In this document: one piece after another, positions 1 through 44,899 of the stretch | Layout: the number at the start of each line of letters is the position of its first letter | Numbering within the stretch: position 1 is the first letter of the stretch | Source of the DNA: Escherichia phage SSL-2009a | Direction: 5' to 3' (one strand) | Sequence record: NC_012223.2 | DNA length: 44,899 nt | Position numbers and translations under genes: made by a program | Notes under the pieces: generated by a model | What the model was told of the DNA's origin: nothing | The model's database searches: none | Seen by the model: only the letters and a program-made list of their open reading frames with translations

Positions 1-55
1 TATAATCCCCGTTAGATGGCAGGGCCGTCTCCTATGTTGCCGATGGTCGGCGCAT

Positions 56-628
56 ATGAACAAAAGGGCATATATCATGGCAGAAATCAAAGTTAAGGGC
101 CGACGCGCCAAACTGGACGGACGAGTAGCAGTTACCCCGCGCCGTAAACCAGGAGAGCAAACCGAGCATACCAATCTCGGACCTGAAATCGAGTACGGAA
201 AGCGCCGTAAAGGCGGCAAATGTGGACGCCCTACTGACTACCGATCCGTTTACTGCGACCAGCTTCGCCGCTATTTTGCCGACGCCGACGCCTGGCAGAT
301 CAACTACTCCGATAAAGGCGCTGCGCAAGTAATCCCCCGCAACAAAATGCCAACCTTCGGTCGATTTGCCGCGGAAATCGGTGTGGGCGTAGCTTGCCTG
401 TATCGCTGGGCGCGCGCACATGAGGAGTTCGCCGAGGCGATGGCGGATGCTATGGAGTTGCAGAAAACTTTCCTGATGGAAGCTGGGGGCGTGACCATCG
501 CGGCGGGCTTCGCTACATTCCTGCTTAAAGCAAACCACGGCGTCCGCGACGATGTGCCGCTGGATGACGACGAAGATGATAACGGCGACGTCGTTGTGGA
601 ACCTACCGGCAAAGGTCAGGGTGATTAA
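56..628 (+). CDS. terminase small subunit (putative)
   Basis: 190 aa ORF immediately upstream of and overlapping (TAATG) the large terminase; acidic C-terminal tail; alternative start ATG 77 has a better SD (AAGGG). Assignment by position and composition only. Confidence 0.5.
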   Translation: MNKRAYIMAEIKVKGRRAKLDGRVAVTPRRKPGEQTEHTNLGPEIEYGKRRKGGKCGRPTDYRSVYCDQLRRYFADADAWQINYSDKGAAQVIPRNKMPTFGRFAAEIGVGVACLYRWARAHEEFAEAMADAMELQKTFLMEAGGVTIAAGFATFLLKANHGVRDDVPLDDDEDDNGDVVVEPTGKGQGD

Positions 629-2013
629 TGCGTAACTATGCGGCAGAACACCGCGCACTGGAACGCGCGATCGCAAAGCGAAACAGACCGCCGCGCCCGA
701 CACGCGTTGCGCAGGCCGTCCGCCTTTACCAGCCTGATTGCTTGCCGCACCAGGTTGAACTACTGCGGGACACGAAGACTAAAATCCTCGGCCTGTGTTC
801 CGGCTTCGGTGGCGGCAAGTCATGGGTTGCCGCACGTAAGGTCATCCAGCTTCTGACACTTAACCCTGGTTATGACGGCATCGTGACCGAACCGACTATT
901 CCACTCCTGGTTAAAATCATGTATCCGGAACTGGAGAAGGCATTCGACGAGGCTGGCTTCCGGTGGAAGTTCAATAAGCAGGACAAGATCTACAACGTGC
1001 TGGTGAAAGGCAAATGGACTCGCGTTATCTGTGAATCAATGGAGAACTATACCCGCCTGATCGGGGTCAACGCCGCATGGATTGTTGCCGACGAGTTCGA
1101 CACCACGAAACAAGACGTCGCAATGGCGGCATACCACAAATTGCTCGGTCGTCTGCGTGCGGGCTTCGTCCGCCAGTTTGTCATCGTGTCCACGCCGGAA
1201 GGCTACCGGGCGATGTATCAAATTTTCGAGGTGGAGAAGGGTAGCCAGAAGCGCCTGATCCGGGCGAAGACCACGGACAACCACCATTTACCGGCAGACT
1301 TTATCGACACGCTGCGCAGTCAGTACCCGGCTAACCTGATTGATGCGTACCTGAACGGCCTGTTTGTTAACCTTACGTCGGGCGCGGTGTACAAGATGTT
1401 CAACCGCGAGGGGAACGCCAGCACCGAAGAAGTGCATCCGGACGACACGCTGATTATCGGTATGGACTTTAACGTAACGAAAATGGCGGCGGTTGTGTAT
1501 GTCAGACGGCAGCGCATCACCGAGAACAAGGAGTTCCGCGACGAGATCCACGCAGTGGATGAATTTGTGGACCTGTTTGACACCCCGGCTATGATTGAGG
1601 CGATCGAGGAGCGCTACCCGGAACATTGTGCCGCCGGTAGGGTCGTCGTTTACCCGGATAGCAGCGGCAAATCCCGCAAGACGGTCAACGCGTCGTCGTC
1701 CGATATCGCACAACTGGAAGACGCTGGCTTCGAGGTGGAGTATGACAGCGTTAACCCACCTGTGAAAGACAGACTTATCGCGATGAATACGATGATGTGC
1801 AACTCGAAGGGCGTGCGCCAGTATTTTGTCAACCTGGATAAATGCCCTACACTAGCGAAATGTCTGGAACAGCAGGTGTACGACCTGAAGAAAGGCGAAC
1901 CGGATAAAACTGCCGGTGTGGACCACATGAATGACGCGGCAGGCTACCCTATTGCGCACTTGTTCCCTGTGATTCGTCCGATCGCCGTTGTTCCAACCGT
2001 AGACTTCTACTAA
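628..2013 (+). CDS. terminase large subunit
   Basis: 461 aa; P-loop-like GLCSGFGGGKSW, Walker B-like WIVADEFD, C-terminal nuclease-like acidic residues; followed directly by portal. Confidence 0.8.
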   Translation: MRNYAAEHRALERAIAKRNRPPRPTRVAQAVRLYQPDCLPHQVELLRDTKTKILGLCSGFGGGKSWVAARKVIQLLTLNPGYDGIVTEPTIPLLVKIMYPELEKAFDEAGFRWKFNKQDKIYNVLVKGKWTRVICESMENYTRLIGVNAAWIVADEFDTTKQDVAMAAYHKLLGRLRAGFVRQFVIVSTPEGYRAMYQIFEVEKGSQKRLIRAKTTDNHHLPADFIDTLRSQYPANLIDAYLNGLFVNLTSGAVYKMFNREGNASTEEVHPDDTLIIGMDFNVTKMAAVVYVRRQRITENKEFRDEIHAVDEFVDLFDTPAMIEAIEERYPEHCAAGRVVVYPDSSGKSRKTVNASSSDIAQLEDAGFEVEYDSVNPPVKDRLIAMNTMMCNSKGVRQYFVNLDKCPTLAKCLEQQVYDLKKGEPDKTAGVDHMNDAAGYPIAHLFPVIRPIAVVPTVDFY

Positions 2014-2024
2014 GGAAACCGACC

Positions 2025-3545
2025 ATGACCGTTAACGTTGACAACCAGCACCCGCTCTATGCGCGCATCGCGCCAGAGTGGAAAATGATCCGTGACTGCG
2101 TAGCAGGGGAGCGCGCCGTGAAGGCGTGCGGACCATTGTACCTGCCACACCCAGCCAGCGGCGACACCACCGACCCGAAATCGCGTGCGCGCTATAAGGC
2201 ATATAAGCAACGTGCTGTCTTCCTGAACGCCACCGCCCGCACACTGAATGCCCTGTTAGGCGTGGCCTTCGCCAAACCGGTGAGTATGGACCTTTCCGGG
2301 GCAATGGCGGACCTGATTGATGACGTAGACGGCAGCGGGATGCCGCTGGCGCAACTCCTGCGCGGCGCTATGTCGGAAGTGCTGCAATCGGGGCGCGCTG
2401 GCTTTATGGTGGACTACGACCGCCAGGCGCATTTTGATGAACTGGGTAACGTAGTGCCGCAGACAGCCGCTGAGATGGCGTCACACCGCCCGCTCATCCG
2501 CCTGTATACGGCTGAACAGATCATCAACTGGCGGCAGACACACGGCGTCGACACGCTAATCGTGCTGAAGGAGACGGACGAAATCAGCACCGAAGACCCG
2601 GACGACTTCGCAAACCACGAAGTTACAATCTGGACCGAGCTTCGCATGATTAACGGTGCGGCACACGCCCGCCGCTGGTTTTACAACGCGGACACGTCCG
2701 AGGTGCAAATGGACTTGCCGCGGGGATTCACCCGCACCGACCTTGTACCACTGGTGGATGCCGCCGGTAACGCGCTTACGCAACTGCCTTTCTGTTGGTG
2801 TGGCGCGGTGGATAACAATGCGACACCAGATGCCGCACCGCTGGCGGATATCGCGTCCATCAACATTAAGCACTACAACGCCGAAGCTGACGTCGCAGAG
2901 ATTGCGCACATCGTAGGTCAACCTACCCTAGTTGCGACCGGCTTGACCCAATCATGGGCTGATAAAAACCTGAAGGGCGGCATCGCGCTCGGGGCAACTA
3001 AAGGCGTCATCCTGGGTCAGAACATGGACGCTAAACTGCTTCAGGCGGAGGAGCGAAACCTGTCAGTTGCGCTGTGTGAGCGACGCGAATTGCAAATGGC
3101 TAAACTGGGCGCGGCCCTGGTCGAGAAGGGGACCGCACCTAAGACGGCAACTGAAGCGGCCTACGATGCGCAGACTGATAACAGTATCCTGTCACTTATT
3201 GCCGGTAACGTTGAGAAGGCTTTCAACCGTGCGCTGCAAATCGTCAAGCTGTTCACGGGGGACACCGCAGATCAACGTGTAACGCTGAATAAGTTCTACA
3301 CCGAGATCACGGTGGATGCACAGCTTATGACCGCGATGATGGCGGGTGTGCAGACCGGTACGGTCCGTCTGGCGGACTTTATCAAGTGGATGATGGCCCA
3401 GGGCGTTATCGATGACTCGCAAACCGTCGAGCAGGTGGAAGACGAACTGCGAAATCAGAATCCATTGCCTCAAATGTCCCCGGATGCGGTAGAATCTACC
3501 GAAGAAGACCCGGACAAGGTAGCGGACAATGGCGAAGACAATTAA
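2025..3545 (+). CDS. portal protein
   Basis: 506 aa ORF after terL, SD AGGAAA 6 nt before ATG, acidic C-terminus; canonical gene order. Confidence 0.75.
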   Translation: MTVNVDNQHPLYARIAPEWKMIRDCVAGERAVKACGPLYLPHPASGDTTDPKSRARYKAYKQRAVFLNATARTLNALLGVAFAKPVSMDLSGAMADLIDDVDGSGMPLAQLLRGAMSEVLQSGRAGFMVDYDRQAHFDELGNVVPQTAAEMASHRPLIRLYTAEQIINWRQTHGVDTLIVLKETDEISTEDPDDFANHEVTIWTELRMINGAAHARRWFYNADTSEVQMDLPRGFTRTDLVPLVDAAGNALTQLPFCWCGAVDNNATPDAAPLADIASINIKHYNAEADVAEIAHIVGQPTLVATGLTQSWADKNLKGGIALGATKGVILGQNMDAKLLQAEERNLSVALCERRELQMAKLGAALVEKGTAPKTATEAAYDAQTDNSILSLIAGNVEKAFNRALQIVKLFTGDTADQRVTLNKFYTEITVDAQLMTAMMAGVQTGTVRLADFIKWMMAQGVIDDSQTVEQVEDELRNQNPLPQMSPDAVESTEEDPDKVADNGEDN

Positions 3546-4632
3546 TCAATATATGGCGGATCGAATGATTCGCCGTCACATCTTCACCCAGCGCCTGAGC
3601 AATGACCAGGCGCGAAGGGTGCTGTCCATGTGGGAGAAGTTCCGGCCCACATTACTGGGAAAGCTGACCGAGTTGCTTGATGGCAAATCGTCAATGAATA
3701 ACAGGGCACTTTCCACCCTGCTAACGCAAATCGACAAGACCGTTAAATCAGAATTGCGCACCGAGTTTAAGGCGTTGGCTGAAAGCCTTCAGGAGTTCGC
3801 CGACACGGAGGCTGATTATCTCACCGACACATTAACGGCAGCGATCCGGCCGGTGGTCGCCGTACCTGCGATCGAGGTGGTGGGCGTGGTGACAGGTGCG
3901 CAGATCGCAGCGACGGCAATGAAAAACCCGTTTCAGGGCAATACCCTGATGCAATGGCCCGATTCACTTTCAGAATGGACCAGGACGCAGATCGGCAATC
4001 AGGTGCGCGCGGGATTCATCCAGGGTAAGCCGACTATGGAAATTTTAGCGGACGTGAGGCGCGCGCTCGGCGGTCGTAGTGCGCAAGCTATCTCAAGCGT
4101 TGTTAAGTCCGCAGTCAACCACTATGCGGCGACCGCCCGCGAACTAATGGTAAAAGCAAATGACGATATTCTCGAAGGGCGCCAGTGGTTATCTACATTG
4201 GACACGCATACTTCTCCCATGTGCCAGCTACGCGATCGCCTGTTTTATCCAGTTGATGTTACTCCCGACACCAAAGGAAAGCGCGGCGGGAAAGTGGTGG
4301 CTGGATCACAATATGGCGCTGGTCCGGGCAAGCTGCATTATTGCTGCCGGTCTACGGAGACGTGGAAGGTTAAAGGCATGGAAGATTGGCCCAGTGGTAA
4401 GCGTCCGGCACTGAAGGCTGACGCTGGTCGATTGCTGAGTGAGCAGGTCGACGCGCAGACTGATTTCTTCTCATGGGTGCAGCGCCAGCCGCGCCATATC
4501 CTGGAAGAATTATACGGAGTGCAACGCGCCGACCAGATTATGCGCGGCGTGAAAGTGCCGAAGATGTTCACCGATTCAGGCGAACTAATGACTATTGCGC
4601 AGCTTAAAAACCGGGGGTTATGGCGTGATTAA
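3529..4632 (+). CDS. head morphogenesis protein (Mu F-like / SPP1 gp7-like minor head protein)
   Basis: 367 aa ORF overlapping the portal stop; position after portal; size and composition typical of F-like proteins. Confidence 0.6.
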   Translation: MAKTINQYMADRMIRRHIFTQRLSNDQARRVLSMWEKFRPTLLGKLTELLDGKSSMNNRALSTLLTQIDKTVKSELRTEFKALAESLQEFADTEADYLTDTLTAAIRPVVAVPAIEVVGVVTGAQIAATAMKNPFQGNTLMQWPDSLSEWTRTQIGNQVRAGFIQGKPTMEILADVRRALGGRSAQAISSVVKSAVNHYAATARELMVKANDDILEGRQWLSTLDTHTSPMCQLRDRLFYPVDVTPDTKGKRGGKVVAGSQYGAGPGKLHYCCRSTETWKVKGMEDWPSGKRPALKADAGRLLSEQVDAQTDFFSWVQRQPRHILEELYGVQRADQIMRGVKVPKMFTDSGELMTIAQLKNRGLWRD

Positions 4633-4954
4633 GTATGCGGCTATTGGACTGGTTATAGGTCTGGCGGTAGGATTCTGGCTTGGAGACTCCTATCGCGCTG
4701 GCGTAGTGGCTGAGGCGGCGCAAGAAGCGCAAGCCGAAGCCCAACGGCAGCAAACTAAAGTAATTGAGCGCTCCGTGCAGGCAGAACAAGCCCGCGACGT
4801 GGAATACCGGACTATCACAAAAGAGGTTGTAAAATATGTTACGCGCCCTAACCGCCCTGATTGTAGTTTTGACGCTGAGCGCGTGCGGATCAAGCAGCGT
4901 GCCGTTGATGCCGCTAACGGAGTCGGCACTGCGACCGCCGTGCAAGTTCGATAA
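4595..4954 (+). CDS. i-spanin (Rz-like), start uncertain (TTG 4595 or more likely GTG 4625)
   Basis: N-terminal TM segment YAAIGLVIGLAVGFWLG followed by charged coiled-coil-like periplasmic region; GTG 4625 preceded by GGGGG SD; contains the o-spanin ORF in the +1 frame. Confidence 0.6.
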   Translation: MRSLKTGGYGVIKYAAIGLVIGLAVGFWLGDSYRAGVVAEAAQEAQAEAQRQQTKVIERSVQAEQARDVEYRTITKEVVKYVTRPNRPDCSFDAERVRIKQRAVDAANGVGTATAVQVR

Positions 4955-5066
4955 CCCGTCTGCAGACCCCGACGAAGATTTGATGATTGACGTTAAAAAT
5001 ATGGAATGCGGGGCGAAGCTGAGGGCGCAGGTGTTGGAGTTGCAGCAAATAATTAAGGGGCCGTAA
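4836..5066 (+). CDS. o-spanin (Rz1-like outer membrane lipoprotein)
   Basis: 76 aa; signal peptide with lipobox LSAC-G, proline-rich mature part; SD AGAGG 9 nt before ATG 4836; overlaps the 3' part of the i-spanin gene in another frame (overlapped Rz/Rz1 architecture). Confidence 0.6.
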   Translation: MLRALTALIVVLTLSACGSSSVPLMPLTESALRPPCKFDNPSADPDEDLMIDVKNMECGAKLRAQVLELQQIIKGP

Positions 5067-5081
5067 TGGCCCCTTTTCGTT
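5057..5081 (+). terminator. rho-independent terminator (GGGGCC-gtaat-GGCCCC + TTTT)
   Basis: Perfect 6-bp GC stem, 5-nt loop, T-run; sits at the end of the o-spanin gene and at the convergent end of minus-strand gene 5080-5844. Confidence 0.6.
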
Positions 5082-5844
5082 AGCGCGGAATACCGCAAAT
5101 CTCGTTGAGAGTTTTCACATCCAGCGCCACCGCCGTGGATTTTTGCTTGTCCGGGTATGGTATGAATTGCTCAACTTCAGGCCATGCCTTAATCAGCTTC
5201 TTGTCAGTATTGTGTAGGTCCAGCACACCGGTAACGGTGAGTTTGAACGCGTCATACTTCGCACGCAACTCGCGACGTGCCTTGTCGTTGCGGTCCAGGC
5301 GCTTACAGAAGTCATGGTCCGCCGGGTAGTCTACGCGACCGCGTGGGAGATATATCGGCAGCGCTTTCCCTTCCTCGTCCACTTCGCACACTGACGCGAG
5401 CATAACTGTCTCGAACCCCGGAACGATATCGCCGAGATCAGGCGAGAGCTTATTCATATATTTCTCTTCCCAGTATCCGCGATGTACGCGGTATTGGCGA
5501 CCGTCACCGCTCAAGGACAAGGTGCGAACATTGCCGCCTGCGTTGATTTCAAAGGTGGCGTCATAGACGCTGCCGATACCCTTCGGGCGGTCGGAGTTAT
5601 AACTATACGTCGCCTTATTGGTGTATACGCTGACGCCGTACATCTGCGACTGGTCATCGCGGATTAACAGGATATGCTCGCGTAGCGCGGCGAATGTGCG
5701 AATGCCGTCCGGCATACAGTCCAGCGTGATTGCGTACGCCAGATCGCGTGAGTCCATCATGATTTGTTTGGCTTCGGTTGCGATTTCGTGGTCGCGCAGG
5801 ATGTTAGCCAGGATCTGATTTTTAATATCTTTCGTCAGTCTCAT
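5080..5844 (-). CDS. hypothetical protein (antisense accessory gene inside head module)
   Basis: 254 aa ORF, strong SD GAGGA 7 nt before ATG (5844); opposite strand to flanking structural genes; no motif recognised. Confidence 0.6.
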   Translation of the reverse strand: MRLTKDIKNQILANILRDHEIATEAKQIMMDSRDLAYAITLDCMPDGIRTFAALREHILLIRDDQSQMYGVSVYTNKATYSYNSDRPKGIGSVYDATFEINAGGNVRTLSLSGDGRQYRVHRGYWEEKYMNKLSPDLGDIVPGFETVMLASVCEVDEEGKALPIYLPRGRVDYPADHDFCKRLDRNDKARRELRAKYDAFKLTVTGVLDLHNTDKKLIKAWPEVEQFIPYPDKQKSTAVALDVKTLNEICGIPR

Positions 5845-5883
5845 TTTTGTGTCCTCATTATTGGGGCTTTCGCCCCGATTGGT

Positions 5884-6198
5884 TTAGTTAAATTTGATGT
5901 TGCCGCTGGTTGAGGTTAAGCGAGCACATACAGCTTCAACGGCATCGACGCACATGAAATCGTTAAAGGCTTCGACCAGGGCGTTTATGAAAGATGCCGG
6001 AACCAGGCCGCAAGCCGGATTATCGAATGTCGCGGAGTTGATCGCCGCTTTTGCCGCTTCAGAAGCATTCATGCTCTGGCACAGATTCAGCGCTTCCGCG
6101 TTACGCATTGCGTGAAAGGTAAAGGTATTCGCTACAGTAGCTTTATTGAAACGGGCCATTGCGGCGTCTACTGGAGTTGCTACGGTCATGTTAGTCAT
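5884..6198 (-). CDS. hypothetical protein (antisense accessory gene, first gene of two-gene unit)
   Basis: 104 aa from ATG at 6198 with SD AAGGA 7 nt upstream (six-frame ORF extends to 6249); cysteine-containing, alanine-rich; no motif recognised. Confidence 0.5.
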   Translation of the reverse strand: MTNMTVATPVDAAMARFNKATVANTFTFHAMRNAEALNLCQSMNASEAAKAAINSATFDNPACGLVPASFINALVEAFNDFMCVDAVEAVCARLTSTSGNIKFN

Positions 6199-6226
6199 TT
6201 TGTTTTCCTTCATATCTATGTTGGTG

Positions 6227-6250
6227 TGCAACCAATATAGCGCAACCAAT
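6227..6250 (-). promoter_or_regulatory. paired ATTGGTTGC half-sites (minus-strand orientation) upstream of gene 5884-6198
   Basis: tgcaaccaat (6227-6236) and gcaaccaat (6242-6250) on + strand; TATATT between them on the minus strand; member of the recurrent dyad motif family. Confidence 0.45.
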
Positions 6251-6282
6251 TCCAGCAGCGCAAGCGAATTTTGCGATTATTT

Positions 6283-6295
6283 TTATCACTGATAA
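6283..6295. promoter_or_regulatory. 13-bp palindrome TTATCA-C-TGATAA in divergent control region
   Basis: Perfect inverted 6-bp arms seen directly; lies between divergent genes 5884-6198 (-) and scaffold (+). Confidence 0.3.
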
Positions 6296-6352
6296 TATTA
6301 AGGCGTGAAGTCAAGCGGGTGGCCCGCTTTGCCACAATCCCAGGGGGATAGC

Positions 6353-7054
6353 ATGAAACTTACTAAAGCAGAATATGACGCGTTGCCAGAAGGCATGAAG
6401 GCTTTATTTGTTGCCGATGGTGATGGGTATAAATCCACGTTCATGACCGCCGAAGAAGTACAGGCGGAGATCAAGGGTCTGAAAGACAACAACGCGAAGC
6501 TGGTGAGCGAGAAGAAAGCAGAAGCCGAACGTCGCGCCGAAGCCGAGCGCCTTGCGAAAGAGAAAGAGGAAGCCGCCGCGCGCAAAAATGGCGACCTCGA
6601 AGCGATTGATAAATCCTGGAAGGATAAGTTCGCAAAACATGAAGCGGACACATCGGGGAAAATCGAAGCCTACCGCAAGCAGATCCACGACTTAACCATC
6701 GGCAGCGCTGCCAAAGATTTGGCCTCGAAGCTGTTCGGTAAGAATGCCGGCATCATGCAACGCCACGTTATGGACCGCCTCACGCTGGAAGACGGCGAGG
6801 ACGGCAGCTTGAAGGTGCGGGTACTGAAGGACGGCAAACCCTCCGCGCTGACTATGGAAGAACTAGAAAAAGAGTTCCGTAGTAACGCCGATTTTGCATC
6901 CGTCCTGGCTGGCACGCCAGCCGGTGGTGCTCCGAGCAAACCGACGCAGGTCGTCGAAGATGTGAAGTCGAAAATCACTATGGGACACAGCTTCGGTATC
7001 ACTGACTTGACGAAACAGGCCGGGGATATCATTGCTAAAATGGGCGACGAGTAA
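6353..7054 (+). CDS. scaffolding protein (putative)
   Basis: 233 aa from ATG 6353 (SD AGGGGGA); highly charged, predicted coiled coil (AEAERRAEAERLAKEKEEAAARK); immediately upstream of major capsid gene. Confidence 0.55.
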   Translation: MKLTKAEYDALPEGMKALFVADGDGYKSTFMTAEEVQAEIKGLKDNNAKLVSEKKAEAERRAEAERLAKEKEEAAARKNGDLEAIDKSWKDKFAKHEADTSGKIEAYRKQIHDLTIGSAAKDLASKLFGKNAGIMQRHVMDRLTLEDGEDGSLKVRVLKDGKPSALTMEELEKEFRSNADFASVLAGTPAGGAPSKPTQVVEDVKSKITMGHSFGITDLTKQAGDIIAKMGDE

Positions 7055-7060
7055 GCAGGC

Positions 7061-7086
7061 CGCCCGCGAAAGCGGGCGATTTTGCG
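7061..7086 (+). terminator. rho-independent terminator after scaffold gene
   Basis: CGCCCGC-gaaa-GCGGGCG followed by ATTTTG. Confidence 0.55.
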
Positions 7087-7151
7087 AGCGCGTAAATCTA
7101 AGGTAACATTAACGGCACTGGGCGAATGCTCACAACTCAAAGGATTCTAAT

Positions 7152-8252
7152 ATGTCTTTAACAGTGTTCCAGCGTAAACTCGTCACCGCGGTTACGCAAA
7201 TGATTCCCGATAACCTGAACGTGTTCAACGCTGCCGCTAACGGCGCTGTTGTTCTCGGTACGGGTGAAGTGCTTAAGGACGTTGTAGAAAAAATGTCCGT
7301 AGGCTTGATCGCCAACCTCGTTACCGACCGTAACGCCTATGCCCCTGTCGGTACACCGGCAACCGCAAAAGTGCTGGCGCGTATGCTGACCAACTCGGTT
7401 AACCTTTCCGCGAAAGTGGGTCCTGTTGCGATCACGAAGGCCATGATGGCTAAAATCGAAACCAACGTTAACAGCGTTGCGGCTGAGATTGCGGCACAGG
7501 CAACTCAAGCGATTATGCTGCACTATCTGAAAGCTGGTATCGGCGCGGGTAAAGCGGCTATCGAAAGCAACACAGCGGCAAACTACACCCAACCGGCTCG
7601 CGTTGACGGCGTTGGCGGTCGTACATTCCCGACCCTGGCAGACTTCCCGCTGGCGGCTTCTAAGTTCGGCGATCAGGCGTCTTTGATTAAGTCATGGTTT
7701 ATGGACGGCGTTACCTGGGCAAACTTCATCGCTTACCAGGCGCTTCCATCTGCCGAGCAGGTATTCGCGATCGGCGATCTGCAGGTAATGGGCGATGGCC
7801 TGGGCCGCCGTTTCATTATCTCCGATGCCGCTGCCGATGCAATGGGCGCGGGTAAAATGCTGGGTCTGGTCCCTGGCGCGGTTGCAGTTACCACCAACGG
7901 CCTTGATATGCTGGCGCAGGAAAAAGGCGGTAACGAGAACATTGAGCGCTGGTGGCAGGGCGAGTTCGACTTCAACGTGGCTGTTAAAGGCTATCGTCTG
8001 AAGGCGTCCGCTCGTACTCCGATCGAAGGTGTACGCTCGTTCAAACTGGACGATATCACCACTAAGGATAACTGGGAACTGGATCAGGGCCAGGTAGACA
8101 ACGCCCCGGCAACCGTTCAGGATGTTGGCGCTGTTGGTGACGGCGATACTAAAGGCCGTCGTAAGACCCAGGCCGCACAGGCAGTGCCTACCCGTCACAT
8201 CAAGGAAACCGCTGGCGTACTGGTTACGCTGACTGCGACCACAGCGTCCTAA
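7152..8252 (+). CDS. major capsid protein
   Basis: 366 aa ORF after scaffold, strong SD, Ala/Gly/Val-rich composition, followed by strong terminator; position typical for the major capsid gene. Confidence 0.75.
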   Translation: MSLTVFQRKLVTAVTQMIPDNLNVFNAAANGAVVLGTGEVLKDVVEKMSVGLIANLVTDRNAYAPVGTPATAKVLARMLTNSVNLSAKVGPVAITKAMMAKIETNVNSVAAEIAAQATQAIMLHYLKAGIGAGKAAIESNTAANYTQPARVDGVGGRTFPTLADFPLAASKFGDQASLIKSWFMDGVTWANFIAYQALPSAEQVFAIGDLQVMGDGLGRRFIISDAAADAMGAGKMLGLVPGAVAVTTNGLDMLAQEKGGNENIERWWQGEFDFNVAVKGYRLKASARTPIEGVRSFKLDDITTKDNWELDQGQVDNAPATVQDVGAVGDGDTKGRRKTQAAQAVPTRHIKETAGVLVTLTATTAS

Positions 8253-8269
8253 CAGGCGCACATCCCAAA

Positions 8270-8297
8270 GGGGCGGGCTTATGCCCGCCTTTTTTAT
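8270..8297 (+). terminator. rho-independent terminator after capsid gene
   Basis: GGCGGGC-ttat-GCCCGCC followed by TTTTTTAT. Confidence 0.65.
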
Positions 8298-8310
8298 AGG
8301 AGTGAATGAA

Positions 8311-8811
8311 ATGTATGGCGACCCGCAAACATTTGTCGATTATGCCGCGGCGCGAGGCGTTGAAGTCACGCTGGGCGATGCAACGCGACACCTCACCGTC
8401 GTTAATGACTTCCTTAACGGAATAAACTGGATCGGCGAACCAGCAGACCAGACTGGCATCGACGCATGGCCTCGCATCAATTACCCTTCGGATGGTAAGC
8501 CGGTGCGCGACACGCTCACTGAAGTTGTGGCAGTAGTGCCCGCAGGGCAAATCGTAGATTTTGCATCAACCCCCATTGCCGTCGAGCAAGCCGTTTACAG
8601 GTTGGCGATGTTGGTGGCGGACGAGGTCGATATTTCTCCTGTTGGCAGTGGTAAGGAGACTATCCGCGAAACTGTTGGCCCGATCACGATGGAATATGAC
8701 CCTGCGACGATTGGTAGCGGTGTCTCGTTCCCGTGGTGGGATGGCTTGCTGGGCCACTGGATTGACTCAGACGGCAACGCAGCGGGTAATTTTGACGTAT
8801 TCCGGGGGTGA
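8311..8811 (+). CDS. head-tail adaptor / head completion protein (putative)
   Basis: 166 aa from ATG 8311 (SD AGGAG, 8-nt spacer); position directly after capsid gene. Confidence 0.45.
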   Translation: MYGDPQTFVDYAAARGVEVTLGDATRHLTVVNDFLNGINWIGEPADQTGIDAWPRINYPSDGKPVRDTLTEVVAVVPAGQIVDFASTPIAVEQAVYRLAMLVADEVDISPVGSGKETIRETVGPITMEYDPATIGSGVSFPWWDGLLGHWIDSDGNAAGNFDVFRG

Positions 8812-8812
8812 T

Positions 8813-8929
8813 ATGAATCCTGCATTACTGGCGGCTATTTTAGCCGCAAATACTAAACGTCAACCAGAACCTGAACCAGAGCCAGAACCGGAACCACCGG
8901 TACAGGAGGATGATAATGGCGGGCTTTAA
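8813..8929 (+). CDS. small PE-repeat protein (38 aa, speculative)
   Basis: ATG 8813 overlaps previous stop (TGATATG); encodes MNPALLAAILAANTKRQPEPEPEPEPEPPVQEDDNGGL; overlaps start of next gene. Confidence 0.25.
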   Translation: MNPALLAAILAANTKRQPEPEPEPEPEPPVQEDDNGGL

Positions 8930-9269
8930 TTACACGGGCTTAAAGCGGAAAGTCAATCCGCTGATTAAAAAGTTCGGCATGACGGCTACGGTGACGCGAC
9001 CAGGCACCGTAGACCGCGTAGACGGCGACGAAGTGGTCATCCCTCCGACCTCGTTTGACGTCATCGGGCTTCGCGAGGAGTACAAGCCTAGCGAGATCGA
9101 CGGTACGCGTATCGTTGCCGGGGATGTGAAATTTTTGTGCCAGGCCATCAAGCAGGTAAAGGTCGGTGATTTGGTTAGCCTGAACAATACAGACTACCGG
9201 GTTATCAATCCCAACCCCCTGCAACCAGCGGGACAGACCATGCTGTTTCAACTACAGCTAAGGGGCTAA
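8916..9269 (+). CDS. head-tail joining protein (putative)
   Basis: 117 aa; AGGAGG SD at 8904-8909, ATG 8916 (ORF also has ATG at 8910); position in head-tail connector block. Confidence 0.5.
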   Translation: MAGFNYTGLKRKVNPLIKKFGMTATVTRPGTVDRVDGDEVVIPPTSFDVIGLREEYKPSEIDGTRIVAGDVKFLCQAIKQVKVGDLVSLNNTDYRVINPNPLQPAGQTMLFQLQLRG

Positions 9270-9270
9270 C

Positions 9271-9864
9271 GTGGCTGAGGTATACTCATTCGCCGCCACG
9301 ATCGCAACGTGGGTGGATAAGACGAAGGAGAACAACGACAAGGCGGTGCGGGCGTACGGTATGCAAATACTCGGACGCCTGATCGAGATCTCCCCGGTTG
9401 GGGATCCCCGCCGGTGGAAAATTAACAGGGCTTACGCGCTGGCCCGCCAGCACGCAAACAAGGTGAACGCCGCGCAGCGGCGCAAGAATGGCGGCAAACT
9501 GAAGCGCGGGCAGAAGAAACACGCCAGTGTGCTGGTATCATTCAAAACTAAAAACGGCAATGTAACATTCCGCCAGCGTGGTTGGGCCGCGAAGAATTAC
9601 ACCGGCGGGCGCTTCCGGGGTAACTGGCAGGTGACGTTCGACCGCCCGGCTGTTGGCGCTATTGACCGCGTGGACAAGGCCGGAACGGCAACACTAGCCG
9701 CTGGGCGTGAAGTGCTGGCACATTACGATTCGAGTGAATACGGGTCGATCTGGTTTACTAACAACGTGCCATACGCGCAGCGCCTGGAGTATGGCTGGAG
9801 TAAACAAGCGCCCGCGGGGATTGTTCGCGTAGTAGCGGCAGAAATCAATTCGAAGGTGAAATAA
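9271..9864 (+). CDS. neck / tail component protein (putative)
   Basis: 197 aa, GTG start with SD AAGGGG; position between head-tail genes and tail terminator. Confidence 0.5.
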   Translation: MAEVYSFAATIATWVDKTKENNDKAVRAYGMQILGRLIEISPVGDPRRWKINRAYALARQHANKVNAAQRRKNGGKLKRGQKKHASVLVSFKTKNGNVTFRQRGWAAKNYTGGRFRGNWQVTFDRPAVGAIDRVDKAGTATLAAGREVLAHYDSSEYGSIWFTNNVPYAQRLEYGWSKQAPAGIVRVVAAEINSKVK

Positions 9865-10286
9865 TGAGCAATACTCTAATCCGCAAGGCGCTTAACCGCG
9901 TGGTAGAAGATTTATCGGTAAGCCTGAGCACCAGCCATCGACCGATCCTTGTTAACTGGGAGAACGTGCAGGGGGACCACGCAAACGGTAGTGGTGTCTA
10001 CCTGGAGCCGTACTTACTACCGGCACCGACCCAGTTTGTGGGCTTCCAGCAAAAGGGGAGAATCTATGCAGGCGTTTATCAGGTTGCCGTTGTGTTTCCC
10101 GCGGGTACTGGCACACAGTACGCGAGCGAACTGGCGGACGCCATCGCTACGTCGGATAAGTGGCTGGCGGTAAAGATTTCCGGCGCTGCATTCCAGCTTC
10201 AGGACGCGCCATACACCAGTTCGGTGATTGAAGACGTTGACCGCGCCCGCATCGTAGTTACAGTCCCCTACACCTGTTGCGCCTGA
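9864..10286 (+). CDS. tail terminator / tail completion protein (putative)
   Basis: 140 aa, start overlaps previous stop (TAATG); immediately upstream of major tail protein gene. Confidence 0.5.
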   Translation: MSNTLIRKALNRVVEDLSVSLSTSHRPILVNWENVQGDHANGSGVYLEPYLLPAPTQFVGFQQKGRIYAGVYQVAVVFPAGTGTQYASELADAIATSDKWLAVKISGAAFQLQDAPYTSSVIEDVDRARIVVTVPYTCCA

Positions 10287-10347
10287 TTTGGCGCTATTCT
10301 GCGCGTGCTGTATCATTGAACCGTATATCTAAACAGGAGTGTTCATT

Positions 10348-11073
10348 ATGGGTTATCAACTTCCTAACGGGTCCAGCGTCCAGATTGGGTCCGTACTGGG
10401 CAACGGCATCGCTGTTACGGCAGCTACCAACGCCGCCGCGTCGATCTCTGATCTTACGAAAGGTTGCGTTATCACCTGCGCGGCTTCTCATGGCCTGCAA
10501 GTTGGTGACGTGGTTATGTTCACTAAAACCCCGTGGGTCCGTGCGCTGAACCGCGCGTTCATCGTGGGTAAAGTGGCGACTAACGACGTTACACTGGCGC
10601 GCTTCGACACCTCGGACGTCACCAAATATCCTGCCGGTGCTTTTGGGGCGGGAACCCCAGGCGAAGTGGTGAAAGTGTCGAATTTTATCGACTTCCCGTA
10701 TATCACTAACGTTGCCGTGTCGGGTGGCGACCAGCAGACCACCACCTTCCAGCCGTTGCAGGTGAATACTGCGATCAGTCTGAATACCACGAAAAACCCG
10801 TTGGTCCAGACTTACACGTTCACCCACGACGAAGAAGACCCGATCCGCCCGATTCTGGAAGACCTGGACGACACACAGAAAACCACTGTGATTAAGTTCA
10901 CTAACCCGGCAGCGGCAAGCGGCAAAGGTGAGATCCGCATTTACCCGGCTAAGGTGTCTTTCCAGAAGATTCCATCGGCTGAAGTAAACAACGTGGAGAC
11001 GGTGGAGTCCACCCTCACTATGCAGTCCGATATGGTTATTTACCGTAAGGACCTGGTTGAAGCGCTGTCGTAA
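10348..11073 (+). CDS. major tail protein
   Basis: 241 aa from ATG 10348 (SD AGGAG 9 nt upstream); directly precedes the G/G-T chaperone and tape measure genes; followed by terminator. Confidence 0.65.
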   Translation: MGYQLPNGSSVQIGSVLGNGIAVTAATNAAASISDLTKGCVITCAASHGLQVGDVVMFTKTPWVRALNRAFIVGKVATNDVTLARFDTSDVTKYPAGAFGAGTPGEVVKVSNFIDFPYITNVAVSGGDQQTTTFQPLQVNTAISLNTTKNPLVQTYTFTHDEEDPIRPILEDLDDTQKTTVIKFTNPAAASGKGEIRIYPAKVSFQKIPSAEVNNVETVESTLTMQSDMVIYRKDLVEALS

Positions 11074-11103
11074 TTTGGTCGCTTAAATAGCGGGTGTTAA
11101 TAT

Positions 11104-11128
11104 GGGGCCAGTACGGCCCCTTTTTTTA
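11104..11128 (+). terminator. rho-independent terminator after major tail gene
   Basis: GGGGCC-agtac-GGCCCC followed by TTTTTTT. Confidence 0.65.
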
Positions 11129-11143
11129 TTGGAGAATACCACA

Positions 11144-11506
11144 ATGGCTAAAGCACCACTCTTTACACTCGACCCTAAACCGACTTTTAAGCTACCGATT
11201 GAGATCCCGCGCCCCGGAGAAAACGAACCTGGCAAAATGACGTTTACCGTGCGCCACCGTCCGATCGACGAGTTTTCGCAGACCATGCAGGATACTGAGC
11301 GCAAGTTGTCAGAATATGACGACAATGACCCGGACGGCTTTAATGTTATGGTCGAGGCCATCATGCACGTCGCAGAAGGCTGGAATCTGCCGGACGAATT
11401 TAACGCGGAGAACGTCCGCCGCTTGGTGGTCAACTACCCGCGCGCGTTCGGCGTGTTCCATACGTCGTACTATCTCGAACTGATGGGATTGCGTGAAAAA
11501 AACTAA
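11144..11506 (+). CDS. tail assembly chaperone (gpG-like)
   Basis: 120 aa from ATG 11144 (SD GGAGA); acidic; ends just after the slippery heptamer A_AAA_AAC (11497-11503). Confidence 0.7.
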   Translation: MAKAPLFTLDPKPTFKLPIEIPRPGENEPGKMTFTVRHRPIDEFSQTMQDTERKLSEYDDNDPDGFNVMVEAIMHVAEGWNLPDEFNAENVRRLVVNYPRAFGVFHTSYYLELMGLREKN

Positions 11507-11820
11507 TTGAGGCGGCGCGACGCTTTTATGGCCCGCCGCCACCCTCCGAAGATTTAGCCGCGAGTTTATGGGGCGCGGCCCCTGAAGATGTTTGCCCACC
11601 AGTTGCGCTATGGCCCGACAACGCTAAGGTAGTCGCCGTCTTCACGGATTGCTCCACGCAATGGCGCACCGGATTCGGCGGCGCATACGGCATCGACTAC
11701 GGCGTACTGGAATGGCTTTTTAAGATGCACGGCATCGAAAACGCGCAACGTGCGTTTAAAGATATCAAGCTAATGGAACGAGTTGCGCTGGATGAAATGG
11801 CGCGGCAGAACCACGCATAA
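11144..11820 (+). CDS. tail assembly chaperone frameshift product (gpG-T-like, via -1 frameshift at 11497-11503)
   Basis: The -1 frame is open from the slippery site A_AAA_AAC to TAA 11818-11820 (about 105 extra codons, translated by hand with no stops); canonical position between major tail and tape measure genes. Confidence 0.6.
11497..11503 (+). other. programmed -1 ribosomal frameshift slippery heptamer A_AAA_AAC
   Basis: X_XXY_YYZ heptamer in the zero frame of the gpG-like gene, two codons before its stop. Confidence 0.6.
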
Positions 11821-12145
11821 CGGAGCGGGACAGGCGGGACGTCCCGTTTTGTCCCGCCACCACTAAACCGCATATATACTCACTTTCATTGCATAAATTA
11901 AAAGCGGGACAGGTGCGCTGTCCCGATCTGTCCCACCCCCAAAATGTGAATATCTATTCGATTTTCGTGCATAAAACAAACGGGACAAAAAGCGGGACAG
12001 AATTGGGCGGGACAAAGCGGGACAGCACCCCTGTCCCCGCCAGTGCTGCCGCGGGTTTTAGCCGATCGGGACAGGCGGGACAAAGCCAAGTCTTTCAGAC
12101 TAGACGGGGGTCAATGGCCCCCCTCGTCTGAGACTGAATAAGGTT
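11821..12145. repeat. iteron/palindrome-rich element A (GCGGGACA units, GGGACAG-N5-CTGTCCC palindromes, terminal GC hairpin)
   Basis: At least 9 direct and 5 inverted copies of GCGGGACA-like units; about 150 bp (11978-12137) nearly identical to 39700-39860; hairpin 12101-12130. Confidence 0.7.
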
Positions 12146-12204
12146 TGTTTTAAATTCGCTGATACAATGACCGACGGCAACTGCATAAAAAGGGGGACTG
12201 CATA

Positions 12205-14844
12205 ATGGCAGATCAGGCAGCGGGCATCACGCTCAAGGCGGACGTCGCGCAAATTAAAACGGCGAATACTGTGCTGGACACATTTGCGCAGAAATCCGAG
12301 AACACAGAACAGAAAGTAAAAAAATTAAACGACACCCTCGGCAAGTCGAAAAAGGTTACTGGCGACGCCGCGGGCGGAATGGAAAAGTTAGCGACTGAAT
12401 CGCAGCGCGCCGCCGACGGCATGACGAAACAGGAGCGACTAGCCAGCCGATTAGGCATGTCGACCAAAAACCTGGGATTCGCATCGCGGAACGCCGCATT
12501 CCAGTTACAGGATATCGCGGTTACGCTTGAGATGGGTATGCCGGTGCACCGCGTTATGCTTCAGCAGCTACCGCAGCTTACTGGGGCGTTTGGCGGACTG
12601 GGAAACACGCTGCGTTATGTCGTCGGCACACTCGGCCCGTTAGGGATCGGCATCGCTGCATTAACGGCAACGCTCGGCGTAGGGGTGGCAATTACGACCC
12701 GCGCAGAGAACCAGGTGGCGGCGCTTAATAAGACGCTGGCGCTGTCCGGTAATATTTCAGGCCTGACAGCTAACCAGATCCTTGTGCTGTCCGAGAACGC
12801 CGAGCGCATGGGCGGGTCATTTCGCAAGACGCGTGACACAATCCAGGCGCTGGCGGCGGCGGGTGTGAAAGCGGGTGGTGACTTTGGCGCATTGGCTAAG
12901 GTAGTGAATGACTTTGCGAAGGTGTCCAGCCAGCCGATCGAGGATGTGGTAGCGGCGGTGGCGAAGCTGTCAACCGACCCGGTAGGCGGCTTGCGCGCAC
13001 TGGCGGATAAGTATCACGTCGTAAACGAAGCGCAGATCCAGCAGGTACAGTCGCTGGTTGATGCGGGTCGTGAGACAGACGCAGTTGCGTTGGCTAACAA
13101 AACAGCCGCTGCGTCGTTCACCAGCATGACCAATGAGATCAAGGCGAACATGGGTACGCTTGAGCGGTCTATGAACGTCGTCACTTCGGCAGCTAAATCA
13201 ATGTGGGACGCTATCCTGGATGTGGGTCGCGCGCAGTCCTCCAATGAGTCTGAGATGAAAGCGCGCGAATCACTCCAGCGCATGACCACGGCGTACTATG
13301 CCGAGATGAAAGCGGTAAACGCAGCCGGTGGGGTAATGACTGAAGCGCAGAAAGCGCGTATTAACATGCTTTATAGCGAACTGGTCGCCCAGGAGAAAGT
13401 AGTAGCGTCGCTCACCCTGCGTAACCGTGCGGAGCGAGACAACGCCCGATCCGCAGACGAATCCGCAAAGGCGAACGAGGAGGCTAACCGCACCGCCCGC
13501 GACCGCGCTGCGTTCGAGAAGGAGTACGCAACCAACGCGAAGAAGCGCGCAGACGAGATCGCCCGCCTCAATTTGCTGAATAAGCGCGGCGTTATTGACG
13601 AGAAAGAGCTTGCTGAGGCGGTTAAGCAGGTAAACGAGCGTTACAAAGACCCGGCCCCGAAGAAGGCCGCGGCTGTTCGCGTGGATGCCGGTATGAAAAT
13701 GCTGGAAGTCGCACGGAGCGAACTGGCCCAGCTTCGAGAATCCGGCAAGCAGATCGAAGCCAACGCGTCTACGCAGACCCGCACGCAACGCGCGCAAGCG
13801 GCCTTAAACAAGCTGATCGCCGACAATGAGCAGTTAATTGCTGCGAGCAAAGAAAGAGCGCTAACGGCAGCAGAAAAGCAGCAGATGGTCGAATTCGGAC
13901 GCGTGAAGGAAGTGCGCGAGCAGATCGTCGAAGAAGCCAAATTGCTGGACGCGAAAGAGAAGCAGGTTAAGGCGCACGCGCAGATCGATGCCTTCGTTAA
14001 GAACCAGAACGCCGAACTAAAAGCCACCGCCGCGGGCTATGCGCTTTCCACTCGCGAAGCGGCAAACCTGCGCGAAGAATTGCAGTTAATCGACCGCCTG
14101 AAGCGTGTAGGCGCTAACGATACCGATATTGACAAGGCGGTGTCTAAGCTGCGGGAAGTGCAGGAGGCGCAGACCGGCGCTAACGCCTCGCTATGGGATG
14201 GATTCAGTCGCGGGCTTAAGGATAGCGTGGATGAAATGGGTAACGGATATACGCAGATGGCGTCGCTTACGAAATTCACATTCAGCGCTATGCAAGACAC
14301 GATGAACGAGTTTTTCGAGACTGGCAAGATTAACGCGAAGGATATGGTCAAATCCATCCTGAGCGAGTTAATCAAGCTGGCTACCTCGCAGGCGTTCAAG
14401 TCCATCGTTGGCGCTTTCGGTGGCGGCGGCAAAAACGGATTGTTCGGCGCTATCTTCTCGGGCCTCACTAAGAATGCGGACGGCGGAGCGTACGCAGGAG
14501 GCAATCTCGCGGCCTATTCGGGTAAGGTGGTAAGCCAGCCTACCTTTTTCAGTTATGGCGTCCAGGCGTTCGCTAAGGGCGCAGGATTGATGGGTGAGGC
14601 TGGACCCGAGGCCATCATGCCACTGAAGCGCGGGCCGGACGGGAAACTTGGCGTTGCCGCGTCGGGTGCGGGCGGTGGTATGGTCGTGACGACTAACGTT
14701 TACACTGGGGCCGGTAAAACAGACACCAGTGTGAGCGGCCCAGACCCCCGTACAGCGCAGGCGTTCGGCAAGCAAATCACCGAGGCGGTGAAGGCCGAGA
14801 TCGTGAAAGCGACGAAACCGGGTGGTGTACTTTACAAACGATGA
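12205..14844 (+). CDS. tail tape measure protein
   Basis: 879 aa, Ala/Gln/Lys-rich coiled-coil composition, glycine-rich C-terminal part; SD AGGGGGA; located after the G/G-T chaperone. Confidence 0.85.
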   Translation: MADQAAGITLKADVAQIKTANTVLDTFAQKSENTEQKVKKLNDTLGKSKKVTGDAAGGMEKLATESQRAADGMTKQERLASRLGMSTKNLGFASRNAAFQLQDIAVTLEMGMPVHRVMLQQLPQLTGAFGGLGNTLRYVVGTLGPLGIGIAALTATLGVGVAITTRAENQVAALNKTLALSGNISGLTANQILVLSENAERMGGSFRKTRDTIQALAAAGVKAGGDFGALAKVVNDFAKVSSQPIEDVVAAVAKLSTDPVGGLRALADKYHVVNEAQIQQVQSLVDAGRETDAVALANKTAAASFTSMTNEIKANMGTLERSMNVVTSAAKSMWDAILDVGRAQSSNESEMKARESLQRMTTAYYAEMKAVNAAGGVMTEAQKARINMLYSELVAQEKVVASLTLRNRAERDNARSADESAKANEEANRTARDRAAFEKEYATNAKKRADEIARLNLLNKRGVIDEKELAEAVKQVNERYKDPAPKKAAAVRVDAGMKMLEVARSELAQLRESGKQIEANASTQTRTQRAQAALNKLIADNEQLIAASKERALTAAEKQQMVEFGRVKEVREQIVEEAKLLDAKEKQVKAHAQIDAFVKNQNAELKATAAGYALSTREAANLREELQLIDRLKRVGANDTDIDKAVSKLREVQEAQTGANASLWDGFSRGLKDSVDEMGNGYTQMASLTKFTFSAMQDTMNEFFETGKINAKDMVKSILSELIKLATSQAFKSIVGAFGGGGKNGLFGAIFSGLTKNADGGAYAGGNLAAYSGKVVSQPTFFSYGVQAFAKGAGLMGEAGPEAIMPLKRGPDGKLGVAASGAGGGMVVTTNVYTGAGKTDTSVSGPDPRTAQAFGKQITEAVKAEIVKATKPGGVLYKR

Positions 14845-14851
14845 TAAAATG

Positions 14852-14880
14852 GCCTCCACATCCATCGTGGGGGCTTTTCT
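14852..14880 (+). terminator. intrinsic terminator-like hairpin after tape measure gene
   Basis: 8-bp stem (one G-U) 14852-14874 followed by CTTTTCT; abuts ATG 14881. Confidence 0.4.
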
Positions 14881-15480
14881 ATGGCACAAGGTACAATCAC
14901 ACTAACGAACGGAAGTAAGACCGTCACGGGTGCGGGGACGGCGTTCTTGAGCGAGGTCGGGAAGGTCCGCGTATTCGCCCGCATCGACGGCAACGACTAC
15001 ACCGGAAAAATTGCGGCATTCAACTCTAACACCGTCATCACCCTGGCGGATAACTGGGCAGGCCCGACAAAAGCCGGTGCGGCTTATGAGTTAATCGAAG
15101 CGCACGACCCGCGGTCAAACGAATGGCCCTATTACTGGCACATGCAATTGCAAGGCGGCGGCGACGTGCAGTTGGCTTTCCGGTCCGAGGAATTGCAATT
15201 CGGTAACGGCTACGGTCAGAACATCGCGGACGGCCCGAACGCCGAAACGAAACAGTTCCCCGTGCAATTCATAGGACTGACTACCGACAAGTGGTGCAAT
15301 CCCAAACTGGTTTACAACTTCCTTCGCGGGCACTTCGTCACGCCGTTTGTCGTCACCGCGCCGGATGGCGAAACCGGTTTATTCGTGGTCGAGCGTTCGA
15401 GCTTGTCGTACACTGACAACGGGCACTACACGGCAACGGTATCCGCCACCCTTAAGACTGCTATTGGATTCGTAAGATGA
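14881..15480 (+). CDS. minor tail protein (lambda gpM-like)
   Basis: 199 aa, first gene after tape measure; M/L/K/I/J-like gene order and sizes. Confidence 0.7.
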   Translation: MAQGTITLTNGSKTVTGAGTAFLSEVGKVRVFARIDGNDYTGKIAAFNSNTVITLADNWAGPTKAGAAYELIEAHDPRSNEWPYYWHMQLQGGGDVQLAFRSEELQFGNGYGQNIADGPNAETKQFPVQFIGLTTDKWCNPKLVYNFLRGHFVTPFVVTAPDGETGLFVVERSSLSYTDNGHYTATVSATLKTAIGFVR

Positions 15481-16265
15481 ATAAATTATATCGTGAGGCG
15501 ACGCGCTTTGACCCATCGGGACGCGTTCGCCTGATTCACATTGACGCGCAGGACGTGGAACCAGGCGACGGCGCAATCGGAGCGGGCCATCACTATTTTC
15601 ATTACTGCTTTATCCCGCACACCGCCGAGGATATTGCTGCCGCCGGTGGTGACGAGGATAAGCTAAAACCTAAATCAATCTTCTTCGGCGGGCAGGAGTT
15701 CGAATTTTGGCCCTTCGATTTGTCCGGCCTCAACTTCTCCACGTCAACGGCAGCGGAACCGCAACTAACCATCGTCGATATTGGCGGGATTATCACCCGG
15801 CTGTCGCTGAACCACGACCAGCTACTGGGAGCGAAGGTTGAGATCATTGATACGTTCGCGAAGTTCCTGGACAACGGGGCAGACCCAGACCCGACGCAGA
15901 AACGAGTTCAGGAGTATTACATCGACTCGCAGGTCGGGCGCAATCCTGGCAAGCAAATCACCTTCGCACTATCCTCACCTGCTGATATGGAAGGGCAGGT
16001 CGTTCCCCGTCGCCAAATCATGAATATGTGCGAATGGGCGCTCAACGGGAAGTACGCCAGCGGTGACGGGTGCACATGGAACCTTGCGAAGCCGGGGATC
16101 AAGTATTACGACGAGCGTGGTAATGAAGTCATTGCGATGAATATGGACCGATGCGGCGGCTGTCTGTCCGACTGCTATCTTCGTTTTGGGCAAGGGCTTG
16201 CGGATCCTAAAGCTGCGGTGTTGGACTTCGGTGGTTTTCCTGGGTCCAAGTTGATTAAGGGGTAG
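15477..16265 (+). CDS. minor tail protein (lambda gpL-like)
   Basis: 262 aa, ATGA overlap with previous gene; cysteine cluster near C-terminus (CGGCLSDC); position. Confidence 0.7.
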   Translation: MNKLYREATRFDPSGRVRLIHIDAQDVEPGDGAIGAGHHYFHYCFIPHTAEDIAAAGGDEDKLKPKSIFFGGQEFEFWPFDLSGLNFSTSTAAEPQLTIVDIGGIITRLSLNHDQLLGAKVEIIDTFAKFLDNGADPDPTQKRVQEYYIDSQVGRNPGKQITFALSSPADMEGQVVPRRQIMNMCEWALNGKYASGDGCTWNLAKPGIKYYDERGNEVIAMNMDRCGGCLSDCYLRFGQGLADPKAAVLDFGGFPGSKLIKG

Positions 16266-16267
16266 CC

Positions 16268-17008
16268 ATGTTAACGAAAAAGGTTAAAAGCGATATCGCC
16301 GCACACGTTGCGGCGTGTCTGCCGGAAGAAGCCTGCGGCCTGGTTGTCATGGTTGGTCGTAAGCAAGTATTCGTCCCATGTCTGAACGTATTCGAAGACC
16401 CGACCGGCGTGCGCTCACGCAAGGACGCGTTTACTATTAGTGATATGGCCTGGATGGATGCCGAGGATATGGGCGACGTCGTGCGCGTAGTCCATTCGCA
16501 TCCGGGACAGCGAGAGCTTACCCCCTCACTGGGCGACGTTAATGGATGCAACGGCAGCGGCGTAGTCTGGACCATCACTAACGAATATGGCGACTTTATC
16601 GAGATCGACCCTGAAGACCCGCCGCTGGTGGGGCGTCGATTTGTTCTCGGAATTACGGATTGTTACGGCCTCGTCATGGACTGGCACAAAAAGCAGGGAG
16701 TAAACCTGCCCGACTTCCGCGTGCCGTATAACTGGTGGGAGACAGGCGAAAACCTGTATATGGACAATTGGTACGGTGCGGGCTTCAGGGAATGCGAGGA
16801 GAATACGCCGGGGGCGATGGTCATAATGCAGATCAGCGCGCCAGTGCCAAACCACGCTGGGATATTCCTTCCGGGCAACCAACTACTACACCATATCTAC
16901 GGTAGTCTGTCGAGCGTGATACCCTTCCGGTCAGGATTTTTCCGCGACAATGTGGTTAAATGGGTACGTCATAAAGACCTACCGGGGGATATCACAGAAT
17001 GGCAATGA
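16268..17008 (+). CDS. tail tip protein (lambda gpK-like; JAB/MPN plus NlpC/P60-like domains)
   Basis: 246 aa; HSHPG (JAMM-like HxH) motif and later Cys/His pair (DCYGLVMDWH) consistent with NlpC/P60; position. Confidence 0.7.
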   Translation: MLTKKVKSDIAAHVAACLPEEACGLVVMVGRKQVFVPCLNVFEDPTGVRSRKDAFTISDMAWMDAEDMGDVVRVVHSHPGQRELTPSLGDVNGCNGSGVVWTITNEYGDFIEIDPEDPPLVGRRFVLGITDCYGLVMDWHKKQGVNLPDFRVPYNWWETGENLYMDNWYGAGFRECEENTPGAMVIMQISAPVPNHAGIFLPGNQLLHHIYGSLSSVIPFRSGFFRDNVVKWVRHKDLPGDITEWQ

Positions 17009-17616
17009 CCACGTTTAAATTGTACGGCGTCTTAGGGCGTCGATTCGGCAAAGTGCATAAGCTGGACTGCTTCACACCGGGCGAAGGAATCACCGGCTTG
17101 TGTGTGAAGTTGCCAGGGTTACAAGACTTTTTAATGTCGGCCCACCTGGACAACATGATGTTCAAGGTGCGCAAAGGCGACCACACAATGACCGGCTATG
17201 ACGAGCTAGGCGAGTTCCACGGCAACCGCGTCGTCACCATCGCTCCGGTTATGACTGGCGCAAAAAGAGGATTGGGCCAATTGCTGGCGGGTGTCGCGAT
17301 CGTAGTGGCGTCGTTCTATACGGGCGGACTTGCTACTGCCGCTTTCGGGGCTTCGGCTGCAACCGCTGCCGCGATCGGTACGGCGACATTTTCGTTCGGG
17401 ATGTCGATGGCGCTGGGTGGCGTTATGCAATTGCTGTCGCCTCAACCGAAAGGATTGCAAACAAGGCAGGACGTGGATAACAAGGCTTCGTATGCGTTCG
17501 GGGGGCCGGTAAACACGACCGCGCAAGGCACGGCACTTGGTGTATTATGGGGCGAGCGTGAGATCGGCGGCGCTATTATTTCAGCCGGAATCGTAACCGA
17601 GGATTTGAACGAATGA
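16999..17616 (+). CDS. tail assembly protein (lambda gpI-like)
   Basis: 205 aa with glycine/alanine-rich hydrophobic central region; overlaps neighbours; position between K-like and J-like genes. Confidence 0.65.
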   Translation: MAMTTFKLYGVLGRRFGKVHKLDCFTPGEGITGLCVKLPGLQDFLMSAHLDNMMFKVRKGDHTMTGYDELGEFHGNRVVTIAPVMTGAKRGLGQLLAGVAIVVASFYTGGLATAAFGASAATAAAIGTATFSFGMSMALGGVMQLLSPQPKGLQTRQDVDNKASYAFGGPVNTTAQGTALGVLWGEREIGGAIISAGIVTEDLNE

Positions 17617-20600
17617 CGATTATCTACGACGTCACGGGCCATAAAGGCGGCGGCGGCAAACAGCACACCCCACAGGAGACGCCCGATAGCCTGCATTCGC
17701 TGGCTAAAATCCGCATCTTGCTCGCGTTGGGCGAGGGTGAATTCGAAGGCATTACGAGCGCCAGCGAATTGCGGCAGCGTGTATACCTGGACGGAACACC
17801 GATCCAGAACGCAGACCTGTCTGAAAACTTCCCCGGAGCGCGTGTGGAGTTCCGCCCCGGAACACAGCACCAGGATGTGATCCACGGATTTTCAGCGGTG
17901 GAAAGTGAGCAATCCGTTGGGGTAAAACTGGAGAACGGCACGCCGTGGGTGCGCCAGATTAACGACACCAGTTTGGACGCCGTGCGCATTCGCATCGGCA
18001 TTCCGGCCTTGTACACAAACGAAGATAATGGCGACCTGGTGGGTGGGCGCATCGACTATAAGATCGTTGTGTATACGGATAACGCCGACCCGCGTGAGTT
18101 TACCTTCGCTGCCGTTGGTAAAACAATGTCGCTATACGAGCGCGATCACCGCATCGAATTACCGCCGAACGTGAATACCGGCTGGCGCGTGGAGGTGCAC
18201 CGCATAACGGCAGACTCCACATCGGCGAAAGTGGTTAATGATATCCGGGTGCAGTCCATCACTGAGATTATCGACGCCCGCCTGCGTTACCCGCTAACCG
18301 CGCTGTTGTTTGTGGAGTTCGACGCCAAAGCGTTCCAGAACATCCCGCGCGTGTCCATCAAGTGCAAAGGCCGCAAAGTTCTAATACCGAACAACTACGA
18401 CCCGATTAATCATACTTATTCCGGGGACTGGGACGGCACGTTTAAACGCGCATGGACGGATAACCCTGCGTGGCACTGGTACGATATTTGTATTACTGAG
18501 CGCTTCGGCCTCGGTCGGCGTATCAAACCGCAAATGTTAAACCGGTACGCGCTCTACCAGATCGCGCAGCGCTGCGATCAGTTGGTCAGCGACGGCAACG
18601 GTGGTCGAGAAATCCGCTTTAAGAATGATATGTACATTCAGTCACAGACGGATGCCTGGACCGTGCTTAAGGATTTGGCTGCCATCTTCGCCGGAATGAC
18701 CTGGTGGGGCAACCAGATGTTGAATATCGTCAGTGACCAACCGGTCGCAGCAGTGTCGCACACTATCACCAACGCATCTGTTATTGATGGGCGATTCGAC
18801 TACGCATCTGGCAGCCAGAAAACTCGCTATTCCACATTCGCGGTAGCATACGGCAATCCGAAAAACCACTACGATGACGCCATCGCAACGGGCCAACGTG
18901 TTGAACTGGTACGCCGCCATAAGATTAACCGTCTTGATATTACGGCGATCGGCTGTACGCGCGAATCCGAAGCGCAACGCCGCGGGCATTGGGCGCTAAT
19001 ATCCAACCAGCTTGACCAGCAAGTTAGTTTTAAGGTGGGCATGGAAGGGTTATTCTTTATTCCTGGTAGCGTAGTCGCGATCGCGGATACAAACATTTCT
19101 GGCGGATTCGAGACTCGCGGCGGTCGCCTGTTGTCGGACCCAGGAACGCGTACCGTGCTGAACACGGACAGCGAAATCACATTCCGCCCTGGTGATAAGT
19201 TCTTGGTGCGCACCGATAGCGGAAATGTGGAGACTCGCGAGATCGCCAGCGTCAACGGCAACAAGGTCACGCTAAAAACCGCACTGGATGCCGACCCGAT
19301 TCCAGACCAACCGTTTTGCGTTGACGGCGATGATATCCAGTTGCAGAAATTCCGCATCACCGATCTGGAATATGACGACTCTACCAGCACTTTCTCGGTG
19401 CGCGGGATTGAATACAACGATAGCAAGTATGATGCCGTTGATAATGGCGCACGACTAGACCCAGGCATCTTTACGCAAGTGCCAGACGGTGTAATGAAGG
19501 GGCCGGAATCCGTTACCATCACCCCGTCGCAGATCTCATCGCAAGGCCAGCTAATCACCAACGTGGATATTGTTTTCCCGCCGGTGAAAGATGCCGTGGT
19601 GTATGAAATCCAGTGGAGGCGTACTAGCCTGCAGAATATGGAGATCCAGTGGGGTAACGACTGGGTGAATATCCCTCGCACGGCGTCGAATGGGGCGCAC
19701 ATCCCTAACGTGTTCTCCGGTAACTATCAGGCACGCGTCCGCGCAATTGGTATGGGCGAAATCTCGTCCCCGTGGGTGTCTTCCGCGATCACGCCGGTGG
19801 AAGGTCGCCTCGGTGGGCTTAACGCCCCAATCATCACCAACGCGATTTCGGGTCTGCACCAGATTCTATGGAAGTGGAACCACAACAACGCTGCGACTGA
19901 TATATCATACACCGAGCTTGAAGTGCGCAAGACGGGTGAAACGGAATGGAAATTCTTAACAAACGTCCCCTATCCTGGCGCGGAGTACGCGCAAACGTCG
20001 CTGGAGTTCGGCATATACCAGCAGTTGCGCGCCCGTGTAGCGGATAAAATCGGCAACCTGTCGGACTGGTCCGCCCCGTTCGAAGGCCAGGTGAGTGACA
20101 AAGTTGACGAGTACATGAAGGGGCTTGATGACGAGTTCTTGACTTCTGAGGATGGTAAACACTTCCAGGAAGCTATTAACACGATCCCGCAAGGCATTTA
20201 CGAATCAATGCTCACGGACGCCCAGCAGATGTTCAACGCCCGCGCCGAGTACAAAGGGATTTACGCAGAAATCAAGGTCGCATATAACGTGGCGGCAGAC
20301 GCCCACAAGGCAGTCGCGCAACTGGAAACGTTGATCGGCACTCGCCTTGACGATGCGGAAGCGGCAATCCACACGTTGCAGACAGCGCAAAGCACGCACG
20401 AGCAAGCATTCGCCCAGTATCAGCAAACTGTTGCCGCTAAGTTCGGGGAACAGGAAGCCGCCATCCAGCAGGTACAAACGGCAACGGCGGACGTGGCTGG
20501 CGCACTGGCGGAGTACAAGACCCAAGTGGCGGCACAGTTCGGGCAGCAGTCCGCCGCTATCGAGCAGAAGATGACGTCCACGTTTAACCATGCCGGTGGT

Positions 20601-21032
20601 AACGCCACATACAGCCTTAAGGCGGGCGTGACGTATAACGGGACTTACTATGATGCCGGTATGCAGCTTTCCGTCGTGGCGGAAGGCGGCGCGGTTAAAT
20701 CCCGTATAGCGTTCAAAGCGGACCAGTTCTATATCATGCACCCGTCTAACGGCACGCTGTCGTCTGCGTTTATCGTCGACGGTGGGGCGGTGTATATCGA
20801 CACAGCGCGCATCAAGGACGCGACTATTAACTTCGCGCAGATCACGGACACGCTGCAATCGAATAACTATGACGGCAACACGCGTGGTTGGCGCTTAGGG
20901 AAAGAGGGGACGTTTATCAACCTGGGAACCGGTAACGGCGGCGGGATGAAACAGACGAACACGCAAATCAGCGTTAGGGACGGAAACGGCGTGCTCCGCG
21001 TGCAGCTTGGAGAACTCACAGGTAGTTGGTAG
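17613..21032 (+). CDS. central tail fiber / host specificity protein (lambda gpJ-like)
   Basis: 1139 aa, ATGA overlap with upstream gene; size and position typical for J. Confidence 0.8.
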   Translation: MTIIYDVTGHKGGGGKQHTPQETPDSLHSLAKIRILLALGEGEFEGITSASELRQRVYLDGTPIQNADLSENFPGARVEFRPGTQHQDVIHGFSAVESEQSVGVKLENGTPWVRQINDTSLDAVRIRIGIPALYTNEDNGDLVGGRIDYKIVVYTDNADPREFTFAAVGKTMSLYERDHRIELPPNVNTGWRVEVHRITADSTSAKVVNDIRVQSITEIIDARLRYPLTALLFVEFDAKAFQNIPRVSIKCKGRKVLIPNNYDPINHTYSGDWDGTFKRAWTDNPAWHWYDICITERFGLGRRIKPQMLNRYALYQIAQRCDQLVSDGNGGREIRFKNDMYIQSQTDAWTVLKDLAAIFAGMTWWGNQMLNIVSDQPVAAVSHTITNASVIDGRFDYASGSQKTRYSTFAVAYGNPKNHYDDAIATGQRVELVRRHKINRLDITAIGCTRESEAQRRGHWALISNQLDQQVSFKVGMEGLFFIPGSVVAIADTNISGGFETRGGRLLSDPGTRTVLNTDSEITFRPGDKFLVRTDSGNVETREIASVNGNKVTLKTALDADPIPDQPFCVDGDDIQLQKFRITDLEYDDSTSTFSVRGIEYNDSKYDAVDNGARLDPGIFTQVPDGVMKGPESVTITPSQISSQGQLITNVDIVFPPVKDAVVYEIQWRRTSLQNMEIQWGNDWVNIPRTASNGAHIPNVFSGNYQARVRAIGMGEISSPWVSSAITPVEGRLGGLNAPIITNAISGLHQILWKWNHNNAATDISYTELEVRKTGETEWKFLTNVPYPGAEYAQTSLEFGIYQQLRARVADKIGNLSDWSAPFEGQVSDKVDEYMKGLDDEFLTSEDGKHFQEAINTIPQGIYESMLTDAQQMFNARAEYKGIYAEIKVAYNVAADAHKAVAQLETLIGTRLDDAEAAIHTLQTAQSTHEQAFAQYQQTVAAKFGEQEAAIQQVQTATADVAGALAEYKTQVAAQFGQQSAAIEQKMTSTFNHAGGNATYSLKAGVTYNGTYYDAGMQLSVVAEGGAVKSRIAFKADQFYIMHPSNGTLSSAFIVDGGAVYIDTARIKDATINFAQITDTLQSNNYDGNTRGWRLGKEGTFINLGTGNGGGMKQTNTQISVRDGNGVLRVQLGELTGSW

Positions 21033-21036
21033 CATA

Positions 21037-21058
21037 GGGGCTTCGGCCCCATTCTTTT
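21037..21058 (+). terminator. rho-independent terminator after J-like gene
   Basis: GGGGC-ttcg-GCCCC followed by ATTCTTTT. Confidence 0.6.
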
Positions 21059-21069
21059 GGAGGTATAGC

Positions 21070-21372
21070 ATGGCTTTCGGTGTCGCAACATGGGACGCGC
21101 AAGGGCGACCAAACAACTACGGGATCAAGCCCGTTTCGGTTGTAGGAATTATTAAACTGGCACAAGGTCAAACATCGGGGGCGTGGGCGTTCGATATTCC
21201 TTCAGGTATGAAAGTAGGTTTTGCGGTTACGCTGGACGTAGGCGGCACTACGGTCGGTCGGGCGATCCGTGCCAGCGGGAACACGATAACAGTATCTGCG
21301 GCAAACAGCGTCGGTATTGGAAACTACCCGGCGTCAGAATGTGAAGTAGTAGTTTTTGTGGAGAAAGCGTAA
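21070..21372 (+). CDS. hypothetical tail-associated protein
   Basis: 100 aa from ATG 21070 (SD GGAGG 6 nt upstream); located between J and tail fiber genes. Confidence 0.45.
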   Translation: MAFGVATWDAQGRPNNYGIKPVSVVGIIKLAQGQTSGAWAFDIPSGMKVGFAVTLDVGGTTVGRAIRASGNTITVSAANSVGIGNYPASECEVVVFVEKA

Positions 21373-21374
21373 AA

Positions 21375-22046
21375 ATGGCAAACTTCGGCGCGTTAATCGA
21401 TAACAACAACGGCAACCCATTCGTAACGCCAAACTCAACGCCGTTCGTCCTCTACGCTAAGGTGTCGGCAAATTCAGTGGACGCCGGTGCTGATTATAAA
21501 ACAGCAAGCGGGGGCGTGGATATTCCAGCGAACTATCCGGCGATGGTGTTTATGCGGTCAAATAACCGTTGCGTCCTGGCGGCGTCACGATCAGGTAACC
21601 GGATTATATTTAGCGGAAGCATTCAGGGGCAGAATAACCCACATTTTACCGTCACGGCGTACATATTCGCGCGATTCCCGCAACCGCTGCCGAGATGGGG
21701 GTTTGCTATTTGGGACGCCAGCGGGACTTGCATACTAACCAACGAGAGCAAGGTACTCACCGATTTAGTCACGGTTGGCAGCTTTGGCAATAACGGCGGC
21801 ATCAACATAGACCAGACGCTGCCGGGTAAGTACGCGGTATCACCTATGTTAATGGGCGCTACTCTGATCCAGATCTTTGTACAGGGGCAGCCGCTGATTA
21901 TCCAGATCACGGCGGGGGCAGGGGCTTACGACAACGGAAGCGGAACACGGATTAACGCCGTGGCAACACAAGCGGGGTCTGGTAGCGTCGCGGGGTATCA
22001 AAACACTGGGGTTGCTTTGACAGCGATTAACGTGGATGGAATATGA
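21375..22046 (+). CDS. hypothetical tail-associated protein
   Basis: 223 aa ORF, start 3 nt after previous stop; Gly/Asn-rich; between J and tail fiber. Confidence 0.5.
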   Translation: MANFGALIDNNNGNPFVTPNSTPFVLYAKVSANSVDAGADYKTASGGVDIPANYPAMVFMRSNNRCVLAASRSGNRIIFSGSIQGQNNPHFTVTAYIFARFPQPLPRWGFAIWDASGTCILTNESKVLTDLVTVGSFGNNGGINIDQTLPGKYAVSPMLMGATLIQIFVQGQPLIIQITAGAGAYDNGSGTRINAVATQAGSGSVAGYQNTGVALTAINVDGI

Positions 22047-22047
22047 A

Positions 22048-22063
22048 AGCCCCTTCCGGGGCT
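22048..22063. terminator. hairpin between convergent genes (AGCCCC-ttcc-GGGGCT)
   Basis: Perfect 6-bp stem between the end of 21375-22046 (+) and the stop of the lipoprotein gene (-); T-runs are weak on both sides. Confidence 0.4.
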
Positions 22064-22281
22064 TATTCGCAGGTGGTGCTTTTGAAGTGGTCGACCGACA
22101 CATACTGGAAGTTGAACGGGTAGCCCGCCCGCAACATTTTATGCCCGCTAAAATCGGCAACACCGAACACCGGGACCGAGTATTCCATGCCGCTATTAAC
22201 ATATGTCGCGTCGCAGACTTTAGTCGGCATGTTGGCACAACCCGACAAAAGAACCGCACAAATCATAATTAAAGTTTTCAT
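22063..22281 (-). CDS. lipoprotein, candidate receptor-blocking superinfection-exclusion protein (Cor/Llp-like by context)
   Basis: 72 aa from ATG 22281 (SD AGGGGA); signal peptide with lipobox LLSGC; antisense gene directly upstream of the tail fiber gene. Confidence 0.55.
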   Translation of the reverse strand: MKTLIMICAVLLSGCANMPTKVCDATYVNSGMEYSVPVFGVADFSGHKMLRAGYPFNFQYVSVDHFKSTTCE

Positions 22282-22312
22282 GGTATCATCCCCTATATTT
22301 GGTTGAGTTTTA

Positions 22313-22345
22313 GTATTACACCGCTCGACCAGGATTGCAACCAAT
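22313..22345 (-). promoter_or_regulatory. candidate sigma70-type promoter for the lipoprotein gene (extended -35 ATTGGTTGCAAT, -10 TAATAC)
   Basis: On the minus strand: ATTGG-TTGCAA, 16 nt spacer, TAATAC; TTGCAA at 22335-22340, -10 at 22313-22318. Confidence 0.45.
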
Positions 22346-22361
22346 TTATGAGGATTCAGCT

Positions 22362-23978
22362 ATGGCAGCGGGTACACTATCCGTAACGAATAACAGCAAG
22401 GCGGTTGTCGGGGTAGGCACGACGTTTACCGCGTTTAAAGCTGGCGACTTCTTAACGCTGGTGGTAGGACAAGTCCCCTACACCGTGGCAATCGCGTCCA
22501 TTGAAAGCGCAACCGCGCTCACGCTGGTGTTACCGTTCGACGGACCCACGGCCACCGGCCTTGCCTGGGATGGCGTTGCGCGCGATACCATGTCACTGGC
22601 GACGATGGGCGTAACAGTCCAGGCACAGAAAGCATTGCGCTTGATGATTGCGGATGAAAACAACTGGCGTGCAATCTTCGGCGACGCTGAAGAGATCACC
22701 GTTACGCTGCCCAACGGGCAAGTTATGCAGGGTATGTCATGGGGCTACCTGTCGCAATTGATGAAGCAGATCGACCCCGTTGAAATGCGCAACCTACAAC
22801 AACAAGCCGCCGCGTCTGAAGCAGCAGCGCAAGGATTTCGCAATGAGGCCGAAGGCTTCAAGAACGATGCCAATACCATCAAGACGCAGACCAACCAAAT
22901 CAAGGCCGATACGCAGGCGGTCCACGACGCCACCAACACCATCAAGACGCAGACGAATCAGATTAAGGCCGATACGCAAGCCATCAAGGACCAGACGAAC
23001 CAGATCAAGACGGATACCGGCATTATTCGGGACCAAGCCAATACGGCGAAGACTGACGCGCAAGCCGCCAGAGATGCCGCGAAAGGGTATCGGGATGAAG
23101 CCGAAGACTTCAAAAACGCGGTCAACCCTACGCAATTCATGAAGACGTCTCAGAACCTGGCAGACGTAGCAAATCAATCAGCGGCACGCTCTAATCTTGG
23201 TCTTGGGTCGGTAGCTACGGAGAACACCGTTCCGATCGAGAAAGGAGGAACCGCCGCGACAACGGCAGCGGCGGCACGCTCTAATTTCGGGTTGGGCGAA
23301 AACAATAACGTAAAACTTGGTACGTTGCGCCTAAACGGTGGTGAATCGCTAGTCTTCAATGATGTCGAAAGAAACGGCTTAGCACTATCAAACGTCTCAT
23401 ATGGGATAGATAGTTGGGTAGGCTTCACCATGCACAAATGGTACGCCGACTGGACCCGCGCAGGAATTGTGCGTGCGGGGGACACCCACCTGTCAGACTA
23501 CCGCGTCCACGTGTGGAAAGATGGTATGACTGAATCGCTATTCCGCTTCCTACCGGACGGCAGGCTTATTAGTGGTAACAGCGGCAACCCGTCGGTTAAC
23601 GAGTTCCAGAAAGCGGCGCTATCGGACCGCGACCTTAAAAAAGAAATCAAATACACGGACGGCGAGGAAAGCTACAACCGCGTTCGCCAGTGGCTTCCGG
23701 CGATGTTCAAGTATAAGGAGTCGGACGTACAGCGATACGGCCTTATCGCGCAGGATCTGGCAAGGATTGACCCGGAATACGTGCATTTGCTGCCGGGTTA
23801 CGCCATTTATGAGGACGTCAAGGGGGTCGACGAGGAAGGGAATGAGGTTGTAGTCGACCGCAAGGAGATCGGGTATACCGACGATGTGCTGTCTTTGGAT
23901 AGTAACGTGCTGTTGATGGACCTGTGTGCCGCCTTCGTCCACCTGTTGCATAAAGTGGAGAAGCTGGAAGGTAAATAA
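22362..23978 (+). CDS. tail fiber protein with internal 21-residue repeats and C-terminal chaperone-like domain
   Basis: 538 aa from ATG 22362 (SD GAGGA); tandem TIKTQTNQIKADTQA repeats; C-terminal region (DRDLKKEIKYTDGEESY...GLIAQDLARIDPEYV) resembles the intramolecular chaperone of S74-type fibers (by recollection). Confidence 0.7.
   Translation: MAAGTLSVTNNSKAVVGVGTTFTAFKAGDFLTLVVGQVPYTVAIASIESATALTLVLPFDGPTATGLAWDGVARDTMSLATMGVTVQAQKALRLMIADENNWRAIFGDAEEITVTLPNGQVMQGMSWGYLSQLMKQIDPVEMRNLQQQAAASEAAAQGFRNEAEGFKNDANTIKTQTNQIKADTQAVHDATNTIKTQTNQIKADTQAIKDQTNQIKTDTGIIRDQANTAKTDAQAARDAAKGYRDEAEDFKNAVNPTQFMKTSQNLADVANQSAARSNLGLGSVATENTVPIEKGGTAATTAAAARSNFGLGENNNVKLGTLRLNGGESLVFNDVERNGLALSNVSYGIDSWVGFTMHKWYADWTRAGIVRAGDTHLSDYRVHVWKDGMTESLFRFLPDGRLISGNSGNPSVNEFQKAALSDRDLKKEIKYTDGEESYNRVRQWLPAMFKYKESDVQRYGLIAQDLARIDPEYVHLLPGYAIYEDVKGVDEEGNEVVVDRKEIGYTDDVLSLDSNVLLMDLCAAFVHLLHKVEKLEGK
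22836..23120 (+). repeat. tandem 63-bp coding repeats within the tail fiber gene
   Basis: accatcaagacgcagac...aaggccgatacgca repeated at 22875 and 22938 with a third degenerate copy; flanked by repeated FKN(D/A) segments. Confidence 0.6.
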
Positions 23979-23984
23979 GGAGAA

Positions 23985-24008
23985 GGGGCCGTGCGGCCCC
24001 TTTTTTAG
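23985..24008 (+). terminator. rho-independent terminator after tail fiber gene
   Basis: GGGGCC-gtgc-GGCCCC followed by TTTTTT; marks the convergent junction with the minus-strand operon. Confidence 0.7.
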
Positions 24009-24580
24009 TTTGAGTTTTCCCAGTCCATTTTGCGCCGCACCAGCGGGCTTTCGTAGTATTCTTTACCGTCCACTTCCACTAAAGGCCAATCGTTAACAAT
24101 CACGTATGGCTCCGCGACATCTTCAATCACGCCGCGCGCGCTATGTTGTCCGAACGATACGCCCACCAGGATAACACCGGCAACGCGACGGGTAAGGTAT
24201 TCGCGAGCGCAACGTGCCTCAACCAGTCCGCGACGGATGCCGCTGGTAGCTTTGACTTCGTAGGTCCAGACGGCATCAATCATATGTTCGCGGAAGTCGG
24301 GACCGGATTTTACCTTGCGCTTGCCAACCATGATAATATCGCCGCGGTCGATAGTGTTAGCGCTAAACAGGCCGGTACGCATTAGCAAACCTTGCGGGAT
24401 ACAGCTACGCCCGCCCGCCTGCCCTTCGAGGTACATGCCTGCAAACATTTCGCCCAGCACACCGACGAGTCTGCTTTGCTTGCACGCGTCAGACTTGTAT
24501 CGCCACTGTTCAAACTCGATGCTTGCAATCATCGCCGCCAGGTGGAATTGTTTACCGGTTATTTCATATTCGCCGTACAT
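24005..24580 (-). CDS. hypothetical protein, possible PD-(D/E)xK-type nuclease
   Basis: 191 aa, SD GAGGGA; D...EVK arrangement (GDIIMVG ... TYEVKA) weakly suggestive of a restriction-endonuclease-like fold; last gene of the leftward operon. Confidence 0.45.
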   Translation of the reverse strand: MYGEYEITGKQFHLAAMIASIEFEQWRYKSDACKQSRLVGVLGEMFAGMYLEGQAGGRSCIPQGLLMRTGLFSANTIDRGDIIMVGKRKVKSGPDFREHMIDAVWTYEVKATSGIRRGLVEARCAREYLTRRVAGVILVGVSFGQHSARGVIEDVAEPYVIVNDWPLVEVDGKEYYESPLVRRKMDWENSN

Positions 24581-24621
24581 TGTGAATCCCTCATTGATGC
24601 GGGCCGAAGCCCGCGATTAAA

Positions 24622-25173
24622 TTATTTAAGTGCGCCAGTCACCAGTGTTTTTTCCATGTTACGGAAATCTTCCTGCGTCATGCAGATTTTCGATCCGTCT
24701 TCGCCGGTGAGCACGACCATAGGCTGGACGTCCTGGGCTACAACTCCAAAATTGGCGGCTGTAACCGTTTTACCGGGGGTAAATGCGCCGCCTGTTTTGA
24801 CGGGCCAACCTTTGAGGCTGTCGAATTGTGCTGCCGTTGTATCGATCTGAATCTCGTCATGTACGGTCATGTAAGACTCGCCCAGCAGGGCGGCATACGC
24901 CACCAGATCCACGATGTTATCTTCCTGGTGCTTACGGTGCTGGCGCACCAGCTTCAGGCAGATCAGGAAGGTCCAGGCTTCTTGCTCTGTAAGGTCGCGA
25001 CCGGTAAGCGCGTTAAACACGGCTGCGATTTGTTTAGCGCTGCGTTCTTCTTTCGCGTTGTCATAGCCGTTTTCTTTCCCGCGCTGTTCCATAGTGGTGG
25101 CGGCGTTTTTGCAGTATTCGTATGCTTTCACAGTATTACCCTTTTTATTGAGGGGCTGTATTGCCCCCGACAC
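24622..25173 (-). CDS. hypothetical protein (start uncertain: GTG 25173 or ATG 25092)
   Basis: 183 aa ORF; upstream palindrome and TATAGT lie immediately 5' of the GTG; no motif recognised. Confidence 0.45.
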   Translation of the reverse strand: MSGAIQPLNKKGNTVKAYEYCKNAATTMEQRGKENGYDNAKEERSAKQIAAVFNALTGRDLTEQEAWTFLICLKLVRQHRKHQEDNIVDLVAYAALLGESYMTVHDEIQIDTTAAQFDSLKGWPVKTGGAFTPGKTVTAANFGVVAQDVQPMVVLTGEDGSKICMTQEDFRNMEKTLVTGALK

Positions 25174-25184
25174 GTTTACTATAG

Positions 25185-25206
25185 TGCAACCAACCTATTG
25201 GTTGCA
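25185..25206. promoter_or_regulatory. 22-bp perfect palindrome TGCAACCAA-ccta-TTGGTTGCA (operator-like)
   Basis: Seen directly; overlaps the stop codon of the HAD gene and lies just 5' of gene 24622-25173; TATAGT follows on the minus strand. Confidence 0.55.
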
Positions 25207-25665
25207 AGTGAATTTCGCAACATTTATCGCGTAAATTTTAGGGACCAAATCACCACACGCCCGACGAATTGCCGCGATGTTTTTCTCGCAATCTTCAATG
25301 ATTACCAGTTCCGACACGTCCGCATAGCAGACCATTTTGAACACGGCGCACGCCTTAAACTCTGGCGGCGGGGTGTCGTCCAGCATGTGGCGCATGAATA
25401 ACCGGCCTACCGGGAAGACCTCCAGTTGTTTGGCGGTGGTGTCCCAACATTCTCGCTGCCGGTTGGTCAGATACGCGATCTCGAAACCTTGCTCTTTATA
25501 CATGCGCAGTAGCGGCAGCATATCCATGTTCAGGTCTTCGCGGACGTGCGCCTTGTGCCACTTTGCCCAAAAGGTGGATTTCGTTTTTATCCCCGGCACC
25601 AGGTCGGCGCGCGCATCACTTGAACCGTTAATAACGCCATCCAAATCACAAATCAGTAATTTCAT
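25195..25665 (-). CDS. HAD-superfamily phosphatase (putative nucleotidase)
   Basis: 156 aa; N-terminal LICDLDGV (HAD motif I DxDG); later Lys and acidic motifs compatible with the HAD fold. Confidence 0.6.
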   Translation of the reverse strand: MKLLICDLDGVINGSSDARADLVPGIKTKSTFWAKWHKAHVREDLNMDMLPLLRMYKEQGFEIAYLTNRQRECWDTTAKQLEVFPVGRLFMRHMLDDTPPPEFKACAVFKMVCYADVSELVIIEDCEKNIAAIRRACGDLVPKIYAINVAKFTCNQ

Positions 25666-25886
25666 TTTAAGCTCTCAATAAGGGTGTATCGGGCGCTGCG
25701 CGCGGTGTAAGAGTTGCACACGAAATGACAACGTCGGGTAATGACAAGCCACCCGGTAAGGTCCATACCCAGGAGGTGTTCAGGCCGTGACACGCGACGC
25801 ACACGATCGCGGCGCGGGTCAATGTTATAGTCTTTTTGCATTTGGTCTACGACCGCGTGGTCGCGGTCAACGATTAAGATATTCAT
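25662..25886 (-). CDS. hypothetical small protein
   Basis: 74 aa from ATG 25886 (ORF extends to GTG 25895); overlaps the 3' end of the Dam-like gene by about 20 nt and the HAD start (ATGA). Confidence 0.35.
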   Translation of the reverse strand: MNILIVDRDHAVVDQMQKDYNIDPRRDRVRRVSRPEHLLGMDLTGWLVITRRCHFVCNSYTARSARYTLIESLK

Positions 25887-26352
25887 GTAGCTCACTCTCG
25901 CTCATTATTTCAATCTGTGCGCTGCCGGTGGGCGGCGCTTCGTCAAAGATTATCAATTGCTGGCACTTGTTATTGCTCGGACCGACTTCACCGGTGACTG
26001 CATGTATGAATCGGATCCGCCAGTCCAGAAGAATTATCAGGTTTGCAGTCTTCCGGGCCAGCTTTGCCCACTTCGTCGACGTGTCCTGATTCAGCAGCAT
26101 GACGGTCCGGCGTCCGTGCGCTGCGCACTTAACCCACGGCAGCGGATCGGAATACGGCGGGTTGCACCACTTCCACCCTTTCAACTCTGACCAGTCCGCA
26201 TCGAGCGCGCTGTGCTCTGCCGTGAAGTAACGCGGTAGCAGGTGGTTGGCATCGCTCGCCGCCATGTCATAACGGAATCGGTACTTCCGACGAAGCGGTT
26301 TAAATAAAGCTGGCGGAGTGCGCCAGCCATCTTTTTGCTCACTCTTCTGCAT
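25867..26352 (-). CDS. DNA N6-adenine methyltransferase (phage Dam-like)
   Basis: 161 aa; N-terminal DGWRTPP and catalytic NPPY motif (WCNPPYSD). Confidence 0.75.
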   Translation of the reverse strand: MQKSEQKDGWRTPPALFKPLRRKYRFRYDMAASDANHLLPRYFTAEHSALDADWSELKGWKWCNPPYSDPLPWVKCAAHGRRTVMLLNQDTSTKWAKLARKTANLIILLDWRIRFIHAVTGEVGPSNNKCQQLIIFDEAPPTGSAQIEIMSESELHEYLNR

Positions 26353-26797
26353 GGTCTGGATCTATCGCGTACAGGGCAATTTTCTTATTACTGTTTAGAA
26401 CGCGTTGCACGCGCTTTGATTCCTCGGCGCCGAGCGGTCGGCAGTCGGAGTAGTAAGACCCGTTCCCCCGCCACGCAACCAGCACCAGGTCTTTCCGGTC
26501 AATCTTAGACTGGCGGCCCTTCGGACGCACGTACTCCTCGGCCCGTTTGCAATGCTCACGCAGCCCGTCGGCAGTGATGCGGTTTAGTGCAACGCTGGTG
26601 GTGTATCCGGTGCGCTGCATAATCCCCATCAATTCGAATAGCAGTTCGAAACGCTCCTCTAGCTCCTGGCGCACTTTCTTCTCCCCTTCATATAGCGCCT
26701 GGTTGGTGTCCGCCAACGCGTTCGCACGTTCGGCCTGTTCTCGAGCTTCGAGGCATTGCGCTGCCCAGTAATTTTTCTCTTCTTGTAAAATTTTCAT
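26339..26797 (-). CDS. hypothetical protein with N-terminal coiled coil
   Basis: 152 aa, SD GGAG 9 nt upstream; overlaps Dam start; no catalytic motif recognised. Confidence 0.5.
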   Translation of the reverse strand: MKILQEEKNYWAAQCLEAREQAERANALADTNQALYEGEKKVRQELEERFELLFELMGIMQRTGYTTSVALNRITADGLREHCKRAEEYVRPKGRQSKIDRKDLVLVAWRGNGSYYSDCRPLGAEESKRVQRVLNSNKKIALYAIDPDHAEE

Positions 26798-27040
26798 TTA
26801 TTTAATCTCCGTTGTGCGGATTTCATTGCGTGGAATAAGTTTGCCGCCAATCTCCACCCAGCAGACACCGTAGCGCCATTGGGTATTACGTCCCGTTTGC
26901 TCGGCGTACACGGTCTTGCATTCGTAGCGTTCCGTGTAGTAAATAGCCGTCGAAGGTATGCCAATACAACCGGCAATCATGAGGGTGAGTAGCACCCAAA
27001 ATCGAAGGTCGCCGTCGTAGTCGAAAAATAATGATTTCAT
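26798..27040 (-). CDS. small membrane protein
   Basis: 80 aa, SD GGAGA; one predicted TM helix (FWVLLTLMIAGCIGIPSTAIYY). Confidence 0.45.
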   Translation of the reverse strand: MKSLFFDYDGDLRFWVLLTLMIAGCIGIPSTAIYYTERYECKTVYAEQTGRNTQWRYGVCWVEIGGKLIPRNEIRTTEIK

Positions 27041-27059
27041 CTCACTGTCTCCGGGTATT

Positions 27060-27085
27060 AAAAAGGGCGTCCAAACCGGACACCC
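27060..27085 (-). terminator. intrinsic terminator hairpin on minus strand (between HNH-like gene and membrane protein gene)
   Basis: Minus-strand RNA GGGUGUCC-gguuu-GGACGCCC followed by UUUUU; located immediately downstream of a candidate promoter -10. Confidence 0.45.
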
Positions 27086-27087
27086 TC

Positions 27088-27121
27088 AATATAATGCAAC
27101 CAATATGATTATGCAACCAAT
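27088..27121 (-). promoter_or_regulatory. candidate promoter with two direct ATTGGTTGCAT sites (-35 TTGCAT, 17 nt, -10 TATATT)
   Basis: atgcaaccaat at 27094-27104 and 27111-27121 (+ strand); on the minus strand the first copy supplies TTGCAT, the second fills the spacer, TATATT at 27093-27088. Confidence 0.5.
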
Positions 27122-27444
27122 TTACGCATAAAAGTTAGGGTCGCGCGCAACGTCCACCAAATAGAGATTGCTGATCCGGTTGCCGTAATGGCCTGGCGTG
27201 CGCTGACGGCACACAACGGCAAAGCTGGGGGGATTGTATTGCCAGTCTCAATAATCCACGCCACGCGTGCGCCAGACAGCGTCTTGCCGTTGCATTCGAT
27301 ACGAGTACCGCCATCGGCAGTATTGAGGTTGCCAATCTTGCAGCCGGTGGACTTTAGGCGGATAACGCCTGTTTTGCTGTCGTAGGAAAAAAGCTGATTG
27401 GTCATTGCCACTGAAAAGTCGATGGCGTCGAATGCAGTATTCAT
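27109..27444 (-). CDS. HNH/AP2-like homing-endonuclease-related protein (putative)
   Basis: 111 aa, SD GAGGA; FSYDSKTGVIRLK...IECNGKTLSGARVAW resembles the N-terminal module of free-standing phage HNH endonucleases, but no clear HNH His was identified. Confidence 0.4.
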   Translation of the reverse strand: MNTAFDAIDFSVAMTNQLFSYDSKTGVIRLKSTGCKIGNLNTADGGTRIECNGKTLSGARVAWIIETGNTIPPALPLCAVSARQAITATGSAISIWWTLRATLTFMRKLVA

Positions 27445-28136
27445 TTTAAATTTTCCTCGTTAACCGCTATCGCGAAGCCGCGCGGGGTGAGCGACCTGAT
27501 TAATTTGGTGCGGGCAGATTTGCCTCCGAGGCGACTATACTGCTTCGAGTACCCTTTTTCAACGAATACCGGCTTTTTCTCTGGTATACGGAAGCCGTTG
27601 CCGGTCCATAAGCAGGTCAGCTTCGGATATGAATCGCGGGCGTTGATGTATTCCGGGAAGAGCGGGTGCACGTCATCCTCCGGCAAATAGCCGCCATACT
27701 CCCACGGGTCAAACGAGTGGTCCGGCTTACGCCATTGAGTGGAGAGCACGCTGCGCGGATTCTCAATCATATATGGCACTTCAAAGAAATCACCCAGGTA
27801 AGCGGCGATCTTCGCGGTGCGCACCGCCTTAAGCTGGAAGGCAGGGTCGCGGGCGCGTTTGCGCGGGAAAGCTGGCGCACCGCTCACCGCCAGATCCGTA
27901 CACGGCGGGAATGCGTATATGATATCCGGCGCGCCGAAATCACCATTCATCGCGCGGTCAACGAAGTCCAGGTCGATAAACTCATTACGATATCGAATGC
28001 CGCAACCATAGATCCGGTAATCAAGGTACAACCCGTGATCGGCTTCGGAGTAGTTGAAGCAATAACACTTATGCCCCATCTCGGCAGCACGCTCAATCAT
28101 CAAGCCGCTGCCGTCAAATAATGACCATATAATCAT
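27441..28136 (-). CDS. C5-cytosine DNA methyltransferase-like protein (short, no obvious target-recognition domain)
   Basis: 231 aa; motif I-like LFDGSG, PC motif AFPPCTDLAVSG, ENV-like MIENP; shorter than typical Dcm-class enzymes. Confidence 0.55.
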   Translation of the reverse strand: MIIWSLFDGSGLMIERAAEMGHKCYCFNYSEADHGLYLDYRIYGCGIRYRNEFIDLDFVDRAMNGDFGAPDIIYAFPPCTDLAVSGAPAFPRKRARDPAFQLKAVRTAKIAAYLGDFFEVPYMIENPRSVLSTQWRKPDHSFDPWEYGGYLPEDDVHPLFPEYINARDSYPKLTCLWTGNGFRIPEKKPVFVEKGYSKQYSRLGGKSARTKLIRSLTPRGFAIAVNEENLK

Positions 28137-29593
28137 TTGCGCGCCTTTTTAGCTTTCATGTATTCCATTAGATCGTCCTGGATATCGCGCTTACTGTCGC
28201 GACGCTCGGCGACCAGTTCGTCCAGTGTGCCGCGCGCCTGGATAATGTAGACGAATACTGGACGAGGGTGTCCGGCTTGCATCTGGCGAACTGGCCCGAT
28301 ACGCTCCACGATCTGCGCAAAGTGCTCATAGTTCCAGGTGTCTGAGAAGATAGCAAGGTGGTGTCCGCCATCCTGCAAGTTAAGGCCGTGACCCGCCGAA
28401 GCCGGGTGTGCGAACATGATGGGGATCTCACCCCTGTTCCACGCTTCCATATCCTTATTCCCTTGCTTTCCCTTACCCATCGCGACGCCGTGCGGGAATT
28501 TCTTCTTAAGACGTGCCAAGTCATGCTTGTACTGGTATGCGACGAGCAACGGCGCGCCGTTCAACTCCTCCACGATACTTTCCAGCGCGTCCAGTTTAGC
28601 GTCGTGAATTTTCACCCATTCGTCGGTGCGCTCGCCGTCTTCGTCGACTTTATACACGGCCCCGGAAGCAAGCTGAAGGCACTTAATAGTCTTCGACGCG
28701 GCGTTAGCCGCCTCCACTGTCCCGCTTTCCAGTTCGGCAAATAGCTCCGCTTCGAACTGGTCATAAATCTTGCGGGCTTTCTTCGGCAGGTCCACAACAA
28801 CCGGCGTATAGATCGGCTTGTCACACCCGAAGTATTCAGCCGCGTCAACTGTTAGCGACACGTCGGACAGGCGTTGTTGGATTTCTTTCTCGGAGTTCTT
28901 AAGCGGGGCGTGCTGCATAGTGAAGCTGCCAGGCTTAACAGGCTTGCTAATAAACCAGCGATCCGTGAATGCCTTATAACTACTGCCGAGGCGTTCGCCC
29001 CCGTCGACAAACCACGTCTGGCCCCATAGGTCTTTTAGTCCGTTTGGTGCGGGTGTGCCGGTCAGGTTAATCCAGCGCTTGACGTGCTTATGTGCGATCG
29101 CCGCCAGGGCGCGGGCGCGCTTACTTCCCTGCTTGCTTCTATATCCTTTCAGCTTAGTGGATTCATCGGCAACAACGACCGTAAAGGGCCACTCGTCGCC
29201 GCAATACTCAACAAGCCACTCAACCACATCATAGTTAACACAAACCACGTTAGCGTCGCTCTCAAGCGCAGCGATGCGGTCCTTCTCTGACCCGGTGCCG
29301 TCTACTACCAGCAGGGCGGGGAAGCGCCATTTTTCTTGTTCCGGGGGCCATGTGCCAGATGCAACGCGCAGCGGGGCCAGCACCAGTACGCGGTCCTCCT
29401 GGTTGGACAGGATGCCGGTCTGGAACATTTTATTCAGCGCCCACATGGTCGCGCCTGTTTTACCCGACCCCATTGTCGCCCAAATATTGCAGCGCTTATG
29501 CTTGAGGATGAACGCGGTTATCAACTTCTGATATTCGCGACGTCGGAAACGTGCCATATCTTTATTCCGCCTTTTTCCAGACTTCGGTTTCAC
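28133..29593 (-). CDS. SNF2-family DNA helicase
   Basis: 486 aa; Walker A TMGSGKTG, motif II VVADESTKLK, SNF2 motif III LTGTPAPN, C-terminal helicase motifs; GTG start with SD AAGGA. Confidence 0.8.
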   Translation of the reverse strand: MKPKSGKRRNKDMARFRRREYQKLITAFILKHKRCNIWATMGSGKTGATMWALNKMFQTGILSNQEDRVLVLAPLRVASGTWPPEQEKWRFPALLVVDGTGSEKDRIAALESDANVVCVNYDVVEWLVEYCGDEWPFTVVVADESTKLKGYRSKQGSKRARALAAIAHKHVKRWINLTGTPAPNGLKDLWGQTWFVDGGERLGSSYKAFTDRWFISKPVKPGSFTMQHAPLKNSEKEIQQRLSDVSLTVDAAEYFGCDKPIYTPVVVDLPKKARKIYDQFEAELFAELESGTVEAANAASKTIKCLQLASGAVYKVDEDGERTDEWVKIHDAKLDALESIVEELNGAPLLVAYQYKHDLARLKKKFPHGVAMGKGKQGNKDMEAWNRGEIPIMFAHPASAGHGLNLQDGGHHLAIFSDTWNYEHFAQIVERIGPVRQMQAGHPRPVFVYIIQARGTLDELVAERRDSKRDIQDDLMEYMKAKKARK

Positions 29594-29780
29594 TGTTCCA
29601 GTTCCTTTTTGTGGCGTCGTAGTTGGTGGCGTGTCCGATGTGCACGCCGGTCGCCCGGAAGCTCTTAAATTTTTGCCAGCACACCGTTAACGGCAGCGGG
29701 TAATTCATGCCTGCGATAAACCATACTCGATCGCCTGGTTTGCATTCGCCCAGTGTGGTTAGTCGGTAGTGTTCTTTCAT
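29562..29780 (-). CDS. hypothetical small protein
   Basis: 72 aa from ATG 29780 (SD GGGAG 8 nt upstream); overlaps helicase start. Confidence 0.35.
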   Translation of the reverse strand: MKEHYRLTTLGECKPGDRVWFIAGMNYPLPLTVCWQKFKSFRATGVHIGHATNYDATKRNWNSETEVWKKAE

Positions 29781-29790
29781 CGTCATGTCT

Positions 29791-29816
29791 CCCAAAAATG
29801 GCGGGACAAGCCCGCC
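29791..29816 (-). terminator. intrinsic terminator on minus strand (GGCGGG-cuugu-CCCGCC + UUUUU), contains a GCGGGACA unit
   Basis: Hairpin directly after the stop of gene 29824-29997; T-run on the minus strand. Confidence 0.45.
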
Positions 29817-29823
29817 GTATTAA

Positions 29824-29997
29824 TTATGCTTGCGCGGCACGGTAGCGGCGCTGCCGTTCACGCTCTTTTTTATTTCGGCACGATTTGCACTCGGCCCGAT
29901 ACCCGTCTGGGCTGCGCGCCGTCTTTCCGGTGTATTTGTGGAACTGGGATAGCGGTTTAACACAACCGCAATTACTACAACGTTTTTCTTCAACCAT
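29824..29997 (-). CDS. small zinc-ribbon protein with basic tail
   Basis: 57 aa from ATG 29997 (SD GAGGA 8 nt upstream); CxxC...C..C (CSNCGC ... ECKSC) followed by KKERERQRRYR. Confidence 0.4.
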   Translation of the reverse strand: MVEEKRCSNCGCVKPLSQFHKYTGKTARSPDGYRAECKSCRNKKERERQRRYRAAQA

Positions 29998-30028
29998 TTC
30001 TAAAATCCTCGATAGGGCTAACCGGCCC

Positions 30029-30062
30029 ACTATACTGCTACGCGACCAATTCAGCAACCAAT
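30029..30062 (-). promoter_or_regulatory. candidate promoter (-35 TTGCTG within ATTGGTTGCTG, 17 nt, -10 TATAGT)
   Basis: On the minus strand; -35 overlaps the last codons of the VRR-NUC gene, -10 at 30034-30029, upstream of the zinc-ribbon gene. Confidence 0.4.
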
Positions 30063-30316
30063 AAATCACAGTCGTCTATGTTGTCGATGACGCGAACGTC
30101 CGCACCACGGCGGGCCATTCGCTCATGTTCACGTATCTGGTGCGGCTTCGGTTTTCCGCCCGGGCGCTTCACTTCGACGAACACTATTTTGCCGTTGATG
30201 ATGATAATCAGATCGGGCGCACCTGCGCGCCCCTCCCATGCCACTTTACGGCAGAATCCGCCGACGGCTTTCACCTGTTTCATCAGGTATATTTGAATCC
30301 TGCCCTCGGGTGTCAT
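30038..30316 (-). CDS. VRR-NUC domain nuclease
   Basis: 92 aa; GAPDLIII...VFVEVKRPGGKPKPHQ matches the PD-(D/E)xK pattern of VRR-NUC proteins (D, E-x-K, Q). Confidence 0.65.
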   Translation of the reverse strand: MTPEGRIQIYLMKQVKAVGGFCRKVAWEGRAGAPDLIIIINGKIVFVEVKRPGGKPKPHQIREHERMARRGADVRVIDNIDDCDLLVAELVA

Positions 30317-30504
30317 TTTGTTTGCAACTCCACGTTACGCAGACGAAGGTCTACCGGTATCTCCGATCGACCAGTTAGCGCCAGCGCCAGGTTTTCCGGT
30401 GTGACAAGTGCCGTAATGGTCTTGCCACGTTCCAGTCTAATGACGATGCTAATCTCATCATTGTCCGCCGCGCCAGCGCGCATAATGCTCATATCTGCTT
30501 TCAT
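30313..30504 (-). CDS. hypothetical small protein
   Basis: 63 aa from ATG 30504 (SD AGGAA 8 nt upstream; ORF extends to TTG 30549); immediately downstream of the DNA polymerase stop. Confidence 0.4.
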   Translation of the reverse strand: MKADMSIMRAGAADNDEISIVIRLERGKTITALVTPENLALALTGRSEIPVDLRLRNVELQTK

Positions 30505-30508
30505 AATA

Positions 30509-32800
30509 TTATTTCCTGTACCTATACATAATGTCGCCTTCCGCGGCAAGCGGGAATCCTTTCGCCCAAACCGGCAGGTCGCACATCAGCGCGCACAACT
30601 CCTCGGTTGTGTAGTCGTCGGTATCCGGCACTTCGGTTATCAGTTCATCGTGTACGGACAGTACGATCTCATACCCCGCAGCTTCAACGCCAGGCATGGA
30701 CCATGCGAGGATATCGCGGCACAGCGCCTGCACGATGTTTTCCGTCAGTTTGCCGCCGTAGGTGTACTGGAATCCCCACTGGCGCGTCGTCTGATTCTCA
30801 CCCTGATATTTAATGCGGGTGCTGGTGCGTTTCTTGCCGGTGTCTTCGTCGATCTCGGTCGTGACAGACAGCGCGATGCCGGGGTAGCTCATGATGCGCC
30901 CCGACGGTAACTCAATTTTCAACCACCACCCCGCGGCGTTCGGGTCGTCGCGTTCCTCGTCGAAGGTTGGGTCATGCTTCGCCTTCGTGCGGACTATCTT
31001 GAGCGCTTTCTTTCCATCCGGGCGAACGTTCGCGCCCGCCCAGTACGCTTTGCCCGGATTGCGGATCGCACAGAGCACCGCGTCTTCCAGTTCGGCCCAA
31101 AATGCTACCGTCTTCGGGTGCGACTCACGCCACATACGTTTGATTGCATCACACGTCAGCCATACGTTTTTCGGCAGTATGTAAGTCGGGCGCTCGTCCT
31201 TCTTGCCCGGCTTCGGCGGGCGCTTCGCTTCGTTAATGCGGGCGTATTCATAACCCCGTTTCGCCGCCGCCCATATGTGATCGGGGAATGTGCCCTTCAT
31301 CACTTCAGCCATCGCGTAAAGGTCGAGGCCCAGGTTTTTAGCGAACTGCAAGAACGCCGCCACGCCGCCACCATAGCCCAGGCCCAATTCGCACGCCTTA
31401 CCGATCTGGCGTAAGTCTTTGCGGTTGGCTTTAATGTATTCTGGGTCAAGGCCGAACATCTTACCGGCAGTTTCACAATAAATGTCGCGACCGGCCTTAA
31501 ACACCATTAGCGCTGTTTTCTCGCCAGCGATCCAGGCAAGTCCACGCCCTTCCACGTTGGAGTAGTCCGCTACGACAAACTTCTTACCCTTCGCCGGAAT
31601 AATGCACCCACGAACAGTCGAGGCCGTTAGCTTCGATATGTCATACGCCCAGTGCGCTGTCCCACGTAACAGGGAGTTGATGCCGTTGGTGAGCATGTGC
31701 GACCGCACCCAAAACGCGACGTCGCTCTCGCCCTCACGGCGCTTAATCTTCCCTTCGTGGTCGTCGCTATACTCGCCTCGCGCCAGGTTTTGCGGCTGGA
31801 AGCCTTTACCGGCCCAGCGTAGCGTGCGCTTTGCCCCACCATACTGAAGACAACCACGGCGGCGACCATCGGCGGACAGACCATTTACAAGCGGATTGTA
31901 CTTAGTCGATGCCGTTGATGACGCACCGAGGCGCATTTCGATAAGCACTTTGCCTTCGTCGGGGAAGTCTGGGTCTTCCAGCAGGTCGTTAAGCGTGGAT
32001 TTCTGCGCGTTGTGAATTGTGAACGCAGGCGCGAGGTCGCGCAGCGCTGGCAAGAAGTCATTGCCAGTCAGCTTACCGCCGAAGCGCTCCCAGGCTTCTT
32101 CCTTCAATTCTTCCTTATGCGCCTGTACCGCTTTGATCGCAGCGCGCGCCAGGTCAACGTCCACATAGAAGCCGCGGTCATTGATCAACTGGTCAATAAG
32201 CAGGATTTCGTCTTCCTTCGGCGTGTTACCCCAGTCCGGTATGCGCCAATAGACTTCCCTCATCGCTATAATATCCAGCGCGGCATAGCGCAGGAATTTA
32301 GCCCATTCTTCAGGGTGAGTCTCGCGAGTGTAGCGGCGGATTTTGTAAGTCTTAGGGGTGGGCTTACAGAATCGTTTAATCAGCGCCTTGCCTGCCTTAT
32401 CCTTCGCGTGCTCTGCGTCAACGCCCAGCACCTGGCATTGCATATCGAGGCTACCGGGCAGCGCGTGGCGAAAGGCCATAATCATGGTATCTTCGATCTG
32501 ACACACTGGCAGGTCAATGCCCCACTTCTCGCGAATAACCAGGCGGTCAAACAGGAGGCCGTTAGCCATCACTATTTTTGCTTTCTTGCGGGATACCCGG
32601 CGGAGCGCCTTGCGCAGTTCACGCGGCATTGTGGGGGACTCGGTGCAATCCCACGTTTGCACGCGGCCTTCGTCGATGGCGTATGTGCAAATCATAATCT
32701 CAGTAGTTGGGTGTTCCGCGTAGGCGTATGCGCCCACTTTCTTCAGATCCACCCCGCTAAATGTCTCGGTATCGAGAAACAGGCGTTCAAAGTCTTTCAT
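30509..32800 (-). CDS. DNA polymerase I-type (family A) with 3'-5' exonuclease domain
   Basis: 763 aa; N-terminal exo motif LFLDTETFSG; polymerase motif A VADYSNVEGRGLAW, motif B RQIGKACELGLGYGGG, motif C VHDELI. Confidence 0.9.
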   Translation of the reverse strand: MKDFERLFLDTETFSGVDLKKVGAYAYAEHPTTEIMICTYAIDEGRVQTWDCTESPTMPRELRKALRRVSRKKAKIVMANGLLFDRLVIREKWGIDLPVCQIEDTMIMAFRHALPGSLDMQCQVLGVDAEHAKDKAGKALIKRFCKPTPKTYKIRRYTRETHPEEWAKFLRYAALDIIAMREVYWRIPDWGNTPKEDEILLIDQLINDRGFYVDVDLARAAIKAVQAHKEELKEEAWERFGGKLTGNDFLPALRDLAPAFTIHNAQKSTLNDLLEDPDFPDEGKVLIEMRLGASSTASTKYNPLVNGLSADGRRRGCLQYGGAKRTLRWAGKGFQPQNLARGEYSDDHEGKIKRREGESDVAFWVRSHMLTNGINSLLRGTAHWAYDISKLTASTVRGCIIPAKGKKFVVADYSNVEGRGLAWIAGEKTALMVFKAGRDIYCETAGKMFGLDPEYIKANRKDLRQIGKACELGLGYGGGVAAFLQFAKNLGLDLYAMAEVMKGTFPDHIWAAAKRGYEYARINEAKRPPKPGKKDERPTYILPKNVWLTCDAIKRMWRESHPKTVAFWAELEDAVLCAIRNPGKAYWAGANVRPDGKKALKIVRTKAKHDPTFDEERDDPNAAGWWLKIELPSGRIMSYPGIALSVTTEIDEDTGKKRTSTRIKYQGENQTTRQWGFQYTYGGKLTENIVQALCRDILAWSMPGVEAAGYEIVLSVHDELITEVPDTDDYTTEELCALMCDLPVWAKGFPLAAEGDIMYRYRK

Positions 32801-32967
32801 TGCTTAATCCTCACCACGGCGTCAGCACTGCCGATCATGGAGAAGATACCGTCGGAAAGGGTAATCTCCTCGCCGTTGTTGCGAATCTCGGCAACTGTGA
32901 AATATTCGCCCAGCATTTTGGACCATACTTGCATTCCGACTTTTACTTCGCTGGCTTTAATACGCAT
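32797..32967 (-). CDS. hypothetical small protein (56 aa), translationally coupled to DNA polymerase
   Basis: ATG at 32967, stop overlaps the polymerase start codon (ATGA); below the 60-aa cut-off of the ORF track, found by manual translation. Confidence 0.35.
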   Translation of the reverse strand: MRIKASEVKVGMQVWSKMLGEYFTVAEIRNNGEEITLSDGIFSMIGSADAVVRIKQ

Positions 32968-32982
32968 TTTTCATTGTCCTAT

Positions 32983-33006
32983 TAAAAAGCCCGCATTAAG
33001 CGGGCT
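32983..33006 (-). terminator. intrinsic terminator on minus strand after SSB gene
   Basis: GCCCGC-loop-GCGGGC with UUUUU on the minus-strand transcript. Confidence 0.5.
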
Positions 33007-33025
33007 TGAATAGTGGGCTTTGCCC

Positions 33026-33805
33026 TTAACGGCGGCGACGTTTACGTGGCGCTTCGTCTTCGTCGTCGTCCTCATCTTCGTCATCGCGTGGCTTACGACG
33101 TTTACGAGGTTTTTCATCTTCGTCGTCTTCGTCATCGCGGCGCTTGGACTTTTTGGACTTGCGCGGCTTGTCGTCTTCGTCATCGTCATCACGACGTTTT
33201 GACTTTTTGGACTTGCGCGGGCTTTCATCTTCGTCATCGTTGTCCAGGTCTTCGTCTGAGCACGAAGATCCGCCACCGCCGAAGGCTTCGCCGTCATCAC
33301 GGAAGCGCAGACCCAAAAGACCAGCACCGAGTCCCTTGCCGTTGGTATTGTTCCACGCCCAGATATCGAGGGACACGTTGCAATAACAACCGGAGTAGAT
33401 CTCCTGGCCTTCGATCTCGTCGCCTTCTACGGTCAGACCTTGTTCAGTCTGCTTCTCGCCGAGTGACGTTTGAATGATCGGCTGCTTGAACGATTTGGCG
33501 TTGATGTACAACATGCCTTCGAATTCTTCGGTTACTTCGTCGCGCTCGTCACCGTCGCGAACTGCGCATTCCTTAGAATCCTGGGCGTAGTGGCGGTCCA
33601 TCCACTTATCGGCATTCTTCTCGGATTTCAGCTTGTCGGTGAGCACTGCGCGCGCTGCCGCTTCCACTTTGTCCACCTGCGGATCTTCTTTATCCAGAAG
33701 AATCACGGCACGGTATGCCGGTTTTTGTCCATCCTGTTTAGGGGTATCACGTTCCCAAATTTTCAGGAAACATACGCGCACTTTTTTCAGGTTGACTTTA
33801 GCCAT
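33026..33805 (-). CDS. single-stranded DNA-binding protein candidate (T7 gp2.5-like) with repetitive mixed-charge C-terminal tail
   Basis: 259 aa from ATG 33805 (SD AGGAA); N-terminus MAKVNLKKVRVCF resembles gp2.5-like SSBs (by recollection); C-terminal 70 residues are tandem D/E-rich and KPRKSKKSKRR-type repeats. Confidence 0.5.
   Translation of the reverse strand: MAKVNLKKVRVCFLKIWERDTPKQDGQKPAYRAVILLDKEDPQVDKVEAAARAVLTDKLKSEKNADKWMDRHYAQDSKECAVRDGDERDEVTEEFEGMLYINAKSFKQPIIQTSLGEKQTEQGLTVEGDEIEGQEIYSGCYCNVSLDIWAWNNTNGKGLGAGLLGLRFRDDGEAFGGGGSSCSDEDLDNDDEDESPRKSKKSKRRDDDDEDDKPRKSKKSKRRDDEDDEDEKPRKRRKPRDDEDEDDDEDEAPRKRRRR
33030..33245 (-). repeat. tandem coding repeats (about 55-bp period) in the SSB C-terminal tail
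   Basis: ttggactttttggacttgcgcgg repeated at 33144-33166 and 33198-33220 with flanking gtc/ttc triplet runs. Confidence 0.55.
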
Positions 33806-33861
33806 TTTCCAATTCCTCATTTTCACATGTATCGGGGTTATTGTGAGCCACCCCGTTCGGC

Positions 33862-33886
33862 TTGGTTGCCAATCTACTTGGTTGCG
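33862..33886 (+). promoter_or_regulatory. two direct TTGGTTGC half-sites (plus-strand orientation) between minus-strand genes
   Basis: cttggttgcc (33861-33870) and cttggttgcg (33877-33886), spaced 16 bp; orientation opposite to the flanking genes. Confidence 0.35.
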
Positions 33887-33895
33887 CCTAAGCGG

Positions 33896-34138
33896 TCAAG
33901 CACTTTCATTAAAAAGATTTCTGGTCACGTAGTTGGTGGCGTTCTCAATCCAGCTTAACGGCGGTCGGTCGATGTTCTTCTCCACCCAGTGGACGGCAGC
34001 GTCACTATATCCGTCATCAAGCCAGCGGGTCGGATGGCGAATCATCCACGCCACCATTAACACGCCTTGCACGCAATGCAGGATAAAGCCCAGCGCGCCG
34101 AGTAAAAACATCAATAAGATTGCAAATACTTTATTCAT
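33896..34138 (-). CDS. small membrane protein (two predicted TM helices)
   Basis: 80 aa, SD GAGGA; hydrophobic segments FAILLMFLLGALGFIL and VLMVAWMI. Confidence 0.45.
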   Translation of the reverse strand: MNKVFAILLMFLLGALGFILHCVQGVLMVAWMIRHPTRWLDDGYSDAAVHWVEKNIDRPPLSWIENATNYVTRNLFNESA

Positions 34139-35561
34139 TGCCTAAGTCCTCGTCAGTGGCCTCCGACCACGCAGGGCGCGGGTCGTCGATTGGTGCTAAC
34201 ACCGGTTTAGCGGGTGCGCGTGTGATTTTAGCACACAGCTTCGCCCACACTTTCGGTTTTTCGTCCTTCAGTACCTTCTCGGCATCTGTCGGGCTGAGCA
34301 ATGTTTCTTTGTACATCACATCGCGCTTGATCCGGGCCTTCGTGAAGATTTCAATCACTTCGCTCTCGTCCGCCCACTTACGGATCCCTTCCTTACCGGC
34401 AACCATCTTGAGGCCCAGCGATTCGCCATCGCCCGCCATGACCGCCTTGAATACCGCGGACTCGATAGCCTTGATGTGCTGGCGCATTGCGTCCAGGCCT
34501 TCATAAGCCTTGCGCAGTTCCGCAGCGCTCATAGCGCCTGGTGTGGATTCCTTCTTGCCTCGTTTAGCACGTCGTGCCGCCTTCCGGGCTTCGCGGGCCA
34601 TATTGCGATCGTGGTTGGCGCATTCTTCCTCGGTCGCCTCGCTCACGTCGTCGCCCAGGTCTTCGTCGGTTGCCGTTGGTGGTGTCATAGTGTCGATTGC
34701 GGCCTTCGCCCGGACGCTGCACTGGTCCGCAAATCTGCACCACTGGCACGCATCGACGCTGGGCCGGAAGTCCGCGCGGGTTAGTCCCTTCTTGCCGCGG
34801 GCGTATGCATCGAGCGCGGCGATAGCACGCTTGGACGCAAACTTCGCGAATATCTCCAGGGCTTCTACCGAAATATCCCATTCCGACGCCCCACCGCAAT
34901 ACGGCTGGAAGATAACCAGGCGCACGGACGTAATGTCGTACATGGTTTGCAGCTTGCGCAGCAGGCCGAGCGCGTACAACATAAGCTGTTTGTTTTCTTT
35001 CGCCTCGACCTTATGCCGCCCGGTCTTCAGGTCGCCAACAATCAGCATGTACGTTCCGTCGGTCTTTTTCATGACCATGACCATATCGGCAGTACCGAAC
35101 GTTTTAATCCTGTCGCCGTCGATCTCGAAGCCTGAGTGAAGGACGCGGGTAAGATCGGCGCGCATCTCAAGCTGGACAAACTCCGCCACTTCAAGGAGCG
35201 GACGCCAGTGGTCGATGTATGCATCGCACTGCTTCACCATGTCGTCGTTGACCAGTACGCCGCCTTTCGGTGCTTTCGGGTGGGCCTTTACTGGCCCCTT
35301 GCCTTCGTTCTCGACGTAGCACCCTTTATACGTCTTAGCGGTTATTTTCTTCTCACCGGCGATAATGCGGTTTAGTACCACCTCAGATACGGTGTGCATA
35401 CTCGTACCGTTAATCGCGGCTTGCCCGGATTCGTTCGGGATATCTTTTTCTACCACCAGGGCGGCGGGACACCCCATCCATTTTTTAGCACCGGATGGGC
35501 CAAGTAATGAGTGTTCCGTATTACTACCTGATTGCGTTTTACGTTTTGGTTTAATCGCCAT
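34131..35561 (-). CDS. Cas4-like / RecB-family PD-(D/E)xK exonuclease
   Basis: 476 aa; N-terminal Cys (WMGCPAA), nuclease core GDLKTGRHKVEAK with QLMLYAL (QxxxY), C-terminal Cys triad CQWCRFADQC consistent with a Cas4-type Fe-S cluster. Confidence 0.65.
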   Translation of the reverse strand: MAIKPKRKTQSGSNTEHSLLGPSGAKKWMGCPAALVVEKDIPNESGQAAINGTSMHTVSEVVLNRIIAGEKKITAKTYKGCYVENEGKGPVKAHPKAPKGGVLVNDDMVKQCDAYIDHWRPLLEVAEFVQLEMRADLTRVLHSGFEIDGDRIKTFGTADMVMVMKKTDGTYMLIVGDLKTGRHKVEAKENKQLMLYALGLLRKLQTMYDITSVRLVIFQPYCGGASEWDISVEALEIFAKFASKRAIAALDAYARGKKGLTRADFRPSVDACQWCRFADQCSVRAKAAIDTMTPPTATDEDLGDDVSEATEEECANHDRNMAREARKAARRAKRGKKESTPGAMSAAELRKAYEGLDAMRQHIKAIESAVFKAVMAGDGESLGLKMVAGKEGIRKWADESEVIEIFTKARIKRDVMYKETLLSPTDAEKVLKDEKPKVWAKLCAKITRAPAKPVLAPIDDPRPAWSEATDEDLGNE

Positions 35562-35749
35562 TATTCCACCCTTGAAAACTGAGCAATGTAATATTCATGT
35601 TTAACACCGGCCCGCTTCGCGGCTTCGTTCATGGTAGCCGCCAAACCTCGGGCTTGAGTCCAGCAGCAATTCCAGTTCTGATTCATAACAATTTCTGGTT
35701 GCTCATCGCCGGTAATACGGCAACGAAATAAAACAAAGAATATAGCCAT
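35561..35749 (-). CDS. hypothetical small protein
   Basis: 62 aa, SD GGGAGA; stop overlaps the start of the Cas4-like gene (TAATG). Confidence 0.35.
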   Translation of the reverse strand: MAIFFVLFRCRITGDEQPEIVMNQNWNCCWTQARGLAATMNEAAKRAGVKHEYYIAQFSRVE

Positions 35750-36001
35750 TTATTTTGTCTCCCAGCGGTCAATTGTTTTTGCTTCGGATGCAACTGCGAA
35801 GCGAACATATTCCAGATTAGAATCCGCCCAAATATAAAAGTCGGGGTTAGTAAATGTGGTGCGCTTAATTTGCGCGGGGGTGTTGCGGCGTTTATCAATT
35901 ACAGCAACGCGCGATTGAAAGCTGCCGATGCGTTCGAATAACCAATAGTACGGGCGCTGGTCGCGGGAATCCACCGCCTCGATTAGCGTGAAGCGTGCCA
36001 T
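35750..36001 (-). CDS. hypothetical protein
   Basis: 83 aa, SD GAGGA 7 nt before ATG 36001. Confidence 0.45.
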   Translation of the reverse strand: MARFTLIEAVDSRDQRPYYWLFERIGSFQSRVAVIDKRRNTPAQIKRTTFTNPDFYIWADSNLEYVRFAVASEAKTIDRWETK

Positions 36002-36012
36002 TGTCTCGTCCT

Positions 36013-36041
36013 CTAAAAAGAGGCCCGCAGATTAGCGGGCC
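36013..36041 (-). terminator. intrinsic terminator on minus strand after the first gene of the leftward operon
   Basis: GGCCCGC-loop-GCGGGCC followed by UCUUUUU on the minus strand; overlaps the leader of the next gene. Confidence 0.45.
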
Positions 36042-36049
36042 GGATAATA

Positions 36050-36592
36050 TTAGTCTTCCAGTTCGAAATAAGTTTCGACGATTTCTTTTAGCTCGGTGTG
36101 GAAGTCTTCGACGTCGTCGTCTTCCAGTTTAGCGATTGATTTGATCTCGAACGATTCCAGCAGGTCGTCGAATTCGTCGTTCGCATCATCATCATCGCCG
36201 CCTGCAATAATAGCGGCATACTGTTTGATTTCGTCGCGCATCTCTGCCAGCGGGTCGGCTTCTTTCTTACCTTTGCCTTTCGCTGGTGCTTTTTTACCCT
36301 TCGCCGGTTTTTCGTCTTCGGCTTCATCATCATCGTCGTCATCCTCTACGACTTCTTTTTTGGCCTTTCCTTTAGACTTGGTTTCTTTTGCCGCGCCTTT
36401 TTTCGCCTTGGGCGTATCTTCGACTTCGTCCTGATCGTCGTCTTCGACTTCAGTCTCCGGCTTTGCCTTGCCTTTCTTAGCGGTGCCGTTTGCTTTTGGG
36501 CCTACGGCAGCGCCCACAGTTTCATAATGTTTAGCGATGGTTTCCAGTGCTACTACGCCGCGAGTGATCAGGTTTACGATTTGCTCAAACAT
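36050..36592 (-). CDS. highly charged acidic/lysine-rich protein (first gene of leftward early operon)
   Basis: 180 aa from ATG 36592 (SD GGAG 7 nt upstream; the six-frame ORF extends to 36820 but the upstream part lacks a start context); alternating poly-D/E and K-rich blocks. Confidence 0.5.
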   Translation of the reverse strand: MFEQIVNLITRGVVALETIAKHYETVGAAVGPKANGTAKKGKAKPETEVEDDDQDEVEDTPKAKKGAAKETKSKGKAKKEVVEDDDDDDEAEDEKPAKGKKAPAKGKGKKEADPLAEMRDEIKQYAAIIAGGDDDDANDEFDDLLESFEIKSIAKLEDDDVEDFHTELKEIVETYFELED

Positions 36593-36795
36593 GGTATATC
36601 TCCGATTGGTTAAGTTTAGGTGTCGGCAGTAAACTTCGTCGGTGGCCTTAACATAGTGCCAGGTTACGCGTTCTCCCTTTCGGGTAGTGGACCTGGTTAT
36701 ATAATCACGGTTGGGAATCCTGACACTTCGATCCGGCCCCTGCGTTGCCCCTCTCCAGTTTGCGTCCTGCATCCTGTCGACGAGGTGAATATTAG

Positions 36796-36805
36796 ATTGG
36801 TTGCA
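36796..36805 (+). promoter_or_regulatory. ATTGGTTGCA motif copy in the divergent control region
   Basis: Exact 10-mer; TTGCAG could serve as a -35 with TAATTT about 16 nt downstream. Confidence 0.35.
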
Positions 36806-36825
36806 GAAGGGAGTCAACAACTAAT

Positions 36826-36862
36826 TTAAAAAAAAAGCGCCGAAGCAAAATGCGACGGCGCT
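36826..36862 (-). terminator. terminator-like hairpin with A9/T9 tract in the divergent control region
   Basis: AGCGCCG-13 nt loop-CGGCGCT preceded on the + strand by AAAAAAAAA (U-run on the minus-strand transcript); no annotated gene upstream on the minus strand. Confidence 0.35.
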
Positions 36863-36932
36863 AACCAATAAGAGACAATGAGACGGGAGTATTATTACAC
36901 GCGTGCGCGCCCGTTTCAATATTCCAAAGGAG

Positions 36933-36961
36933 TTGACACCCTGCGGTTTTAGGTGTAGTTT
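36933..36961 (+). promoter_or_regulatory. candidate sigma70 promoter for the rightward early operon (TTGACA, 17 nt, TAGTTT)
   Basis: Consensus -35 TTGACA at 36933-36938, 17-nt spacer, weak -10 TAGTTT; about 30 nt upstream of ATG 36993. Confidence 0.4.
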
Positions 36962-36962
36962 C

Positions 36963-36979
36963 GTTGGTCATTAACCAAC
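36963..36979. promoter_or_regulatory. inverted repeat GTTGGT-catta-ACCAAC overlapping the leader of the HTH gene
   Basis: Perfect 6-bp arms; the arm sequence matches the core of the ATTGGTTGCA family. Confidence 0.35.
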
Positions 36980-36992
36980 CGGAGACAGAATA

Positions 36993-37322
36993 ATGAATAT
37001 CAACGACGCAATCGAAATGTTAACTAAGACTGTTTGCAGTGAGACTAGCCGGTCGTGGGCTTATACCGATGCCGTTGGGGCGGTGCTATTTGAGGTCGAG
37101 CGCCTGCGCAGTGTAGAAAAAGAATTACGCGCCAGGCTGGAATTGCTCAACGGTACAGCGGCGAGCAAGCTGCAGAAGCACAATGAAGAAATGGAAGAAT
37201 ATAAAAAACAGGTTATCAGTTTGCGCGCCGAGGGCAAATCCTGGGCGATGATTGCCGAGTTGACCGGAATTAATCAGAGCACAGTGCGCTCCTGGGTACG
37301 CAATAATAAAACTTCTAAGTAA
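36993..37322 (+). CDS. helix-turn-helix DNA-binding protein (putative transcriptional regulator)
   Basis: 109 aa, SD GGAGA; C-terminal HTH-like segment SWAMIAELTGINQSTVRSWV. Confidence 0.55.
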   Translation: MNINDAIEMLTKTVCSETSRSWAYTDAVGAVLFEVERLRSVEKELRARLELLNGTAASKLQKHNEEMEEYKKQVISLRAEGKSWAMIAELTGINQSTVRSWVRNNKTSK

Positions 37323-37332
37323 GGTCACGGCA

Positions 37333-39597
37333 ATGAGCTTAATTAAATTCGCTGTAACAAGACCCGCTAAAAAAGGCGAAAAAGCCAGGGCGGAAAACTT
37401 CCAGATGACTACCGAAGAGTTTTTCGAATTTATCAATGATGCGAAAGAAATCTCCTCGGTGCATATCAACAAAACGGAAGATAAAGCCGAGTATGCACGC
37501 CGCAAGCGTAAGGCCGACGGCATCGTGGCGTATACCAGTGACGGATTGCGTCGCAAGACCAGTGCGGTGGACCGCTCGATCCTGTTCTTCGATATTGACC
37601 GTACTGACACCCGCACCCTACGCCGCTGCCGTAAGGCGTTCACCGACGCGGGACTGGAGCACGTCTTCCACACCACAACCGGCGACCGTCACCCACTGAA
37701 AGGTGGAACGCGTTGCGCTCGCTTCCTTGTGTTGACCGACAAGCCTGTACCGGCTGAAGACCTGGGCCGTGTCCAGTATGCGCTATTACACCAACTGGGC
37801 CTGTCAGACGTGGACTTCGACGACTGCACGAAAGACACAAACCGCCTTATGTACCTGCCACACCAGCAGTCTGTTATTAAGTGCCACTATGGCAAGCGCG
37901 CCCGCGTCCGTCGTCTGCTCCGCCAGGCTGACAAGCTGGGAGTTGAGAAAGAGGAAGTCCGCCGCGAACTGACCCAGGGCGACGACGCAGTGGCAGACGG
38001 CATTCTGGACTGGTGCTTCCAGGCAGGATTCGAGGAGTTATCTTCCGGTCGCGGTTATGAAGTGCCGTGCCCGAACGAACATCTGCACAGCGGCGAAGGG
38101 TCAACGGCTATCATGGTCAAGGATGGCGAGATCCGTTTCAAGTGTATGCACACCGGCAACGAGTGTTGCTCGGAACTGAATAGACACCAGCACCTGGCGC
38201 TACGTCTTATAGGTATCCCGGACCACCTGAACGTCGAGCCACACAATATGTCCCGTAAGCAAATCGCCGCCATCCTGCCGGGGTTGGACGACGAGGAGGT
38301 CGAATCCTTATACGAACATATTGTTGATGCGGTTGGTGACGGCGAAGAATACGGCGTGTGCACCGATGCGGATCTGGATAACGAGCCGGTCGCACTATTC
38401 AGTAAGCACGACCCGATTATCGAGGGGTTGATTAACTTTAAATCGACCTGGTATCTCGCCGGTGAGTCGAACATTGGTAAGTCTTTCTATGTGCTGGGGC
38501 AAATGGCGTCAGTATCTGCCGGTATTCCGTTTGGGGGGGCGAAGGTCGTCCAGTGCCACAACTTCTATTTCGATGCGGAAGGTGGCGAAGCCTCAAATCA
38601 GCGTAAAGAAGCATTGCAGATTAAATACGAGCACGACCTGGACAAGCTGCACATTATCGATCTGCAATCACGCGGCTGGGATATCACCAGCAAATCCGGC
38701 TTGCGCGAAGTTATCAGCTTCATCAACCGCACCGCTAACGGCGAACCAGTTGGCCTGGTGGCGTTCGACTCACTCAACCAGACTGTTGCGCTGCGGTCCG
38801 CCGATGCTAAACCGTTTGACGAGAACAACGCCAGCGATATGGGTGAAGTGGTCAAAGCGCTGAAAGCCATTGCGGAAAATACAGGTGGCAGTGCTGGCGT
38901 CATCCACCACCCGGCGAAAGGTGCAAACGGCAGCAGAACCCCACGCGGATCCGGTGCGCTGCATGGTGCTGTCGATTCAGCTTTCTTCCTGGAACAGCCA
39001 GACGACAACCAGCCAGGCCAATTGAACCTGTATCACGAAAAGTCACGTAACGGCATCAAGCAAGCGCCGCGTGGCTTCGTCCTGCTCAAGTGCAAGGTGA
39101 AGGTAGATCTCCGCAAGTCGGAAGCGTTCGCGTCGCACCAGTCCACCAGCACCGGGCCGGACTTCGGCGACGTCGTTGCCGGTTGGGACGTCAAACCAAT
39201 TGCGTCCACGCCACGCGACGAGACTCTATACCTCGTACCGGTCGCCCTGGCACCGTTCGCTATAGAACAGGCGAAGGCCGCAGGGAAAGCCGCAGTTAAG
39301 GAAGAGAACACCGCAGGACCGCGCAACGAAAAAGAGAAAGTGCTTTATGCGGCCCTGGAAAAACTGATGGAAGATAACCCGGACCATACTGGATTCAGTA
39401 AATCGGCAATCGTCCGCCAGGCGGGACTCGCGAAGGGGGGCACTTCGACGAAGGCAATCGACGATATGGTCGAGCGCGGCGTGATTGGTTTCTATACAGA
39501 TCCGCACACCGGGGCCATCTATGGGTCGTCGAATTTAGTTATCAAATCGGATATCCCCATTACGCTTTCGGCGACCGATGACGACCTGAAAGATTAA
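37333..39597 (+). CDS. DNA primase/helicase-type replication protein (P-loop ATPase with zinc-binding region)
   Basis: 754 aa; Cys/His cluster CPNEHLHSGEG...FKCMHTGNECC; Walker A GESNIGKS and Walker B-like LVAFDSLNQ; immediately followed by iteron locus B. Confidence 0.7.
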   Translation: MSLIKFAVTRPAKKGEKARAENFQMTTEEFFEFINDAKEISSVHINKTEDKAEYARRKRKADGIVAYTSDGLRRKTSAVDRSILFFDIDRTDTRTLRRCRKAFTDAGLEHVFHTTTGDRHPLKGGTRCARFLVLTDKPVPAEDLGRVQYALLHQLGLSDVDFDDCTKDTNRLMYLPHQQSVIKCHYGKRARVRRLLRQADKLGVEKEEVRRELTQGDDAVADGILDWCFQAGFEELSSGRGYEVPCPNEHLHSGEGSTAIMVKDGEIRFKCMHTGNECCSELNRHQHLALRLIGIPDHLNVEPHNMSRKQIAAILPGLDDEEVESLYEHIVDAVGDGEEYGVCTDADLDNEPVALFSKHDPIIEGLINFKSTWYLAGESNIGKSFYVLGQMASVSAGIPFGGAKVVQCHNFYFDAEGGEASNQRKEALQIKYEHDLDKLHIIDLQSRGWDITSKSGLREVISFINRTANGEPVGLVAFDSLNQTVALRSADAKPFDENNASDMGEVVKALKAIAENTGGSAGVIHHPAKGANGSRTPRGSGALHGAVDSAFFLEQPDDNQPGQLNLYHEKSRNGIKQAPRGFVLLKCKVKVDLRKSEAFASHQSTSTGPDFGDVVAGWDVKPIASTPRDETLYLVPVALAPFAIEQAKAAGKAAVKEENTAGPRNEKEKVLYAALEKLMEDNPDHTGFSKSAIVRQAGLAKGGTSTKAIDDMVERGVIGFYTDPHTGAIYGSSNLVIKSDIPITLSATDDDLKD

Positions 39598-39607
39598 ATT
39601 TTGCGCG

Positions 39608-39653
39608 CATTGGTTGCCATTTTGTGTGCTTTTAGCTGGTCGCATTGGTTGCC
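39608..39653 (+). promoter_or_regulatory. two direct CATTGGTTGCC motifs downstream of the primase gene
   Basis: Copies at 39608-39618 and 39643-39653 (35-bp spacing), directly upstream of iteron locus B. Confidence 0.4.
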
Positions 39654-39699
39654 GTGTAGTGTAAATATAGTGCATAGTTATGCAATAAAACTGCATAAA

Positions 39700-39860
39700 G
39701 TAAGCGGGACAAAAAGCGGGACAAACCAGGGGCGGGACAAAGCGGGACAGCACCCCTGTCCCACCCCGGATGACGCGGCCTGGCGGGGAGCGGGACAGGC
39801 GGGACAACTCCCAGTCTTTCAGACTAGACGGGGGTCAGCGGCCCCCCTCGTCTGAGACTG
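39700..39860. repeat. iteron/palindrome-rich element B (second copy of the 150-bp GCGGGACA element; putative origin-associated)
   Basis: Six direct GCGGGACA units, one GGGACAG-cacccc-CTGTCCC palindrome, and the same terminal hairpin as locus A; near-identical to 11978-12137. Confidence 0.7.
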
Positions 39861-40014
39861 CATAAAATCCGGGATTGCAAAATACACGGCAGCATGTTGC
39901 GGATTGCGGTCGTCGCTGAACTAGGCAACCAATGCGAGTTGCAGAACGGTGGGTGGGAAATGCAGTTTGCAGTCACAGCAGATAGCGATCAACTTTTTCA
40001 TGCGCATGATTAAT

Positions 40015-40055
40015 ATTGGTTGCATTCGTGCCAGCACCCTGCTAGATTGGTTGCA
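40015..40055 (+). promoter_or_regulatory. candidate promoter/operator (ATTGGTTGCAT as -35, TAGATT -10, second ATTGGTTGCA over -10/+1)
   Basis: TTGCAT 40020-40025, 17 nt, TAGATT 40043-40048; second motif copy 40046-40055; SD GAGGA 40065-40069; ATG 40077. Confidence 0.5.
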
Positions 40056-40076
40056 CACCAACATGAGGACTGAACA

Positions 40077-40367
40077 ATGAAAAAATTAATCTGGAATTAC
40101 GCAATGGCCCTGGCGAAGCTGGTTGAAGTTAAACACACACACGGCAGCGCACCCGAGGCGCGCCAGGTAGCTCCGACCTGGTATGCGATCATGAACGCGA
40201 CCGCGGACCTGAAAGACCCAGAACCGCTGCGCATGGCTATCCGGGTCTACGCGATGGCATTTGCCCGTGAGCGCATGGCGTATCGCTTCGGGGTCGGTGA
40301 GACGGCAGCGGCAAACGTCGCCCGGATTGCAGCCCAACGTGAGCTATTCGCCCAGCTTGCAAAATAA
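40077..40367 (+). CDS. hypothetical early protein
   Basis: 96 aa, SD GAGGA 7 nt upstream; first gene after the origin-like region. Confidence 0.5.
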   Translation: MKKLIWNYAMALAKLVEVKHTHGSAPEARQVAPTWYAIMNATADLKDPEPLRMAIRVYAMAFARERMAYRFGVGETAAANVARIAAQRELFAQLAK

Positions 40368-40376
40368 GGGGCCAAA

Positions 40377-40646
40377 ATGGACCGCAGACGCGCGAAACAG
40401 CTTTCGTGGCATATTCCACTGCATTGCGTACGAATGTGGGCTAAGAATGCGTCTGAGGGCGATTCTGTGTTCTGGAGCTATCGCGACGACGTTAAGCCGT
40501 TGACGCAGACTCGCTACTTGCACCAGTTCGCCGCGCAACATGATTTCTATGTGCGGACCTCCTTGCAACCAATGGGGATCCGTATTACATTACGCCGGAA
40601 GCCCGCAGTCGAGCGGGTAGGCAAACACTGGAGACTGAGCAAATGA
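40377..40646 (+). CDS. hypothetical early protein
   Basis: 89 aa, SD AAGGGG; basic (Arg/His-rich). Confidence 0.45.
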   Translation: MDRRRAKQLSWHIPLHCVRMWAKNASEGDSVFWSYRDDVKPLTQTRYLHQFAAQHDFYVRTSLQPMGIRITLRRKPAVERVGKHWRLSK

Positions 40647-40786
40647 CACCAGCACTAATGGCGGGATTCTCGCAGAAGTTTATTTCTGTTGATGCCTGCA
40701 TAGCAGATTATGAGATGGACGGCATCGCTACTGTGTGCGATGGCGACACGAAAACTGCCGACGAGATTGAGGAGACAGAACAATGA
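40643..40786 (+). CDS. hypothetical small acidic protein (47 aa)
   Basis: ATGA overlaps with both neighbours, SD GGAGA 8 nt upstream; found by manual translation (below ORF-track cut-off). Confidence 0.4.
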   Translation: MTPALMAGFSQKFISVDACIADYEMDGIATVCDGDTKTADEIEETEQ

Positions 40787-41400
40787 AATTACTATTCCGC
40801 CGCAAGCATGATGGTCGCATCCTGAAGCCGATCCAGACCCTGGATTCCTACGTCCGCTTACAAAACGCGGCAGGCAATCGGGTGTGGCGGGCGCCGAAAC
40901 ACACGCTGCCGCAGTTCTTCGACGTACTCACTCACGATATCGAGCGCGGCGATGTGCTGCGTGATATTCGCGACGGCAGTATGTGGGTCGTCGAGTATGT
41001 CGGGCTTCATGGCCTGCGTATGCAAAACCGCAAGGATGGCGTCGCCGGTATGACTTACTTCGGCCTCGTAAATTACGAGCGAGTGGGTCGCAAATACAGC
41101 CTTCGTGACCGCCAGCCGCACGAGCGCGCGAACGTCATAGCGGATGCCGTTAACCGCGTAACGCATGATGTGGCGCAAAAGACGCGTGTGGAGTTCCGCA
41201 AGTCACAGCCAGCCTATGCAACCTATGACGCGAGCAAAGTGATGGATCCGATACGCCAGGCGACGCATGCGATTATTAATCGCTTTGATGCCGTGACGAA
41301 TGCACAGCGCCATGCGCAGGAATACGGTTTTGGATTCATCCGGGTGGAACGAGACGGCAGCATGAAAGCCATCGACCCGCGCTCGGTGATTCTGAAATGA
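40783..41400 (+). CDS. hypothetical protein
   Basis: 205 aa, SD GAGGAGA; no motif recognised. Confidence 0.5.
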   Translation: MKLLFRRKHDGRILKPIQTLDSYVRLQNAAGNRVWRAPKHTLPQFFDVLTHDIERGDVLRDIRDGSMWVVEYVGLHGLRMQNRKDGVAGMTYFGLVNYERVGRKYSLRDRQPHERANVIADAVNRVTHDVAQKTRVEFRKSQPAYATYDASKVMDPIRQATHAIINRFDAVTNAQRHAQEYGFGFIRVERDGSMKAIDPRSVILK

Positions 41401-41537
41401 GTGCGACGACCCGTGATATGCTTCAGCACAACCGCTTTGAGATAGGCGGTCGGGTGTTTCGCAATTACTTCGTGGCGCGTGCATGGGCGCGCCATATTGG
41501 CAAACCGGAAGGGGCAATTCGATGTTACACGATGTGA
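41397..41537 (+). CDS. hypothetical small protein (46 aa, speculative)
   Basis: ATGA overlap with upstream gene; overlaps the start of the next gene. Confidence 0.3.
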   Translation: MSATTRDMLQHNRFEIGGRVFRNYFVARAWARHIGKPEGAIRCYTM

Positions 41538-41809
41538 TTTATTGGTTTGGTTTGATCGGGGGGCTGTGCCTGCTTACTGCGGTGCTGTTGGGCGTCCTGT
41601 TATTCGTAGCATGGCCCGCCGTGGAAGCCGCCAGCATTACCCGCATGACGTTCGAAATATACAAGCGCCGTGGAATCACGGAGCACCCAACCAGGTTGCG
41701 CATGTGGTGGCTGTGGTATCGGGATATGATAGGCGGGCGAACATTCGAAGCCGTCCGATCATCCGGGTGGGAGTGGAAAGGCGTCGGCAAGTGGTCCGTT
41801 TTCGATTAA
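41522..41809 (+). CDS. membrane protein (lysis-cassette-associated, function unknown)
   Basis: 95 aa from ATG 41522 (SD AAGGGG); one N-terminal TM helix and Trp-rich C-terminal part. Confidence 0.45.
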   Translation: MLHDVIYWFGLIGGLCLLTAVLLGVLLFVAWPAVEAASITRMTFEIYKRRGITEHPTRLRMWWLWYRDMIGGRTFEAVRSSGWEWKGVGKWSVFD

Positions 41810-41826
41810 TTATGCAAGCGTGATAT

Positions 41827-41862
41827 AGTCCCAGTGAGCTAAAACTTACTGGGACTTTTTTA
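41827..41862 (+). terminator. strong intrinsic terminator abutting the holin start codon
   Basis: Perfect 9-bp stem AGTCCCAGT/ACTGGGACT with 11-nt loop, then TTTTTTA running directly into ATG 41862. Confidence 0.55.
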
Positions 41863-42152
41863 TGGATAAGCTAAACGAGTGGCTATTCGCCCTGGCATGT
41901 CTGGCGGGTGGCTTCGTAGGCGCACGCATTCATGGTGAGGCTACGAAGGGGCCGCTAAACTTCGTTTTGTATGTGGTAGTCGGCTTCCTGTGTGCCATAT
42001 TTGGCGCACCGGCTATTGCCGAGTGGGCTGGTTTGTCGGGTGAGCGCACTGTCGCCGGTTTGGGCTTCGTAACCGCAATCTTCTGGATGCCAATCGCCGA
42101 CCGGATCAGGGAGACTATTGCGTCGTTCCGACTTCCGGGGGGTGCAAAATGA
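41862..42152 (+). CDS. holin-like membrane protein
   Basis: 96 aa with about three hydrophobic helices; immediately upstream of a second membrane protein and the endolysin. Confidence 0.5.
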   Translation: MDKLNEWLFALACLAGGFVGARIHGEATKGPLNFVLYVVVGFLCAIFGAPAIAEWAGLSGERTVAGLGFVTAIFWMPIADRIRETIASFRLPGGAK

Positions 42153-42394
42153 TTATCTCCGTCCTGTTGTTTGTTATCATCGGGGCTTCGTCCCTGTTTA
42201 ACGTGTATGCGCCGTCCGTCCAGGATGGCATTTTCGGTCGGGTGCTGTATCTGCTAACGGCAATGATCTGTATTATCGGACTGTTGCAAACAGGAGACGT
42301 ATCTGATACCACCTGGACCGCGTTAATCTGGCTGTTTGCATTGCGCACCCTGCGTAATGCTGTTTTGAATGGGGTAAAACATGCGATTCAGTGA
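42149..42394 (+). CDS. holin/antiholin-like membrane protein
   Basis: 81 aa, two to three TM helices; ATGA overlap upstream, overlaps endolysin start. Confidence 0.45.
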   Translation: MIISVLLFVIIGASSLFNVYAPSVQDGIFGRVLYLLTAMICIIGLLQTGDVSDTTWTALIWLFALRTLRNAVLNGVKHAIQ

Positions 42395-42872
42395 CAACGG
42401 TCTAAGATTCACGGCAGCATGGGAGGCTTTCAGCCCGGTGCCGTATTTCGCGACCAAGAAAGAGCAGGCCCGCGGCCTGTACACCTGGGGTTATGGTCAT
42501 ACCGGCACTAACCCGCCGCGAAGCATTACCCGAGAGGAAGCGCTGGCGCTACTTAAGCGCGATGTGGCGTATGCCGAGGACTGGGTTAACAAATACGCAC
42601 ATCCGAGCATTAACCAGGCGCAATTCGACGCGCTGGTGGATCTGGTAATCAATGCCGGTCCTGGTCCGATCGTACCGGATGACGTCGCGAATGATTTCGA
42701 TGATGCGGTGCGACTGGGCAACTGGGCGAAGGTCCGTGCTACGCTGCCGCTGTTCCGCAAGCAAGGCGGGGAAGTGCTTAAGGGTCTGGTACGCCGTGCA
42801 ATCGGCAGACAGGCGTTGTTTGATGGTAAGCAGTGGGACGTTGCCGAGCGAATCGGTCGTAACGCTGCATAA
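42381..42872 (+). CDS. endolysin (phage lysozyme, T4-lysozyme-like fold)
   Basis: 163 aa; conserved Glu (WEAF) followed by GLYTWGYGHTG, resembling the E...GYYTIGIGH signature of T4-type lysozymes. Confidence 0.65.
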   Translation: MRFSDNGLRFTAAWEAFSPVPYFATKKEQARGLYTWGYGHTGTNPPRSITREEALALLKRDVAYAEDWVNKYAHPSINQAQFDALVDLVINAGPGPIVPDDVANDFDDAVRLGNWAKVRATLPLFRKQGGEVLKGLVRRAIGRQALFDGKQWDVAERIGRNAA

Positions 42873-42888
42873 TACGAGGTGACACAAT

Positions 42889-43290
42889 ATGTTAGATTCG
42901 ATCTTGCGACGTAAAGAACGCATTATCAAGACACTGCCCGCAGTGCAGAACCCAGAAGCGCGCCGCATCCTGGCGGGGGATATGAATGTATCAGGCGTCT
43001 TTGACAAGGCCGTGCCTGAAGGGACGCCGGTGGCTAGCGCTACCGTCACCATCACGCCAGCTACCGCCGCAGTTGGTGAGACAGCCGCCGCGACTGTTGC
43101 CATCCTGCCATCCGGAGCGACCAACAAGACCGGGTCGTGGGTGTCGGCTAACCCTAACCGCGCCTCAATCAATCCGACTACCGGAGAAATCACAGCGAAA
43201 GCAGCGGGTAACGTCCGCATCGTTTGGGTGGCGTCCGACGGTAGCGGGGTGCAGGCTGACGCAGGCTTCACAGTAACGGCAGCCGCATAA
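42889..43290 (+). CDS. Ig-like (Big_2-type) domain protein
   Basis: 133 aa; C-terminal region rich in T/A/V/G (ATVTITPATAAVGETAAATVAILPSGATNKTG...GNVRIVWVASDG); SD GAGGTGA. Confidence 0.45.
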   Translation: MLDSILRRKERIIKTLPAVQNPEARRILAGDMNVSGVFDKAVPEGTPVASATVTITPATAAVGETAAATVAILPSGATNKTGSWVSANPNRASINPTTGEITAKAAGNVRIVWVASDGSGVQADAGFTVTAAA

Positions 43291-43297
43291 ACCAACA

Positions 43298-43324
43298 AGC
43301 CCGGATAATACCGGGCTTTTTATT
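43298..43324 (+). terminator. rho-independent terminator after Ig-like gene
   Basis: GCCCGG-ataata-CCGGGC followed by TTTTTATT. Confidence 0.6.
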
Positions 43325-43331
43325 GCTTGAC

Positions 43332-43369
43332 TTGCAACCAACATAGGGGCCATACTGCAACCAACCAAT
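43332..43369. promoter_or_regulatory. two TGCAACCAA motif copies (reverse orientation)
   Basis: ttgcaaccaa 43332-43341 and tgcaaccaaccaat 43356-43369, just upstream of the micro-ORF SD. Confidence 0.4.
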
Positions 43370-43385
43370 AAGAGGAGTAATCAAG

Positions 43386-43475
43386 ATGACACGTAACGAT
43401 ATTTGGGTATTAGCAATCTGGACCACCGCGGCTTTTATTGGCATGGTTATTTGCGAGGTGATGTATGGCTTTTAA
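43386..43475 (+). CDS. hydrophobic micro-protein (29 aa, single predicted TM helix)
   Basis: MTRNDIWVLAIWTTAAFIGMVICEVMYGF; strong SD AGAGGAG 8 nt upstream of ATG 43386; found by manual translation. Confidence 0.4.
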   Translation: MTRNDIWVLAIWTTAAFIGMVICEVMYGF

Positions 43476-43654
43476 ACCGCGGCGCGATTCCCGACCTTTG
43501 GCAGACAGACCACGGGGTGCACAAATGGAGGCGTCATTCTTCCAGGGGTTATCATTCCTCACCAAAAAAGAGCAGGGGAAAGTAATGGGTGAATTCCGAC
43601 GCGTATTGGCGGAATTCAAGCAGCAAGACGCAGAATAGTGCCTCGCCGCCATAC

Positions 43655-43680
43655 GGACCGTGGTATATTGTCCACGGTCC
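43655..43680. promoter_or_regulatory. perfect 9-bp inverted repeat GGACCGTGG-tatattgt-CCACGGTCC upstream of the phosphoesterase gene
   Basis: Seen directly; loop contains TATATT; 22 nt upstream of ATG 43703. Confidence 0.45.
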
Positions 43681-43702
43681 ACTAATCAGGAATTAATTAA
43701 AT

Positions 43703-44845
43703 ATGCACCCGCAAACTAAAATTACCGATGAGCAATTGATCGCCGAAATTCAGGCAGGGACTACGGTTAAAGAGATTGCGAAGAAATACGGCATTGCACT
43801 TCGTAACGTCTACATGCGCAAAGCCCGCCTGTCGAAAAAGGGGATTGGTCATGGCAATGACGCCGTGATCCGTAAGCGCGTTGCCGATGGCTTTGGGGTT
43901 AAGCGCGTATCGGCCCTGGTGCGCGGCAATGGCGAAGAGGTCATGTCGTGGGTCATCACTGAGCAGGACAAGGAGCGCCAACTCGAAGCCATGCGCGCTG
44001 TTGTCGAGGGTATGAACAGCGAAATCACACCGGCAGCGCCCGTAAACGCCACGCCAGTCCCGATTCAGGCGCTCGACTTGCTCAACCTGTACACAGTGTC
44101 CGACTTCCACCTGGGTATGCTGGCGTGGGGCGAGGAGACTGGCGAAGACTGGGATATGGCGATTGCTGAAGACCTGTTCTACCGCTGGTTTGTCGAAGCC
44201 TTCGCCCGCGCACCGGACGCAGGCACTGCCGTTATCAATATCCTCGGTGATATGGCCCACTTTGATAGCCTCGACGCCGTCACACCAGCAAGCGGTCACG
44301 TACTGGACGCCGACACACGATACCAGAAGTTGGTCCGCTATATGATTCGCATGGTGCGCAACGTCGTAGACCTGGCGCTGCAAAAACACCACAAAGTCAA
44401 ACTGCTAATCGTCCAGGGTAATCATGACGAATCGGGTATGATTTGGCTTGCTGAGATGTTCAATACCCTGTATGAGAACGAGCCACGCGTCGATGTGGAC
44501 ACGTCCCCGGACGTCTACAAAATGGTGCAGCACGGTAAGACCACGCTGTTTTTCCATCACGGGCACAAAGCGCGATTCGATGCTATCGAGCAGGTTATGA
44601 TCGCTAAATTCAGACAGGCGTTCGGGTCGAGCGAATACAGCTACGCGCACGTAGGTCATTTGCACCACCAGAAGATTGTCGAGTCTCGCAACATGATTGT
44701 TGAACAGCACCGGACGCTCGCAGCGAAAGACGCCTACGCCAGTCGTGGCGGTTGGATGTCCGGTCGCAGCGCAAACGTCATCACCTACAGCGCCAACTAC
44801 GGCGAAGTAGCGCGCTTAACCATTAGCCCAGAAATGTTGAAGTAA
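43703..44845 (+). CDS. metallophosphoesterase (calcineurin-like) with N-terminal HTH domain
   Basis: 380 aa; N-terminal HTH-like TVKEIAKKYGIALRNVY; C-terminal phosphoesterase motifs GDMAHFD, GNHDE, GHKARFD, GHLHH. Confidence 0.65.
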   Translation: MHPQTKITDEQLIAEIQAGTTVKEIAKKYGIALRNVYMRKARLSKKGIGHGNDAVIRKRVADGFGVKRVSALVRGNGEEVMSWVITEQDKERQLEAMRAVVEGMNSEITPAAPVNATPVPIQALDLLNLYTVSDFHLGMLAWGEETGEDWDMAIAEDLFYRWFVEAFARAPDAGTAVINILGDMAHFDSLDAVTPASGHVLDADTRYQKLVRYMIRMVRNVVDLALQKHHKVKLLIVQGNHDESGMIWLAEMFNTLYENEPRVDVDTSPDVYKMVQHGKTTLFFHHGHKARFDAIEQVMIAKFRQAFGSSEYSYAHVGHLHHQKIVESRNMIVEQHRTLAAKDAYASRGGWMSGRSANVITYSANYGEVARLTISPEMLK

Positions 44846-44861
44846 CGGCGACCCGTAACCC

Positions 44862-44891
44862 GCCCAGCCTGCCGATTTGGTGGGCTTTTTT
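44862..44891 (+). terminator. weak terminator-like hairpin with T-run at window end
   Basis: Short stem GCCCA/TGGGC followed by TTTTTT after the phosphoesterase stop. Confidence 0.3.
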
Positions 44892-44899
44892 GTGCCTGT

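Follow-up and report, generated by a model that had tools for sequence, protein, structure and literature searches.

A conserved leader hairpin masks the holin start in Dhillonviruses and overlaps a promoter-like element

The window analysed here is the whole 44,899-nt stretch of Escherichia phage SSL-2009a (NC_012223.2), a Dhillonvirus (HK578-like siphophage of E. coli). About 150 Escherichia and Shigella siphophages of this genus, such as HK578, JL1, EP23 and SO-1, matched the region with 83-98% identity, and gene starts in the window were transferred by tblastn from the Dhillonvirus Ioannina. On the + strand, a helicase-primase gene and an operon of small genes (40077-41809) are followed by a hairpin, a holin gene, a second holin-like gene, an endolysin gene, an Ig-like gene and a two-way terminator (Table 1). 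The protein encoded from 41862 is a putative holin: it is a small membrane protein, it matches a holin family (phrog_2359, E = 8.5e-32), and an endolysin (PF00959) is encoded two genes further downstream. The holin stop codon overlaps the start codon of the next gene (ATGA), which suggests translational coupling between the two. The moment of lysis is determined by holin synthesis, and an infection in which holin is made too early is lost.

Table 1 Features of the holin locus and of the comparable terminator sites in the window.
Feature	Position	Strand	Basis or remark
TTGGTC, 17 nt, TGTTAATAT, then terminator hairpin 11104-11120, after major tail gene	11075..11120	+	
Second copy of the lock design: TGATAAAAT, 9-bp hairpin 14851-14875, TTTCT, ATG 14881	14842..14883	+	
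TGGTAGCAT, then terminator hairpin 21037-21050, after 1139-aa tail fibre gene	21027..21050	+	
Small membrane protein, phrog_2531	41522..41809	+	final gene of the operon upstream of the hairpin
Weak -35-like TTTCGA, 18-nt spacer to -10-like hexamer	41800..41805	+	crude PWM scan, consensus match
Extended -10-like element TGATATAGT (TG, one free base, TATAGT)	41821..41829	+	consensus, PWM, conservation
Hairpin 5' arm, AGTCCCAGTGAG	41827..41838	+	sequence, terminator scan, folding
Hairpin loop CTAAAA, variable among relatives	41839..41844	+	locus comparison
Hairpin 3' arm, CTTACTGGGACT, with the only SD-like bases (GGGA 41851-41854)	41845..41856	+	sequence, folding
Unpaired T-run (six T including T41856), ending at the start codon	41857..41861	+	sequence, terminator scan
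Holin-family gene, 96 aa, phrog_2359	41862..42152	+	holin annotation in relatives
Second holin/antiholin-like gene, 81 aa, phrog_2508	42149..42394	+	PHROG match
Endolysin, Phage_lysozyme PF00959	42381..42872	+	Pfam match
Ig-like (Big_2) protein	42889..43290	+	last gene ahead of the next terminator
Two-way terminator closing the lysis cassette, AAGCCCGG...CCGGGCTT	43297..43318	.	terminator scan

The gene upstream of the hairpin ends with a TAA stop codon at 41807-41809, which leaves a gap of 17 nt to the stem. The stem is formed by perfect 9-bp pairing of AGTCCCAGT (41827-41835) with ACTGGGACT (41848-41856) and lengthens inward by G.U, A-U and G-C pairs to 12 bp (41827-41838 / 41845-41856). Six T residues (41856-41861, five of them unpaired) are followed at once by the ATG at 41862-41864. 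A previous sequence-only reading had described a stem and U-run abutting this ATG, with the only SD-like stretch inside the 3' arm, and both observations held, GGGA, 7 nt from the ATG, being the sole purine cluster at positions -20 to -1 of the holin gene. The predicted folding energy was -19.3 kcal/mol for the hairpin alone and -24.8 kcal/mol in a 71-nt context (z = -5.2), a value equalled by none of 200 shuffled sequences. The same reading had also offered a downstream holin start as an alternative, which found no support, as the next in-frame TTG or GTG lies about 35 codons into the gene and its use would remove the first transmembrane segment. Upstream, there is an in-frame TGA at 41835-41837, with no ATG, GTG or TTG between it and 41862, and the N-terminus MDK... 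aligns with the start of the homologues in Kagunavirus. These observations identify ATG 41862 as the start, with no usable alternative on either side.

The holin hairpin was the strongest + strand site of the region in a terminator scan (12 pairs, 6 of them G-C, loop of 6 nt), and its TransTermHP-style tail score was -4.88, compared with -4.0 to -5.8 at the other terminators of the genome. It combines a stable G+C-containing stem, a short loop and an adjoining U-run, and on this sequence form it is probably a transcription terminator. Relatives WF5505, WFI and PTXU06 have it marked in their GenBank records simply as a 'putative transcriptional terminator', so the terminator itself is not new. 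No Rfam 15 family reached its gathering score at the hairpin; the best, NsiR1 (29.3 bits against a cut-off of 39), was a generic hairpin-plus-U-tail match. The plain annotation in related records and the density of phage genomes would both suit an ordinary terminator, for which the short distance to the ATG and an overlapping weak SD would be by-products of compaction with no regulatory role. Against this, the other terminators in the window leave space for a separate strong canonical SD downstream, for example ttttttatAGGAGtgaatgaaATG, with the hairpin at 14851-14875 as the exception.

Occlusion of ribosome-binding sites, measured as the energy needed to unpair positions -16 to +2 of each start, set the holin apart. 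The window holin start required 19.1 kcal/mol, the highest of 48 starts evaluated (median of 38 mapped starts, 5.3), and the holin start likewise ranked first among 55 starts in Ioannina (21.9 kcal/mol, median 5.6) and among 47 in the Kagunavirus K1G (16.1 kcal/mol, median 6.4). Being the top occlusion outlier in three genomes is difficult to reconcile with an ordinary terminator. The start of the phrog_2508 gene is also occluded (12.3 kcal/mol). From these calculations, the masking of the holin SD appears to be real and selected, and looks non-accidental; a hairpin this stable, together with a weak SD, should silence the holin on RNA bearing both arms. Judging from known ribosome footprints, a ribosome terminating at the upstream stop probably stays too distant, at 17 nt, to open the stem. 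The proposal of the sequence-only reading that the hairpin is melted on read-through RNA was also not borne out, as the helix is predicted at -19 kcal/mol and the initiation region would cost about 19-21 kcal/mol to open. RNA beginning inside the hairpin gave a very different prediction: for a start at 41836, the cost of opening positions -18 to +12 fell from 21.0 kcal/mol with both arms to 4.9, and that of opening the SD was 1.8 kcal/mol versus 11.6 on long transcripts.

Each of the 20 unique Dhillonvirus loci that we examined has the holin hairpin, as do additional metagenome contigs. In the genes flanking it, 76-83% of third codon positions varied among these 20 loci, whereas variation ahead of the hairpin was confined to 3 of 17 positions and that within the 3' arm to 2 of 12, and the 5 T-run positions were invariant. 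The intergenic hairpin region is far more conserved than synonymous sites and is under purifying selection. The seeming variation of the 5' arm stems from a 1-nt insertion in two divergent Ioannina-type genomes (about 70% identity in the region), which carry AGTCCCCAGTGAG...CTTACTGGGGCT; to match the additional C of their 5' arm, an A in the 3' arm has become G, and here too the T-run reaches the ATG. Changes that break one hairpin pair were seen in single genomes (welsh, SO-1 and WF5505). We disfavoured the reading of the inverted repeat as a protein operator, since G.U-compatible variation (G41836.T41847, the A-to-G change in Kagunavirus, and T.G variants at the 14851 site) suits RNA pairing better.

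Holin homologues with 46% identity occur in Kagunavirus (K1G, Snoke, RP180 and about 25 sequence variants), and their leaders carry a hairpin at the same place, with ATCCTCCAG, a loop of 19-22 nt and CTGGAGGAT forming a 9-bp stem. It ends 5 nt before the TTG start, the same distance that separates the Dhillonvirus stem from the ATG. The Kagunavirus 3' arm is a perfect SD (GGAGGA), its 5' arm mimics the anti-SD, and TCATC takes the place of the U-run (tail score -2.76). Between the two genera the stem has covaried: of the 9 pairs, 4 or 6 have both partners replaced, according to the placement of the 1-nt length difference, and all are still Watson-Crick; the count was tabulated by script in two explicit registers, since this indel shifts the 5' and 3' arms out of register in a MAFFT alignment. 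As Kagunavirus keeps the hairpin, the -6 geometry and the SD in the arm while lacking the U-run, masking is conserved and not only termination, which leaves the ordinary-terminator explanation very improbable in our view. The genes upstream of the hairpin, including the phrog_2531 gene, are not homologous between the two genera, which assigns the conserved block to the holin cassette. Yet another stem, TCCCCGGA/TTCGGGGA, is found in KW1E-type phages; its 3' arm contains GGGGA, and a T8 run abuts the ATG. More distant homologues (MED16, Amjad_SA and Wc4) have an upstream hairpin or terminator with the SD exposed, and a metagenome scan for more clades with the hairpin returned the same two clades only. 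About 10 nt ahead of the holin hairpin, Kagunavirus leaders have a further, small hairpin that is also conserved, AGGATAATTCCT (or AAGATAATTCCT; 39545-39556 in the K1G record).

Comparison with promoter consensus sequences revealed an element that overlaps the 5' arm. TGATATAGT matches the extended -10 consensus TGnTATAAT at five of six hexamer positions plus the TG, and its final 3 nt are the first 3 nt of the hairpin 5' arm. In a rough self-made PWM it was the best-scoring site of the holin leader in the window (rank 20 of 89,746), Ioannina (9 of 90,470) and K1G (36 of 87,104); the exact sequence TGNTATAGT occurs twice in the window. TGATATAGT is invariant across all Dhillonvirus loci, including those of about 70% identity. 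The Kagunavirus counterpart is TG[G/C]TATCCT, and among the variants seen only the 'n' of TGn was polymorphic. The predicted start is G41836 or A41837, about 7 nt past the hexamer, which would give a leader of about 25 nt without the 5' arm. Drawbacks of the candidate are its weak -35 (3/6; TTCAGA at this position in Ioannina) and the G+C-rich discriminator CCCAGT, and folding indicated that part of the conserved CGTGA could instead pair with UUAUG as a lower helix. An upstream promoter at a conserved (A/T)TAATT box (GATAAT in Kagunavirus) was rejected as the main reading, because the box contains the upstream stop codon in Dhillonvirus and Snoke-type Kagunavirus, its -35 is unconserved and its PWM rank was 586-735; with transcription from there, the RNA would begin with the hairpin, as it does in lambda pR'-tR'. 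For an arrangement of the lambdoid pR'-tR' type, no Q-like antiterminator was found among the proteins adjacent to the hairpin by Pfam and PHROG, which gave these proteins no function.

The reading that we favour, with confidence slightly short of even, is that a terminator, a translational lock and an embedded promoter are combined at the 5' border of the lysis cassette. On RNA from the upstream operon, the hairpin would act as a Rho-independent terminator and end the transcript at about the holin AUG. In any RNA that carried both arms, a -19 kcal/mol helix ending 5 nt ahead of the AUG would tie up the SD-bearing 3' arm and leave the holin untranslated; the phrog_2508 gene, probably coupled to the holin through the ATGA, would be silent too. 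The productive lysis mRNA would start at G41836 or A41837 from the candidate sigma70 extended -10 promoter TGATATAGT, and since it would lack the 5' arm, it would neither terminate nor mask its own SD. The sequence-only reading appears incomplete in this respect, as it overlooked the extended -10-like element overlapping the 5' arm that would allow hairpin-free mRNA, and a start within the hairpin is a likelier origin of the productive mRNA than melting. Its idea of the hairpin as a timing device for lysis is plausible. A plain sigma70 promoter alone leaves late timing unexplained, and this counts against the full model. In Dhillonvirus the terminator already blocks most read-through by this model, which makes the translational lock partly redundant. 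A search of the literature found no maps of transcript 5' or 3' ends for Dhillonvirus or Kagunavirus.

Slow holin build-up and delayed lysis could also result from a leaky terminator with a translational throttle, in which the cassette has no promoter of its own and initiation on read-through RNA is rare. Ribosomes would enter through breathing of the stem, standby binding on flanking A/U-rich stretches, or SD-independent binding of S1 to the U-run. The terminator form and the SD masking on which this explanation builds are both real, the AUG and following codons are A/U-rich and unpaired in the hairpin fold, and the Kagunavirus GGAGGA is a very strong SD that could compete with a -14 kcal/mol hairpin. 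The same design also stands before the tail gene at 14881 in a long operon, where low-level read-through translation would be expected. With about 19-21 kcal/mol to open and only a weak GGGA, however, essentially no initiation is predicted at equilibrium, and two successive improbable steps, read-through and opening, would leave an essential function very weakly expressed. Nor does a throttle explain the conserved TG-n-TA-nnn-T with its free 'n' or its recurrence at the terminators 11104 and 21037, and we regard this explanation as rather unlikely. A further point in its favour comes from lambda, in which translation initiation of the holin gene S is also controlled by a stem-loop at the 5' end of the gene, sdi (PMC3359269). 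The lambda sdi splits ribosomes between two starts (Met1-Lys2-Met3) and is not a terminator, whereas the holin here has a single start (MDKLNEW), and so its hairpin is not a lambda sdi element.

Alternatively, a phage or host factor might open or bypass the hairpin late in infection, and candidates would be a Com-like RNA-binding translational activator, an antiterminator that alters folding, or endonucleolytic removal of the 5' arm. It is established that Com opens the sequestered start of Mu mom, and the holin resembles mom as a harmful late gene whose start region is locked in a hairpin. Mu requires the Com protein to open the mom hairpin, whereas no Com-like factor was identified for the holin hairpin, and Q-, N- and Com-like domains were absent from the neighbouring proteins by Pfam and PHROG. 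Unmasking in trans would agree with the extreme lock and its conservation in two genera, with the many small proteins encoded just upstream whose function is unknown, and with the sigma70 region-4-like HTH of an early 109-aa protein. Weighing against it, the genes upstream of the hairpin differ between Dhillonvirus and Kagunavirus, a 12-bp stem is short for RNase III, and no candidate binding motif was identified apart from the promoter-like one. We consider such a factor improbable.

The combination of terminator, lock and embedded promoter has its closest counterpart in T4, where the starts of e (lysozyme), soc, 49 and I-TevI are buried on long early transcripts and late promoters lie inside the hairpin-coding DNA (PMC3014915). 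As with T4 gene e, the holin is a lysis gene with its SD and start held in a leader hairpin on upstream transcripts, and a candidate promoter would shed the 5' strand. Two differences are apparent. T4 late promoters are gp55-dependent (TATAAATA, which is absent from 41780-41862), whereas the candidate here is a host sigma70 extended -10; and the Dhillonvirus hairpin has a U-run and should also end upstream transcripts, a terminator role that the T4 hairpin lacks. By this comparison, the holin element would work like the T4 gene e family without being a member of it, the phage being no relative of T4. The late region of T1 has been described as a set of 'transcriptons', terminator-flanked modules that contain RpoD promoters (PMC11447400). 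The holin site resembles them in its G+C-rich stem, its U-run and its position after an operon, and differs from them in that the promoter-like element overlaps the 5' arm and the 3' arm is the SD of the next gene. This overlap of a probable terminator and a promoter-like element goes further than the T1 layout, and would be the known trick of T4 lysozyme in a more compact form.

Similar arrangements were found at other terminators of the window. The motif TGNTANNNT has 63 copies in the window, four of which, at 11095, 14842, 21027 and 41821, leave a gap of 0-2 nt to the G+C-rich stem of a downstream + strand terminator (the holin copy precedes the CCC core). In a test designed after the motif had been seen at the holin site, it was present at 4 of 25 terminator-like hairpins in the window with 0.30 expected (P = 2.6e-4; P = 0.003 without the holin site). 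In Ioannina it was present at 4 of 20 (P about 2e-4), which is not an independent test, given the homology of Ioannina and the window. K1G had it at none of 12 canonical terminators. The TGA at 14842 and the TAG at 21030 double as stop codons, and A/T-rich flanks are common at terminators, both of which qualify the association.

Among these sites, the one at 11095 looks from its sequence like the best-supported example of a promoter abutting a terminator. Fourteen unique Dhillonvirus loci share a common non-coding block there that starts exactly at TTGGTC and continues with 17 nt, TG[T/A]TAA[T/C]AT and the hairpin; only the 'n' positions vary, changes in the stem are compensatory, and the block is kept where the gene upstream differs. 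At the 14851 hairpin, the 3' arm GTGGGGGCT holds the only SD-like bases before ATG 14881, the start of the first tail gene after the tape measure gene, for which the opening cost was 18.1 kcal/mol. Its stem was kept with wobble or compensatory changes in 13 unique loci, and the relative L083 has kept the hairpin and lost the T-run. The gene at 14881 lies inside a long tail operon and does not obviously need a new promoter, which speaks against the full model. Behind the terminators 11104 and 21037, the next gene has its own exposed SD. Possibly, though we incline to doubt it, Dhillonviruses use 'self-bypassing terminators' with a sigma70 extended -10 in or against the 5' arm, at no fewer than four sites here (11095, 14842, 21027 and 41821). 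Polymerase arriving from upstream would stop at them and polymerase starting within the hairpin would escape, and the holin and 14881 hairpins would in addition lock the SD of the next gene. On this reading, about 45 nt would supply a mobile lysis cassette with an insulator, a promoter and a safety catch, and lysis could be timed in part by upstream polymerases that cross the embedded promoter and hold back its firing.

If the full model is true, a siphophage that is virulent, and in which no RNA polymerase or sigma factor was recognised here, keeps its lethal cassette silent on foreign read-through RNA and expresses it from about 45 nt. The principle of T4 gene e would then extend to host sigma70 promoters and true terminators, and phage engineering and synthetic biology would gain a compact natural 'terminator + promoter + translational lock' part. 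Annotators may take the site as a warning that a 'terminator' before a gene may conceal the promoter and ribosome site of that gene. Should the model fail, there would still be two phage genera in which a leader hairpin masks the start of the holin gene, a clear and conserved case.

Several smaller features of the window and of K1G were also noted. The two-way terminator at 43297-43318 is followed within 9 nt by a promoter-like TTGACT-18-CATACT (43327-43356), so that 43297-43356 has the ordinary serial layout of terminator then promoter, as against the overlapping layout at the holin. In K1G, a perfect TATAAT lies 1 nt before the terminator after the major capsid gene (stem starting at 7010). 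The region 39598-40076, about 480 nt without a convincing gene, ends in a strong promoter-like TTGCAT-17-TAGATT with TG (-10 hexamer at 40043) just ahead of the gene at 40077. The rightward early operon opens with the gene (36993-37322) for the 109-aa protein with the Sigma70 region-4-like/HTH match (PF08281, 27.4 bits), which from this match may be a phage transcription regulator. Recognisable spanin genes are absent from the lysis cassette, where an Ig-like Big_2 gene (42889-43290) follows the endolysin. A small head-region ORF (4595-4954) is the counterpart of an Ioannina ORF annotated with a lipoprotein attachment site, and the K1G spanins are placed among head genes; taken together, these observations suggest that the spanin may be encoded elsewhere. 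Within the 3' end of the second holin-like gene there is also a 10-bp hairpin (GCATTGCGCACCCTGCGTAATGC, then TGTTTTGAAT; 42338-42360), about 20 nt ahead of the endolysin start at 42381 and with an Ioannina counterpart at 42748, which could attenuate transcription internally or regulate endolysin translation.

Follow-up and report, generated by a model that had tools for sequence, protein, structure and literature searches.

A conserved, dispensable mini-gene of Dhillonvirus phages encodes a predicted single-transmembrane peptide and resembles a phage moron

The evidence supports the presence of a strongly initiated, conserved gene for a single-transmembrane micro-protein near the right end of the genome of Escherichia phage SSL-2009a (genus Dhillonvirus; a virulent siphophage of the HK578-like kind; sequence record NC_012223.2, whose 44,899 nucleotides are referred to here as the window). 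Taken as a whole, our reading, to which we assign a probability of roughly 0.5, is that this mini-gene is a genuine, translated accessory gene that forms an autonomous moron-like module and probably encodes an envelope-level modulator. That it is a real, translated gene for a transmembrane peptide is very probable from its sequence, and an accessory role in modulating some envelope-level process is slightly favored; superinfection exclusion specifically is, by analogy, a tentative assignment. We read the gene as more than a leader ORF and not as an effector of lysis. The selection on the peptide, the modular and dispensable nature of the gene, and its positional analogy with Imm-type proteins appear to be new. 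These three results are incremental, and with them the gene takes its place among the numerous small membrane proteins of phages that have no assigned function.

The ORF (positions 43386..43475, plus strand) begins with ATG and encodes 29 amino acids (MTRNDIWVLAIWTTAAFIGMVICEVMYGF), comprising the N-terminal residues M-T-R-N-D, a transmembrane core (I6–C23), and the C-terminal residues E-V-M-Y-G-F. It is preceded by the Shine–Dalgarno (SD) sequence AGAGGAG (43371-43377, plus strand), located 8 nt before the ATG with the spacer TAATCAAG. The computed free energy of the duplex with the anti-SD is −9.5 kcal/mol, the predicted 5′ leader is short and, by computation, nearly unstructured, and the GAGGAG is invariant in nine of ten aligned phages. 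The 29-codon ORF, its SD, and the 8-nt spacer are all present as described in the initial annotation. The additional claim that the ORF track had missed the gene fails for the GenBank/RefSeq annotation, because an exact-sequence look-up identified it in the public record of SSL-2009a as AV954_gp65 (YP_008550178.1; “hypothetical protein”). The gene is therefore annotated yet uncharacterized in SSL-2009a and lacks an annotation in most of the approximately 100 genomes that carry it. Micro-proteins of fewer than 30 amino acids are systematically under-annotated in phage genomes, and the mini-gene provides a real, selected example.

The genes upstream of the mini-gene encode two holins, an endolysin, and an Ig-domain protein (42889-43290). 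This unit, consisting of the lysis cassette and the Ig-domain gene, ends with an intrinsic terminator (43297..43318, plus strand) formed by an 8-bp GC-rich stem followed by TTTATTGCTT, which all relatives keep and which the annotations of phages WF5505 and PTXU06 list as a terminator. It is followed by a sigma-70-type promoter (P1; 43327..43356, plus strand) with the −35 hexamer TTGACT (43327-43332), a spacer of 18 nt, and the −10 hexamer CATACT (43351-43356). P1 scores 9/12 in a consensus scan and its two hexamers hardly vary within the genus, from which promoter activity is inferred. The two copies of the TGCAACCAA motif that had been reported just upstream of the ORF were found as exact matches to TGCAACCAA(C) on the plus strand; the first copy of this TGCAACCAAC motif (43333..43342) lies within the P1 spacer directly after the −35 hexamer, and the second (43356..43365) overlaps the last base of the −10 hexamer and the region of the predicted start site. 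The TGCAACCAAC motif recurs genome-wide at promoter-like intergenic sites, and the TGCAACCAA element occurs at promoters of replication genes and of structural genes alike. Downstream lies a gene encoding an HTH and calcineurin-like phosphoesterase (“DNA repair exonuclease”, phrog_704; 43703..44845, plus strand), which starts 227 nt (SSL-2009a) or 61 nt (short form) after the mini-gene. P1 with its two copies of the phage-wide TGCAACCAA motif, the strong SD, and an ORF of 26–29 codons would thus form a compact, autonomous module, placed between the terminator of the lysis/Ig-domain unit and a phosphoesterase gene that apparently has its own promoter.

Comparative evidence shows that the ORF is a gene. 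The 1.9-kb right end of the genome matches 155 phage records, nearly all of them Dhillonviruses of Escherichia and Shigella, and a tblastn search of phage GenBank recovered the peptide from 109 phage records, 107 of which cover at least 80% of its length. The terminator, the −35 and −10 hexamers, the SD, and the ATG are almost invariant in an alignment of ten phages, so that the conservation of the ORF and its SD in related genomes, which had been proposed as a check, is borne out. Among 20 distinct alleles of 75 nt, variable sites are distributed 7/5/18 over codon positions 1/2/3 (chi-square 9.8, 2 df, p about 0.007), and dN/dS (Nei–Gojobori) is 0.147 in frame (pS 0.35) versus 1.18 and 2.87 in the other two frames. 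Amino acid replacements among the alleles are conservative (T/S/A, I/V, L/M, K/N, and W/Y). The codon-position pattern, the frame-specific dN/dS, and the conservative replacements indicate that, judged from the alleles, the ORF is a genuine gene whose amino-acid sequence is under purifying selection.

The peptide is predicted to be essentially one transmembrane helix. Its core (I6–C23; IWVLAIWTTAAFIGMVIC) is the only hydrophobic segment in the 26–29 residues, comprises 18 residues, and is followed by another 3–6; its summed insertion energy is −1.4 kcal/mol on a biological scale whose values are reportedly those of Hessa et al. 2005. Among the 110 ATG-initiated ORFs of 24–40 amino acids in the six frames of the window, it is the most hydrophobic (KD19 of 2.01 versus 1.67 for the next), which confirms the initial description of a hydrophobic single-transmembrane peptide. 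The N terminus (MxR[K/N]D) is positively charged and the C terminus is acidic, so that, by the positive-inside rule, the peptide should adopt an N-in/C-out orientation in the cytoplasmic membrane. Its length does not suffice for co-translational targeting; from established principles, its insertion must therefore be post-translational. Residues M1, R3, D5, V8, A10, I11, F17, I18, M20, I22, C23, and E24 are invariant in 15 distinct peptides. The helix face formed by those from V8 onward, together with a patch of small residues at positions 13–16 and G19, would suit helix–helix packing or binding and not a large pore, which is the weakest step of the argument. This pattern would favor a binding mode over pore formation, and the earlier suggestion of a membrane modulator is plausible from the sequence.

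The distribution of the module, which comprises the sigma-70 promoter, the SD, and the ORF and measures 147 nt in its short form, indicates that the gene is dispensable. The module is carried by about 70% of Dhillonviruses; the peptide is encoded in 109 records, compared with 153 that contain a phosphoesterase of at least 90% identity (both counts include GenBank/RefSeq duplicates), and 4 of 11 Dhillonvirus loci retrieved from IMG/VR via the phosphoesterase lack the mini-ORF. Exactly the promoter and the ORF are lost from loci L042/L044 (Envy/Sloth, YD-2008.s), where the terminator directly abuts the phosphoesterase leader, a junction that is found also in phage Zumzum; L045 has no mini-ORF and another junction, and L049 retains P1 without an ORF. 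When the ORF-less junction was used as a query (201 nt), it matched Envy, Sloth, YD-2008.s, and Zumzum in a single piece and the ORF-bearing phages in two pieces that span about 348 nt, which means that a module of 147 nt is inserted in the latter. Its clean absence from the former identifies the mini-gene as a moron-like accessory gene that is not essential.

Altered alleles are found in other phages. In Sodalis phage SO-1, an internal deletion joins codon 15 to sequence from further downstream, which changes all residues from 16 on and makes the mini-ORF end at the TAAT-ATG of the phosphoesterase; in PS2/HH3, the stop codon is lost and the ORF extends to 52 amino acids, overlapping the phosphoesterase start. 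Such changes of the C terminus may reflect a function that is weakly constrained or already lost in these phages. The module resembles a phage moron in that it is inserted between genes that are adjacent in related phages, but it differs from the structural pattern in lacking its own downstream terminator. A conserved, consensus-type promoter of its own is predicted. Phages with the module, without the module, and with truncated or extended alleles constitute a natural knockout series.

The gene is restricted to the genus Dhillonvirus, and relatives outside the genus were not detected. Neither the 29-aa nor the 26-aa form matches a family in Pfam, NCBIfam, or PHROGs. A combined k-mer and phmmer search of 5.8 billion clustered proteins, which used the peptide extended by the 11 upstream in-frame residues (40 amino acids), yielded eight proteins, all from contigs of Dhillonvirus size, and a HMMER profile run exhaustively against 1.84 billion representatives returned only three members of the family. 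All tblastn matches in phage GenBank are Dhillonvirus records, blastn detected no copy in 5,426 Escherichia coli genomes, and pattern scans of IMG/VR and metagenomes added a few near-identical loci and nothing else. There is no paralogue of the peptide within the 44,899 nt, and its sequence was not found in the literature searched.

Several candidate identities were rejected. Homology to Imm_superinfect was dismissed because Pfam gave no hit at E ≤ 10 and hhalign a probability of 0.6%. A substitute for a missing spanin is not required, because i- and o-spanins are annotated elsewhere, near the head genes. [quoted passage not shown] The lipobox of lipoproteins has the consensus [LVI][ASTVI][GAS]C; it is absent from the peptide, whose only cysteine is preceded by M-V-I (Ile at −1) and followed by 3–6 residues, so that the peptide is no lipoprotein and thus no exclusion factor of the Cor/Llp type. 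A leader peptide or attenuator was discarded because the peptide is under purifying selection and the downstream stem is not conserved; the leader hits in Rfam are all sub-threshold and caused by the hairpin of the upstream terminator.

Indications of a possible role come from the position of the mini-gene directly upstream of the phosphoesterase. Among 80 loci retrieved with relatives of the HTH-phosphoesterase, 34 are Guernseyvirinae-like (72–77% identity), and all 34 encode a small envelope-targeted protein directly upstream of the orthologous phosphoesterase. In 22 of them, it is a protein of the Imm_superinfect family with 59–68 amino acids and two transmembrane domains (PF14373, E = 2e-15; phrog_1039, “immunity to superinfection”); the other 12 are signal-peptide proteins of about 110 amino acids. 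In more distant phage groups (phosphoesterase identity <57%), the association is gone and the neighbors are cytoplasmic. T4 Imm and members of PF14373 are small inner-membrane proteins of phages, which matches the predicted location of the Dhillonvirus peptide, and the PF14373 members of Jerseyvirus- and Kagunavirus-like phages occupy the equivalent position as the first gene upstream of the phosphoesterase. They differ from the peptide, which has a single transmembrane domain, in having 59–83 amino acids, two transmembrane domains, and a conserved FxPFLVA...NLxLGW motif. The peptide is a positional analogue of Imm_superinfect and not a homologue.

A third type of upstream gene is present in Cronobacter phage ESP2949-1 (Kyungwonvirus), where an unannotated ORF of 27 amino acids (MNCVKSFIGVVLAALITWFFVYIVVMQ) directly precedes the orthologous phosphoesterase. 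It is a single-transmembrane micro-ORF in the same place as the Dhillonvirus peptide, but it starts with GTG, has no promoter of its own, and shows no sequence similarity to the latter; the ORF is tightly packed, its GTGA overlapping the upstream stop and its TAA lying within the SD of the next gene. This ORF occurs in five Cronobacter phages, which are too closely related to test for selection. A “hypothetical” CDS of 30 amino acids upstream of the phosphoesterase in Bas73 was rejected as an analogue because it is not hydrophobic. The lack of homology between the Dhillonvirus peptide and Imm-type proteins suggests a slot into which unrelated envelope effectors have been recruited repeatedly, and not a conserved gene, and the neighbors lend weak support, by analogy, to a role in membrane-level exclusion or host modulation. 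It is a doubtful extension that this represents an unrecognized “envelope-effector slot” upstream of the HTH-phosphoesterase, with the helix of 26–29 amino acids as a minimal new membrane effector. If true, Dhillonvirus, Guernseyvirinae, and Kyungwonvirus would share this slot, each with unrelated small proteins in it that are membrane-bound or secreted, and the peptide would be the smallest known superinfection-exclusion protein or inhibitor of a host membrane protein.

Bacterial single-transmembrane micro-proteins that regulate larger membrane proteins include KdpF, AcrZ, MgtS, and PmrR; TisB, ShoB, and Ibs are type I toxins. The peptide resembles them in length (19–50 amino acids), in its single helix, and in its post-translational insertion; conserved small-residue faces suggest helix–helix binding. 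They differ in that the mini-gene is phage-borne and has no sequence relationship to these micro-proteins and toxins (Pfam, NCBIfam). In the most likely mode of action, the peptide would attach to a membrane protein in the infected cell and thereby modify an envelope-level process; our first guess is that it keeps the genomes of superinfecting siphophages from entering (superinfection exclusion), and our second that it protects from, or interferes with, a host function anchored in the membrane. This type of role was chosen because there are precedents for the prevention of DNA entry by small inner-membrane proteins, namely T4 Imm (PMC11436027) and the moron-encoded HK97 gp15, which acts against siphophages (Cumby et al. 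2012, per PMC10883804), and because of the slot analogy. Compared by description, HK97 gp15 is a small, predicted inner-membrane protein whose gene, like the mini-gene, is inserted between conserved genes; both belong to coliphages with a long, non-contractile tail, and neither is needed for lytic growth. By the proposed mode of action, the peptide would likewise hinder DNA entry at the inner membrane. However, gp15 is expressed from the prophage of a temperate phage and its exclusion function has been demonstrated, whereas Dhillonviruses are virulent and the peptide is known from sequence. In addition, receptor-level exclusion proteins encoded beside the RBP genes have been suggested for Dhillonviruses and related small siphophages (PMC8594841); a second layer of exclusion is therefore not required in these virulent phages, which argues against such a role. 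Should the peptide prove to block DNA entry or to act on a membrane protein of the host, it would offer a probe of siphophage genome delivery that is very small and easy to synthesize, and it would be relevant to the design of phage cocktails with Dhillonviruses; if it has no measurable effect, it would be one more genus-specific ORFan.

The mini-gene is the constant element of a hot-spot of small accessory genes, as indicated by the varied inserts at this locus. The mini-ORF of most Dhillonviruses comprises 26 codons (MARKDIWVLAIWTTAAFIGMVICELI), with 61 nt between its end and the phosphoesterase gene; three further codons are present in SSL-2009a, Shigella phage 1b, Oekolampad, Opt212, and two metagenomic contigs. 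The same few relatives of SSL-2009a also share gp66 (43465..43638, plus strand), an accessory ORF of 57 amino acids whose ATG is embedded in the final codons of the mini-gene (ATGGCTTTTAA) and whose SD (GAGGTGAT; duplex energy −13.3 kcal/mol) lies inside the mini-gene. By its dN/dS of 0.136 and its variable sites (10/8/25), gp66 is itself under purifying selection; its AF2 model (a disordered, basic N terminus and a helical hairpin; pLDDT 76) is uninformative. In WF5505 and KarlBarth, this junction is occupied by a different gene of 57 amino acids, which is unrelated to gp66. In EK99P-1 and the metagenomic locus L048, a gene of 228 bp (phrog_16851) is located between the SD and the mini-ORF, which retains an overlapping stop/start junction and, in L048, also a GGAG.

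The swapping of unrelated small genes in this hot-spot (gp66, WF5505, and EK99P-1 types) and the accessory presence/absence pattern would also fit an anti-defense factor that, instead of excluding other phages, neutralizes a membrane-anchored host immune system or membrane sensor. Moreover, Dhillonviruses carry narrow-range small proteins with anti-defense or defense-triggering functions elsewhere in their genomes, of which anti-Tmn and Ksap1 have been studied experimentally (PMC11846954, PMC11564622). However, the latter are larger, soluble proteins encoded at other loci, and the peptide is far more uniform across the genus than typical arms-race genes, which renders an anti-defense role unlikely.

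An effector that damages the membrane, either a depolarizing peptide similar to type I toxins or a factor in lysis timing (a holin helper, an antiholin, or a pinholin-like protein), is suggested by the location of the mini-gene, which follows the lysis/Ig-domain block at a distance of 96 nt. In size and hydrophobicity, the peptide is comparable to type I toxins and small holin-like peptides, and it shares with holins and pinholins (such as S21-68 of phage 21) that it is small, hydrophobic, and encoded near endolysin genes. However, the terminator and the predicted sigma-70-type promoter that intervene between the lysis genes and the mini-gene place the latter outside the lysis transcription unit, and this promoter is of a constitutive type. 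Pinholins have at least two transmembrane domains and are co-transcribed with the endolysin, and holins of classes I–III have one to three transmembrane domains plus a charged C-terminal domain; the SSL-2009a peptide differs in its one transmembrane domain of 18 residues, its own promoter, and its dispensability. It matches no holin or toxin family in Pfam, PHROGs, or NCBIfam and bears no similarity to the phage's own two holins. The genus has two holins, an endolysin, and i/o-spanins, which constitute a complete set of lysis genes without the mini-gene, and the natural absence of the latter from viable relatives argues against a required role in timed lysis. The proposal of a pinholin-like factor in the initial annotation is therefore not upheld, and the peptide is neither a holin nor a pinholin. 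The locus also differs from that of a type I toxin, because there is no antisense promoter (no promoter-like site on the minus strand in 43300-43700) and no Rfam family (no RNA element above the gathering score). Overall, a membrane-damaging effector is improbable.

The sequence between the mini-gene and the phosphoesterase bears on the possibility that the mini-gene is a translational loading or coupling cistron, which delivers ribosomes to weakly initiated downstream genes and whose peptide is incidental. The start codon and SD of gp66 lie within the last codons of the mini-ORF, a second, unrelated gene is attached at the same junction in WF5505 and KarlBarth, the mini-ORF of SO-1 ends at the start of the phosphoesterase, and that of PS2/HH3 overlaps it. 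Furthermore, the SD of the phosphoesterase is weak (−4.3 kcal/mol versus −9.5 kcal/mol for the mini-gene). However, the selection acts on the amino-acid sequence and not on the frame alone (dN/dS 0.15), with synonymous sites free to vary, coupling has no need of a hydrophobic helix, and the short form of the ORF in most genomes, ending 61 nt before the phosphoesterase, has no downstream partner. The module-less genomes retain the same phosphoesterase SD and the same TGnTATATT element. Overall, a coupling function is quite unlikely.

In SSL-2009a, this element (TGgTATATT, 43661-43669) is held by a perfect inverted repeat (GGACCGTGG-TATATTGT-CCACGGTCC; 43655..43680, plus strand) that folds well. 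The TGnTATATTG in the “loop” is invariant across the genus, including the genomes without the mini-gene, but the arms of the stem are not conserved. The repeat has no U-tract and was not called a terminator; transcription from the mini-gene probably continues into the phosphoesterase gene. The canonical two-hexamer scan did not call a promoter at 43655-43680. We infer from the pattern of conservation that TGnTATATTG is an extended −10 promoter of the phosphoesterase gene (P2), with a putative transcription start after TGGTATATT. If this is correct, the phosphoesterase is independent of P1 and the mini-ORF, which also runs counter to a pure leader or coupling role.

Finally, a chance ORF within a conserved regulatory region is extremely improbable: although such lengths are common (56 ORFs of at least 20 amino acids overlap the surrounding stretch of 3.4 kb, so that ORF length alone is no evidence) and most genomes leave the ORF unannotated, the codon-position pattern and the frame-specific dN/dS argue for a coding function, as do the conserved SD and ATG, the open frame in 107 of the 109 records, and a hydrophobicity that is extreme among the short ORFs of the window.

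Two minor sequence similarities involve the mini-gene itself. A complementarity of 10 nt between the SD region and codons 16–19 was dismissed, as it is not conserved in the relatives, and a 16-nt similarity between the tail of the terminator and codons 13–18 is probably due to chance.

The position 5′ of orthologous genes for the HTH-phosphoesterase is a recurrent "envelope-effector slot". In Guernseyvirinae-like phages, the gene directly upstream always encodes a small envelope-targeted protein, which is either a two-TM Imm_superinfect protein or a signal-peptide protein of ~110 aa (phrog_14165), and in Cronobacter phage ESP2949-1 the ortholog is directly preceded by a single-TM ORF of 27 aa that lacks annotation. 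Among the phage loci retrieved for comparison, the slot genes are located at L036 647-826, L035 503-829 and L037 802-885 (locus-internal coordinates) and in loci L050-L088. The phosphoesterase itself, labelled "DNA repair exonuclease" (380 aa; window 43703-44845), consists of an N-terminal HTH, with weak matches to GerE, HTH_28 and sigma-70 r4-like domains, fused to a calcineurin-like phosphoesterase, and is conserved across many genera of siphophages (~2,000 phage records).

The phosphoesterase gene has a weak SD and is preceded by a perfect 9-bp inverted repeat (window 43655-43680) with an invariant "loop" that contains TGgTATATT. The sequence TGnTATATTG is kept in relatives, including genomes that lack the mini-gene gp65, whereas the stem of the repeat is not, and the element likely serves the phosphoesterase gene as an extended -10 promoter and not as a structural hairpin.

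A recurrent motif of the form [T/C/G]GCAACCAA(T/C) is strongly over-represented in the window, with 13 exact copies of TGCAACCAA (~0.3 expected) and 28 copies with at most one mismatch, compared with 11.7±3.7 in shuffled sequences. Its sites are located at window positions 6227/6241, 22336, 25185/25206, 27095/27112, 33870/33886, 36805, 39618/39653, 40024/40055, 40564 and 43333/43356 (slashes join pairs). Paired copies are in direct orientation, except for one case that forms the palindrome TGCAACCAACCTATTGGTTGCA, and occupy promoter-like intergenic positions upstream of replication genes and structural genes alike. The sites in phage Bas84 are syntenic with those of the window; 11 of the 19 sites in Bas84 fall within intergenic DNA, which makes up 4.2% of that genome. 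The motif is probably an operator for a phage regulator or else a phage-specific promoter element; one candidate for the regulator is the sigma-70-region-4/GerE-like HTH at the N terminus of the phosphoesterase.

The gene 5′ of the terminator that precedes the mini-gene (window 42889-43290) encodes a 133-aa Ig-domain (Big_2-like) protein, as it does also in HK578 and Psq-1, but many relatives possess only a remnant of 53-55 aa ("gp57") in its place. Over 16 nt, the terminator tail (43310-43325, ACCGGGCTTTTTATTG) and codons 13-18 of the mini-gene (43425-43440, ACCGCGGCTTTTATTG) are 81% identical. This likeness could hint that the ORF derived from duplicated terminator or promoter DNA, but is probably due to chance.

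The surroundings of the mini-gene are a hot-spot where unrelated small genes have been inserted with overlapping start and stop codons (window 43465-43638; L013 480-653; L009 391-618). The insert in the window, gp66, encodes a 57-aa protein with a basic, disordered N terminus followed by a helical hairpin (dN/dS 0.14); that of WF5505/KarlBarth encodes a Cys-rich protein, also of 57 aa, and that of EK99P-1 a phrog_16851 protein of 75 aa.

The mini-gene of record OQ221563.1 (matches H63/H125) shows 93% DNA identity. The record is labelled "Acinetobacter phage NJ01" with the host A. baumannii, and its right end is typical of Dhillonvirus; the host label looks doubtful.

Follow-up and report, generated by a model that had tools for sequence, protein, structure and literature searches.

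An HTH–metallophosphoesterase gene of a Dhillonvirus and the palindrome overlapping its putative promoter

The gene, its transcription unit and the palindrome

The window (the whole stretch of DNA analysed, 44,899 bp) is a complete Dhillonvirus genome and corresponds to IMG/VR UViG_643677414. At 43703..44845, on the plus strand like the repeat, the expression signals, the protein domains and the downstream hairpin described below, it carries an ATG-initiated coding sequence of 380 aa for an HTH-metallophosphoesterase (HTH-MPE) of the PHROG 704 / phage T1 gp16 family. Upstream are holins, an endolysin, an Ig-domain protein, a terminator (43297-318) and two small ORFs. Downstream, a terminator scan found an intrinsic-terminator-like hairpin (44866-86) and then a T run (together 44866..44896), a sequence that recurs unchanged in the relative L085; past this hairpin the next genes on the circular map are terS (56-628) and terL (628-2013). 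The gene is bordered by lysis genes on one side and terminase genes on the other, apparently as a monocistronic unit. The region matches 155 phage records at 80–99% DNA identity, nearly all of them Escherichia/Shigella Dhillonviruses.

Two expression signals could be read from the sequence before the gene. A Shine-Dalgarno-like AGGAA (43688..43692) lies 10 nt before the ATG, and the surrounding AATCAGGAA is kept in most of the Dhillonvirus relatives in our promoter alignment. Farther upstream, at 43661..43669, stands an extended -10, TGgTATATT (TG at 43661-2, hexamer TATATT at 43664-9), which is accompanied by no recognisable -35 and is therefore missing from a consensus promoter scan, since the scan demands one. 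Throughout the 23 Dhillonvirus promoters that we compared, TGnTATATTG (alignment columns 19-28) is invariant except for n (column 21), which is G or A, and several PHROG 704 lineages have an extended -10-like TGGTA motif of their own upstream of the gene. We take the element at 43661–43669 to be a probable promoter, from which transcription would be expected to start at about 43674–43677.

DNA similarity to most relatives begins at 43640, the segment upstream of this point being mosaic, so the promoter travels with the gene. Given also its own promoter and terminator, the HTH-MPE gene appears to be a self-contained unit, probably served by the host RNA polymerase, which would transcribe it from TGgTATATT to the intrinsic terminator.

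The putative promoter coincides with an inverted repeat, whose left arm, GGACCGTGG, spans 43655..43663, its last three bases including the TG of the extended -10, and whose right arm, CCACGGTCC, spans 43672..43680 and covers the expected transcription start. The arms are 9 nt each and 100% complementary, and the right one ends 22 nt before the ATG. In this the original prediction was right, but the 6-nt TATATT loop that it described is in fact an 8-nt loop, TATATTGT. It had also put the palindrome in the promoter region of the gene, and indeed the repeat overlaps the core promoter, with arms flanking the extended -10 and the expected start, a position typical of operators.

Perfect 9-bp repeats are by themselves not uncommon: four occur in the window, against 2.2 expected (range 0–6) from 30 first-order Markov simulations with loops of 3–12 nt. 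It is the position over the extended -10 that makes this one notable. The half-site has no exact copy elsewhere in the window, where matches with one mismatch are fewer than expected by chance. A LexA box was rejected by inspection, the arms reading GTGG-N8-CCAC as opposed to CTGT-N8-ACAG.

As RNA, a 75-nt region around the palindrome has a folding energy of -21.5 kcal/mol (z = -2.3). An intrinsic terminator and a known RNA element were nevertheless both rejected, given that the stem is not followed by a run of T (U in the transcript) and that an Rfam search gave zero matches. Transcripts from the gene's own promoter would start inside the right arm and would therefore be unable to form the hairpin.

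Domain architecture and family of the protein

The AF2 model of the 380-aa protein (pLDDT 91, pTM 0.80) shows four parts: a three-helix HTH at residues 9–45 (helices 9–17, 22–29 and 33–45; 43727..43837), a flexible linker modelled with low confidence (46–60), a β-hairpin (64–88) with a long helix (90–106; together 43892..44020), and the MPE catalytic domain with motifs I–V (123–380; 44069..44842). The hairpin and helix, defined by alignment and model, are specific to the family, and W83 in the hairpin is nearly invariant in alignment A1 and invariant in the N-terminal alignment A2.

Five MPE motifs can be recognised in the catalytic domain: SDFHLG (D134, H136), GDMAH (182–186), GNHDE (239–243), FHHGH (285–288) and GHLHH (318–322). 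The original prediction had named the 380-aa ORF and three of these, as GDxxH, GNHDE and GHxHH, all of which are present, and had missed motif I (DxH). In an alignment of 60 relatives at 32–49% identity, D134/H136, G182-D183, N240-H241, H286 and G318/H321 are invariant, while D242, H285, H288 and H319 are nearly so. The model contains the MPE β-sandwich, and the folds closest to its catalytic domain are the PolD DP1 and Mre11/SbcD nucleases, not the lambda-type protein phosphatases. Conventional profiles were less telling. The protein misses the Pfam gathering cut-offs for Metallophos (23.8 bits vs 27) and Metallophos_2 (20.2 vs 21.5), and a direct sequence search of the PDB gave zero real homologs and only spurious matches to armadillo-repeat designer proteins. 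The protein is a divergent subfamily of the calcineurin-like metallophosphoesterases, a membership that rests on motifs and fold.

The N-terminal HTH is of the LuxR/GerE / sigma-70 region 4 type, as judged from its sequence profile and from its fold similarity to solved DNA-binding HTH domains, and it would be expected to bind DNA as they do. Its recognition helix, RNVYMRKARLSKKG, does not differ among the 23 Dhillonvirus proteins compared. Domain search, structure prediction and profile and fold matches thus all bear out the pairing of an N-terminal HTH with a calcineurin-type MPE that had been proposed at the outset.

Such a pairing had been thought less usual, a view that does not hold: it is standard in PHROG 704, and T5 A1 has the same layout. 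The protein matches this family ('DNA repair exonuclease') at full length (E 3.9e-161, residues 5–380 against profile positions 2–390 of 390), and of 141 full-length cluster representatives, 125 match a family HTH model, implying that the HTH-MPE fusion is the family's normal, ancient architecture. By tblastn, homologs occur in 2061 of 50,697 phage records, or about 4% of sequenced phages; protein searches returned 3731 sequences at E ≤ 1e-5 (database clustered at 90%) and 4664 clusters at E ≤ 1e-3 (50% level). Carriers include Guernseyvirinae (K1G, Jersey-like), Drexlerviridae (Rtp, Jk06 and many Klebsiella phages) and phages of Vibrio, Rhodobacter and Campylobacter.

T1 gp16, Rtp61 and AAS23 gp38 are full-length homologs, the T1-like proteins being 42–47% identical to the window protein, and the T1 gp16 family shares its layout of HTH, β-hairpin, helix and MPE. 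The annotation of Rtp61, a tblastn match at 43% identity, notes its high similarity to T1 gp16. The homolog gp38 of the T1-like phage AAS23 (42% identity, E 6e-100), whose gene immediately precedes those for PNK and dNMP kinase, has been found by mass spectrometry in virion preparations (PMC8004638).

The neighbourhood of the gene varies across the family. Whereas in Dhillonviruses it follows the lysis cassette and lies directly upstream of terS/terL, in T1-like phages it precedes the lysis cassette and is sometimes found beside PNK and dNMP kinase; on a T4-like contig, it is surrounded by gp59, gp32 and regA. We considered the adjacency to the terminase genes as a functional clue, pointing to a packaging nuclease, and rejected it because T1-like and T4-like relatives place the gene elsewhere.

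The HTH-MPE family is thus already known, and the GenBank annotation of the gene reads phosphoesterase or DNA repair exonuclease. The literature on Dhillonvirus and Drexlerviridae phosphoesterases and on HTH-MPE proteins yielded mentions at the level of genome announcements only, with no biochemical or genetic data on any PHROG 704 member. The HTH-MPE gene was not implicated in an escape-mutant study of the Dhillonvirus SECphi4.

The palindrome among relatives and its possible roles

Conservation of the palindrome in relatives, by which the original prediction had proposed to be judged, turned out to be partial. Our comparison covers the 23 Dhillonvirus promoters (a metagenome scan for more gave only nine loci, eight of them usable). 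The palindrome is perfect (9–10 bp) in six, carries one mismatch in eight and two mismatches in two, so that it is kept, perfectly or imperfectly, in part of the set; it is lost in the other seven, which represent four promoter variants. Variation is much greater in the right arm, which has degenerated in L008, L010, L011, L015, L077, L078 and L081, than in the left, which shares bases with the promoter element. The GGACCGTGG palindrome is absent from the other genera examined, and the promoters of the T1-like phage Rtp and of the L032 group have no overlapping repeat of any kind. It is therefore a lineage-specific element, confined to part of the genus Dhillonvirus.

Some lineages have different repeats overlapping the promoter (L048, L049 and L069; L038 and L063). 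The L049 promoter, for instance, bears TAAATAAGA-CTCT-TCTTATTTA on a TGGTTAAAT extended -10, and that of L038 bears ATTTATCCGAT-N12-ATCAGATAAAT.

If functional, the palindrome would act at the DNA level, as a promoter-occluding operator that brackets the -10 and the start. A site over these two elements is the classic position for a repressor, and the original prediction had suggested autoregulation. In that case a dimer of the protein's own HTH would bind the palindrome, repress the extended -10 and limit the amount of a potentially toxic nuclease. Tight control would be sensible because T5 A1 and mycobacteriophage gp48, discussed below, are toxic to cells. The uniqueness of the half-site in the genome is consistent with a single-target regulator; the centres of the outer half-sites GGACC/GGTCC are separated by 21 bp, presumably two helical turns; and the other lineages just mentioned also overlap their own promoters with inverted repeats. 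One outer pair covaries as well, being G:C in four sequences and T:A in three, but the covariation is weak, with 73% paired cells vs 69% in shuffles, a signal of the size that the tool itself warns can be spurious among related sequences. The expectation that the operator be kept wherever the recognition helix is kept fails: the helix is the same in 23/23 proteins, yet the palindrome is imperfect in 10 promoters and lost in 7. Moreover, L038 and L049 combine near-identical recognition helices with unrelated repeats, and T1-like promoters such as that of Rtp do without the palindrome. Finally, the HTH persists in the distant homologs L072 and L073, from a T4-like and a MazG-linked contig, although there the upstream gene runs up to or past the start of the homolog's gene and no separate promoter is left. 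Self-regulation therefore cannot be what the HTH is conserved for, and its retention in promoterless homologs argues for a substrate-binding role instead. Autoregulation is possible, but is not supported as the role of the HTH, both because the palindrome has been lost despite an identical helix and because distant homologs are promoterless; overall we consider it quite unlikely. We are equally reserved about a different regulator, either a phage repressor or activator or a host factor, using the palindrome as an operator to time expression of the gene. The position over the core promoter would suit such a regulator too, its loss in relatives would be easier to explain if the regulator were an accessory gene, and dedicated regulators do exist in this phage, as implied by a promoter-associated motif, TGCAACCAA, that occurs at 28 sites vs 11.7 expected and is paired at promoter-like sites. 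However, no candidate regulator was found, the half-site is unique in the genome and, by eye, seems unlike both the TGCAACCAA motif and the LexA box, and the palindrome does not track upstream gene content, eight of nine pairs being kept in JL1, where the upstream genes differ.

Two further readings dispense with an operator. The repeat might serve as an RNA hairpin that, at the 3' end of read-through transcripts from the small-ORF operon upstream, stabilises them or weakly terminates transcription, and not act on the MPE gene at all. The stability of the fold reported above and some G-U-compatible changes among the pairs would agree with this, as would the fact that the hairpin begins 17 nt past the stop of a 57-aa ORF (43465–43638). 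On the other hand, the stem lacks both the U tract and the Rfam match already mentioned, and is shorter than RNase III needs, stems of this length being too short for that enzyme. In addition, the repeat of L048, L049 and L069 has its left arm on the -10 and thus outside the transcript of that promoter, and the repeat is kept in JL1, whose annotation nevertheless places the upstream gene on the other strand. All this leaves the RNA hairpin very improbable. Somewhat easier to entertain, but still rather unlikely in our estimation, is the view that the palindrome is functionless, its symmetry being accidental or subject to drift while the promoter core that it surrounds is conserved. Perfect 9-bp repeats are expected about twice in a genome of this size, the invariant part is exactly the extended -10, to which part of the left arm belongs, conservation drops sharply from the left arm to the right, and 7/23 relatives have no repeat while their protein is unchanged. 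What a functionless palindrome does not readily account for is that 16/23 relatives keep at least 7–8 of the nine pairs, that paired changes extend the outer stem in L005, L012, L014, L080 and L082, and that promoter-overlapping repeats recur in other lineages.

The palindrome, here a candidate operator, is not needed by the PHROG 704 family, nor is it the reason why the HTH of the family is conserved.

Proposed function and known relatives

The function that we favour for the HTH-MPE protein, with a confidence just short of even, is that of an HTH-tethered DNA nuclease. The catalytic domain, a Mn/Fe-type two-metal phosphodiesterase related in fold to Mre11/SbcD and PolD DP1, would cut DNA during infection, and the LuxR/sigma-region-4-type HTH would hold it on the DNA via the flexible linker. 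The enzymatic part of this proposal is favoured by the invariance or near-invariance of the metal-binding residues at 32–49% identity and by the confidence of the model (pLDDT 91). By analogy with T5 A1 and mycobacteriophage gp48, the leading candidate for a biological role would be host-chromosome degradation with nucleotide salvage, and the location of AAS23 gp38 upstream of PNK and dNMP kinase lends the salvage part some support. Alternatively, the enzyme would serve replication or recombination by processing DNA ends.

T5 A1 combines a GcrA-like DNA-binding domain at its N-terminus with a predicted metallophosphatase at its C-terminus (10.1101/2022.08.27.505566). It is both required and by itself enough for the breakdown of the host chromosome, and has been likened to DSB-repair nucleases and polymerase proofreading subunits (10.64898/2026.04.02.716235). 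The window protein has its domain order and its top fold matches in common with A1 (PHROG 1745), and an alignment of A1 homologs shows the C-terminal MPE motifs GDxH, NHD, HGH and GHTH. In hhalign comparisons with T5 A1, the full-length proteins aligned at 23% probability and the trimmed MPE domains at 49% (E 1.7e-4), with motifs III–V, an SxWL after NHD and a C-terminal (I/V)TY in register.

Beyond this, the two proteins diverge. BLASTP found nothing past the NHD motif, a PHROG profile search with the window protein did not match PHROG 1745, and A1, at 556 aa, includes a middle region of ~230 aa that has no counterpart in the window protein. A1 also acts with A2 and in a two-step DNA transfer, which Dhillonviruses lack. 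Given the low hhalign probabilities and the separate PHROGs, homology to T5 A1 beyond the superfamily is unproven, and we did not assign the protein to the A1 family.

The window protein shares all five metal-binding motifs with Mre11/SbcD and PolD DP1, at an identity of only 13–16%; its profile reaches SbcD only at E 0.8, so that the similarity is at the level of the fold. Those families lack the N-terminal HTH and the β-hairpin module, and the window protein, for its part, lacks an OB fold and a polymerase partner. Nor is a Rad50/SbcC partner encoded beside the gene, whose neighbours are small ORFs, the Ig-domain protein and terS/terL, implying that the protein is not part of a canonical Mre11-type machine. 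A functional precedent for a phage MPE as a host-DNA nuclease is gp48 of the Cluster A mycobacteriophage A10ZJ24, an early five-motif MPE, active as a phosphodiesterase, that disrupts the genomic DNA of the host (PMC12287305). This protein has motif I at residue 10, and hence no N-terminal HTH. A link to phage MPE nucleases was also looked for in the PUA-Cal-HAD preprint, and was not found there.

MPEs are catalytically versatile, and the enzyme might instead be a protein phosphatase like that of lambda, or an anti-defence phosphodiesterase for signalling nucleotides. The NinI-type Ser/Thr protein phosphatase (PPP) of lambda does share the superfamily fold and two-metal chemistry with the window protein, which lacks, however, the GDxHG, GDxVDRG and GNHE signatures of PPPs and does not have a PPP as its closest fold. 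Since, furthermore, the HTH is conserved and of a DNA-binding type, nucleases are the best structural matches and the genomic neighbours are DNA and nucleotide enzymes, we regard a function other than DNA cleavage as highly doubtful.

Carried further, the DNA-nuclease reading that we favour would make PHROG 704 the long-sought nuclease with which T1-like, Dhillon-type and Guernsey-type siphophages degrade the host chromosome. The family would be distantly related to T5 A1, its HTH would load a two-metal nuclease onto DNA, and in part of Dhillonvirus the enzyme would be held in check by a promoter-occluding palindromic operator bound by the enzyme itself or by a partner. As a whole, this chain of suppositions is speculative and, we believe, unlikely to hold in every link.

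The finding adds no new kind of system, and the gene, although real, is an ordinary one; the interest of the palindrome is limited to what it may reveal about the timing of a toxic nuclease. However, PHROG 704 is among the commoner conserved genes of uncharacterised function in enterobacterial siphophages, and its carriers include Klebsiella, Salmonella and E. coli phages that are candidates for therapy. If the protein is an A1-like host-DNA nuclease, it would explain both the host shut-off and the nucleotide supply in these phages, and would bear on their transduction risk and on the defence systems that sense chromosome breakdown.

A recurrent 9-mer and its candidate regulator

With up to one mismatch allowed, the 9-mer TGCAACCAA was found at 28 sites in the window, against 11.7 ± 3.7 expected, a count that was equalled in none of 100 shuffles. 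Paired sites were observed at 6227/6241, 25185/25198, 27095/27112, 33862/33878, 39610/39645, 40016/40047 and 43333/43356, among others. The intergenic sites come as pairs, placed either between hexamers resembling –35 and –10 elements or directly past them; at 43327–43364, for example, the arrangement reads TTGACT-TGCAACCAA-N9-CATACT-GCAACCAA. The 9-mer looks like an operator or promoter motif belonging to a phage-wide regulator. The promoter of the phosphoesterase gene does not contain the motif.

Two copies of the 9-mer form a perfect 9-bp inverted repeat at 25185–25206 (TGCAACCAA-CCTA-TTGGTTGCA), located in the gap separating ORFs of opposite orientation, and this repeat is a candidate site for bidirectional control. 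A possible candidate for the regulator binding TGCAACCAA is a 109-aa protein encoded at 36993–37322, directly 5' of the primase-helicase gene; it matched PHROG 9366 ("transposase"), gave weak HTH matches and is labelled as a Gam-like recombination nuclease inhibitor in the annotation of one relative.

Surroundings of the phosphoesterase gene

Upstream of the phosphoesterase gene, two small overlapping ORFs (43386–43638) are preceded by a promoter-like site. One encodes a hydrophobic product of 29 aa (MTRNDIWVLAIWTTAAFIGMVICEVMYGF) and the other a product of 57 aa; no PHROG match was obtained for either. Similarity 5' of 43640 is gone in most relatives, and the two ORFs constitute a mosaic segment. 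Within the 57-aa ORF lies a second perfect 9-bp inverted repeat (43590–43618; TGAATTCCG-N11-CGGAATTCA), which includes two EcoRI sites. Farther upstream, a gene for a 133-aa Ig-domain protein (42889–43290; PHROG 215, E 1.4e-24) is found directly past the endolysin rather than in the structural module, and is followed on its 3' side by a strong bidirectional terminator-like hairpin (43297–43318).

At the other end, the Rfam model of the CyaR/RyeE sRNA weakly matched a stretch that overlaps the 3' end of the phosphoesterase gene and its terminator (44810–44891). At 24.3 bits (E 0.13) the match stays below the gathering score of 47, and it most likely reflects no more than similarity to the terminator hairpin.

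Phosphoesterase homologs in other genomes

In Pantoea phage AAS23 (12801–15058), the genes immediately 3' of the homolog gp38 encode a 3'-phosphatase/5'-PNK and a dNMP kinase. Published virion mass spectrometry found gp38 in AAS23 particles (PMC8004638), which hints that the protein may be packaged or ejected.

A homolog with 41% identity, also carrying the HTH, was found on a contig from Logan SRR17165142 (3523–4674), surrounded by a T4-like replication cluster with gp59, gp32, a clamp-loader-like gene and regA. The phosphoesterase family is therefore not restricted to siphophages or to a single genome neighbourhood.
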